This document shows positions 1 to 64,000 of a stretch of DNA of 64,000 nt, one piece after another. A program made the position numbers and the translations under genes. This DNA comes from Guillardia theta CCMP2712 (lineage: Eukaryota; Protista; Cryptophyta). The DNA lies in contig NW_005434614.1 of assembly GCF_000315625.1 (NCBI RefSeq), positions 440,820-504,819 of the forward strand. Reading direction: 5' to 3'. The notes below the pieces were generated by a model. The model was not told the origin of the DNA and ran no database searches. It saw only the letters and a program-made list of their open reading frames with translations. Position 1 is the first letter of the stretch; each line of letters opens with the position of its first letter.

Positions 1-126
1 ACTTCTCATCGTGCCTGTTTTGTCACGATGTCATGTGTTTCCCCTGTCAATGTCTGTGTCTGTTCTGCCTTGTTTTCAGTATGCCTTCGTTGTGCTATCA
101 TGTGTCTTGTGCTGATTGCATCTTAG

Positions 127-307
127 AGGGGCGAGGGAGTTTGTTGAGCGAGAGTGCAATCTGGAAGCGTTTGCAGCGTCATACACGTCTTTGTACCGAG
201 CTGTGGGCGAGAAGAGGAGGAAAAAACTGAAAGGAGTGAGCGATAATCCTGTGTCGTAGAACAGGAGGAAGAACCTGCAGCTGAAAGCTCTTGTGAGTTA
301 CGTTAAC
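127..307 (+). CDS. 3'-terminal exons of a gene starting before the window; probable GT-B (GT4-like) glycosyltransferase C-terminus
   Basis: After an AG acceptor the frame reads GAREFVERECNLEAFAASYTSLYRAV, resembling the final helix of GT4 enzymes. A further short GT-AG intron and stop follow. Only a fragment is visible. Confidence 0.4.
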
Positions 308-464
308 TTGTTGTAGAACAACGACAATCTTATGAAATCTGTCTCCTTCACGCTCTCTCGCCCCTTCTCCTCCCCTCCTTTATCTCCCACTCCTCCCTCT
401 TCTTGTTGTTCGCTCTTTATTCATTGCCATCCACACCTGAGTTCAGCTGCTACCTTCCTCCACT

Positions 465-3400
465 TCAGCTCTGCTTGTCTCGTGATGGTGGAGGCCCTTT
501 GGGAGGCGGAGGTTTTGGTTTGCCCGACTTGGACTGGGAGGAGGCTCGCGAGCTCTGACCAGGAGGAGGAGGAGGAGGAGGAGGATGACTAGGGGCTGGA
601 GGTTTCCTGTAGACGACCCGTCAAGTTTGCACGAGCAAGAGAGGTCTCGGGTTGACGAGGAGGAGGACAGGGAGGAAGGGATAGAGGGGATCAAAAAGAT
701 GGGCAGCGAGGGATGGAAGGAGGGCGAGTCACCTGAGTGAGGGAGATCCTGACTTGCTTCCTGTACGAGAGAATTCTTTGCCAGGCGAGGGAGGGTGAGG
801 AGGAGGGGGAGCTTGGCCGGGGGATACAGGGGCATGGATAGAAGGAGGAGGAGCGTGGATTGGGGGAGGCGGGGCACGAAGAGGAGGGGGAGGGGCCTGC
901 CTCGAGGAGGAGATGGAGGAGGAGTCGTCGCGCACTTCTGTTGAGGGAGCCGTGGAGGAAGACGAGGACGATACATGGGATATTTCAGTGTGCGAGGGAG
1001 GAGAAGGAGCGTGGAGAGGAGGAGGAGGAGCAAGTGGAGGAGGTGGTGGAGGTGGGGGGGAAGGAGCCGTGACCGTAGGTTGCACGCTTGACTTGACAAC
1101 TGTGACAGACACTTAGGGTAATGAGAGAGGAGGAGGGGAGGAGGAGGGCTGAGGGAAGAGGACGGAGGAGGAGGCTGAGGGAAGAGGATGGTGGAGGAGG
1201 CTGAGGGAAGAGGATGGAGGAGGAGGGGAGGAGGAAGCGGCAGGATCGTTACCATCCACATGCGATGCAGCGCGAGTTGGAGCAAGCTGCGGGGCTTCGG
1301 CGTCTACAGGGTCAATGGAGACCTTGGGGCGGGAGTAGACGAAGTCCTGAGAGGGAGGGAAGAACTTGACGGCGGGTTTGGGAGGAGGAGGGCAGACCGC
1401 GCGCAGGCGGTCGAAGATCTGTTTGTCGATGCCCAGGAAGGTCTCCGCCCGCTGGAGGAAGAGTTTGACAACCTCGCTCCCCAGCTCTGGCAGGTTTCTG
1501 TCCTGCTGCGCCTCCTTGAGGATGTGGGAGGGGATGGAGAAGGTGAGGTAGCGATGCTCTTGCCGCAGCAGATGCATGATCGCGCAGCCCGCCCACTGCA
1601 GCCCGTCCCCGAACTGCCACTCGCCCGGTGACCTGCAGGACTTGACGAGGAGGAGGAATGTCAGGCTGCTCCAGACCCAGTGGAACTCTACATCCTTGGA
1701 GGAAGAGGAGAGCAGGTGCCAGGGGGGGAGAGGCAGCACGGCTCCTGGCACACCGTCGTAGTCCTTCCCTCCCATCCACGTCAACTTGGCGTTGGCGATG
1801 AACTGGTCAAGCTTTGCAAGCACGTTGTGGAGGAGGGAGACGTGCTTGGAGGAGAGCTCCGACAGCTCCGAGACCGACCTCGTGTGTCCTGCTATTCCTG
1901 TCAGCCTTTTCGACTGCAGCTGCGCCTCCTCCCCCAAGACCCCCGACGTCTGCAGCCTCCTTGCGCTATCCTCGATCACTGCCTCCGTCTTGCTCTGCAC
2001 GAAGTTCCTGACCTGCCGGCCGGAAGAGAGGAGCAGAGCAGCGAGGGCCTCGTCGAGCAGGTCAGCGAAGCAGAGCATGTTTCCCAGCTCTCTGAACTGC
2101 TGAATGACGCCCGTGCGGAGGGGTGGGTAGGAGGCGACGTCCTTGAGCTTGGCGTCTTCGAAGTAGCCCATCACTCCCTCTACCGTGTAGTCTCGTGCGC
2201 TAGGGAGTTTCATGTCGGCGTCAAGCCCGACGGCAGCGATCTTAGAGAGGTAGGGGATGATGCCCTCCCGCACCAGCCCCTGCAGCTGGTTGGTCGAGGC
2301 CTCCAGCAGCAGCGAAACGTTCTCCTCTCCCATCACCTGCAGCATCGCCGTCGCGTGCTGTCGCCCGAACGTCCCCCGGCCCTTGAGCGCAGCGAGGATG
2401 CGCGAGGTGGCCAAGCGAGAGCCAAAGAGGAGGGCGTACTTGTCGCGCTTGAGGTCGGGGTGAGTGTTCTCAAGGTGCTTCTTCAACAGCCTCATCTGCT
2501 TCCTCGAGTCCGTGTGGCCCTCCGTGTCCTCGTAGTCCATCTCCAGCTCCGACTCCACGAACGTTCGCGACCGCTCCTCGAAGTACATGCACGGCAGCAG
2601 GTGCGCGCGGATCTGACCCACACAGTAGCGAGCGATCCTGTTGCCCGCTAGCCCCGTCCTCAGCCCCTCGCAAACGTCCTGCCACACCTCCTCGAACGGC
2701 GTCAGCTGGAGTCCGTCCTCCGACAGGTACGCGTGCGCAAACCGACTTGTCCTAACCAGCGCCTCCAGCTCGAGAATCCCACTGAGGCCCGTCGCTTCGA
2801 ACCTGCTCTGAGCGTACCACAGGGACGTGCGCTGAAGGTCTTCCACCCTCCAGCTCAGCTGCGAGCTGAGGTCCACCGAGCGGCCGAGCAGCTTGACATG
2901 CTTGACCTTAAGATTAACGCGCATGAACGGGTTGTCCTCCACCTTGTGCGGGGGAACGAGGTCAGGGAAGAGGTGGGAGGCGGCGAGGAGGCGATAGTGA
3001 GCGTAGATCTTGCGAGCGAGGGAGCTGAGCAGCTTGTCGAGGCAAGTTTGAGCCTCCGCCTCGATCTCGAGGAACAGGTGCTTGCTGCGGAGGACGTTCA
3101 AGGAGAAGCGAGCAGCGTCATCGTAGATATGCAGGGGCATGAAGACGTGGGAGATGGGATTCTTGGTGAACTTCTCTGTGCCAAGGAGGAACGAGCACAA
3201 CATCCAGGGCAGGTTGATGGAGGCAGGGAATTGCACCTGCTTAGTCATGTCGAGGAAGAGCTCGCGGAGGTAGAGCGAGCTCAGGTCGGACAGGCTTGCT
3301 AGACACTCGGGCAGGTTCTGCATAGTGAGGAAGGACCGGCTCTCCGTCATCCACATGCTGAGAGTCTTCTGCTGCTCCTTTGACAGCTCCGCCTTTGAGA

Positions 3401-5354
3401 ACATCCCTCCCTTGCGCTGCTCCGCCCTCCTCAGCACCACCCCACAGATCGATCGGAGGAGGAGGAGGAGAGGATAGCCTGGCCCTGACGATCGCTGGGA
3501 CATGACAGAGTCTTTGCGGGCCGTTAGAGGCATGATGACAGCCCGGCCGTCCTGCCCACCTGACGCGTGCCAGTCGGCAGCATACTGCTGTATGACTAGG
3601 AGGAGCTCGGCCATCTCTTTCTTGCCCCTCTCCTGCAGGTCTCTGACCATTTGCCCGACTGCCCCCACAACAACCTCCTGTGTGCGCCAGTGGCAGGTCC
3701 TGGCCATGGCTGGGACGAGGAAGGGCAGGAGCTCCTCCAGGCTGCTCACGAAGCTCTTGATCATCGAGATGAGCTCGAGAAGGGAGGACTTGTCTGTAGC
3801 AGAGTAGTTGTTAGTGACCACTCTCTTGTACTGCTGAAACTTGTCCTCCTCGGTCGGATAGATCTCCGAGCCTGCGTTCTCATCTTTCTGCGGGCAGCTA
3901 TACTTGATGGCCGACTGCTCCAGGATCCACTCCTTCCACTCCTCCACCATCTGCAACCAGCCAACGACCTTGGTGTAGATCTCCTGGTCCTCCGAGGGGG
4001 AGAACTTTCTCGAGGTATTGGACTGGAAGAATGAAGCTTTCATCTCCTCCAGCTGGCAGCAGGAAGCATAGATGTTCCTTCTTGCCATGTCCAGCTTGCC
4101 TGTGATCGAGTATCTCTCGGACAGCTTCTCTGACTTCCCCTTGCTCAGGTCCTGGACGTCCGTCAGTTTGATCCCAAGCGCTTCCACGCCGGGTGCGAGA
4201 CGGACGACGTTCATGCATTCGCTCGTCATGTCGCCAAACACCGGACAGACGGGGTAGGACGTGATGAAGTCGACGGCATCTTTCACCAGGCTCCCGGCCT
4301 TGACCTCTTTGTATCCTTTACTTCCGTCCATCACGCTGGCGACTTCGGCCGCGTCTTCTCCCAGCATCACAAGACAGAGGGATATCACCCTGTGCGCGAC
4401 GTGCCTGCTGTTGAGACCAAACCATCCGACCTCCTCGAACTGCTTCCTCGCAACTTGGAGGCAGAGGCGCAGCAGCTGCACCGTCACATTCATCGAGAAG
4501 AGCTTGGCAAGACGGATGCGAAAGATACTTCCGGTGAGCATCTTGACAAGGTTGGACTTGTTTGCAAGGTAATGAGACAGATCTTGATCGCAAAACAGGT
4601 CATTGTTGAGCAACTGCCTGTTGTCCGTTGTCAGGGCCTGGAGGCCTCTCCTCCAGCTCGAGTAGTCGTTGTTGAGGCTGGGCTTCATGTCCTTGAGCAC
4701 GTCGATCACAAACAACTTATCCAGGATCTTGATGATAGCCCACAGTCTCTCCTCGTTCCACGCCTGGTCCTTGTTCTTCTGCTCCAGCAAGGCTTGGAAC
4801 TGCTTCACCACGGCGTCTTGCAGGCACGACAGCACAAACGTGTGGAGCTCCTTCAGCTTGTGGACTGTCGACTTGAGCATGTTGATGTGACTCGCATAGT
4901 CCGGGTTGCTCTGAGAGAAGGTCTTGGCAATGCTGCGGTACGTGTACAGCCAGTGGATCCAGCCGTCAGCCTTGCCCACCCATCTCTCGATCAGCATGAC
5001 AGCATCGAAGTCTTCCACCACCTGAGATAGATTCTCTGCATCATCGAGGATACCGTCTCTCCTTGACAGGTGGCGGTCAAACACAAAGTCTTGACTGGCC
5101 CCGCAAGGGAAGAAGAGAGCGTTGCTTGCTCCTTGCACCTGCGGCTGACACACCGCCAGCTCGCGCGTGAGAAGGCCGCTGTTGGCTGCTCCATCAGGAT
5201 GATCGCGCTTGTACTCTTCTAGCTTCAGCTCCAGCGTCTGCAGCGCGAAAGTTCCACTTGAGAGCGACATCGAACGGATCGGTCCTGTATGGCAAGGCAC
5301 TTGTAGCTCCAGCGCTCTAGTCTTGACTTGATGTACTCCAGTTGCTATCAGCAA
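465..5354 (-). CDS. CYFIP: CYFIP/Sra1/PIR121 (WAVE regulatory complex subunit) with a ~200 aa proline-rich C-terminal extension; 5' exons may extend to ~5873
   Basis: The 1413-aa ORF has CYFIP motifs: LYTYRS, LDKLFVIDVLKDMKPSLNNDYS, DLSSLYLRELFL..QFPASINLPWML, IYDDAA..FLEIEAE, LLGRSVDL, FGDGLQWAGCAIMHLLRQ, VKFFPP. Frame-preserving introns 1252-1100 and 732-607 join the Pro-rich exons, ending ..KGPPPSRDKQS* at 465-467. Confidence 0.92.
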
Positions 5355-6243
5355 CTAAGACAGAAACATTCCCTGCTAAAAAAATATCTTCAGCTGGAGC
5401 CAGCAACCTCGATCAATCCAGACCCTGCATGCTGTTGGCCTGATCTTATCGCTAATATGTGAGGATGTTATACCTTCCCTTCTCGACTCAGCCTTGTATT
5501 TCATATCCAGTAGATTTCACTCCTCTGCCTCCCGCACAGCTATCTCCCTTCTCTGCTCACGTTCTAACATCGCTTGCTTAGCTTTGTGCTCCAACCATCG
5601 CATTGAGCAGCCTGCTGTTGTCAACTTCCTTGCTCACAACCCCTCTTTTAACCAAATCACATCATCGCAAGACACATGACTTCGCAGTTTCTTCTCGCAT
5701 CTGATATGCTGCTGTCTTTCTTCTAGCATTTGTCAGCCATGTATGTCTCATCGCAACTATCGCTATAAATCTCTCCTAGTTTCTCTTTCCTCACTGAACA
5801 CAAGCATGAGCTTGCAGGCAAGCTCATGCTCTGCCATATCGTTGTCCTCTGCCACGTCGTCATCTTCTGCCATGCCCTCAGCTCGCCACATTCTCGACCG
5901 CTCCCTGCCTCTTGCTCTGTCGTCTTTCTGTAGCATCCCGCGAAGCGCCTAACTTGTAAAACCAGTTATTAAGTGTACCACTAGTGCCTTAAATTATGTT
6001 TTGATAGGACTTTAGTGATGATGCGGAAGACTAATAAATCTTTTAGAGGGATATTTAAAATATTTTATAATATTTACATCTCAGCTTTTAAAAAGCATGG
6101 CCCTCATACCGCATCAAATAACGGCCATGTCGCACCAGATGTCGCACAATGACGCAAGGGAGGAACAAATTTCTTGAGGGGGAGGAGGAGGAGGCGAAGA
6201 ACGATGAAGGACATGGGCGAGAGCGCGATCTCTATGAGAGACG

Positions 6244-7031
6244 ATGAAGATCACTGAGATGTTCACGGGAATGAGAAAGCTGTTCCTGGACAAACACGAA
6301 CAATTCATCAACAGATTGCAACAAGTGCTGTGCTGATCTGCAGAACACCTTCTTCTAAGTGTTCTTTCAACTTCATCAGGATGTATGACCTCGCACCTCC
6401 AGGCTCTCCCATACCTGGTGACTTGCTTATGCTCTGCTCTTCTCCTCCTCAAACTCTTTCAGGGCTGGAGCATCTATTCGGAGGAGGATCAGGGATGTCA
6501 AAGACGGGAGGGCAGAAAACGTCTGCTGCTCCCTCTCAGAGGATCGAGCGAATGATACAGACGTCTGCATCGCACAGGTTGCTTGCTCCTTGTCTGCCAG
6601 ACCTTCTCCTCATTCCTCCCTGCAGACGACCTGTCTTGGTAGGGAGGAGGGATCTTCGAGGGAACAGCAACGGGACGACAAAGACGAGCAGGAAGACTGC
6701 AGGAGAGCGGAGGAGGAAGGAAGTCGACGACGAGGGTGCCAACCTCGCGGATCTGATCCTGGCAGCTGTCCCAAGACAGCCGATCGTCGTGGAGTATGAA
6801 GCTACACCACCATCATATGTGCAGGACGAGGAGTTTGCTGCCGTAACACGCAGTGAGCAGGTAAGAAGAGGAGCGTGCTGCTCTACTTGAAGTGTTACGA
6901 TGACAAGATGGTAGATGGAAGACCATCAGTCAACATCATCACTTACAAGCGATGAATCACACGTCATTCGTCACGTTCCCCTCCATTCACATCCCTTTCA
7001 GCAAAATGCCTTGAGGAGCGTTCCTTTTGAA

Positions 7032-7067
<36 letters not shown>

Positions 7068-8175
7068 CCTCCTCCTCCTGCTCCTCCTCCTCCCGCAGTC
7101 TCTGCCAGTCCTGCTCCCTCGTCTTCCCTTCCTGCAGTTCCTCTTCATGACCCATCGGCGATCTCGAGGCTGTCAGATCCTCAACAGGAGGAGCGAGCGA
7201 TGAAGATCCGAAAACAAGAAGAGCTGAAGGAGTCTCTCAGGCAGCAGGTAGTTCTTGCCCTTTCTTTTGTTCTTCCTCCTGTCCTTTTTCCACTCCTCCT
7301 CTCTCTCTCATTTACCCTTCCCTCCCCTCCTTCTCTGCCCCTTCCCTCGCCTTCCCTTCCCTTTCCTTTCGTTCTCCTCCCTTGCCATTTCTCAGCTTTC
7401 CTTCCCTGCCTCCCTTCCCATCCTCTGGTCCCATCCCTTCTGCTCAAGAGCGACTTCGCAGGTGCAGGAGAGGAAGAGGTTAAAGGAAGAGGAGGTACTT
7501 CGACAGAAGGTAGCGAAACAACTGGGCGCACACGTTTCTGACTGCATTGCAGCGGGAGGAGGAAAGGGAGGAGGAGAGGTGTAGGAGGGAGCAGGAGCAG
7601 CTCAAGTATCAGGTGAAGGCAGAGGATAGGAGCAGTTGTTTCATGATGTCCGAGCAGTTTGAGGCAGAGAAGGCAGCAAAGCGATCAGCTGGAAGCTCAC
7701 AAACAACAGGTTAGCTTCTCCCCACCTGGCCTCTCTTCCCTTCCCTTCCCTTCCCTTCCCTTCCCGTNNNNNNNNNNNNNNNNNNNNNNNNNNNNNNNNN
7801 NNNNNNNNNNNNNNNNNNNNNNNNNNNNNNNNNNNNNNNNNNNNNNNNNNNNNNNNNNNNNNNNNNNGGGAGGAGGTGGAGGAGGAGCAGCTGCAGCAGC
7901 AGATATTGGTTCTGCTGCTCCCCGCAACAAGATGGCTCTGTCGAAGGCTCTCGCAGCTGCTCGAGGAGGAAGGAGAGAGGCTGCTGGTGCGGTGAAGGGC
8001 GTCAAGGTAACGCCGGCAGGGCGAGGACGAGGAGGGAGAGAAGAGGAGGAAGAGATGCGTGTTGGCGTTAGGGCCCTGCGAAGACGGCGAGACTTGAGAA
8101 ATGAGCAGGCAGGAGCAGAGGCAGGAGCAGGAGCAGGAGCAGTGAGATCAAGAGCTGGAGCTGGAGCTGGGACAA

Positions 8176-8236
<61 letters not shown>

Positions 8237-8411
8237 GATCAGAGCAAACAAACGAGTGGAGGCTCCTGCTCCCCGTGCTGCCTCTCGTCCTCCCTTTGGT
8301 TCTCGTCCTCTCCCTGGCAAGGCTTCTGTTCAAGTCTCGCGTTCCCTAGAGGCTGAAAGTGTCTTCCTCTCTGCGGATCAAGGTGCCCTCGTGCCCCTGC
8401 TTCTCTTCCTG

Positions 8412-8477
<66 letters not shown>

Positions 8478-8546
8478 AACTTCTCTTCCTTTACCTCCTC
8501 CTCCTACTTTTTCCCGTGTACCTGCTGCTGCTGCTGCTGCTGTTGA
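6244..8546 (+). CDS. Multi-exon hypothetical low-complexity/coiled-coil protein, interrupted by an assembly gap
   Basis: Spliceable coding-like segments: MKITEMFTGMRKLF.., EERAMKIRKQEELKESLRQQ|VQERKRLKEEEVLRQK, ..SRSLEAESVFL. Boundaries are uncertain. Confidence 0.4.
7768..7867. other. Assembly gap (100 N)
   Basis: Run of N following a (TTCCC)n repeat. Confidence 0.99.
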
Positions 8547-9006
8547 TTCCCTTCTGCGGTCTCGTCCTCTTCTTAACAGTCTCGCAGGGGTTCCTTTCCC
8601 GCCATCGTCGCAACAATCTCTGTATGTTCGGCTCTGTGCCTCTTTCTCAGTCTTGCTTAATGACTCGATCGCCTTATCTTGACTCTCCTGCACCTTCCTC
8701 TCCCCTTCCTTCCTCCCCCTTCCTTCTTCCCTCCTCTTCCTGAGTCTCGTGCAGGGAGCAGGGCGAGGAGGATCTGGGAGAAAACTTTGAGCTGCTTCAA
8801 AACCTCAACTTCCCTCTCTCACAACACGATCGCGACAAGTTCGAGACTTTCTTGCGATCTTTACATGTTTGATATATGTACTTATCATCCTCGTCTTCCA
8901 TCTTGTCCAATATGTTCCTGATCCCTTGACCTTCCTGCCTCCTCTGCTCCCCACACCCCCACACACCCCCACCCCTCTGGTCACTGCTATCTACTTCCTC
9001 GCTCCT

Positions 9007-14467
<5,461 letters not shown>

Positions 14468-14518
14468 GTCTGCGCTCTTTCCCCGCCTCTCCCTCTCCTC
14501 GTTTCGTTTTCCCGCCAT

Positions 14519-14630
14519 CACGTGCCTGCCCGACCCACTAGGGCTGCGAACCGGCTGCGCTGCCAAGACACATCACGTGATATCACGTGACTCAGATTTG
14601 AAACACGTGACAATAATTTCTGGTCACGTG
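14519..14630. promoter_or_regulatory. Cluster of five CACGTG (E-box/G-box) motifs, putative promoter of the RRM-SPOC gene
   Basis: CACGTG at 14519, 14574, 14584, 14604 and 14625. TCACGTGATATCACGTGA (14573-14590) is a perfect palindrome. Confidence 0.55.
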
Positions 14631-14682
14631 AGCTACCATGCCGAACGAGTTTTATATCAGTCACGGTCTGCGAGGAAGAAGA

Positions 14683-14930
14683 AGCGAGGAATGCAGGGAG
14701 AGGGAGGAGAAGCGAGGAATGCAGGGAGAGGGAGGAGAAGCGAGGAATGCAGGGAGAGGGAGGAGAAGCGAGGAATGCATGGAGAGGGAGGAGAAGCGAG
14801 GAAGGCAGGGAGAGGGAGGAGAAGCGAGGAAGGAAGGCGGGGAGAGGAAGGAGAAGCGAGGAAGGCCGGGAGAGGGAGGAGAAGCGAGGAAGGCAGGGAG
14901 AGGGAGGAGAAGCGAGGAAGGCAGGCAGGG
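14683..14930. repeat. 28-bp purine-rich minisatellite, ~8-9 copies
   Basis: Unit AGCGAGGAAKGCAGGGAGAGGGAGGAGA, period 28. Confidence 0.92.
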
Positions 14931-15491
14931 AAGGGAGGGGGGATACATAGCGCGGGAAAGTCTTAGAGCTAGTAGTAGTGCAGGCTGGATGAGAAATTTT
15001 GAGGGCCAAGGCCGAGATTCTTGCGAGGGTGGGACGTCATGGAGTGTCAGAGACACGAGAGTACACTGATGCGCATGACTGAGAACACGTCTTGCTGTGG
15101 TGCATACATGCAAGGGCTATGTAGTACCTTCACAGGATACACCAACTAGACACAGCGAAACGAATACATCCGTGTAGGGATATGAAATGTGTGCTGCATT
15201 GGGGAATGCCAATCGAGGTTCGTGTTTGCTCTATAAGACTGTCTTCCCCGCATTGGCCTTGCATAGCGCAGTAACAACATGCAGCGATCAATGATGGAAT
15301 GGCAATCGTGACTGTGCCATTGGGATAGAAGTGAGGACGTACCAATCAAAATCAGCGGTGGCATTCTCAACGAATAAACATGTGTACAACCGAAGAAAAC
15401 AATTCACGAAAGACATTTATTCACAAGAGTCTCATGTAATCAAAAACAGTTGCAATCGAAACTCTTCACCAAGAAAAGCATCAGTCTTGTT

Positions 15492-18400
15492 CCTAGAAGC
15501 ACACTGCTCCACTCGATCGCACCCCCACAAGTAGCACAACCGCCCCTGCCCCCTGCTGCTGCTTCCTCCCCCCAGGCTTCTTCTCTCCCCGGAACGCCTT
15601 CCATCGCACCACCTCGTACTGCATCCTTGCAGCCTTCCCTCCTCCCTTCTCCCCTCGGCTCCTCCGAGACGTCTCCCCATGGCCCTTCACGCCCCTCGCC
15701 TCCTCTGCCCGGTATCGACACATCCGGAACATCTCGCAAGGCCTGCCCTCACCCGTCATCCCTCCCACCGCCCCTCCGCCCGTCCCTCCGTACTCACACT
15801 CGGTTAGTCGACCTCGTCGCCGCCTTGAGGTATCGTCCAAGCCGCTCCTGCTCTGCCGGGTGTACCAGGAGGTCCAGCGTCACCTCCTCCTTGAGGTCCC
15901 CGTACCATGGCGCCGCCTCCACGTACTCCCGCATCCCTCGCCCCATCCACCTGCCCATCGCAAGCCTCCCTGTCAGCTCCTCCCCCTTCCTCTCCTCTCG
16001 TGGCCCTACCGGATCGCTCCTGTCTCCGTCTCGACCTCCACCACGAGCATGCATCCCGCTCGCCGCATCCCTGGTCGACCCTTTAGCCCGAGCGCTTCCC
16101 TCCCAGTGCTCCCGCTCACCTTCCCGAACCGTGTCCGACGACACCCCCGACATGTAGGACCTGCAGCCCCACGACGCGTCAGCCTCCGGCAGCCCCTGGC
16201 CGCACTGCTGCTCGCACGCCTTCCTCGCTCTACCTGACGAGCTTCGAGGCCCCCTCGAGGATCTGGAACAGCGATCGCCCAGACGGCGTCAGCGCTCGCG
16301 GCTGCCGGGCCTCCCCGGCGTCTGCCGATGACGAGCGTGAGTGAGGTGCACAGAGGGCAGAGAGAGAGCGACTGCGGGACTGCACGTACCGAGAGGAGGG
16401 AGGAAGGCGTCGAGCTGCCTTAGAAGCTCCTTCTGGGAGCCGCGAACGCGCTGCTTCTTCTCCGCTAGCCTTCGTTTTTCTTCCTGATCAAAGCAGGGCT
16501 CGCTATCTGCTTGTGGTGAGTAGATTGCTGTGCTCGAATGCTGTAGAGAAGCTTCTTGCACTGACAGTACTGTAGCCATCGATACCGGCTTCGAGTCCCC
16601 CCAACTCCATTCCATTGTTGGCTGTGGGATGCCTGGGCTGTCGGTACTGTCCATGATGCAGTCCTCAGGACTCTGAGTCTCGGAGGCATCAGAGAACATG
16701 TCGATTGATAGATGTAGCATTGCTGCGTCTTGCGCGTCACATGGCGGCTCGTTGTGACCAGGGGTGGAGTCTACTGCCCCCGAAGCTTCTTCCACGTCAC
16801 TTTCTCTATTCATGAGAAAGTCGAGAGGATCCACCAAAAAGAAAGGTTCTAGGAGAGAGTCTTGAGCACACGTGAAAGTGAAGATTGGTCTGATATTCTC
16901 CAACCTGCTGTCTACAGTCCCCTGCGCTGAGCCGCTCCCGAGCATCAGAGCAGTGTACTCGACGTCAAGTTGCTAAGCTGGTCAGTTTCCAGCTGAGCAC
17001 AGATGATAATGTGATGTGATGTCGGGTAACGTCGAGGATGAGGGTGTGGAAGGGCTCGGTAGTCTGGTACTGGGACGGCTCGAGATTGCCGGTGTCGTGG
17101 ACGACGCTGATGTATGGAGGGAGGTGTGGGGGAGAGTTTATAAGGCCCTCGAAGCGGTGTAAGATCGGGGCAGGAGAATGGTCGGGCAACGGATAAGCGT
17201 TAGGATAGCCTCGTGACAGACTCGATCTCGAGATTATGTATTGTAAAATCCGTTTGGATCGCAAAAATCTACTTTGTCTGAGGCCCCATGCGATCCCTTC
17301 TTGCGACTGAGTACTTTCTGGATAGACTTTTGAAGAAGGTATACGTTAAACTAGGTATACGGCATACGTTACATTCGTTTGGATAGCATGCTTTCCAATA
17401 GCTCGGTTCTCAATCGTTTCAAAACTCCATCTTTTCAAGAGAGGCGTTGAAATTTCAAAGAGTTGCTCATTTTACTGACACGGATTCCAACGGATGGCAT
17501 GACTGATAGCTAGGGGGCAGCAGCGTTATATCTTGGAAGATCGATTTGATGCCTCGCAAAGTTGAGTAAAGTCTTTGCTCTGGCGTAACGCAGCGTGATG
17601 ACCGTTGAAACCTGATCATTGAATGCTTCCCATACATGCTGAGTCGTTGAAAACAACAACGAAACTTGAGAATGCATAACATCAACAGTTGAAAAACATT
17701 GAACAAATGCTTCAATTAAAACACGAACATCATTGACACATGAATCAAGAAAAAACACAAGGCGAATATACATAACAATGCAAAAATCTTTATTCAAACA
17801 AGGACCCATCTAACAAAAGCCCCTTGTCTGCCAAATAAGCCTAGAAGCACACCGCTCCACTCGATCGCACCCCCACAAGTAGCACAACCGCCCCTGCCCC
17901 CTGCTGCTGCTTCCTCCCCCCAGGCTTCTTCTCTCCCCGGAACGCCTTCCATCGCACCACCTCGTACTCCATCCTTGCGGCCTTCCCTCCTCCCTTCTCC
18001 CCTCGGCTCCTCCGAGACGTCTCCCCATGGCCCTTCACGCCCCTCGCCTCCTCTGCCCGGTATCGACACATCCGGAACATCTCGCAAGGCCTGCCCTCAC
18101 CCGTCATCCCTCCCCCCTCCGCCCGTCCCTCCGTACTCACACTCGGTTAGTCGACCTCGTCGCCGCCTTGAGGTATCGTCCAAGCCGCTCCTGCTCTGCC
18201 GGGTGTACCAGGAGGTCCAGCGTCACCTCCTCCTTGAGGTCCCCGTACCATGGCGCCGCCTCCACGTACTCCCGCATCCCTCGCCCCATCCACCTGCCCA
18301 TCGCAAGCCTCCCTGTCAGCTCCTCCCCCTTCCTCTCCTCTCGTGGCCCTACCGGATCGCTCCTGTCTCCGTCTCGACCTCCACCACGAGCATGCATCCC

Positions 18401-18805
18401 GCTCGCCGCATCCCTGGTCGACCCTTTAGCCCGAGCGCTTCCCTCCCAGTGCTCCCGCTCACCTTCCCGAACCGTGTCCGACGACACCCCCGACATGTAG
18501 GACCTGCAGCCCCACGACGCGTCAGCCTCCGGCAGCCCCTGGCCGCACTGCTGCTCGCACGCCTTCCTCGCTCTACCTGACGAGCTTCGAGGCCCCCTCG
18601 AGGATCTGGAACAGCGATCGCCCAGACGGCGTCAGCGCTCGCGGTTGCCGGGCCTCCCCGGCGTCTGCCGATGACGAGCGTGAGTGAGGTGCACAGAGGG
18701 CAGAGAGAGAGCGACTGCGGGCCTGCACGTACCGAGAGGAGGGAGGAAGGCGTCGAGCTGCCTTAGAAGCTCCTTCTGGGAGCTGCGAACGCGCTGCTTC
18801 TTCTC
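15492..18805. repeat. Near-identical direct duplication, 15492-16462 versus 17840-18805
   Basis: About 970 bp match including introns, with a handful of substitutions and one 5-bp indel. Confidence 0.97.
15493..16945 (-). CDS. bHLH-PAS-like transcription factor, copy 1 (spliced; start uncertain, 16813 or 16945)
   Basis: Basic/helix 1 KRRLAEKKQRVRGSQKELLRQLDAFLP; helix 2 RSLFQILEGASKLVR; PAS-like MLVVEVETETGAIR|WMGRGMREYVEAAPW..LDLLVHPAEQERL. Confidence 0.65.
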
Positions 18806-19174
18806 TGCCATCTTTCGCTTGTTTCGGAGAGTGCATGTAGTGGCCGCGGAGGATTCTTGGTATGCCGATTCTTTGTTGGGCTGTTCATCAACCCACCGCC
18901 AAGCTGTTATTCCTGCTTGGGCATACGGACTTTCGGTTTCACTGACTAGAGAGTCGCTTCCTGATATCTCTGAGAAGCTTTCAACTTGGAGCCGAATCAT
19001 GCACCTTTCCTCAGCGTCGCAAGGGTTCTGGCTGGAGTTCAGACCATGTAGAGATATGTCTGATTCATTGAGCTCGTCAGGATCGTCGAACATGAACTCG
19101 AGAGTGTAATCTGTCAATGCCTGCTGGGTATGACCGATGAAGCTATGCGTCAAATGCTCCTCCGTATCAATCAT
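17841..19174 (-). CDS. bHLH-PAS-like transcription factor, copy 2 (spliced)
   Basis: NKRKMAEKKQRVRSSQKELLRQLDAFLP, with the remainder near-identical to copy 1. Confidence 0.65.
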
Positions 19175-19855
19175 CACACTCCGCCCTTGTTGACCTGCGC
19201 CCCAACGGCGGAGAGGAGATTGTTTTTATATCCCCCGCCCCCCACAAATCATCCGGCTGTTAGGATAAGACGTGCGTACATTATGCAGTCGGTTGATTAA
19301 AATTTTAAGAGGTCGCTCATGTTACGACACTCAACCGACGAGTGCTATCCGTTAAGATCTCGAGGGGATCATGATGCGTTCGCGAAAAGAGAGTGTTTCG
19401 GATGTCCTTTTCCTGTCAGTCACGGTCATCGGTTTTCCGTTGGACCCCTGTTTCCCTACAGTTGAGACGGGGTTTTATTGCCCCCTCTTCCGTTGCCCCC
19501 CCGTTGGAGGCTTGTCTGGTTCATTATCCCAACTTACATGACAGTACGTGATTCGAAAACAAATGTTTTCGAAAAAGCAAAGTGCTGATAAAGGCAAGAA
19601 GGGGACTGGTGCAGAGGCAAGCTTTCGACGTGAGGAGGAGGCGATGAGCGATGGTATCATTCCTAATACTTTCCCCTTTCTTGATACAAGATCATCATCG
19701 GTGTGCTGAACCTTTCACAGAGCTGAGATGATCGACGACCTTCTCTGTCAAGCTAAAAAGAATCTAGTCGTGAAAAAGCCAGATATGTTGATGTATGTTG
19801 TCCGAGCATAGAGTGCAGTGTAGCTGATAAACAATCTTCTGACCTAAAGTAAGCA

Positions 19856-20860
19856 ATGGAACCAAATTTAGAGCTCCATCAACCAGAACCAGCCATCAAC
19901 TCTGAGAGCAATGCTGAGGAACTACTCAAAAAGCTCGAGGAGGTCCTGAAGACTCGAGGTGACTGAGCTCTTGGAGCCATCAGTATCTGACCATCATGTC
20001 AAGATCTTTCGTGTGTCAATCTCCTTCAATCCAGCGAGCTCAGCCCGCAGGATGAAGTACTTCGAGACGCCTGCGAGGTTCTGAGGTATCAAGACATCCC
20101 TCCAATCCCCCCCCCCAACACCCCCCCCCCCCGTCTCACTCCTCTGCAGCAGGTTGGCCATCCAAAATGAGGAAGAGCACGGCGGCTCGGGCGGGAGCTC
20201 AGTCTCCTTTCAGCAGGGTAAGACCTCTTGCTAGCGCATGCGAGTGCCTTGTGCAAGGGTGCGCACGTCGATTTGCCTCCTAGCAGCTCCCCGTGGAGCT
20301 GACGCGTCCCTGTTCCCAGGTTTGCTGACAAGCTCCGAGATGCTGGTTTTCACCGCACGGCTGCCGCTATGGACGATCATGTTCAAGGATAAGCTGTCTA
20401 GTTGAGACCTGACTTGCTCGCTCCCAGGGATATGGGGAGAGGAATGAAGGAGTTCACCGCCAACGTGCCATGGAGGAACGAGATGGAGCTTCGGCTGCCG
20501 CAGCTGATTCACCCGGGTGACAAGAAGGAGCTCGAGAGCCTAGCTGGAGACAGAGCTGAAGGGGGGCAGAGAAGGTGACTCAAGTCAGAGGAGAGGAGGA
20601 GGAGGAGGAGGATGAAAAGGAGGAGGGAGAGGAAGAAAAATGGTGATGTCGGGTTTTGCAGGAGCAAGCTTTCTCTACGCATGATGCACTACTCCGTGGA
20701 GGAAGTGCCCGACGACGAGGACCCCAGCCTTCTTCGGCGGGTCTTTGGTTGTCAGTTCGTCCACTTTGCTGTTTCTGCGGTGCGATACTCGGCAGAAGGA
20801 GGGGGGGCGGCGTTTCTGATGGTATGCGAGGAGGAAGGAGTAGTGAATCAGCTGCATTAA
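19856..20860 (+). CDS. Divergent HLH-PAS-like paralog with no basic region before helix 1; upstream exons from ~19640 possible
   Basis: Manual splicing gives AEELLKKLEEVLK..DEVLRDACEVLR|..SVSFQQG|LLTSSEMLVFTARLPLWTIM|DMGRGMKEFTANVPW..LPQLIHPGDKKEL..LSLRMMHY..*. Intron positions match copies 1 and 2. Confidence 0.65.
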
Positions 20861-22005
20861 AGTTGACCTGGGGCCTGCAGCTTGTATCCTTTCGCTCGCT
20901 TGCCCTCCACCCGCAGCGTCCTCCCGTGTCTCTTCTCCCTTACTTCTCGGCGCTTCCTCCTCTTTGCCCGCAGGCGCTTGTAGTACTGCCAGCGAGCAAT
21001 GCAGATTACGGTCAGGGTGACGAACAGGGCAAGCAGCGCCAGGCACGCGACCACCCAGGGGGCAAGGAAGGAGCAGGCACGTCCGATCCATCCAGACTTG
21101 CAGATGCAGACTCCCTCCACGTCGCAGACGCCATGGCCCGAGCAGATCTTGGGCGGCAACGGCCCGCCAGGACAGAGGATGCTGCAGCTGTAGTTTCGGT
21201 AGGCCACCTCGCACAGACAAGTCCCATCCTCCAGGCAGTTGCCGTTGCCGTTGCATGGGTCTGCCGCTCCCCCGTCGCACTCCCGCTGGCAGGCAGACAG
21301 GCGGTACCCGCTGTCGCACGTGCAGTTGCCGTCCTGCAGGCAGCGCCCGTGCCCCGAGCACACGTTGGTCGCTCCTCCAAGGCACTCAACCTGGCAACCT
21401 CCTCCTCTCCAGCCCGAGTCAACGTTGGCTGGCATCCCGTACTGGCAGTCACAAGTTGCGTCTGCTCGGCAGTATCCGTGCCCGCTGCAGGAAGAGGTGT
21501 TGGCGGGATGGACGTTGGAGGGACACTCGAGCTCGCAACCGACGCCTCGGAAGCCGCTGTTGCACACACAAGCTCCGAGGGGGAGGGGGAAACTCTGCAA
21601 GAACAAATCAGCACAGCGACAGAGGAGCAAGGAGGGGAGAGGAGACTGAGAAGGAGAGCAACAGCAGCACAATCAAGAAGCATGTAGGACTGAGGAGACT
21701 GAGAAGAAGAGCAACAGCAGCACAATCAAGAAGCATGTAGGACTGAGGAGACTGAGAAGAAGAGCAACAGCAGCACAATCAAGAAGCATGTTGGACCGAG
21801 ATCAGTGGCCATCCGTTTGTCTTCAGGAACCTCGAGCCTCCATCCACAAGAATGTCCTTGAGATTCTGCAGGCAGACGCCATGCTCAAAGCAGACCCCGG
21901 CCCCCTCCTCGAAGCCCGGGCACGACAGTCGGCAGTCCAGCCCGGCATATCCGATGTCGCACTTGCAGGTAGCGCTCCTAGAAGCAAAGCAGGTCACACA
22001 AGAAC

Positions 22006-22077
<72 letters not shown>

Positions 22078-22079
22078 GA

Positions 22080-22145
<66 letters not shown>

Positions 22146-25100
22146 TTCCTTACACGTTGGACTGGTCGTGGTAAACGTCGCACGTGCCTCGTCCCGAGCA
22201 TTCCCAGCCACTGGCTCCAGTGAAGACCATGGAGTCCTGGCCGGGGCAGAGGAACCTGCAGTCATCTCCTCTGTACCCGTAGTAGCACGCGCATGATCCG
22301 TCGGAGAGGCAGACCCCGTTGAAAGAGCACGGCTTTCCTACCTCTCCCTTGCACTTGATGCTGCAGTCAGGGCCCGTGAAGCCGACGTTGCAGGAGCAGG
22401 TAGCGTCTGGGAGGCAGAGCCCCTTCCTCGAGCACGGGTTGTCCCATCCCCCTGGGCACTCTAGCTCGCAGCTATCGCCCGTCCAACCTGTCTTGCAGAC
22501 GCAGGTTCCGTCACCGATGCACCCTGATTGGACTGTCCCGTGCTCGCACTTGGAGCAGTTGTCACGGATCAGGCTGATCGCCTGCTCTACAAGTGCAGCT
22601 GTCGCGGCGTCTGGCCAGGAGGAGCCGTCCGTGGGAGATCCTCGCTGTTCGTTGATGAAGCTTGCAAGGTCTGCTGCTGAGAGACCAGAAGTGTCTGCCC
22701 AGATTGTGGTGCTGGGAGCAAGACGAGTCAGGAGACAGCAAGTGAGGAGAGGAGAGAACGAGAGAGGTACGCGAGAAGAAAGAACAAAGCAAGGGTAGGA
22801 GAGATCAGGAACAATATGTTCTTACACATCCACAAGTCGCAGGCCCGTGAAGAAGGCGATCGCTTTGAAGTCACACGATTGACATTCTCCGTTGAGTCGC
22901 GCCCAGGGCCCGGGAAGTCGCTCAGAGGGGTAGGACGGGTTGACCCTCAGCGTGGAGTAGAACTCTTGTGCTGTTTGTTGCCCGTCAAGTCCCCTCCTGC
23001 GATCAGAATGTCAAATTTTGAACATCAATCATCAACTCTAATCACTCTTGCAGCTTCGTCCAGATGTTCTGCAGCTCTTGGAGGCTGAACAAGCCGTCGC
23101 CGTTGAGGTCATAGACACTCGCGCACGACAATATGTCGGTCTTTGAGATGTTGGAGAAGACCGGAGGAAAGAACACAACGATGTTGCACAGATCGACGAT
23201 GTCGCCATTCGAGACCTCAGTGCCGTACACGATGAACTCAAAGAGAGGAGAGAGGGAGGGAAACATTGTTCCGACCTCGATCAGATATCTCATGACTCTG
23301 TACATGTCAAACTCAAGAGGCCAGTCCGTCTCCCATGTGCAGACAGCGCTGCCCGAGCAATCTTGCTGACCGCCCGGGCATGTGGCTCCCACGTTGGTCT
23401 CATTGCAGGTGCTGCCAGCGCAGAACAACAAACAGCCTGTGGCATCTGAGAAACTTTGCCACGTGCTGGGTGGTCCTGAGCCAACACAAACTCGCTCCCC
23501 CGTCCTCGTCCCTTGGCAGATCGGACGAGCGTCAGCTCGGATGCTTGCCTCTGCTAAGAGGATACTGTTGAAGTTCCACCCAGCAAGAACTGTGATGACG
23601 TCCTGAAGTCTGTGCATGAGCATCGTTGCCTGTCCTCACTGTTAGAGGGCTCAAGATCCTTCACCTCCTCCCTTCACCTTCGCCTCGTCTCCGTGACCCG
23701 TGCACGCATTTTCAGCTCCTCCCATGCACGTGATAGAGCAGTCCCTGCCTCTCCTTCCCTTGTCGCACACGCAGACTCCGTCCCAGTAGCAGAGCCCCTT
23801 GACTGCCGTCAGCATCGCTAGAGTCACGTGAGTTCTTCACCTGATCCGAGCACGCGACGCTGTTGACTCCCTTGGGACAAGCTGTCCGGTACTCGCTCTA
23901 TGTGCACAAGTCACAGAAGAGAAGAAGAAGGAGGAGACGGAGAAGGAGAAGGAAGAGAAAGAAGAAGAAGATGGAGAAGGAAGAAAAGAGGAAAGAAAGG
24001 TGGAGAGGAAGGAGAAGCGGAAGGGGAGAGGAGGGAGGAAATTAAGAGCAGAGGTGAACAAGAAATGCCTGCATGTCAGCTGCTGAGATTTGAATGATGT
24101 CATACTGCGGAAACGCCTGCAGCCCCAACAGGAGGAAAGGGATTTTGTGATCTTCAAAGTTTCCTAGACCGAGCTGACCCTCTTGGTTGCTGCCCATCAC
24201 GTACAGTCGAGGTACGAAGACGATCTGTCCTGGTTTGCCCAGCTCCATGCGCTGTCTGGCAAGCAGAAGCGAGTGGGAGTCTCCTCCTACAGCCATCACT
24301 GCATCCGATCCGAACCGCTCGAAGTCTGCCTCGGAGACGCAGGGGATAGGAGGCTGCCCGCTTGCTATGAGCGTGGCATCTGTTTCAGAAGCCTGCGGTA
24401 CAAGTTTGAGCCTCTGGCCCCCGCAGCAAAGTCTCACCTGTCCAACATCGTAGAACGCTGAGCTGCAGACTGTCGAGCTCGACCTCAGCTGGCGAACAAG
24501 CTGGGGGGCTACATGGTAGAAGAGCCCGTTCCCTCCTGCTCTCAGGTTAGCCCGAGAGGAGCTCGAAGAGATCGGCGGCGACCGTCATCCAACGCTAAAG
24601 GAACTCCCAGCTGACCCTTTGAATTGTCGCCCCAGCTGTAAACATCTCCTAGCTCTGAGATCGCCAGGCTGCGAGCTAGAATCAACCGTCAAGACAGCAG
24701 GCAACCTGCTGGACCTGTGCCGACTTCCTGCTGCCACTCCAACGATTCGAACTTTGATAAGGGGCTCGACTAGAGACGGCGTCAACTGCAGCGACAGGCT
24801 GTCAGGACAAGTTTGCCTCCAGTTGAAGGAAGAGAGATCAGACGAGGTAGAGCAGGAGCAGCAGCAGCAGCAGCAGGAGCAGCAGCCTGGACCTGATCGA
24901 AGAGTCCGCTAGAAGAATCCGTTCCTACCCCCACGTAGCAAACGCCTGCTGCTCCCTGATCCCTTACGATCGAGTTGCACAGCCCCAGCTGAAAGTGGCC
25001 CTGTCAACTCGATCTTGACGTCCTCCCTCCACGAGCCTCACCTGCCCGTAGTGGTTCCAACCCCACGCGTACAACCTGCCGTCGTCCGCGAGAGCGAGAG

Positions 25101-28100
25101 AATGGTAGAGCCCAGCTGCCACCTTGACAAACCTCACCTCGACTGTGATCCGTGTCAACCCGATGACCACTCACAAAAACCCGCAGGCGGGCGGGCGGGC
25201 GGGCGGGCGGGCAGGCAGGCAGGCAGGAAGATGGAAGGAGGAAGGAAGGAAAGAAGGCAGGAAAGAAGGCAGGGAGGGTGTACCTCCTCCAGCCATGACT
25301 TTGACTCTTTGAGGAGCTCGTCTTGTCACCCGATCGTTGAGCCCCAGCTGAAATCTCATTAGCTGGGTCTAATAGCTGACTGGCTCCGCACCTGGCCCTT
25401 GTTGTTGTAGCCGCACGAGTAGAGATGCCCCGAGGAAGCGACTAGAAGACTGTGAGCGTATCCGGCAGCTGCCTCCACCACTTGCTCCCCCAGGCTGTAA
25501 AGCTGATCGTTCATGGAGGGGCTGGAAACTGTCGGAGCCATCATTGCCGAGCCCAGGCCCAGCTGGACAAGCTTGTTATGTCTCCACAAGCGCAGGAGCG
25601 ACTCACCTGCCCGAACATGTTCCAACCCCACGTGTAGAGTAGACCGTCGGAAGTCCAGGCGAGAACATGAAAGGATCCAGCAGCTATGCCGGTGACGTTC
25701 TCCTGTTCGAGACGATCAGGTGTAAAGGTCAAGGGAAGAAGGACGAATGCTTTCAGTAGAGCAAGAGGAGCCATGCAGGACAAGCCAGAAGCAAGACGAT
25801 AATCAAGAATGAAACTTGCCTGATCGATGTTCTTCGTGCAGACGATCAGCCCTTCCGAGCTGAGCACCTGACGGCAACAAGTCCTGATAATGCTCGGCAC
25901 ACTCTTGCTCTTGTAGTCGCCTGTCCCCAGCTGACCAAGGTAGTTGTCACCCCACGTGTAGACCTTTCCTACTAGCGGCATCGTCCCTGGCGCGTCCCTG
26001 AACGTCTCCCTAGCGATCGCGACGCCGAAGGTCTTGCCCAGCACAAATGCTGCCACGTCCTTCCCCTCCAGCGCAGAGACTGGGGTAGGGCTGAGCTCGC
26101 AGTTGCTGCAGGAGGGCGAAGTTTGGTTGTGCCCAAGGTTCAGCCACTCGTTGACGCCGAAGGAGAAGGGTTGGCGGACGCCATTGAACTTGAGGTAAGG
26201 GCCGCTGTAGCTGACGATGAAGTCTGCCGAGTCAATGAAGTTGTCTCCTATACCCGGGCTCAGCGGGACGGCAAGCAAGGAACCGTCCTTGATGAGGGTG
26301 CAGATGGTTCGAGGGCTGGACTTCTGGCCGTTGACAGCGACTTCAATGCTGACACGTCCGTGCGTTGAGACGCTGGGGGTGCGGCAGAGGATGACAGTCT
26401 CGCTGATATAGGTCGCTTCTGTTGCCTGCAGTTCTTCTCCAAACCTGCACATGAGCTCGGAGGTGTTGCGGAAGTACTTGCCGACGATGGTAAGAGTGAC
26501 GCCGCCGTAAAGAGGGGAGGAGAGAGGAGATACCGTATCGATCACCCAAGGGAGGGAGTAGTAGAAGAGAGTAGAGCTCTCTGAAAAGTCCTCACTGTTC
26601 AAAGAGACTCTGACGTTGACTGGGGACAGGTAGGAGTCAGGAGTTGATAGGTTAGCTAAGAAGAGCATCGGAGGAAAGCGAGCGACAAGGCTGAAAGTGT
26701 CCAGGAATTTCACGTAAGGAGCAAGACATGTCTCGTTGAAAAACCTCCCGCATATGTTCTGATCGCTCACCCTGACCACCAAGTCCTCAGTGTCGACAAA
26801 CCCTTCTCCGATGAGTGTGATGGTTGTGTTGGAGAAAAAGTCTCCAACGTCAGGATGAATGTTGGTGAGGTTGATGAGCTCATGGAACCTGTACTTGCTG
26901 TCTTGCAGAGTCTGCTGACACATGTAGTAAGGATATGCGGGTGTGCTGGTGTCGTCCAGACGACATTCCTGAGCATAGCTGGGGACCTGAACCCAGTGCT
27001 CGCCGTTCATGGTAACGAACATGACGTTTTCTTCGTACACGCCAACGTCAGGGTTGACAAGAGAAGAAGAGGACTGGTTGGGAAAGTTGCACTCGAGTAT
27101 CTCCGAAGACAACTCAAATGGGTCCCAGGCACACATGAAGTTGGCTGGCAGGCAGATCGATCGGCGATATCCGGGGACAAAGTCGTTGCGAAACATGCCG
27201 GGAGGGACTGGGAGGCCGTTGCAAGGGATGGGGGAACGAGGGCAGGAGGGGTTGTAAGGGCGCTTGATGAGGCAATCTTGTAGCTTCTGGTCCCTGATGA
27301 GGGTGGAGGGCCGGAGGAGGAGGACGCTAGGAGGGAGGCAGGTCAGCATCGTGGAGTTGTCGACAGTCAGAGGCGTCGGTCGCTGTGGGTAGAAGAGGCA
27401 GGAAGCTCGCTGGTCAGGATCAGATACGAAGAAAGTCCCGCGGATGACCGTCAGGTTTCCCCCCGTCTCGGGCCCGATGGTGGGAGAGAAGGAGGTCAGA
27501 GTCCACATGGCGACGTAGCGGAAGCTGCCGCAGTAGAGCTTGGAGATGTAGGAGAGGTCGTTGGTGCGCATGAACAGCCCCCACTGTAGCGATTTCTCAG
27601 CGCAGGAAAAGCGAGAGGGATCGGAGAGGGAGACGTAGTTGATGCCGTCCAGGGAGAGGGAAACGTTGAAGGTCCAGACAGCAGGAAGGTACTGCGAGCC
27701 TAGTGAGTCAGGAATGGCCCTCCAGATCTTGGGGAAGCGAGCGATGAACTGGTTGTTGTCGACCACACGCGGAGCAAAACACTTCTGCCTCCTGCTGCCC
27801 TGCCGGATGTTGAGAGCGTACGAGGGCCCGGCCGAGGCTTCAAGGAAGCAGTCAAGGAGAGGCGACAGACCGGAAGGAAGGAAGCCGTCGCCTGTGAACG
27901 TGACCTCGGTGTTCTCGATGTACGGGCCGACGGCAGGAGAGATCTTAAGGATGGTAGGAGGTCGATAGAGGAGGATAGGAAGGGGGTCAAACTGCCCCTC
28001 CTGCTGCTCCCGCTGACTCCAGTGCTGCCCGTCCAACGTGACTTGGAGCTCGACAAGCCCCAGAACGTTCTCGCCCGAAAGATCCGGCATGATACAGACA

Positions 28101-31100
28101 AGTTGGTTGAGGCCAAGGAGAAAGGCTCGTGAAGATAAGACAGACCAGCTTGCAGTCGAGAACTTGCAGGCAAGCTTGTCATGCTGCGAGTAGATCACCT
28201 GTCAACAAAAATCAGTGAGGCAGCAGTGAACTGAAGCACTTGACCTCCATCGGACAAGAACCTGGTTGAAAACTCTTGTACCTGAACGGAGAGAGTTAGA
28301 GAGATCAGCTAGCGATTGAATAAGAACATCAACTCGTTCCATCCTCCAACTTCACCAACTTGCTCCCTCCATCTCTCCCCCATCAATCCCCTCTCCCTCC
28401 CTTCCCCCCTCCCCTCCTCTCTCCCTCTCTACGCGTCTCTGTCATCGAATCATTCCAATCTTCCAGCAGCATCTACATTTGTGTCTCTTGCCACGCATAT
28501 TCGAGAATATTTGGAAGCAATTTACCAGAAGCTTCCTTCAAACAAGGCCCCTCCTCCTCCAGTGTTTGCAAAAGTGTCGGCAAAGCAACTCTTCCTTCTC
28601 CTGGGCTCTGACACAAACGAATGGTTGAAAGCAGAAGAGACCGTGACGGTCACAGGGCTGGTGATGAAGACAGCAGACGGAAAGACGTTTTGAAGAGAAG
28701 GAGAGGTGAAGTAATAGAAGCTGATTCCCTGGTTTGACCAAACCCTGCCGTCAAACGTGACCTCCAGCGGCACTGAGCCGTTGTACTGCAAGGGAGGGGA
28801 AGAACAGGTCCAAAACCCGGCCTGCACTAGGGTGGCAGGGACGACCTGGAGGTCAAACTTGCAGAAGATGTTGTTGCCGGCGTTGGAGATGTCAGACTGT
28901 ATGCTGTCGAGGTGAAGGAACTGGAGGGTTACTTGAGTTCCTCCTGCCATGGGTCCGCTCTTGGGGGTGATGGAGAGGATGGTGACCTGGGGGCCGCATG
29001 CAAACCCTGTGAAGCCGATGCCCGTGCAGTTGCAAGCCGAGAGCATGCCGTTGGTGAGGGGGTCCTGGTACTGATAGCAGTTGCCTCTACCCGAGCAATC
29101 GAAGGGGCAGGAGGAGGAGGTGGACTGAAAGTACTGGAAGGACGGGAGGACTGTAAACTTGTAGTTGAGGAGCTTGAGGTAAACGGCGACGGTCTGGATG
29201 ATGGAGCTGGGGGGAGGGCTGACTATGAGCTCGTTGTCGGAGGTCGACTGGATTATGGTTCCGTCAATGGCTCCGAACAGGACGGACCATGCGGCAGACT
29301 GGCCGAGCTTGGAGGGCTGAAGGAGGTTAGAGCCGAAGATGGTGACAGGGGAGCTAGACTGTACAGCCATGGCTGAAGGAACGACGTTAGAGAAGACAGG
29401 CTGAGGATAGGTTTGAAAGAGGATGTCATTCACGCTGTCGAACTCCTCGCCGTTGTATGACAGGCGGAGGATGGAGGTTCCGATTGGAATGCCGGCCGGA
29501 GTGATACATAAGATGTTTGCTTTGCCGGAGTTTGAGAAGTATGCTCCCCGGAACACAACGTCTGCTACCTTGCAGAAAATATCATGGCCTCCGTTCTTGG
29601 GCTCCAGGAACACACCATCCACCGTGATGGATGTCCCTCCAAAGACGGGCCCGGCCGATGGGTAGACGTTCTGGACGACAGGATATCTGTAGTAGGTGAA
29701 GAACTCGTAGCGGATCTCGTCCAGGCAGCCTCCAGCAGGGTTTGAGGAGTACCAGCAGTTTGTGGTCCCTCGCTTGACGCAGTAGGAGTTGCCGTTGGCT
29801 GCGATGTACACTTGGGATCCAACGTCGCAGTCCCAGGAGCAGTAGGACACGTCGCCGCACCGTCCCGGCTTCCAGATGCAGAGCTCGCAGCTCACAAAAT
29901 CTTTGCTGTTCATGGTGAGGGTAAGCTGGGGGGCGTCGGCGAAGCGCTCTGGGGCAGGGCAGATGATTTCGGTGGCGGTGACGAACACAGCTTCTGTGTA
30001 GAGGAACTCAAACTTGCATCGGAGGTCGGGATGGTCGACGAAGCCTTTGCCGTACACGTGAATTTGGGTGCCTCCGTTGAGGTTCCCAGCCTTGGGGTAA
30101 AAGTCTTGGAAGAGGAAGGGGCGGTAGTAGAAGAAGGTCAGCTCCTGCGAGTTCGGTTCCCCCGGATTCATCTGAATGCCAACAGTCGTCTGAAGAACTT
30201 GAGGAGAGCGGCCGAACAACCTGAACTCGCTGATCCCAACCACCTTGCTCCCGTCTGGACGGCCCACAACATCTCGAACTACCAGTCGCACTCGGTTGAC
30301 ATCGGCAGGCTCGTCCCTGCTCAAGTAAACTGAAGGCATCTCGAAGAACTAGGAGCAAGTCAGCACCAAGACAAGTCAGCGCCTCCTCACCTTCTCCTCC
30401 CCAGCAGTCCAGGAGACCTCCTGCTTCACGTCATCCAGCACCTGCCACGTCTCGCCGTCTACGGAGCCCAGCACCTGCCAGCTCGACGGGGCGTCATAGA
30501 CCGAGAAAAGCTCGTGCTGAACTTGCTCGCTAAGGTCGACGAGGCCGCTGCTGAGCTTGATGCTGTAACCCGCCACCACCTGCCTCGGCTCGACGTTGAT
30601 GCGGAAACCTGTTGACCCTTGCGTGAAGCGATACTGCAGCCACTGGGGCATGCCCGGGGAGGAGAACCAGCTCTTATAGTCACTCTGACCGTCAACTGCG
30701 TTGATCGCCTGCCCTGTGAGGACTCGAGAGCCATTGAGAGTCGAGACGAAGAAGCTGCTCTCCGACGACGATGTCACCAGCCCCCCAGCTGAGCTGATAG
30801 GCCTCGCGCTGAAGTCAACGCCAAAAGCAGGAAAATGCAAGAGCGCAGGAGCTGAGCAGACAAGAGAACCATCGTAGCACTTCCCCGTGCTTGGGTTGCA
30901 GGAGCTTGTAGAGTCCCAGGCAGCTGTCACCGTGACGTTGCCGAACATGCACATGTAGGTCTGATTGCCGGGAGGAGGACGGAGAAACGTTCCCATGACC
31001 GAGACTGTCGTCCCTCCTTCCGTGGGGCCGCTGGAGGGGTAGACCCACTCAGCACGACCGTATCGGAACCTGGGAACGGCGAAGGTGTGAACAATCTGAC

Positions 31101-34100
31101 GGTTGAGAGAAAGCTTGAGGGGAAGGGTCTCGGGGAGAGGATGAGGAGGGGAGAGACAGACGAGCTGAGACTGACTGATCAGAGTGGCAGGGGTCAGAGG
31201 ATAGTTTCCGAACCCACAGGCCAGCAGGGACTTGAGCTGCGTCTGCTGAGCTGACAAAGCGGTTACAGCGAACATGCCCGAGCCGAAACGATCCCCGAGG
31301 ACTGTGACAAGCGCTCCTCCTCCAGCTGACCCGATGGTGGGGAAGATTGACAAGGGATAGGGAGAGCAGAAGTCGTTGACGAGGTTGTATCGCTCAAGTC
31401 GGACTAGGGTGTTGGTGAAATCTCTGCCGTTCAGAGAGACTTCCAGTGGGAGAAAGGGAGTCTCCCCAGAGCTCTGACGGATTACGTCAGGAAGGGAGCA
31501 GAGAATGGTAGAGGAGCTGACGACTATTCCTTGGAAGACGTTGAGCGATCCGAGTTTGCAGCGAGGAAACCTGACTCCTCCCTCCGCAAGCTTGCTCTCG
31601 TCAAAGGCGAAGTTCACTCCTGTGACTGTGATGACGACCGGGTTGACCATCCTGCCTCCTTGGAAGATGCTCTCCCACTGCAAACACCCCGGCTCTGACT
31701 GGATCGCTGTTCCATCACGTCAGGAGCATTGCAAAAGCAGATCAAGAGCAACCTGCTGGATTTTCGTCGCAGAAGTCGCAGGAAATGGAAGCGCCTCCTG
31801 GAAGCACCTTGATGCACTGCGGCAACGTGCAACGAGCGGGACGTCCGAAGGGATTGACGTTTGCGATGGCATGGAAAGTGAACAAGTTGACGGTGCGGGA
31901 GAAATCTTGGCCATTGAGAGAATACTCGACCTGGGACGTAATCGTCAACAAAGTTAGAATTACAATCATGCCAATTGATTCACAAAGACAAGCAACAATG
32001 TCATCGTCAAAATTCAACTTATCATTACAATCATCGCTATCTTCTACCATCTGCATCATCGAAACATCCGAAAGCACCTGAACAGCACCAGCGATGCCCG
32101 CATCAGAGATATTGGGCCAGGAAGGTACGGTACAAGTCATCCGAGTAGCGTTGAGGATCTATCAAAACGCGTCAGCAAATTCCAGTTCAACTTCATCTTG
32201 ATTCCTACCTGCCCCGGAACTTGATGACTCCCAAAGCGACAGGAGGGGCCCAGCAAGGTGTACGATCTCAACTGCTGAGGACTGATGTAGCTGGGGTCAA
32301 ACTGCGCTGGCGACAGGTCGATGACAAGTTCGTATCCTCCATCAGCCGGGCCGGCAGCTGGGGTTATGCTGATGAGAGGATAGAGGGAGTAGTAGTTGAA
32401 CTTGTTGGCATTGTGTGTCCATCCGTTCACACAGCCTGCGGGTCCGTAAGGGTTCAGTTGACTTGCAATGCAAACTTCAAGGAAGGAGAAGAATCTTCCC
32501 TGAGGAGCAAAACACGTCACAAAAGACCCACTGGCATCGAGAGTAGCAGCTACTTCGAGCATGTTGAAGCTGAAACGACAGACAGAGGTGCGAGAGTGGT
32601 TCAGGTTGGTCCCAAACACAGTGACCAAAGTCCCTCCCTCCAACGGCCCCCCGCACGGCTCGATGGAAGAGATTTGATAGAGCAACAAGGAAGTAGACGA
32701 TAAGATCGACTGCTGACCGTTGGGACTGACCTTGACCATCGTTTCTGACAAGGAGGAAGAAGGTTGAATGTCTTGAGGGACTGAGCAGGTGATGGAGCTG
32801 CTGTTCACATACTTGGCTGGTAGCTGCTGGTTGTAGCCCACTAGCCCGCAACTCAGGGTGTCCATGTGGAAGAAGCCTGAGCCAAAGATGGTGATGTTGA
32901 ACCCTCCGGCTGCTGACCCGAAAGTGGGAAGGATGAAAGAGAGCACAGGATCAAGGTAGAAGTAGAAGACGATGCCGGCATATGCCTCGAAGAACTTCGT
33001 GCTGGAGGAGGAGACGGAGACGTTGGCGGCAAGCAGACCTCGAGCATCTGAGCTGAGATTGAGACCTTGGACTGAGCCTGTTGTGCACACAACGACATCT
33101 CCATGTACAGTCCCTGACAGCACAAGGTCTCTCTCGCCGATCTGAAGCTGGCAGACTGGGGAGGAGATTAGGCCAAGGAAAGGGCCAGATAGGGATATAA
33201 TCGTGTTCCCTTGGACTGGCCCTGAACTCGGGTGAACTCGATCGATCCCGAAGAAGCCAAGGGAGAGGAAGGAAGAGAATCGCTCTCTGTCGTTAGAGAC
33301 ATCCACCAGCAGCAGCAGGCCCCGCGAGTTTTGTTGCTCGGGGGTTGAGCATGTCAACAAAGTTGAGGACAGGAAGGTCGCAGCGGAGACAAGGGTCTTG
33401 TTGAACCTGCAAGATAAAGTCTTCATGTTCTCAAAGTTTGCTCCAGCAATAGTCAAGAGACAAACAACTCCTGCCGGGCAGCTACGAGGAGCAACGCTTA
33501 GCAGGGAAGCAGCATCGTAGACGAGGAAAGATACGTTGGCAGGAAACCATTGCTGCCTGTTCTGACTGGACTTCACTGACAAGGTGGAGGGGGAATTGAA
33601 CATCGTAGTCTGAAAGAACATGAAGCTCGAGTTGATCAGTCTTGGAGCTATTAGAACATTCCCAATGACAATCTCAACGGCCTCGTCAAAGTTGGATCCA
33701 ACGACTGTCACGACAGCAGTCTTGCTAACACGAACGTAGGAAGGCAGCAATGAATCGATCTGTGCTGGAGCATAAGTTTGAAACACGACCGGGGCAGACC
33801 ACGTGCTGTTCGATCCCGCAGAGATACTGAAGTTGTACAGGCAGACACTTAGGCCAGGAGGAGTGACGCAAACCACGAAGGAGGCGTTCAGCACAGATCC
33901 CGCAAAGATCGTCTCCGAGGTGGAGCAGGAGGATTGAAGCCTGCAGCTCACTTGAAGGAGGCTGTCGAGGTTGTAGCCCGAGATAAGAGCCCTCGTTCCT
34001 CCTCCAGCTGGACCCGAGCCCGGTGAGACCGCTGAGATGGTGAAGACATGCACGTGGAGCGAGTCAGGGAAGGAAAAGAAACTCTGACCGTCGAAGGAGA

Positions 34101-37100
34101 GAGAGAAGGTCAGAGAGTCGTTGAAAGTCAACTGCCTCGTAACGGAGATAACAACATACGCGCACTTGTCTCTCGGATTGACAATCACATTTTCTTGCCC
34201 GGGTGCGCTTATCTTGTAGGGCAACGAGGTCGAGTTTTGACCACAGCCGTTGTAGAAATGACAATCAACAGCAGACGAGTTCACATCACTTGCCTTGCAC
34301 TGGAGCAGTCCTGAGTTGACAAACCCGAGCCCTCGAACGCTGATGTCAAACCTGACAGGACGAGGATACAGAGGGAGCGCAAGAGGTCTGACATCGTTGA
34401 CAGCGGGAGGAGGAGTGAAGAGGAAAGGAGGAGCCGAGGAGTCCAAGAAGGAGTACCCTCCGTCAAGCGAGACGTTGAAGTTCGCGCTGCTGTAGATCCC
34501 GATGTCGGCAGAGAACAAAAAGTCAATCTGCGAGAAGTCGAGGGAGAGTTGCGGGGAGACGCAATGGATGCGAGAAGAGGAAGAAAATGACCCTTGGGTG
34601 AGCTGAGAAATGACAGCACTGCTGAACTTGCACAGGATACCTCTAGATGCAATGAAACCCTGGCCTACCACCTGCAGTGTGATGGCTCCCAGCACGTTGG
34701 TCATGGTCGGGACGAGGGACGTGACAGTCGCCTGAGATGAGAAGAGAGAGAAGCGTATGTCGTCCGAAGTCAGTACAGTGTTGGACATGCCGATCGGAAC
34801 TTGTCCGAGGTCAAGAAACAGGCGCAGCTCGCTGGCTGCTGTCTGTAGCGACGGCTGAGAGCATATGACGGAAGAAGCGGAGGAGGAGATCTGAGAGGAG
34901 GAGAGGACAGTGCTGCTATCATCGACCTTGTACAGGCAGAGGATGCTGTTGTCAAGCCGGAAAGAGAAGAGATTGAATCCAAACAGAGTGATCCGTCGGG
35001 AGCTCGAAGAAGCCACAGGCCCGGCAGCAGGAAGAATCGAGTTGATGCCATAGAAGAGGAAGCGCATAAAACTGGCGACAGAGAGAAACTGCTGGTTGTT
35101 GAGACTGACCTCGACGACCAGCTCAGCTGCTGCTGAGACAGGGAGAGGAGGAATAATGCACATTACCGCTTGCATAGTGAAGTTGTACCTCCCCTGTACG
35201 GTCCCAGCTTGTCCGAACCTGCAGCTCAGGTCCGGATGGGCGAAGAATTTTGCGCCTGCTATGTAGAGCGTGTAACCTCCAGCTCGAGGAGAGGCTGAGG
35301 GGGCCATGCTCAGGGGGACGGGGTTGTCGTAGTAGCGGAAGACGAGGAGGTCCTCAGTGAAGCTGTTGGTCATGTCGTTGAGGCGGATCTCGATGGAGAT
35401 GTCCATGCTCTGCAGGTTGGCGGGCTTGGCAGGGGAGAGGCACCTGAGGGAGGCCTGGTCGACCAGGCTCGCGGCTACCAGGATCTCACCCATGAAGAGA
35501 CAAGCCATCTCGATCCCGTCATTCATCGCCGTGTTGAGGTTGGGGCCGAGGATCAGAATGCTCGTTGAACCATCGACGGGGCCATGGGAGGGGCGGAGCT
35601 CAAAGATGGAGTAAAACATGAAGTCGACATCTTGACTTGTGAACTGCTGCTCATTGAAGGTGATGGAGACTGCCAGTGAGAACTCGGAGATGTTGAGCTC
35701 ATTCAGCTGCTTGTCCGGGTACACCTGCAGCAGCCCAGGAGCGTCGCACCTGTACCGCGGGCCAGCACGGAAAGCAGCAACAACACACTTGCGGTAAGTT
35801 GGCATCGTCTTGCTAGTGAAGCAGCAGGTTGGGGAGGAGGAGCGCCCGTAGCTCTGAGGAGGAAAGAAAGATCCAATGAGCGTGACGGCTACGTTGCCCA
35901 TGACAGGTCCGCTCTGAGGGCGGATGCGATCGAGATGCGGCTCATGGTAGAAGACGAAACGAAGCTTGTCTTGCGAGTAGATCTTCCCGTCGAAAGAGAC
36001 GTTGAAGGTTGAGAGGGACTGCGAGACCTCGCTCGGCATGCTGATTGCAGGAGAACGACAGAAAATCTGTTGCGTCGTCACAGACTCGTTGCTAAGGAGG
36101 TTGGCGGGGAGCAAGGAGACGACAGACTGTGAGAACATGCAGGTCGCGTTGACGAAAAGATCAACTGGCACGGAATGCGACAACGTGACATTCAAGACTG
36201 CACCTCCTAGCATGGATCCACCTGAAGGAACAAAATTGACGATGGCAACGAAATGAACAACATCTTCAGTCTCAAACGACTGCATGTTGTTGCTGATAGC
36301 AAGAAGAGTTCTTCCTGCGGGAACGAGACTGGGCGAAAGGCAAACTATCAATGTCGAAGATCTCCAGGCAGCTGGAAACATAAGATGGGTTGCTGTTGTA
36401 TTGTAGAGCTTGCAGGAGAGAAGAGAATGATTGTAGAAGTTCTTCCCCACGATCTCAATCGGGAACGAAATCGAGACTGGCCCGATGGGTGGAGAGATTT
36501 TGAAAGTTTGAATGTCTGGCAGGAAGAGGAAAGAAAGGTTCTGTGCACGTTGATCGGCATGAAGAATCACTTGCAAGGACGAGGGAACGACATGAGTCAA
36601 ACTTGTAGGAGCGATTGTGAAATTCATCTGCGTGAGGGGAGGGAGTTTGCACGTGAAAGTAGACCCGACCTGGTCTGTTGGAATCATCAATGTTCTCCCC
36701 ATCACTAACAACAGGCAGTACGACCCGCTGCGGATATTGAGCCCTGCTATTGAGATCGTTGCGCTATGCGAGGAGGGGCCGAGACTGGGAGAGATGCTTT
36801 CAGTGACGTAGAACAAAACTTTCACGGTCTCTGCACTGTCTGTCGTCCCCGAGTGATACTGATTGCCGTTGAGAGACAGGTAGACTGGTAAACCTTGCAG
36901 GTTGAAAGGACATGGAGGGACTGTACACGTGAGTAGGCTGGAGGATAAAACCTGACCAACGACGTCTGATTCAAAGTCTCCAAACTTGCATCGAGGGGAT
37001 CCATTAGCAAAGTTTGCTCCTATGATAGTGATTTTGGACGAGCTGTCCGGCGGAACGAGCGAAGGAGAGACTGCGCTGATGATCGGATTAGGAAAGAACG

Positions 37101-38313
37101 CGAAAGGAAATATCGGGCTGACTTCATGACCGTCAAAAATGAGAGAGAAGCTGGTAAGAATCGTTGAGTCATTCGCTACTCGAATCCTGGGTGTGAGACA
37201 CAAGATGTTGCCATCATCGATCAGATGTAAAGATGGAAATGAAACGTAGATGAAGCCATCGCTCGAAAAGACTCCGCCATCGAAGATCCCAGCCATGAAA
37301 GGTGCAGGACCAAACTTAACCCTAGTGAATGAGAATGCATTCGAGAAATTTCTGCCATGGACAAGGATGATTGTTCCTCCTTCAAACGAGGCAGAGGAGA
37401 TGGAGATTCTGTCAACCACAGGGAAGTTTGAGTACATGAAGACTCTGCTCTCACTCGAGAAGGTTTCGCTGTCCAGGGAGATCTCAAGGTATACAAGACA
37501 GAGCGAAGGGCTCGACGAACAACTCGCGATTTCTTCTCGTTTGGGGGAGGGACATGATATTCTTGACTGCTGCATATTCGATTGTGCTGGCACGTCGCAT
37601 GCAGTGATGTTATTGTAGAGGCATTCAGATGCACAAGTCGTGTCACAAGATGCGCAGACTCCGTCTAGTGTACAGAACCCTTGATTGATCCCTCCACTAG
37701 CGTATAGCAAGCAAGTGCTCGATTGAGCGTTGACTGGGGAGGACGAAGATAGCAAGGTTCTCCTAGATCTGCAAATCACCAAAGACGCGTCGCCCCCGAC
37801 CTTCTCAAGGACCTCTACATCCAACGCTCCCGCATCGACTTGCTGCTCGAAACGACAAGATGCCTGATGCCTCGATGAGTCGAAGGTCGGAGGAAAGTTT
37901 GCAACGACAACTTCGACAGGCGTGCCTCCGAGCAGCGCTCCTCCTGTAGGCCAGAAGGAGAGAATGGCGTAGAAGTAGAAGTCTGATTCCAGCAGAATAC
38001 CAACTTCATGAAGCACCTGAAGCTTCGATGGAGTCGGAATGTCCACCCTTGGTGACAAACACTGAAACTCATCCACACCCGGCAGAGAGTGAGCTCGTGA
38101 GGAGATAGTGCGCGAAGAAAGGATGAAGAAGCACGTCACCGAGGTGTTGACTGACTGACCGAGACTAGAACGAAACCCTGTCAAACGCAATCGCTTTCCT
38201 CCTCCTACCGGAGCAAAGTTTCCATTCACCACTTCAACTTGCGATGCCCCAGGCAAAGACAAGAGCAACAAACTGAATGTGGTATACAAATACGGGCGAG
38301 CGGCAGCAACCAT
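20857..38313 (-). CDS. Giant (roughly 5,000 aa, estimated) type I membrane protein: signal peptide, many IPT/TIG repeats, F5/8C discoidin-like domain, EGF, RCC1 repeats, EF-hand-like loop, EGF-like array, TM helix, short basic tail
   Basis: Repeated P.SGP..GGT.V.I.G.NF..C.FG..C.SP..VSLNG IPT motifs. Discoidin: AINAVDG..PQWLQYRF..PSSWQVLGSVDGETWQVLD..ISEFRLF. RCC1: VYTWGDNYLGQLG and AAGxxHSL. EF-hand-like DLNGDGLFSLQEL. EGF: CSGHG.C..G.C.C..G. TM: WVVACLALLALFVTLTVICIA then RWQYYKRLRAKRRKRR. The ORFs can be joined by GT-AG introns. Confidence 0.85.
21639..21791. repeat. 53-bp intronic tandem repeat, ~3 copies
   Basis: Units start at 21639, 21692 and 21745. Confidence 0.9.
22007..22146. repeat. 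(CAG)n trinucleotide tract in an intron
   Basis: About 45 nearly perfect CAG units between the minus-strand donor GTAAGG and the acceptor TAG. Confidence 0.93.
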
Positions 38314-38620
38314 TGCAGATCTTCACGGCATGGCGCAGCAGAACATATTTCTTCTTCCACAGAACAGTACACCTACTGAGAGAGCGTAGTGTTCGTAGTG
38401 CTACTCCTGCTGCTCACCGCTTTCACGTTGCGGAGCCTTAGCATGCAGGGCTTGGGACATCGGCGAAGAAGGTGATAGGGTTCGCGACGGAGGTAACATA
38501 TCAGTCTCAATGTCCAGCCTCTCTCCCTGCTTTCAGCATCAAGATCATGCATGCGGCTCGGGTTGGCGTGGTGACCGTTTGACCCACTTGTCAAACATCG
38601 GTCAAATATTTTTTGTATGA

Positions 38621-40724
38621 CATTCTGGGGTCAAACCGCGGTAGTCGAACTTAACGCAAAAGAGGAATGCGTATGCTGTTCTCATAGGATACCGGTGGTA
38701 GTGTACCCCTTGGTTTTTGAGGGGTGTTGCTCGGTAATATCAGTGGTAGGGGTGCTTCATATTTTGAACTGGCGTGTCCATTTGTTTTAACGACAATGAA
38801 TTGTTTATTCGAATACATAGTACAAACAGTTGTACTGTGTAACGGTTCATAACTGCTAATTTGTATCATCTAAAACAATTTTGATGACCCACCCTCATCG
38901 ACAGGGTGGGGAAACGCTCCCCATCATTCCCATCGTCAATCGCACACCGACATGCTGAGCCGCCGGGCGAGCACAGCAGCAAGGTCAACGAGCTGCCGCC
39001 ATGAGCACAGATGAAGGACCGCCGAGTAAGAAGATGATCGCAAGGTACACTTGGCATCAAGAATCCAGCACAAATTCTTACTTGGTGATCTTGCAGAAGT
39101 GGATCAATCAGCATGAGTTCGTCATCCTACATTTCCGACGACTAAGTCAATCGTATCATCAATGTTCTCTTCAAGACTTCTGGGCTCTCAGAGTAATGTA
39201 CTTTATCTAAAGACTCTCATGAACTGAATGATAATATCTGTAAGATCATGACGAGTCCGCTTAATTAAGGCGCAATCACATCTCACTTGACCCCCTCCTT
39301 GGCACGTCTTCTGTACGCTTCGTTACATCGTTGCTTCACATCTTCAGAACTTGAAGTTTGATGATATTTGATTCTTTAAAATATGCCAATTAGTTGACTC
39401 TGAGTCACGAAGCTCTTGTTGAAGTATCTTCCCTCCTCTCTCCAAACTCTCCTCACTCAGGTCCTTTGGATGTTTGCACATTTGCTGAAATGCATGAACT
39501 TTGCTTTGCTTCCCTAAAGGCGGAGCTTGACGTCCAATTAAGCCTCAGATCATATCAGGGATCAAGTCTTGAGCTTGTAAGCTGGCATGCAAGAATCTAT
39601 TGTGCGTTGCAACCAGACTGACATGGCCGCGTTGAATGTAGAATCAAGGTTGGAGGTGTTATGTGATTTGACATTTCTTATTCATTAGAAGCATTTATCT
39701 CAGCATGTCGAACTACCAGCAAATTGACACGGACTCCCAGTCAATGATAATGACAACCACAATAGCATATGGAATGTCTCCAACTGCGCGCACAACAGAA
39801 TGGAAGCACATCATGCTGCAGGTGCACTGCCATCCAACACCGTGCCGTTGGATTTGCTGTCTTCAAGAGTTGTCTACATTGTTTGTCATAAAGCGGCAAG
39901 GCTTTGAGCATGTGGACATGGATATATACAAGACTATGCATCTTTACAAAGTGTTTTTAAGTCATGCAACAAGAGATGCATCATTCAAAGGCGGAGAAGT
40001 TCAAACATGATGTGAAAAAGTCATGTGGCACAGTGAAGCATCTCTCATAAATATGATATTCCATCCAGCACATGAAGATGAAGGTCTTCGTGGAATAAAG
40101 GTCTTGGAATCTTGTAATACGTTTCAGCTGCAACCATTCAGAACCTAGTTCTCAACATCGCCAAGCTTTTGCTACCTGTTCACAACGATTAGAAAATGAA
40201 CAATCCACAGAAGAACTCTCTACCTGTGTGATGGAATGGGTTCATTTTCACCTTCTTCTCTCACAAAATACTTTCGAGTCTCTTCATGCTCGTGTGTGTT
40301 CGTGGTATACTCGTCCCCTTCCATAGAAACAGACAACCGGCACAGAGGTTTTGACGAAGAGAGATGTTGATGAGGCTCACCTGCTGCGAGTGACTGCAAC
40401 TTGGGCAAACATGCTCGCACAAAACTCAAACACTGAAGACAAGGATCGGCAGAGAAGAGCTTCGCGACATGAGAGAGGTATGGTGAGGGGAGACGCGCTG
40501 GGGTAGTGGGTGAAGGCGTGTAGAATTAAAACATTTTAGAAGGTACCAGGAAACGATGAGCTAAACATCCAAAATCAATTTTAATCACGGTTTTGAATAT
40601 GGTTTGAATTTGAACAGTACAAAATTTCAACCTGCGCGAATCACACACCGTGTACCCCCATTTTCCCATTCACCACCCCCTTGAGAATATAGGACGAAAA
40701 CTACCGCGGTTTGACCCCAGAATG
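38621..40724. mobile_element. Putative non-autonomous TIR element (25-bp perfect terminal inverted repeats, TGA on both flanks)
   Basis: CATTCTGGGGTCAAACCGCGGTAGT at 38621-38645 and its exact reverse complement at 40700-40724. TGA at 38618-38620 and 40725-40727. Confidence 0.55.
38930..40470 (-). CDS. Possible multi-exon hypothetical gene inside the inverted repeats
   Basis: ATG at 40470 (MSRSSSLPILVF..), several GT-AG-bounded open segments (KHPKDLSEESLERGGKILQQELRDSE; SEDVKQRCNEAYRRRAKEG). No recognisable domain. Confidence 0.3.
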
Positions 40725-40729
40725 TGAGC

Positions 40730-41500
40730 CCAGCCGCCGAGCACGGTTTCCAAGATTCTCTGGCAACTTGATCCGATCACTTCAAGTTCAAGTTATCCAA
40801 AAGGCTTGATCCGATCATCGGGCCCGCGCCCCGGCCGACCAGGGGATCAGCGGCCTACCAGCCTCCGGCTCGGAAAGTTTTCAACGGTTGCCACGGTTCT
40901 CGCTGTCAGTGGGGGGCGGCGGCGGCTGTCACAGGCTGTGCTGTACTATGATGATGAGGGGAGGACAGGGCCACTGATGCCCGGCCACTGAAGCCTGACC
41001 GTACCCCGGGGTGAGAAGCCTGCCCGGCCGGAGTCAGAAAGATAGAGGCACTGTGAAGCGTGACACGGGAGAACAACTTGAGAGCGGGCGGCTCAGCCTG
41101 TGAGCCTTCAGAGGCGGCTCTAGCCTTCTAGCCTTCCGAAGTTCAAACTGCCTCCCGAGCCCGCCCGGCTGTTCAGTCCGATCACCACTGCGCCCGCGCG
41201 GGCCGCGCCCTCCCGGAGCCGCGTGACTGATCGGACCGCAGTGAGCGCCGGGCGGCCGGCCCCGGGACCGGGCCGCCCTCGGACCGGTTTAACTGGGGCC
41301 GGCCCAGGGGCCGCGACACGGTAGTACGGTCCCCGACCGGGGGCTAACGGCGGTGCCGGGCCGCCGGCCCCCCCGGCCGCCGCCGTCACGCTGCTCTGGC
41401 AGAGTCAGGCCCGGGCGTGATGGGCCGGGCTTAGTAACACACAAAGTTTTAAGTCACTAGTGAATGCCTTTGAGACAGGCAGGCGGGCCCGGTGAAGGGT
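40730..41500. repeat. GC-rich degenerate block built from CCGG/GAGTCA/CAGT/TACGGTA-type words; related blocks at ~51770-53050 and ~55260-55630
   Basis: Same oligomer vocabulary in three intergenic regions, with no credible ORF. Confidence 0.6.
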
Positions 41501-42779
41501 AGAGGGTGACGGTGGCCTGGGGTGGGGTAGTAGTGGACCTTTTACGAGTGGAAAGTGGGGGAACATGGGGAGAAGAGGCCGGGCACATGAGGCGAGTCGG
41601 GGACCAGACCCCTCTTGCGGCCGGCCTCCAGGGGGTACAGAAAGGTACGGGTCCTTTTCGTCTCGAGAACTCTAGGACGTAGGACCAATGTCGTAGGAAC
41701 AGGTCTCAAAGCCACACGATCAGACCTGCTTAGGCTTGCTAAGACCTGGGTCCTAGAACAAGGTTCAAACGTGGTGGAAGCACAAACACAATGAAACAGA
41801 GTTGGCGTAGCGAAAGTTGTCCTTTTGAGCACTTCCCTCGAATAAGTATAGAGATTTTACCCATGATCCTACATCAGTCCGCCATTGATGTTTGGCACAG
41901 CTAGAAAGTGCACCTCTTCACCTGCGTACTACCCCACCTTCTTTCTACAGCCCATATCTATATTGAACTACCCTTGTCCCATTCCTTACCACCCCCCTCA
42001 CCCTCATCATGATCCTTTTGTATCTCGCGTGCACGTTCGGAGTTTGAACTGAAATCTCTTTGATTAGGGGTGGGGTGGTAATGACGAGGTCTGAAATTAC
42101 ACCACCCTTGGTTCCGAGTCTGATTGTATGGTGGGGATTCGAAGTGTTTGGGCCCTTTATCGGGGGGATCTGATAGAGTGGGGTAGTTTCACACCCCCAC
42201 CCCATGAACTGACGGGTGGAAGCGCGCCGGGGAACACAGATGGAACAGATGTAGGTGGGTGGTCGGATCATGGGAAAGTTATAGGGGGGGGTCCTGTGAA
42301 ATAGCGCTGCCTCGTTCATTGGAAATGGGCAACGTTTCGACTACCCCACCTGTAATAGATCTACTACCCAGGGTTTACCGGTAGAATTGTTGGGTATTCC
42401 TAGGGTAGTGTAAAGGGTGGGTGCAGAATGATCCCAGATCTAGGAACATGCATTATACCAGGGTGGGTGTATACAGGAACCCCCTGTATCCTGTGTGACT
42501 GAGGGGGTATTTGTGGTGCTCTGATCCAGGTTGGGGGTAGAGGGGGGTAGGGTTTTCCATCCTGCTCCGTTTCCTTGCGCTCAGGGCAGGAGGGATTGAC
42601 TTTGCTCAGTCTCTCTCTCCCGCTCCTTTCTCCTCTCCTCTCCTCTCCTCCCCTCCCCTCCCCTCTCCTCTCCTCTTCCATATCCTCTCCTCTCCCATCT
42701 CCTCATATCTCCTGGCTCCTCTAGCTCGGCTGACTTCCTTTAGCTCCAAGTTGGAACTAATCGACAATTCTGTGTTGGT

Positions 42780-44265
42780 ATGAAAGCGGTGCACAGCCTC
42801 GGAGAAATGATACGAAATGGAATCGGCGTTGATGATTCTCTCGGCCGTTCTGCCCATTCCAACAAGACAGATGGGACGTCCTACCACAGTCTCGGTGAGA
42901 ACGTGCATGCTCTCACGCGATCACATGTGCATGGTGGTGGCCCGTCCAAACCTACTTCTTTGTTGACAAGGCTGGGGTTGACTGACTAGTGATTCAGGCG
43001 CGGAAAGGACGATTGCGCGAAGACCTTCAACACCTCGGGGAGTAGATGATGTTGTTCTCCAGCATAGAGCAGAGAACCCCAGCATGGAGGATGACTTTGA
43101 CATCGCTGTTGCCAACGTTGATGCCCTCCCTGCCCACATTTACCGAGACGACTCGAGTTCTTCTGTGAATCTGTTGGAGAAATTTTCAAATATTCCATTG
43201 AGAATACGTGGGAGAGCTGAGGCCTGGGAAGTTCCGCGGGATCAAATCAAACTCGCAAGTAAAATAGGGGAAGGAACAGGTGGAGTGGTCTATCTCTGCA
43301 GATGGAGGGGTTTGGATTGTGCAGCCAAGCTGTTAAGCACTGCTTCCAAAGTCTCTGTAGAATATCACGATATGATCAATGAGATCTCAACAATATCCCA
43401 TCTCCGTCATCCCAACCTGGTGCTTTTTCTGGGTGCTTGCACTGTGTCAGAGCCATTGCTTATCTTGAGCGAGTACATGGCAGGGGGATCACTGGAGGAC
43501 AGATTTGACCTGAAAAAGAAGCAACTTGGGAGACCTTGGAAGCCGTCGAGAATTCAAGCGATCAACTGGTGCATGGACTTATCTCGCGCTGTCTGCTTTC
43601 TCCACAATTGCACAACTCCGATTATTCATCGCGACCTGAAACCTGCTAACCTGCTGTTGAGTGAAAATGACCACCTCAAGGTCTCTGATTTTGGTCTTTG
43701 CAAGACATTAGCCAAAGTCAAGGAGGATGGAACTCCTTATACGATGACAGGATGTACAGGAACAAAAAGATATATGGCACCTGAGGTGGTTTTGAGCCAG
43801 CCAGATTATGATGAAAAAGTGGACATCTATTCTATGGCAATGATCTTTTGGTACATCTTCAAGGGAGAGCGTCCATTCAATTTGATCGAGCCTCAACTCA
43901 TCTCCTTGCTAACCTCGTCGAGGGGACTGCGTCCAGACTCGAGGGCGATAGGTCAGCAGTTTGATTTGAATGATTGCAGAGATTTGATAGTTGACTCCCC
44001 AGGTTGGCCTGAGCTTGAAGAGCTGGTGGAATGTATGTGGGCAGAAAATCCCAAGCTGGTTGTCCTCTCTCTTGGTATTTTTACATGCTGACCATGGAAA
44101 CAGCGGCCATCTGCTGTTGAAATCGTTTCTAAGCTGAAGGTCATGCAATCAGCAGCTAATGCCTCTTCTGAAGATGTGAGAGACGATGCGTGTAATGTCT
44201 GTCGTGTTGACATTCTGCAGGCAAAGGTGACATGTAAATGCAAGTTCAATTGTGTTGTACAGTAG
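42780..44265 (+). CDS. TKL-group (MAP3K/Raf-like) Ser/Thr protein kinase ending in a CaaX box (CVVQ)
   Basis: WEVPRDQIKL..IGEGTGG, AAK, LRHPNLVLFLGAC, HRDLKPANLLL, DFGL, GTKRYMAPE, KVDIYS. Splicing gives ENPKL|RPSAVEIV..SED|AKVTCKCKFNCVVQ*. Confidence 0.93.
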
Positions 44266-44450
44266 CTAGTCATTAAACAACCGCCACCCTTGTAATTCTT
44301 GAAAATAAGTACCAGACGATTAGCATTGTTCAACTCATGGCGATCAAATCGAAATCTCTCCGTCGCTGAGACGAGGCTTCAGGACAGTTGTGGAAACGAA
44401 AGACCTGCGGTTGAACGAGGGCCAAGTGACATTCGGTTTGAAGGGGAATA

Positions 44451-46663
44451 CTATAGAGATCCTGTGTTACCTTCTGGATATTGCATCCAATTACTGCTAG
44501 CCCACTTCACACCAGCTGCAGGGCCCTGTCGCAAGGTCATGAATTTGCTTGAATTCATTGATGCTACCTCAACAAGATGTAACTGGAATGTGTGACGCTC
44601 GCGCTCAGTGCGGTTTGATAATGACAGATGGTCCAGAGTTCCAGCAAAGCAAACCTGAGTATGGAGAATTGTCAAACGATTCAATCGACAGGAGAAAATG
44701 AGCAATGCTAAATGGCAAGCGAATCAAGAGCAACCAAGTGAGAGGATACGAGTGAGGCGAAGGAAAACTATGTTGAAACAATATTACCAAGTCGCCAGCC
44801 TTCACCGGAAGAGAAACAAATCCTGCCTGCAGCATGCTCAACAAATATGTGCGACTGGATCTAATCATTTCTGACCTTTTTGAGCGCCTCAACAGTCTCT
44901 TGCGAGTAGTGCGGATTTCCTCCAGGAACTTTCCCAACCCATTTCTTTGCCTCTTCATGCCTCCCTACTGTCTCGTGAGCCCATTTCAGGAAATTCATAC
45001 ATCATTAAGCTTCACCAGGTCCAGGCTCGTTCACCTCAACGGTGTTCAAGGTGATCTGTTACAACGAACGTCTCAGTGAAGCCTACAGACATCCAGCAAC
45101 AGGTCACTGAGACAGAGAGGTATGGAGGGGAATCAACCCGGGCGAAAGCAAAGGCGGGTGGAAAGGTTGCGAGGAAGGATGCGAAAGGAAGGCAAGTCGC
45201 AGGATAACATGGTTGATTGGAACAAAATGGGGACAAGAAAGAAAGGGAGAAAGACCTTTCCGCTTGTGTCAGGTTCATTCCTTAACAGCTGGGCTCGCAA
45301 AGGTTCACTGCAGAGGATATCAGGGAGGAGAGAGAATGGGTGATTAAGAATAATGGTCAGGGATGGGAATCTAAAGAGTAGCTATCATTAGAATGGTAAA
45401 AGAGGGCTATGGGAAGAGTAATTATCACCAGGATGTGGAGTGGGGAATGTCAGGAGTAAAGATCACCGGTGAGAGCCTTTGCGTGCCCAAAGGCATCCAT
45501 TCAGTTCGTCTGCTTCGTCCAATGCTAGCCACAAGCCAAGACACCTGAGCGCAAATGAGACTCGTTGCAGGCGTTAGACATGGTTGCAAACGTCTGCACT
45601 GGCTCGGTGAACAGGTATGTTGAGTCCTGATGCGACGTAACTTCTCCTCCTTGGATACCAGGGATGAGGAGGCAAGGAAGACATGTCATGTGTTCGAGCA
45701 CCTATCTTGGCTTGTTTGAAGATGTACATCGATTGCGGCAGTACAGGATCCTAGCAACCCCTCACGCGCCGCATCTCTGCAGGAAGGATACCTTGTAGCC
45801 AAGGCTCTTCACCAAGGCCTTCACCTTATCTGACTGCGCGTACTGGCGAAAGACGGGATCGATGAAATGCAGACCGTGACCAACTTTGTTGATGATGCTC
45901 GCCTTGTTGTTGAACGGCTTTACGACCCCAGTGTCCTTCACCTCAAGCCCTAAGAAGATGTCGCATGGCAGCTGAACATTACCTTGTCGACTGCCTCGGC
46001 TTCCAAGAAGAACCTGACCTGATGAGGCATGAGCGAACATGGCAAGCAACCCATCGTGTCCATCACCGTGGACGCCGAGCCCAAAAAATACTCCTGAATC
46101 AACATCATCCCATCACCGTCATCTCCATCAAAGTATCAGAGCTTGCACACCTGATTGAGTTTGTCGTTGCCGTACGTGTGGAACACTGAGCCTCTCGCCT
46201 CCTCTGGGTCCCATTGGTCGATGAGCTGTTGCATTCTTCCTGCAGATTTGGTCGGCATACCTCGCGCGTTCTAGCCTTTTACCTTTCATCTCCTTGACCT
46301 CATCTTGAGACGCAAACCCCGGTAAAACCTTGAGGTTGTTCAGTTGGTGAGAGTGAAAGTAAACAAGATCTCACGATGATTCCGTCACGTATGAAGTCCT
46401 TCACATGCTCACTGTCAGGAGAGCATTCCGCTTGCCCGGGAATGGTGTAACTGTTAACCGTCGTGAGCAAAAAAGTTCTATCTCCCAATTGCTGCTCTCA
46501 GCCCATGCAGGATCCAAAAGCGCAGATGGCATCGGCTCTCTTCCTTCTCTGCTCCTCTTGTGATGATCCACTTCTTCTGGTGTCTCTTCTCGCCCTCCTC
46601 TCGTCTTCTCTTCTCTTCCCCTACCCGCTCGCTGATCCGATCGATTCACCTGAACTGCGCCAT
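44451..46663 (-). CDS. PHYHD1: Phytanoyl-CoA dioxygenase family (PHYHD1-like 2-OG/Fe(II) oxygenase), many exons
   Basis: [45 protein letters not shown] (HxD), [55 protein letters not shown]. Confidence 0.88.
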
Positions 46664-47431
46664 GGCGCAATTTGCTTTTGCAAATTGAGGCGGGCTCGTT
46701 TTACTTTAAACATTCCACAAGTAAATCACTATTGGGTCCCATCGGCGTACGGGCCCGGCCCGGACCCGGCTGTGATCCAATTTCCATCTAGAAGGACGTA
46801 GTGCTAGAAGGGAGGGGTAGTCGGCATTTCGGTACGGGTCCTTTTACTTCGTCTTGACACGTAAATCTTGTGAGGATGGAAGCGACTTCGAGTAGGTAGG
46901 GTACTTTTACTAGGGGTGGTCAAGTATAAAGGGGGTGCGAGTTTCAATAATCCAGGGAAATGCTGCGGGATGCGAGCGGGAGAGGACGAGAAAAGGAGGC
47001 AGGAGAAGATAGAGGAGCTGTTGGTGCCTACAATGATGCTCGTGATGCCGATGAATCGAATCCGATGTGAAACAGGGAGGGTAAATACACTAGAAAGTAT
47101 TCAGTAGGCTGGGGACTGTCACGAAGGAATAGCATTCGCACAAACAACAGAAGGAGACAGAATCGGTTGTCTGGAGAAAGAAAATGAAGGGCTTTCAGCA
47201 AGTTGAATGAATATACATGAAGGGTAGATACTATGAAGGTGCACTCTAGGAAGCAGCTTGGCAAGAGATGGTTCAAATGCGTGGATGAAGAATTCCGTAG
47301 TGTTTAGATAGCAATGCTTGTGCAGGGCTGTCTGAAATGTGGACCAGTGACATCTTTGGGGTTGAGTCTGTTTCTCTTCATGTGGTTGAGCTAGCATCTT
47401 TTTATCTGGTTGTGCAGGAAACAAAACGAAG

Positions 47432-48500
47432 ATGAGAATCGGGCAATCTATCCTGCCGAGATTGCATGGCGGCATCCGAGCAATTAGATTCAACACGACA
47501 TCTGCAACTGCTTCATGTTCATCTCAATGGCTGTATCGATCAGCACAAGGGTCTGTTGGAGTTTTGCCCTGTGCGTACAAGAATGGCATGCAGAGACGAT
47601 CGCTTCGACCCAGCTTGAATGTGTTTCACGATATGCAGAGGAGCTACGTTACCGGCACGTGGGCTGCCCGCACAATGATGCCGGTTCATGCTAGGACGTT
47701 GCTTCCTTGCTTTTTCTGGAAGGAGCATCGAACGTTTACTTCAGAAGCCCCAGGTTCAGAATTGATTCTCTCTTTGACACCGATGTGCGTTGTGAGATGT
47801 GAGTTACAGCGGAAAGTCAGAAAGACAAATTCAAGAGGCTGATGCAGGTTAACAGCTGGACATCAAGGACCTCTTTTCTGAATGACCGAGATCTCAGGAA
47901 TATGGAAAAGTAGTTCTACTGTCTCATTCAACAATATGGGGGCTCTCTTTGATGGTATTTGATGCAAAGGACATCTCGTCTCTAATGATGCGATCAGGGA
48001 ACCTACGCTTTCATCCAATCCATGGATCTCACTGCCTTCATCGAGCTTCTTCCCAAGTCGTGAGTAACATTATTGAGACAACTGCTATACGACAATGTTG
48101 AAACTCCCTCAGGATCGCTTCCCATGTCGATCCATCAGCAGGCAAGTGCAATGCTATACCGTTTCCTCGTTCACAATGCTCCGATCTCAGGAGCGTTTGC
48201 GATTGCTTTCGTTCTCGTCAAGCTCACAGGGTGTGCGAGTAGTTTGAAGGGCCTTGCAGATTGATTGTGTTGCTCTGCAGCCCCGCGAGGCTCATGATCG
48301 ACTTCGCCATCACACCAACTCTCGCGGGATTTCTCAGACAGACGTGGCTCGCAGGTGGACGTCATGAAGGGTGGTCTGACATCTCGAAGAATGATGTCTT
48401 TTTAGGCCCTCTTGGCCTCAAGAAATTCACTGAAGATGATAAGAACGCTTACAAGGTCGTCGGCCGCCTGGCTCGAGATGTGGGTCAAACGAGTGCTTGA
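47432..48500 (+). CDS. FAM210/DUF1279-like mitochondrial membrane protein (spliced)
   Basis: Arg/Ser-rich N-terminal presequence; LIQQYG..; FAIAFVLVKLT|..PARLMIDFAITPTLAGFLR matches the DUF1279 C-terminal motif. Confidence 0.7.
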
Positions 48501-49059
48501 GTGATGAAACTGACTCAGTGTAGCGGATGATAGAGCGCGCGGGCCAGGGTCGAACAATAGCCAAGTTGACGTATAAGAGGATAAGAGATTCGAAACACAC
48601 GGTGAGAAAGAGTTTGTGATGAAGATGAGAGGTGACAAGATTTGATTTCAGATCAAAGCGATCTCGGTATATCTCTCATGACAAAATCAAATTTCATTGG
48701 CCTTCACTTGTGCTCATGCAAAAAAATTTGGTCTTCAAATGTGCTAATGCGGATAATGATCTTTTCCCTTCTCTGTTTCGATTTGCTCTCAACCAATGTG
48801 CCCTCAGTTGACAATCTTGTCAACCCTGCAGACTTGGAGAGAGCTGAACCGCTACCTCAATCGCCTCGATCTGGTGGGCAATCTTAAAGGCTCTTCAGCC
48901 CTTTGAACATTGCAGCAGATACGGCTTAGAGCAGAATATTCGAAATCGATAAGGAGGAAGCTAGAAAACTTGAGGTTTGTTGTTTGTTCGTTGAGCGAAA
49001 TGTCACAAACATGCAGGTCAAGATCTATGAAAAGACGGGGCAAGTAATTTATTACAGTT

Positions 49060-50565
49060 TTAATCTTTCAAGTTATGCGCATCCTTCTTCAAACTAGACA
49101 TTGCCCTCCGCAACATCGTAAAATCCATACTGATGCTTCGTTTGTCGGCACCAACATCATGCCCACCTCGTTGACAGAACTTGGAGCGCATCTCATCCAT
49201 CTCATTGCTCTTTTGCATCTGAGCAGGCTTCGTCCAAGGTCTCAATGATTCAATCCATTCTTTCCTGTTCTTGAAATTGGAAATCCGGAAATTGAACGAG
49301 CTGCCTCCTTTAACTGGGGTGAGATGGATTATGGTGAGGTCTTTCTCATCACTCTTCAAAGTCATCCCCCGCAAGCTGATGACCTCCATAGGGTCTGATG
49401 TCTCTGACTTCTTTACGTTCAGATCTCCCTCAATGCTGAGCTCACAGAAGCGCATTTCCCACTTGCAGGAGAAGAAGCACCTTGTCTTCACCTCCATCCA
49501 TCCTGACTTTAAGAAAGGAGCGGTGGGCGCAGAGGCAGACAACTCTTTCTTCTGCTTGAACAGCAGCATGAGACTCGGAGTCTTGCGCATCGGGAATGAA
49601 GACACAGACTTCTGCTTCTTGGTAGGTGCCCAAAGGTCATACAGATGTTGCTTCCGAACATCCTCGTTGGACTCACAAGCTGCTGCGATGATCTGAACTG
49701 CACTCCCGTGGTAGTTTCCTGTAGCCAACAGTGATCTTATGGATGGATGGGGTCGAGACTTTGCTTGCAAACCACATTCGATCTCATCTTTTTCCGAGAG
49801 TTCCTCTGTCAGGGGAGAATCGAGCTTCTCCGACTTTTCACTCGGGGCTTGTTCGACACTAGATGCCTCAGAGTCCATCGCTAAAATTTCCGCAGCGATC
49901 TTGCTGGGCAGCGGATTCAAGCTTCCAATACCGGCTGGCATAGATATCGATCTTGTCGAAGACTTCTGAAGAGAAGGAGCTCGGGGAAGAAATGCTGCCT
50001 TGGACGTGGGTGTTGCCGTGATGGAGAGTGCTGCACTGGCCGACACCGCCCTATCGAACGCTGCATTGTACACTGTAGAGGAGAAGGAGGAGGAGAAAGT
50101 AGAACTTTTGCTTGAGGTTGGGGATCTGGAAATAGTCGAAGCACTTGAAATCACCGAAGCCGAAGATGTAATTGACACGTTTTGCGTAGATGGCGGAAGA
50201 TTGGTGAGGTCTACCTTTGGACGAATGGGAGGTCTCCCCGTGTTGATTATTGGTGCTGGTTCCGTATTGATTGTTGATGCCAGTTCCGTATCTTTCAAGT
50301 GATTTGGTGTTGGTGAATAGCAGGAGCAGTTGTCTGATCCTTCTTTCTCTCCCGAAGGAGGGCGCGCAGCAGGAGGGAGGGGACGGATAGAACTAGCCTG
50401 CGAAGGCTTTCCAGCTTCCGGGGACCGTGATGAGGGCAACCCAGCCGGTTCAGAAGAAAGAGAGGCATGCATGGTCATGGGTGGACTTAAAGACAGAGAT
50501 TCAGCTCCCGGGGATTGCGTAGCAATAGATTCGTTCGTCGAGGAGTCGTCTCGACGTGGGACCAT
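49060..50565 (-). CDS. Single-exon Ser/Pro-rich protein with a C-terminal PH domain
   Basis: LKSGWMEVKT..KWEMRFCELS..PMEVISLRG..SFNFR..RKEWIESLR is a canonical PH pattern. Confidence 0.88.
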   Translation of the reverse strand: MVPRRDDSSTNESIATQSPGAESLSLSPPMTMHASLSSEPAGLPSSRSPEAGKPSQASSIRPLPPAARPPSGEKEGSDNCSCYSPTPNHLKDTELASTINTEPAPIINTGRPPIRPKVDLTNLPPSTQNVSITSSASVISSASTISRSPTSSKSSTFSSSFSSTVYNAAFDRAVSASAALSITATPTSKAAFLPRAPSLQKSSTRSISMPAGIGSLNPLPSKIAAEILAMDSEASSVEQAPSEKSEKLDSPLTEELSEKDEIECGLQAKSRPHPSIRSLLATGNYHGSAVQIIAAACESNEDVRKQHLYDLWAPTKKQKSVSSFPMRKTPSLMLLFKQKKELSASAPTAPFLKSGWMEVKTRCFFSCKWEMRFCELSIEGDLNVKKSETSDPMEVISLRGMTLKSDEKDLTIIHLTPVKGGSSFNFRISNFKNRKEWIESLRPWTKPAQMQKSNEMDEMRSKFCQRGGHDVGADKRSISMDFTMLRRAMSSLKKDAHNLKD

Positions 50566-51336
50566 TTTTGTTGATCTGATGCTGAATTCTCCACCTGATC
50601 AAAAGTATGCTAGAACAAAGAGAAGCCAAGGAAGAGTCTTGGTGCAATGATTTAACTATGATGTAGGCGCAATAAGGGGGAGGGGGGGGGGTTAGAGCAG
50701 CTGTATGGGGAAGGTGAGGAGAGCGTGCCGTCAGCAGGTGGGGAGAGGAAATGGGTAGGCGGAGCAGACGGCAGCAGGCGCTTGGTAATCGTACAAATCA
50801 AGTGGGGTGGGGTGGATACCTACACAGTACGGTAGGGTGGTCTGCAGCAGATAGTTGAGGGGTGCAGCTACTCCAGAGGCGAAAGGATGGGAGGATGAAC
50901 GACAATGGATGATGGGGCCATGAGGTAAGGTGTTGAAGGTCTTTAATTTTCTAATTCGATAAATGGATATAATGCCTATCCCTGGAAGTGTTGAGCCTGA
51001 GCTTTCCGAGATGATTGAGGGGTACAAGATCTCTGCGGGGTTGAAACGATTAAGATGTTTGGGTACAATGGGGTGGGGTACATTGCATTATTCTGGATAC
51101 AGGGTAGGGTCAACAATGATCTTGATCCGAGAGGGTGTAGACCAAACATGGGTGGGTATGTGTTGCCTGATGGAGTGACAGGCAATACAGCCAGGGTGGG
51201 GTAGTGAACAGTAAAGAAAGGGCTGTTCATTGTTGATTGAAGGAGACAGGGGTACCCTACCCCTCAATTGGTGAATTTTACTTCCAGTACCCTACCCCAG
51301 TTTGGTGAAGCAAGAATTCCACCTCCTAATAATGAA

Positions 51337-51407
51337 CTACTGCTAGAGGCATCGATAAAGTGCCCACCCCCCTCTACTGCTAGAGGCATCGATAAGTGCC
51401 CACCCCC
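51337..51407. repeat. 37-bp direct tandem duplication
   Basis: CTACTGCTAGAGGCATCGATAA(A)GTGCCCACCCCC starting at 51337 and 51374. Confidence 0.9.
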
Positions 51408-53084
51408 ACCCCTCGATTGCTCTCAGGCAGTACCGCAAGGGGTTAAATCGCTGAAGAGGTAAACCTCCCAAAAAAAATTAAACAATACTTATAATATTGA
51501 AATAATATTTCAAAAATTGAATATTGGTGAAAATTCCAAATTTACTCGAAGATGTTCAATAAGTTTGGCTTCTAGGGTGCACTGCGCTGATCCTAGGCCC
51601 CTGACGGACATTCCGGGAAGCGGGGGAAGGGGGTGGTGACAGCAATAACCTGGTTCGAGGTCTCTCAGGTGCGCCTTCTCCCGGTCAGCAATAGCTATCT
51701 TCTAACGCCCATGTGACTCTTCGTCCCAACTGTCCTCAGCTCTCAGCCTGTCAGTCAAGAACAAACTGATGGCACTGCCCGGCCGGCCCGGCGTGACTTT
51801 GAGTAAGTCAGTCACTGAAAAGACGGTCGGCCCCCGACCGGCATAGCGTGACTCGTGACTATGAAGACCCGCCGGGCTCGCCGGACGTCGGACTCCGGGA
51901 CGTGACTCCGTGAGCGGCGGCCGGGCTTTCCGACGATGGCCCGGCCCGGCTGCCGCTGTGCCGGGCCCGGGCCCAGGCCCGCGGGGCCGCCCGGGGGCAG
52001 GCCATGATCATGATGCCAGAGCCGCAGGGTCACTGTGAGAAGGCCAGGACTCCGCCGCGCCGGCGCGGGCGGGGGGCCCCGGGGCATGCCCGCAGTGCCG
52101 CCGCAGCCTGCCAGTGCCCGGCCGCGGCCACGGCGATGCCCGCCATGTCGGATGCGCCGCCGCAGCCTGCCGCCGGGGACCCCCCCGGGTGACCCGGTGC
52201 CACCGTTTTCCCCGGCCCGGCGAACTGAGTTCGGGCCTGACTCTGACGGGCCCGGTGCCACGGTGATGGGCGGCGGCCCGAGGGGAACTTCGGCGGCCAG
52301 CCTGGTGCGGCGGGCCGCCGCCAGCCCGGCCGGCCGGGTCACCCGGGTGGCGGCGCTGCACGCACGGTCCGTACCCCTGCGGCCGGGGCCGCCCGGGGCG
52401 GGGCTACCGTAGTACTGACCGTACCGCCGTGACCCGGTGACGGCGAGTCACAGAGTCACCCGACGGTACGCCGGGAGTCAGTAGAAGGAGGCCGGCCCTA
52501 GTGCGGTACTACGGCCCTCTCACTGAGTCTCCCGAGTACGGTCCCGAGTCCCGCCGCCGGGGCCCGGGCCGGCGGACTTGCCCAGTGCCGGGACTCTCAC
52601 GGTCCGATCAGCCTCACTATGATGCCACCCGGGGCCATGATCATCCGATCGAGTCGGTCGGCTCGGGCCGCAAGTTACTAACGGGTGACTGCGTTCTTGA
52701 ACTCGGAAGCGGCTTGTTGGCACTCCGAGCCGCCTCGCCGTTCGGAAAGCCCAGCCTTTTCCGAGTCCGACAGTCACTCAGTGTGAACAGTGACTGAGTG
52801 TGACTCGCCGCTACTGAGTGTGACTGGCCGGTACAGCCTCCCGGAGTCCCGGCGGCGTGTACTACACGGTACGGTACCAGCCGGCCGCCGGGCCGCTCAC
52901 TGCGGCGGCTTGAAATGCCCGGGCCGCAGTACTGGTTCCGATTCCGAGTTCATTCACAGACGGTAGGCCCCCCGGGCCCCCCGGCCCAGGCCTGCCGGCG
53001 GCGCTGTGACTGCCTGGCAGTGTCACGGATCGAATCACTCTAGGCTGCAATAAGTCAAGTTCCTCCATCGTTCCTGGAGCAAGC

Positions 53085-54948
53085 TGTCAGTCTGGGTTAC
53101 AACTAGTCCAAGGGTGCCACGACTTTCTGTCATTGTATTTGACGTGCGCACATTGACTTACATGTTCACGGTCCAAAAAACGACCAAATCGTAGAGGAAC
53201 TTCAGCAACAAATTCCATCTCTTCCTTTGATTCCTTTCTCAAACAAAAACATCAGACTAATACAGCAAATGTCGATAGATCGGCACACAGGATGTTGAAG
53301 TTTCAGGCGGTGAGCCCACAACATAAGTCCAGTGGGTTCAGGCCTAAGTGTCCGTCAAAACTTTCTGTGTAAACACCTGAAAGAATCATGCGTACGTCCA
53401 TTCAGGTCTTCCACAAGAAATGCCAGTGTATTTCTTATCTCCTATTATAGGGTGACCCAGTGAGAGCATGTGCTTCCGAATCTTCCGATGCCATCACTAC
53501 ATTCCGTCAGATGTTTGCAAGATATACCTGATGCTTTCTGCCTGTTTTGGGCAAGGCTTTCACCATTGTCACCCAGCCATACTTCAGACTTCGAGCATGT
53601 TTGAGTGCATAAAACGCAGTGCAGGCTGATTGATTTGCCAGGGGTAGCTCAACCGTTCCCTGCATCACAAATCAACTCCAAGGAGGCAATGCGGACCTCA
53701 CCGAGCCCTCCAGCCGACCAGCTACTATAGCAACATACTCCTTTTCCACTTTCCTACCAAGTCTCAAATGACGGCAAAGCATAACAATCTCAAACCTCGT
53801 CATAAACTGATTGGTCGCTTCTGCAGCAGCCGACCTCGTTTTTGCCGCTAACATAATTCCACCTGTTTTGCGTGAACGAGGGAGTCTCAATAAGCTAAAC
53901 ACTCAGCATTACCCGTTCCTTGGTCGAGTCGGTGGCAAGGGACAGGTCGAAACCTTAAGGATCAGCATAAAACATGAGAATATCGAAGAATCCTGACTAG
54001 TCCTTACAAGGCATCGTGAGCTGAGAGCATCAACATTCAACCGCAAACCAAATCGTGTTTCATCTCACCACAGGATGTTGGTTTCAAATTGTATGCAAGA
54101 CCGGACTTGACAGTTCCGCCCTGACATGCACTAAAATCAAACCATGACTGAGGCGTGCAATCCATGTTTTGCCTGTGAATTGCCTCTATTCCGATGGGTA
54201 AGGACACCAGCTGGCTTGACAACCACTCCGATAAAATCGTCCTGTCATTTATCACTCAGACAGACAGCGAGCTACATGATTGATGAACTTTTAGAACCTC
54301 GTAAACCACAGGCATGTCAAACGGTTTGACCCCCTGTGGAAAAAGTCCTGGCATACTGCGACTTTGAAGCAGAACAGTCTGTGCACCAGCAACATAGAAT
54401 TTTATGCCAAGTTCCTGTTTATCTGCTGATAGCACTTCCCCTCTCCGAACTGTTTTCCTGGCACTGAACACTCACTCAGAATGAAAGTCATCTCAAACTC
54501 GGACGCTATTTGTGACCTCGTCATTGATGGAAAGTCGTCTTGAAAGAAAAGATGAAGGGCAAGAGAAATACTCAATGCGCTCGTCTCTTCGTCAAACTCT
54601 CGAAGTAGATTTGATGTGTCTTGTATTCGTGGAAGAACGTCGCGCTTGACATCGAAAGCCGGGATTTCAAAGGTTTTCACGATGGAAAAACCTGTTCTAG
54701 TGCCGTTGGTGTTGACAGCGCCTATATCGTTTCCATGAGAAAACGAGTAAACGTGCGTTTGCTTTAGCCTGGCCAAGGAGAATTTAAAGTGAAATCAAGT
54801 AAAGGATCAATATAAACCTGTCAGGTATGCTTCTTTTTGACGACACCAAATTTGGTAGCTTCGGGAAGCAAAATTGCAGGGAATATTCGGAGGTGCTGAG
54901 AGTGAGGAGAAGCAGAAGACTTACATGACTAGTACTTTTCGGCCTCAT
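53085..54948 (-). CDS. RluA-family RNA pseudouridine synthase, possibly plastid-targeted (many exons; ends approximate)
   Basis: VVKPAGVLTH, CHRLDQGT|GGIML (catalytic Asp), VEKEYVAIVAG, PKTGRKHQ|IRKHMLSLGHPIIG. The N-terminus is a hydrophobic signal followed by Q-F. Confidence 0.85.
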
Positions 54949-55655
54949 CAAACTCTTTTTAAATTTGCTGGTATTCACAAGTGAGTAGGGATATTCGTTG
55001 GACCTTGCAACCGAGATACGATAAGGGTGGTGAACTATGCAATGTAGTGGGCCTAGTAGACAGGAACTCCTAATAGAAATATAGATCATAACAATGACAT
55101 AAGGTTGAATGGGAGGACAGGACTGGCAGTGACTGCTGCTGCGATAACAACCAACAACATAGCAACCCTCCAAGCCATACTGATCAAGCAGTGCTCCGAC
55201 CGCATGCTGACCGCATGTGCGAAGGAGGGATCCGATCTGAGGCGGAGGCTGTGCGACGTCATGGCACGGTAGTGAAGACTGGCACGGTACCGGGTCATGA
55301 CCGTACCGTACTGGAGTGACCGTACTGAGTCCCAGCGCCGGCCCGCGGCCGGCCCGGCGGCCGGGCGCCCGGGCGGGGGCACGTGTTATTGTGAAGTGAC
55401 CACAGATCACAGACAGTGACTCAATCTTACGCCGTAATCCGACGCCGGAAAGCCGGTGCCGCGCCGGAACGAGTCACGAGTCGGGCCTGGGCCACCGTCA
55501 CTGGCAGTTTCACTGAGTCACTGGCAATGATCATCGCCCGGCGTGAGTTTATTCAATCAGTGTACAATCCTCTTCGGAACTCCGAGGCGATTCAGCCAGA
55601 ACAGTGAGGCCGGGCTGCATCAGAGGCCGGCGCCAAACTTCAGTGGCTAGAGCGG

Positions 55656-57300
55656 CTATTGAATAACGCATTTGTTGTCCTTCTTTTTCCTGTAGACGGG
55701 GGTCTGTAAGCACACAAACCAGCCTAGCAGAAGCTGACGGCAAAAGAAGATTGACAATACCCGAACTTTTCATTCTTCCAGATCAGTTCAAGCTCTTCCA
55801 CAACCTTTCACACGCATTAAAGGACTTCCTTGCCCCATCGACTCGTCTTTTCCACGTTCCACTTACCTGATCAGCTGATGGTCTCAACTGCAGTCAAGGG
55901 TCAACCCTTCTATTACCTTCGGATAACCACACCACACAAGTGTACCTCTGGCTCTCCATCCCAGCAGCGGTTTATGAGGCTCCCAAACTCTTCCCCCAGC
56001 CTGAAACACAAGTCAATCACCAGCATGAGGGTGAAAAAGCTCGACTCGACCGCATCGCTATCTCTTCAAGAGGCGGACGCTTGCCCTGCGACGCGATCCA
56101 TTGTGATAGAACTTCAGCACCAACGCCCTATACCTCTATCAAGATCAAAAGAGCAATAGATTGCCATGTACCTCAAAAGGCTCACAGCCCATGCCAATGA
56201 ACCAAAAGATCATTCCTGAGATGGATCAAACATTGCAACAAAGTACGGCATGAATAACCTGCTGAGTAAATGTCCACCTTTTCATTGTAGTTTGGCAGAC
56301 ACTGAATAACCTAGAATAGGTAGTTAAAACATTCAAAAACGAGTTGGTAGCACGGTAGTCTGTAATATTTAGATTTACACACTTCGGGGGCCATGTACTG
56401 CAAAGTGCCTTTGTTCCCTGTCATCTGTTGGATAATGAGGAAACTCGGACAAATATCTTCTGCAATCACATTCTAACACTCACCTTGTATGGTTTGCCAT
56501 CAGCAGAGTCCTTCAGTAACGTTTTGCAAAGGCCAAAATCAGATACCTATACTACATGTGAGTAAACGTGCGGCAGTTCAAAACGTTGAGTACTTTCAGT
56601 CTCAAGTCGTCAGTTAAAAGCAAATTTGCTGGTTTGAGATCTCGATGAATGACCTGATCCGACAATAATCAACTCGAAGTAAAACAATACTAAGAACTCA
56701 CAGGAGTCGTACAGTTATGAAGATAACAGACAGCTCTTGCTAAATCCATACACCAGGTGTATGCAATCTCCATGGAGGGTCTCCCCCTATCACCAGCAAT
56801 CAGGAAGCACTCTTCCTCTGATCAACGCAGACCACCTGGATCTTGATTTAAGCTGTCGCTGCTTTGCTGCATAATCTGCAAGGTTCCCTCCAGGAAGATA
56901 CTCACTCAGGATTATTAGCGGCCCATTTCCTTTTGTGCATGCACCCAAGAACAGAACAAGATTTGGATGGCGTAAACGAGATACAGTGGACAACTCGTTG
57001 ATCATATCAGCATATTCTGAGGTTAGATATCAATCAAAGGCAAAAGAAAAGAATGACGAGCCTAACCAGCAGATGCGTTTGAATCTTGTGCTAGCTTCTT
57101 GGCCACACAATCTAATCCTCTCCAGCGACATTGATACACTATACCTCCTTCCCCTTCTCCGATCACATTTGCAAATTGGATTTCTTCACGGGGCAGCTCC
57201 CAGGCTTCAGCCTGCGCTCGCACATGTAGGGGGACAGCGTGATATTCAGAAACCAGAATGTCTGAATCGCTTCTTGATCTCTACAGGCCAAACAAAGATC
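55656..57300 (-). CDS. Second TKL-group kinase, paralog of the 42780 gene, intron-rich, ending KKKDNKCVIQ (CaaX); 5' end uncertain (up to ~57900)
   Basis: AEAWELPREEIQFANVIGEGEGG..RWRGLDCVAK, LRHPNLVLFLGAC, HNCTTP|VIHRDLKPANLLL, VSDFGLCKTL, GTLQYMAPEV, KVDIYS, CWDGEPE|LRPSA. Confidence 0.9.
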
Positions 57301-58554
57301 AGTTCAATACCAAAATTGGTGAAAAGTAAGAACAAATTAGGAACACAGATGGCTAAAGATTGCTTCATAAGATCAAGAACAAGATTCTGCGATTGCAGTC
57401 TTGCTTAAACAAACTTGTTACATCTCGAAGATTCGCTGACTTCAGGTTGTACTTGAGGAGATCCAAAACAGAGACATATGCACAGTTCAATCCAAACAGA
57501 CACCTCATATGAGCTCAAAACAAAAAGATATCCCCAACCTGGCTTTCGTCTCCAAAGGACTGTAAATCTTGTGCGGCGATTGGGGCATGAGCAGCCATTT
57601 CAATTCATCAGCACCGCTGAAATGGAATTCTGCAACCATATCAAACGGTGCTAGAAAGAAAGGTAGCAAGTGTGATGTTGACTCAAGAAATCTAAATTCC
57701 TCGCAAAATTTGATAGGGAGGAAAACAATTGCTAATGCCTTTCAAGCATTTACAATCTCATCCTGTTTGGATAGAGTACGATAAATTCTAGTTCTGCAAG
57801 CATCTTTACAGCTGTTTTGACCTCTTGGCCTTAGTTTCAACCGCCCAAAGAGGTTCCCTGTCAAAAAAATTCTCTCATTGAAACTCTACATGATCATTTG
57901 ATATTTGAGAAGTATTCTTTAGTAAAAATGTTTTGGACATTCAAACCAAGAACGGGAAAGTCACTCTTGCAACTCAAGGAGCGGTGGTTCCGTATGCATG
58001 TGTTTGATTCACTGCCTTATTCTATTCATGATTGTCATTTCTCTTGTATTCCTTGCTCTCTTTCCTCCTCTCACATGTTTCGTATTTCCCCCACATTCCC
58101 CGTGCACCCTTTCTCTCGATTCCACCCACCCCTTGAAAAACTCTACCCCCTTCATGAAGGTCTTAGAGTGGGTCATGCCCCCCTTTTAGGGCTGGTGCAA
58201 CGAAATGAGGGCAGGGTGGGTATCCGGCAGCCCAGAAAATTCTCTATTCACAATGTTTTGTTAAATCGAGGTGGTATTGGGTAAAATATCACTTAATTAG
58301 AACCCCTCCAAATCCTTCTGCCCGTTTCAAAAAAAAAAAGGCCGAATTAGATCTGGTTCTAATTAGCTCTCTGAGAACGGCCTGAGGACAAAATCAGGAG
58401 AGTCGAGGAGGCTTGACCCTGACACTGTCGCACTGGCCAAACGGCGAGAAGAGAAAAGACAGCGAGAACCAAACCCAATCCTGCCGACTACTGTCTCCCC
58501 GGCATACCGGCGAGCTTGACTGCTGACTCACTGACGGCGGTCAGGGCGTTTAGG

Positions 58555-58640
58555 AGCCCGGCGGCCGGCCCTTACTAAGAGCATGCTGACCTACGGCGCG
58601 TAGGTAGAGCGCAAGGGGACCGGAGAAGGCTGCGAGCAAG
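58555..58640 (+). mobile_element. Telomeric element copy A: left-end fragment only, preceded by degenerate AGGGCGTTTAGG
   Basis: Clear homology to 59043-59120 (GCCGGCCCTTAnTAAGAGCATGCTG..GAGCGCAAGGGGAC..GCTGCGAGCAAG). Confidence 0.75.
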
Positions 58641-58655
58641 TTCTTGGTCTCCTTC

Positions 58656-59023
58656 AACGCACTCTGCATACTCAGTCCTTCAACGCACCGTCGGCACTCT
58701 GCATACTCCTACAACGCGCTCTGCATACTCCTACAACGCACTGCCACTGCATACTCCTACAACGCACTGCCACTGCATACTCCTACAACGCACTCTGCAT
58801 ACTCCTACAACGCACTGCCACTGCATACTCCTACAACGCACTGCCACTGCATACTCAGGCTCCTACCGTACAACGCACTCTGCATACTCCTACAACGCAC
58901 TCTGCATATTCCTACAACGCACTCTGGCATACTCCTACAACGCACTCTGGCATACTCCTACAATGCACTCTGCATACTCCTACAGCGCACTCTGGCATAC
59001 TCCTACAACGCACTCTGGCATAC
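58656..59023. repeat. 22-26-bp minisatellite (GCATACTCCTACAACGCACTCT), ~16 units
   Basis: Visible tandem units with 22, 23 and 26 nt variants. Confidence 0.93.
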
Positions 59024-59042
59024 TTAGGGTTTAGGGTTTAGG
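59024..59042 (+). repeat. Interstitial telomeric repeat (TTTAGGG, ~2.7 units)
   Basis: TTAGGGTTTAGGGTTTAGG. Confidence 0.9.
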
Positions 59043-59616
59043 AGCCGGCCCTTAGTAAGAGCATGCTGCCCTGCGGCGCGTAGGGAGAGCGCAAGGGGAC
59101 TGGTGGAAGCTGCGAGCAAGAGGTTCGTATAGTTCTAACAGCTTTCTAAGCATGGTACTACAGTATGATGAGAGCGTTCGAAACCTGCTGTATCGGCGAT
59201 CATGCCAATACACTCAGGGTGAGCGCTCTGGAGGCCACGTCGAGGAGGCCGCCGACCTCGTCGAGAGGGTGAAGAACTTCACCAAGCGTTATCCGAATAG
59301 TCGGACAGCTTATGCTCCCGACGCTATCGCTGAAGCCATCCGCTCGACATGTCGGCAGGCGAGACGCGACCTGTTTGAAGACTCTCTGAGCGAATGGAGC
59401 TCAGAGTCGAGAGCATGGTTTATTCAACAGATGGAGGAGGCCAAGAAGCAGAATGTCGAGACATGGCATCGGCACCCAAGGCACCGAGGGGACCTCCTTC
59501 ATCTCCATGACTCTCCTAGGGATTTCCTCGATGTTTGTTCGACAAGAAGAAAAGTTGAAATCGAAGCTTATGGAGCTAGGTCTCATGGTAGACTCAGTCG
59601 ATGGAGTCGACAAGGC
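59043..59616 (+). mobile_element. Telomeric element copy B: diverged, frameshifted and right-truncated
   Basis: Encodes MVLQYDESVRNLLYRRSCQYTQ.. homologous to copies C and D; breaks off at ..GLMVDSVDGVDKA directly into TTTAGGG. Confidence 0.85.
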
Positions 59617-59644
59617 TTTAGGGTTTAGGGTTTAGGGTTTAGGG
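59617..59644 (+). repeat. (TTTAGGG)4
   Basis: Four perfect units. Confidence 0.95.
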
Positions 59645-59759
59645 GCAGCATGGCTCCTTGTCAGGGCAGCATGGCTCCTTGTCAGGTGTAGGGGAAGCCG
59701 CCAGGGCGCCAAGGAAGCTGCAAGCGAGAGGTTTGTATACTTCAAATAGCGTTCTAAGT

Positions 59760-61905
59760 ATGGTTCTTCAGTATGATGAAAATGTTCGCAACCTGCTGTA
59801 TCGGAGATCATGCCAATACACGCAGAGCGGACTTGTGGATGCCTCTGTCCTCGAAGCTGATCTTGTCGAGAAAGTGAAGAGCTTCGCGAAGCGTTATCCG
59901 AACAGCAGGACAGCCCAGGCTTGCAAGGCTGTGGAGGGATGCACCCCCGACGCTATCGCAGAAGCCATCCGCTCGACATGTCAGCAGGCACGACGTGAGC
60001 TTCTACAAGAAGCAATGACTGGATGGAGTGACGCATCCAGAGAGTGGTTTATGCAGCAGATTGAAGAAGCCAAGAAGGAGAAGGTCGAGACATACACCGC
60101 CACAGCAGGCAACGAGGTGACTTCCTTCATCTCAGTCCATGACTCTCCTGGGCATCTCCTCGGTGTATGTCAACCACGAAGAGAAGTTGAAGAAGAAATT
60201 TGAAGAGATCGGACTGATCGTAGACTCAGTGCAAGAGAGTAAAGCAATCATGTGGAAGGCTTTGTATAGACCCGAGATAGCGAGTGCTGAGGAGATCCCG
60301 GTGACTGTTTCCTTCCTTCGCAATGCACAAGCGGAGAAGCTCTGGCAGGGAAGAGAGGACTTCGCGATCGATGGTCGCAAGTTCACAGCTGTACATGTGA
60401 GCATCGTGCACGATCGATCTTTCAAGATTCGAGCCAAGAGAGGACCCTGGGGCAAAGGGGGCAGCTTGGCAGAGCTGACCCACCTGCTAACCTTGGGCGG
60501 CATGACAACAGCTGAGATAGCTGCCGTCTATCGCTATCAGCTGCTGCGCCAGTCCCTTGCAGCGGTCCAACTCCAGCCGCTGGCAGGCATGCTGGTCGCT
60601 GGGGCGCCAGGCCAGCAAGTCCACAAAGGCTTAGGTCAGAAAGGCTTCGTCGCTGTAGGGGCCAACGTCATCTGGAGACAGAGGGAGGTGGAGTGGATCG
60701 TCTCCTCGAGCTGCCCAGAGGCGAATGATACAGCATTTCGAGCTTTCCGAGAGAGCGAAGCGATGGAGGGAGTACACCTGACTCTGTTCAGCGAGGACCC
60801 GAAGATCAGAGAGGCGCTCGCAGTCGAGTTGACAGCTGATCGCTTTGTCTCTAGGAATAAGTTGAAGAAGGCATCAAGACTGCAGAAGAAGGCAGGCGGC
60901 AAGGACGGCAAGGAGATCAAGATCATCATCAAGTCGACGGCGGCATCTGGTCGCTTCACGAGGAAGGAGATGGAGGGGCTGTGCAACGGCGGCAACACGT
61001 CCATCGCAAGAGTCAAGAGAGTCCTGTTGGAGATCGCTAACAGGCTCGAGATCAAAGTTGAAGGCATCGACATGGAGGAGGATTTGAACACCAAGTCCTG
61101 GAACGGGTCCAAGCTATGCATCCTCCTCGGCTCCACGGAGGATGCTCGACGCATGATGAAGGAGCTGCCCTTCTATCTCGAAGGCGCAGCAACCAAGCTC
61201 GAAGCAGTCGGCTTCGACAAGGAGCCTGAGGCGGCTGGTCAGCGGGGCACCAGCGACACAGCGCAGCGACAGGAGGAGAGCGAGGGAGAGTGGCTGGAGT
61301 TTACAGACCTGGAGAGGATCACAATGGAGGCAGCATCTCCGTCAAGCCAAGAGGACATGCAGCTCGTCAGCGAGCTGTCAGCAGTCATCGAAGATGCAAC
61401 TTCTTTGAACGAGGCGGGGACGAGCGAGCCGATCAAGCTGGTCCTGGACAAGGCCGTTGGCAACCTCCACGACACCTTCTACTCTCCGGGGAGCCTGGAG
61501 TTCATGTCGCTGGGAGAGTGGGCGAAGACGCCAGAGGAGCAGGGAGTGGGACGCAACGCGCTCAAGGAGAAGCTGGGGAAGTGGCTGCAGAGCAAGCGCT
61601 GGACTCGCGTGCAAGGAGAGAGCAAGAAGGCAAGGAGGGGCAGCGCGTTCTCGCCACGGGCAACGGCAGCTGCTGAGCTTGAGCAGGAGGCGGAGAGCGA
61701 CGACATAGAGCGTCGATCTCTTAGCTTCCTGTTCATAGCACTGAGTAAATTCGCAGAGATGCATGTGCTGGCCTGCTCGCTGAAGGTGGACAAGAAGGAC
61801 CGACTGCGGGTGGAGATGAGGGAAGATGGCGAAGAAGAGGAAGACATGGAGGAAGAGCAAGGCGAGGGCGAGGAAGAAGACGGGGCGAGCCCGTACCGAG
61901 CTTGA
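59760..61905 (+). pseudogene. Element ORF (713 aa if repaired), disrupted by a 4-nt insertion near 60133; ORF1/gag-like, no RT
   Basis: Copy C reads ATCTCAGTCCATG where copy D reads ATCTCCATG. Removing 4 nt fuses the 59658 and 60139 ORFs. Confidence 0.8.
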
Positions 61906-61930
61906 GCTGAGCTCAAGGTAAGTAGAGAAG

Positions 61931-62144
61931 GTAGGAGGCGACCGAAGGCCAAGGTGAGGAGAGGCAACTCTCCTGACTGAGGCTGAGGAAGCTGAATGGA
62001 GGAGGAGTAGGTGGCGACCGAAGGCCAAGGTGAGGAGAGGCAACTCTTCTGACTGAGGCTGAGGAAACTGAATGGAGGAGGAGTAGGTGGCGACCGAAGG
62101 CCAAGGTGAGGAGAGGCAACTCTCCTGACTGAGGCTGAGGAAGC
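61931..62144. repeat. 76-bp tandem repeat, ~2.8 copies, in the element's 3' non-coding region
   Basis: Units start at 61931, 62007 and 62083. Confidence 0.93.
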
Positions 62145-62325
62145 CAAGAGAAGACAGCAGAAGTAGAGAGTAGAAAGACGCCTCAGAAGCAGGGTTCGCA
62201 TTGTAGGCCGTGTACTCCCAGTGCTCGAGCGCCTCTTTAGACTAGGATCAAACTGCAAAAGCCCACAACGAGGCCGAGCAACATTCTAGCATTCTAATAA
62301 ACTCACATAATAAAAATAATAATAA

Positions 62326-62398
62326 TAGGGTTTAGGGTTTAGGGTTTAGGGTTTAGGGTTTAGGGTTTAGGGTTTAGGGTTTAGGGTTTAGGGTTTAG
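62326..62398 (+). repeat. Telomeric tract TAGGG(TTTAGGG)9TTTAG
   Basis: Perfect Arabidopsis-type repeats with the G-rich strand on +. Confidence 0.97.
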
Positions 62399-63082
62399 AG
62401 CGCCGGTTATTTCAGGCAGCGCCGGTTATTTCAGGCAGCGCCGGTTATTTCAGGCAGCGCCGGTTATTTCAGGCAGCGCCGGTTATTTCAGGCAGCGCCG
62501 GTTATTTCAGGCAGCGCCGGTTATTTCAGGCAGCGCCGGTTATTTCAGGCAGCGCCGGTTATTTCAGGCAGCGCCGGTTATTTCAGGCAGCGCCGGTTAT
62601 TTCAGGCAGCGCCGGTTATTTCAGGCAGCGCCGGTTATTTCAGGCAGCGCCGGTTATTTCAGGCAGCGCCGGTTATTTCAGGCAGCGCCGGTTATTTCAG
62701 GCAGCGCCGGTTATTTCAGGCAGCGCCGGTTATTTCAGGCAGCGCCGGTTATTTCAGGCAGCGCCGGTTATTTCAGGCAGCGCCGGTTATTTCAGGCAGC
62801 GCCGGTTATTTCAGGCAGCGCCGGTTATTTCAGGCAGCGCCGGTTATTTCAGGCAGCGCCGGTTATTTCAGGCAGCGCCGGTTATTTCAGGCAGCGCCGG
62901 TTATTTCAGGCAGCGCCGGTTATTTCAGGCAGCGCCGGTTATTTCAGGCAGCGCCGGTTATTTCAGGCAGCGCCGGTTATTTCAGGCAGCGCCGGTTATT
63001 TCAGGCAGCGCCGGTTATTTCAGGCAGCGCCGGTTATTTCAGGCAGCGCCGGTTATTTCAGGCAGCGCCGGTTATTTCAGGC
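62399..63082. repeat. 19-bp minisatellite (AGCGCCGGTTATTTCAGGC), 36 copies
   Basis: 684 bp = 36 x 19; no variant units seen. Confidence 0.97.
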
Positions 63083-63174
63083 ACCATGGCTGCACGCGTG
63101 GTGTAGGGGAAGCTGCCAGGGCGCCAAGGAAGCTGCAAGCGAGAGGTTTGTATACTTCAAATAGCTTTCTAAGT

Positions 63175-64000
63175 ATGGTTCTTCAGTATGATGAAAATGT
63201 TCGCAACCTGCTGTATCGGAGATCATGCCAATACACGCAGAGCGGACTTGTGGATGCCTCTGTCCTCGAAGCTGATCTCGTCGAGAGGGTGAAGAGCTTC
63301 GCGAAGCGTTATCCGAACAGCAGGACAGCCCAGGCTTGCAAGGCTGTGGAGGGATGCACCCCCGACGCTATCGCAGAAGCCATCCGCTCGACATGTCAGC
63401 AGGCACGACGTGAGCTTCTGCAAGAAGCGATGACTGGATGGAGTGACGCATCCAGAGAGTGGTTTATGCAGCAGATTGAAGAAGCCAAGAAGGAGAAGGT
63501 CGAGACATACACCGCCTCAGCAGGCAACGAGGTGACTTCCTTCATCTCCATGACTCTCCTGGGCATCTCCTCGGTGTATGTCAACCATGAAGAAAAGCTG
63601 AAGAAGAAATTTGAAGAGATCGGACTGATCGTAGACTCAGTGCAAGAGAGTAAAGCAATCATGTGGAAGGCTCCGTATAGACCCGAGATAGCGAGTGCTG
63701 ATGAGATCCCGGTGACTGTTTCTTTCCTCCGCAATGCACAAGCGGAGAAGCTCTGGCAGGGAAGAGAGGACTTCGCGATCGATGGTCGCAAGTTCACAGC
63801 TGTACATGTGAGCATCGTGCACGATCGATCTTTCAAGATTCGAGCCAAGAGAGGACCCTGGGGCAAAGGGGGCAGCTTGGCAGAGCTGACCCACCTGCTA
63901 ACCTTGGGCGGCATGACAACAGCAGAGATAGCTGCCGTCTATCGCTATCAGCTGCTGCGCCAGTCCCTTGCAGCGGTCCAACTCCAGCCGCTGGCAGGCA
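63175..64000 (+). CDS. Telomeric element copy D ORF, intact so far and running off the window
   Basis: Open from ATG 63175 to the window end; near-identical to copy C but without the frameshift. Confidence 0.85.
   Translation, partial: MVLQYDENVRNLLYRRSCQYTQSGLVDASVLEADLVERVKSFAKRYPNSRTAQACKAVEGCTPDAIAEAIRSTCQQARRELLQEAMTGWSDASREWFMQQIEEAKKEKVETYTASAGNEVTSFISMTLLGISSVYVNHEEKLKKKFEEIGLIVDSVQESKAIMWKAPYRPEIASADEIPVTVSFLRNAQAEKLWQGREDFAIDGRKFTAVHVSIVHDRSFKIRAKRGPWGKGGSLAELTHLLTLGGMTTAEIAAVYRYQLLRQSLAAVQLQPLAG

What the first reader, a model, noticed from the sequence alone, without database searches (positions are those of the whole stretch)
58543..64000. Head-to-tail telomeric array of a single-ORF, RT-less element punctuated by TTTAGGG (HeT-A/SART-like system in an alga)
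Seen: four co-oriented copies (A 58555, B 59043, C 59645, D ~63083) share their left ends. Each is preceded by TTTAGGG, degenerate before A. The complete copy C is ~2.7 kb with one intronless ORF in an intron-dense genome, and ends in AATAAA plus a (TAA)n tail fused to AGGG(TTTAGGG)n. No RT (YxDD), endonuclease, integrase or transposase motif is visible. The G-rich strand on + implies the chromosome end lies to the right. Known: Drosophila HeT-A is a gag-only telomeric retroelement, Bombyx SART inserts with its tail joined to AGG of TTAGG, and endonuclease-less Penelope-like Athena elements are primed by chromosome ends. Inference: this is a non-autonomous telomere-targeted retroelement mobilised in trans and co-existing with telomerase. 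I know of no description of it in this lineage but cannot check.
Basis: partly seen in the sequence, partly recalled or inferred. Interest (0 to 1): 0.9.

Follow-up and report, generated by a model that had tools for sequence, protein, structure and literature searches.

The report
Telomere-targeted ORF1-only retroelement array (Guillardia)
The end of this Guillardia theta contig is a head-to-tail array of a 2.7-kb retroelement that encodes only an RNA-binding-type protein, sits inside the telomere repeats, and most likely borrows the copying enzyme of larger related elements found at other chromosome ends, much like HeT-A/TART in flies or SART in the silkworm, but in a cryptophyte alga that also has a telomerase gene.

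Summary
The window ends at a contig end of Guillardia theta. Its last 5.4 kb hold four co-oriented copies of one element ("E1"), each preceded by telomere units.

E1 has at least 60 copies on about 40 contigs. About 56 of 58 placed copies lie within 35 kb of the contig end that their 3' tail points to. Most carry an intact 713-715 aa ORF (dN/dS 0.14).

E1 has no RT, but I found its likely partners. Two autonomous LINE families (A and B) occupy the same niche with the same polarity. Each has an ORF1 of about 715 aa and an ORF2 of 2,500-2,575 aa with a C48 protease, APE endonuclease, RT and a CCHC/restriction-like motif set.

- E1's ORF is homologous to their ORF1 (29-34% identity, E 1e-82).
- E1 shares their terminal 3' blocks, a trinucleotide tail and the same junction to TAGGG.
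- The 3' tail faces the chromosome end. This fits a nick in the C-strand (SART-type insertion), not HeT-A-type priming on the terminal overhang.

Further support comes from eroded copies capped by telomere units, a 47-nt stub, a twin-priming-like 5' inversion, and an independent environmental contig with the same layout.

Mobility itself is inferred, not shown. Other first-stage notes of this scan flagged the same system on other pieces of this genome. I found no published description.

The parts
58549..58554 (+). Degenerate telomere unit at the boundary between unique DNA and the array
   Evidence: Read directly.
58555..58693 (+). Copy A: short 5' fragment of an older E1 subfamily (5' leader only)
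   Evidence: Shares the leader ending in ...GCTGCGAGCAAG with copy B. Same subfamily leader seen in L014, L020 and L022.
58694..59024 (+). 23-26 nt minisatellite (~13 units) between copy A and the next telomere units; origin unexplained
   Evidence: TRF.
59024..59042 (+). Telomere units (2.7)
59043..59616 (+). Copy B: older subfamily (~73% identity to C). ORF starts at 59152. The copy is cut on its distal (3') side within the ORF and capped by telomere units.
   Evidence: WIN 2105-2598.
59617..59644 (+). Telomere units (4)
59645..62325 (+). Copy C: full-length E1. It holds a 21-nt x2.1 leader (59645-59686) and an ORF (59761-61905) broken by a 4-nt insertion near 60134-60137. Its 3' UTR has a 76-nt x2.8 repeat (61931-62144) and AATAAA (62296-62301), and ends in a (TAA)-type tail (62307-62325).
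62326..62398 (+). Telomere units (10.4) joined in fixed phase to the tail of copy C
62399..63083 (+). 19-nt x36 perfect tandem array: the 5' monomer array of copy D
   Evidence: TRF. The same monomers occur in 0.5 to more than 36 units at the 5' end of other copies.
63084..64000 (+). Copy D: young E1 copy. Its ORF starts at 63175 and stays open for 275 codons up to the contig end.

Best explanation
E1 is an ORF1-only, non-autonomous derivative of a family of telomeric-repeat-specific non-LTR (LINE) retrotransposons of Guillardia theta.

Inferred mechanism:
1. An E1 copy is transcribed. Its 715-aa protein, predicted to contain RRM folds, probably coats its own RNA.
2. ORF2 protein of an autonomous relative recognises the shared 3' terminal module. 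LINE-B has the same (TAA)n tail as E1. LINE-A has a (TAC)n tail.
3. That protein nicks the C-rich strand of the telomere duplex within CCC/TA/AA and reverse-transcribes the RNA from that 3'-OH.
4. The 5' end is then joined to the G-strand, usually at ...TTTAG(G), through AG/AGG microhomology.

Each insertion therefore lies sense-strand-on-G-strand with its tail pointing to the chromosome end. Telomerase keeps adding units distally, terminal erosion trims the outermost copy, and new insertions land in the new tract. This builds a head-to-tail array in which the oldest copies are proximal.

Shown here: structure, distribution, polarity, junctions, homologies and selection. Inferred: RNA intermediate, supply of ORF2 in trans, the nick site, and which partner serves E1.
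For: Distribution:
- At least 65 DNA hits at 96-98% identity. Minus-strand copies lie at contig starts and plus-strand copies at contig ends.
- Contigs C113 and C37 end in telomere tracts directly distal to an E1 tail.

Retroelement hallmarks:
- About 30 copies end ...AATAAACTCACA(TAA)3-9 joined to TAGGG plus telomere units. Tract length and the neighbouring element vary.
- The number of 5' monomers varies, and 5' joints show microhomology.
- A 47-nt 3'-terminal stub is flanked by telomere units on both sides.

ORF and partners:
- 22 intact ORFs have dN/dS 0.14, and 0.15-0.20 against the old subfamily.
- The E1 ORF matches LINE-A ORF1 at 29% over 680 aa (E 8e-83), and the MLRN/LINE-B ORF1 at 34% and 30%.
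- LINE-A is ORF1 716 aa plus ORF2 2,503 aa, with APE at 37.5 bits and RVT_1 at 122 bits. The APE catalytic motifs are kept. The RT matches R2 and L1 ORF2p structures.
- At least 4 copies have an open ORF2 of about 2,500 aa.

Shared 3' ends:
- Conserved blocks are shared among E1, E2 and LINE-A.
- E1's last ~32 nt are 94% identical to LINE-B-type ends in G. theta and 91% identical on the environmental contig.
- E2's last 140 nt are 75% identical to LINE-A.

Other support:
- One LINE-A copy has a 264-bp 5' inversion with a 15-bp overlap, a twin-priming signature.
- Eroded copies capped by telomere units occur in the window (copy B) and in at least 5 other loci.
- A telomerase RBD hit is present.
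- MMETSP transcripts of G. theta and Hanusia phi encode family members.
- An independent environmental contig carries E1 tail, telomere units, LINE-B and telomere units in that order.
- SART1 is documented to insert into telomere repeats rather than at the end, and to mobilise 3'UTR-carrying RNA in trans (PMC7265360).
Against: - No direct evidence of an RNA intermediate or of new insertions.
- No run holding the element is on record as RNA; the run kinds are only guessed.
- High identity among copies and tandem arrays could partly reflect recombination or gene conversion between chromosome ends.
- The sequence shared with the autonomous elements is short for E1 (about 20-40 nt plus the tail).
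- The partner (A or B, or an unseen closer relative) is not resolved.
- Two E1 copies (C72:438479 inverted, C46:485118) and a few E2 and LINE copies are not terminal.
- The assembly is old, and its arrays were not checked against long reads.
Confidence: 0.8

Rival explanations
1. E1 is a subtelomeric gene family of the yeast Y' type. It descends from a retroelement but now spreads and homogenises among chromosome ends only by recombination, break-induced replication or gene conversion. Its protein is kept by host-level selection.
For: Tandem head-to-tail arrays with short interstitial telomere tracts also describe yeast Y' (my knowledge). Copies are very similar (dS 0.026) and under purifying selection. 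Some junctions recur within one array or in overlapping loci.
Against: - Tail length varies from 3 to 9 TAA units, and tract lengths, monomer numbers and neighbours vary between copies.
- A 47-nt tail-only stub is flanked by telomere units.
- The junction phase to TAGGG is the same for E1, E2, LINE-A and LINE-B despite unrelated bodies.
- Potentially active autonomous relatives with an open 2,500-aa ORF2 are present.

Recombination probably also acts, but it does not explain these features.
Confidence: 0.1
2. E1 is added to the very end of the chromosome by priming on the terminal 3' overhang (HeT-A/TART or Athena mode), without endonuclease.
For: Telomeric location.
Against: - The sense strand is the G-strand and the tail is distal. 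Overhang priming would put the tail on the centromere side.
- The autonomous relatives keep an APE endonuclease with all catalytic motifs.
- The junction is in a fixed phase inside the repeat.
Confidence: 0.03
3. The array is an assembly artefact: collapsed or chimeric joining of repeats at contig ends.
For: The assembly is fragmented (669 contigs) and repeats cluster at contig ends.
Against: - The same architecture appears on about 40 contigs with different junction details.
- It also appears on an independently assembled environmental contig from a related organism (84-92% identity).
- Runs from 11 studies hold more than half of the element's sampled words.
Confidence: 0.03

Closest known systems
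HeT-A with TART/TAHRE (Drosophila telomeric LINEs)
   Same: A gag/ORF1-only element is far more abundant than its RT-encoding relatives. Its ORF is homologous to the partner's ORF1. Both form head-to-tail terminal arrays (PMC5537684 abstract; here).
   Different: The orientation is opposite: here the tail is distal. Telomerase-type repeats lie between the copies and a TERT RBD hit is present. The ORF1 has predicted RRM folds rather than gag zinc knuckles. The partner carries an intact endonuclease. The lineage is unrelated.
SART1/TRAS1 (Bombyx mori, R1-clade telomeric-repeat-specific LINEs)
   Same: Insertion is into the telomere repeat duplex at a fixed position and orientation by an APE-type LINE, with the sense strand on the G-strand as in SART. 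The 3' UTR is recognised and RNA can be mobilised in trans. The elements co-exist with telomere repeats (PMC7265360; here).
   Different: - The tail is a trinucleotide repeat, (TAA)n or (TAC)n, not poly(A).
- ORF2 is twice as long and has a C48 protease and a C-terminal CCHC/restriction-like motif set.
- A dedicated ORF1-only family exists.
- The 5' end carries monomer arrays.
- Clade membership was not tested.
Dualen/RandI LINE clade (Chlamydomonas)
   Same: The autonomous partners combine an APE endonuclease, RT, a cysteine protease and what looks like a restriction-like endonuclease motif set. PMC9977147 states that APE and RLE are uniquely present together in Dualen.
   Different: The RLE is seen only as motifs. 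RNase H was not detected. To my knowledge Dualens have a single ORF and no telomere specificity. No RT phylogeny was done.
MoTeR1/MoTeR2 (Magnaporthe oryzae) and Zepp (Chlorella vulgaris)
   Same: These are retroelements embedded in or accumulating at telomeres of an organism with telomerase. MoTeR2 is a non-autonomous partner that shares its ends with MoTeR1. Both systems are listed in PMC10088271.
   Different: MoTeRs use a restriction-like endonuclease only, and MoTeR2 does not encode an ORF1-like protein (my knowledge). Zepp was not compared because no sequence was at hand.

Membership tests
Non-autonomous non-LTR (LINE-derived) retroelement | No LTR or TIR; the 3' end is a simple-repeat tail of variable length after a polyadenylation-type signal | tested here: met
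   AATAAA followed by (TAA)3-9 in about 30 copies.
Non-autonomous non-LTR (LINE-derived) retroelement | Shares its 3' terminal module with an autonomous LINE of the same genome | tested here: met
   Conserved blocks and junction are shared with LINE-A and E2. The last ~32 nt are 94% identical to LINE-B-type ends and 91% identical on L083. The shared stretch is short.
Non-autonomous non-LTR (LINE-derived) retroelement | Lacks RT and endonuclease; the ORF is homologous to a LINE ORF1 | tested here: met
   No Pfam domain in the ORF. 29-34% identity to the ORF1 of LINE-A and LINE-B. No ORF2 remnant in the 3' UTR.
Non-autonomous non-LTR (LINE-derived) retroelement | Copies truncated at the 5' end that keep the 3' end | tested here: met
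   A 47-nt stub (L006 1424-1470) and a 740-nt copy (L003 558-1295). Few cases in the sample.
Non-autonomous non-LTR (LINE-derived) retroelement | Moves through an RNA copy made by a partner's RT | not testable with these tools
Only transcriptome-derived family members are known.
Telomeric-repeat-specific LINE (SART/TRAS type) | Fixed orientation and fixed insertion phase within the telomere repeat | tested here: met
   All tails are joined to TAGGG on the G-strand. Polarity holds at about 56 of 58 placed copies.
Telomeric-repeat-specific LINE (SART/TRAS type) | Autonomous member encodes an APE-type endonuclease with catalytic residues | tested here: met
   Exo_endo_phos at 37.5 bits, above the cut-off. 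Motifs NVNG, LQE, GDFN, KLD and VDH are conserved in A and B.
Telomeric-repeat-specific LINE (SART/TRAS type) | RT groups in the R1 clade | not tested
   No reference set at hand. The domain architecture argues against it.
HeT-A/TART/TAHRE | Tail faces the centromere; elements are added to the terminus in place of telomerase repeats | tested here: not met
   The tail is distal, telomere units lie between copies, and a TERT RBD hit is present.
HeT-A/TART/TAHRE | Gag-only element paired with an autonomous element that has a related gag | tested here: met
   This is functional resemblance only.
Dualen/RandI clade (for the autonomous partners) | Both an APE and a restriction-like endonuclease in one ORF | tested here: inconclusive
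   The APE is clear. The C-terminus has Cx2Cx8Hx4C, PD, E and K..KY motifs conserved in A and B. There is no profile or PDB match and no structure model.
Dualen/RandI clade (for the autonomous partners) | Cysteine protease domain | tested here: met
   Peptidase_C48 at 40.5 bits in the LINE-B-type ORF2, and 17.8 bits, below the cut-off, in LINE-A.
Penelope-like Athena / Terminon | Penelope-type RT without endonuclease, primed by the chromosome end | tested here: not met
   The RT matches LINE R2 and L1 ORF2p. An APE is present. The orientation is opposite.

The most novel reading that the evidence does not exclude
Guillardia theta chromosome ends are hybrid telomeres. Telomerase repeats are interleaved with tens of kilobases of a dedicated community of elements: two dual-endonuclease (Dualen-like) LINE families with a novel multi-RRM ORF1, and at least two ORF1-only families. 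The ORF1-only families arose independently of Drosophila HeT-A and each match one autonomous family by their tail: E1 with LINE-B through (TAA)n, E2 with LINE-A through (TAC)n. This would be a convergent, undescribed gag-only/autonomous telomeric system in a protist with telomerase, possibly contributing to end buffering.
Probability: 0.5. Interest if true: 0.8.

Novelty: new variant of a known kind. Interest (0 to 1): 0.72.

Why it matters
Telomere-specialised retrotransposons are known from a handful of lineages: flies, silkworm and beetles, Giardia, Chlorella, rice blast fungus, rotifers and anole (PMC10088271). An abundant ORF1-only partner is, to my knowledge, best known from Drosophila (HeT-A).

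A second, independent case in a cryptophyte that keeps telomerase would show that the division of labour between a gag-only element and an autonomous one is a recurrent outcome of life in the telomere niche. It would not then be a consequence of telomerase loss.

The system also offers a natural test bed:
- Several sequence-distinct 3' modules and tails are matched to distinct partners.
- The 715-aa ORF1 family has no detectable relatives outside Guillardia and Hanusia.
- A LINE lineage combines protease, APE, RT and probably a second endonuclease with strict target specificity.

Practically, dozens of G. theta "hypothetical protein" gene models (GUITHDRAFT_*) are fragments of these elements.

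Tried and rejected
Reads and expression
There are therefore no read-level data, and this is no verdict on expression or on the assembly.
- One paper reading "find" listed the 7-letter unit among its terms. It was rejected for the syntax of another term and re-sent without the unit. Similar repeats in other loci were only read or handled in scripts.

Access to other contigs
Most other arrays, the LINE-B 3' ends in G. theta and the non-terminal copies could not be read.

The E1 protein
- Pfam, PDB sequence searches and the ESM Atlas found nothing.
- The first structure model, built on 8 sequences, was too poor to use (pLDDT 51).

Other dead ends
- The RNA consensus structure of the shared 3' end was not supported (3 sequences, -6 kcal/mol).
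- The word-indexed homologue search with APE+RT gave only 6 hits, so the clade could not be assigned.
- The C-terminal region of ORF2 had no PDB match.
- The ORF upstream of the C90 LINE-B copy is unrelated to ORF1. It looks like a fragment of an LTR-element pol.

Readings considered and rejected
- Athena/PLE and overhang priming (wrong orientation, APE present).
- An ordinary subtelomeric duplication (junctions vary).

Literature
- Searches for Guillardia combined with telomere, retrotransposon, non-LTR or subtelomere found no description. Repbase could not be checked.

Full report
**What is in the window**

- After unique DNA comes a degenerate telomere unit (58549-58554).
- Copy A follows: a short 5' fragment of the element from 58555, running into a 23-26 nt minisatellite (58694-59024).
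- Then 2.7 telomere units.
- Copy B (59043-59616) belongs to an older subfamily and is cut inside its ORF.
- Then 4 telomere units.
- Copy C (59645-62325) is full length.
- Then 10.4 telomere units (62326-62398).
- Then a perfect 19-nt x36 array (62399-63083).
- Copy D runs from 63084 to the end.

A two-unit telomere pattern occurs 14 times, all on the + strand, against 0.02 expected. The window is G000:C60:440820-504819 and contig C60 is 504,819 bp long. The array therefore abuts a contig end, with the G-rich strand running 5'->3' toward it.

One correction: copy C's ORF is split by a 4-nt insertion near 60134-60137 relative to copy D and other copies.

**Organism and copy number**

Protein homologues carry GUITHDRAFT names, so the genome is Guillardia theta CCMP2712, a cryptophyte.

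Copy C finds at least 65 DNA matches at 96-98% identity, and a protein search adds more. In all, about 60 copies lie on about 40 contigs.

With contig lengths, the polarity is striking.
- Every minus-strand copy but one lies within 25 kb of a contig start.
- Every plus-strand copy but one lies within 35 kb of a contig end.
- The exceptions are C72:438479 (inverted) and C46:485118.

Telomere runs in the fetched loci are always on the strand that matches the element's orientation, apart from one short inverted tract in L024. Contigs C113 and C37 end in telomere tracts directly distal to an element's tail. On C15 the terminal array is at least 34 kb long.

**Anatomy of the element (E1)**

Twenty-two of the copies I could read carry an intact ORF of 713-715 aa.

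*3' end.* It is nearly invariant: AATAAA, then CTCACA, then (TAA)3-9, then TAGGG and telomere units. The number of TAA units, the length of the telomere tract (1.5 to more than 20 units) and the next neighbour all vary. Neighbours seen include another E1, LINE-A, LINE-B and an older subfamily.

*5' end.* It is a variable array of 0.5 to more than 36 monomers of 19-20 nt, in two variants. Older subfamilies carry other monomers. The 5' end is joined to the upstream telomere units mostly at ...TTTAG or ...TTTAGG, overlapping the AG/AGG that starts the monomer.

These varying junctions exclude simple segmental duplication.

*Truncated copies.*
- Several copies are cut on their distal side and capped by telomere units: window copy B, L006 4204, L010 199, L014 4431, L027 813 and L009. 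This is the expected trace of terminal erosion followed by telomerase healing.
- One copy is a 47-nt 3'-terminal stub flanked by telomere units on both sides. This is the expected trace of abortive reverse transcription.

In the window, the two proximal copies are old and truncated, and the two distal ones are young.

**The missing RT**

The E1 ORF has no Pfam domain. An ORF distal to an E1 copy on C65, however, has an RT (RVT_1, 125 bits).

Searching the genome with it gave 75 matches. They fall into two families, again at contig ends with the same polarity:
- family A, 98-99% identical to the query, with open frames up to 2,504 aa;
- family B, 57-58% identical.

A full LINE-A on C15 reads in this order:
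- telomere units;
- a 20-nt monomer array;
- ORF1 of 716 aa;
- ORF2 of 2,503 aa;
- a 3' UTR ending in AATAAA, a short spacer, (TAC)n, TAGGG and 14 telomere units.

ORF2 of LINE-A carries the following:
- an APE endonuclease above Pfam's cut-off (37.5 bits), with motifs NVNG, LQE, GDFN, KLD and VDH conserved between A and B;
- an RT that matches the R2 and human L1 ORF2p structures;
- a weak zf-RVT hit;
- a C-terminus with Cx2Cx8Hx4C, PD, E and K..KY motifs that resemble the restriction-like endonuclease of R2-type elements. There is no profile or PDB support for this.

An N-terminal Ulp1/C48 protease is marginal in A but clear in a B-type element (40.5 bits). APE plus RLE is described as unique to the Dualen clade (PMC9977147). 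I rate Dualen membership as inconclusive.

**Link between E1 and the LINEs**

*ORF homology.* The E1 ORF is homologous to LINE ORF1:
- 29% identity over 680 aa to LINE-A ORF1 (E 8e-83);
- 34% to the "MLRN" ORF that lies distal to E1 in four loci.

*An environmental contig.* A 10.7-kb contig (L083) shows that the MLRN type is the ORF1 of LINE-B. Its ORF1 (713 aa) is 92% identical to the G. theta MLRN ORF. It is followed directly by a 2,575-aa ORF2 that is 82% identical to G. theta LINE-B.

That contig begins with an E1-like 3' end (84% identity) and telomere units. It ends in AAATAAACTCAAA(TAA)3, TAGGG and telomere units. It is thus an independent assembly, from a related organism, of the same architecture.

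*A second ORF1-only family.* E2 is 61% identical to E1 at the protein level and has about 20 copies, also terminal.

*Shared 3' ends.*
- E2's last 140 nt are 75% identical to the LINE-A 3' end, and it shares the (TAC)n tail.
- E1 shares with both the blocks TTAGACTAG and CTAGCATTCTAATAAA.
- E1 shares its last ~32 nt (94%) and its (TAA)n tail with LINE-B-type ends.

I therefore propose the pairings E1 with LINE-B and E2 with LINE-A. This is an inference.

**Selection, expression and fold**

Pairwise dN/dS among the 22 intact E1 ORFs is 0.14 (dS 0.026). Against two old-subfamily copies it is 0.15-0.20. The protein has evidently mattered for propagation.

The ORF1 family is tiny. Only 56 representatives were found among 1.84 billion proteins, and all the named ones come from G. 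theta or Hanusia phi. Members occur in MMETSP transcriptomes of both species.

Several small runs of the organism, guessed to be RNA, hold more than half of the ORF's sampled words. None is on record as RNA.

An AlphaFold model built on 24 sequences (pLDDT 68.6) hits multi-RRM proteins in Foldseek (Prp24 and UP1, E 3e-5). Residues 384-485 align to canonical RRMs at Z 7.9, rmsd 2.5 A, over 77 of 80 residues. This is a moderate match. It fits an RNA-binding ORF1p.

**Mechanism**

The sense strand is the G-strand and the tail is distal. First-strand cDNA must therefore be primed by a 3'-OH of the C-rich strand lying distal to the insertion, which means an internal nick. The chromosome's own 3' overhang would give the opposite orientation, as in HeT-A and TART.

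Three further points fit endonuclease-dependent, target-primed reverse transcription into the repeat duplex, as shown for SART1 (PMC7265360):
- the intact APE domain;
- the fixed junction phase, whose nick site is ambiguous within TT/T/A/GGG because both tails end in TA;
- a LINE-A copy with a 264-bp 5' inversion and a 15-bp overlap, a twin-priming signature.

A telomerase RBD hit (51 bits) and the capped truncations indicate that telomerase works alongside.

**What remains open**

- No RNA ends, no strand information and no de novo insertion.
- The partner assignment.
- Whether the second endonuclease is real.
- The LINE clade.
- The non-terminal copies.
- The minisatellite after copy A.
- Whether the 5' monomers are promoters or products of reiterated copying.

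**Prior knowledge**

The held literature gave no description for Guillardia or other cryptophytes. Repbase could not be consulted.

Other first-stage notes of this scan describe the same system on other pieces of this genome. They are unchecked AI notes and I do not count them as independent support.

Noticed in passing
window 58694-59024: A 23-26 nt minisatellite (~13 units) follows the truncated copy A and precedes telomere units. It resembles none of the 5' monomer types I saw. It may be the leader array of yet another element, or filler.
   Followed up: no
L023:4186-4450 (G000:C65:472168-472440): A 5'-truncated LINE-A copy starts with a 264-bp inverted segment that overlaps the forward part by 15 bp. 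This is a classic twin-priming-like 5' inversion, directly after 8 telomere units.
   Followed up: yes
G000:C72:438479-441137 (-), C46:484430-487700 (+), C176:15718-16731 (+), C50:473786-475264 (-): A few copies of E1, E2 and LINE-A lie far from a contig end or point the wrong way. They may mark old end fusions, inversions, very long arrays or scaffolding errors.
   Followed up: no
L024:1473-1486 (G000:C113, 5' side of an E1 copy): The 5' end of one E1 copy is joined to a short C-strand (inverted) telomere tract instead of a G-strand one.
   Followed up: no
L014/L016 (G000:C134, about 174.6 kb): An E1 copy lacks its last ~30 nt and tail. It is fused through an AGC microhomology directly to the 19-nt monomer array of the next copy, with no telomere units between. 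This looks like a template switch between two RNAs, or a deletion.
   Followed up: partly
L060:6285-9746 (-) (G000:C90): The 1,154-codon open frame upstream of a LINE-B copy is unrelated to ORF1. It looks like part of an LTR-retrotransposon pol, and the stretch also holds N runs.
   Followed up: partly
Runs X1, X4-X9, X12, X15: Lake-water, freshwater and aquatic metagenomes from several studies hold about 60% of the element's sampled words, although G. theta is, to my knowledge, a marine culture strain. Possible explanations are a spike-in, feed organism, contamination or close freshwater relatives.
   Followed up: no
Gene models GUITHDRAFT_*: Dozens of annotated 'hypothetical proteins' of G. 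theta (182-746 aa) are whole or partial ORF1s of these elements. One model (P0040) fuses an N-terminal ORF1 fragment to an EGF-domain protein.
   Followed up: no
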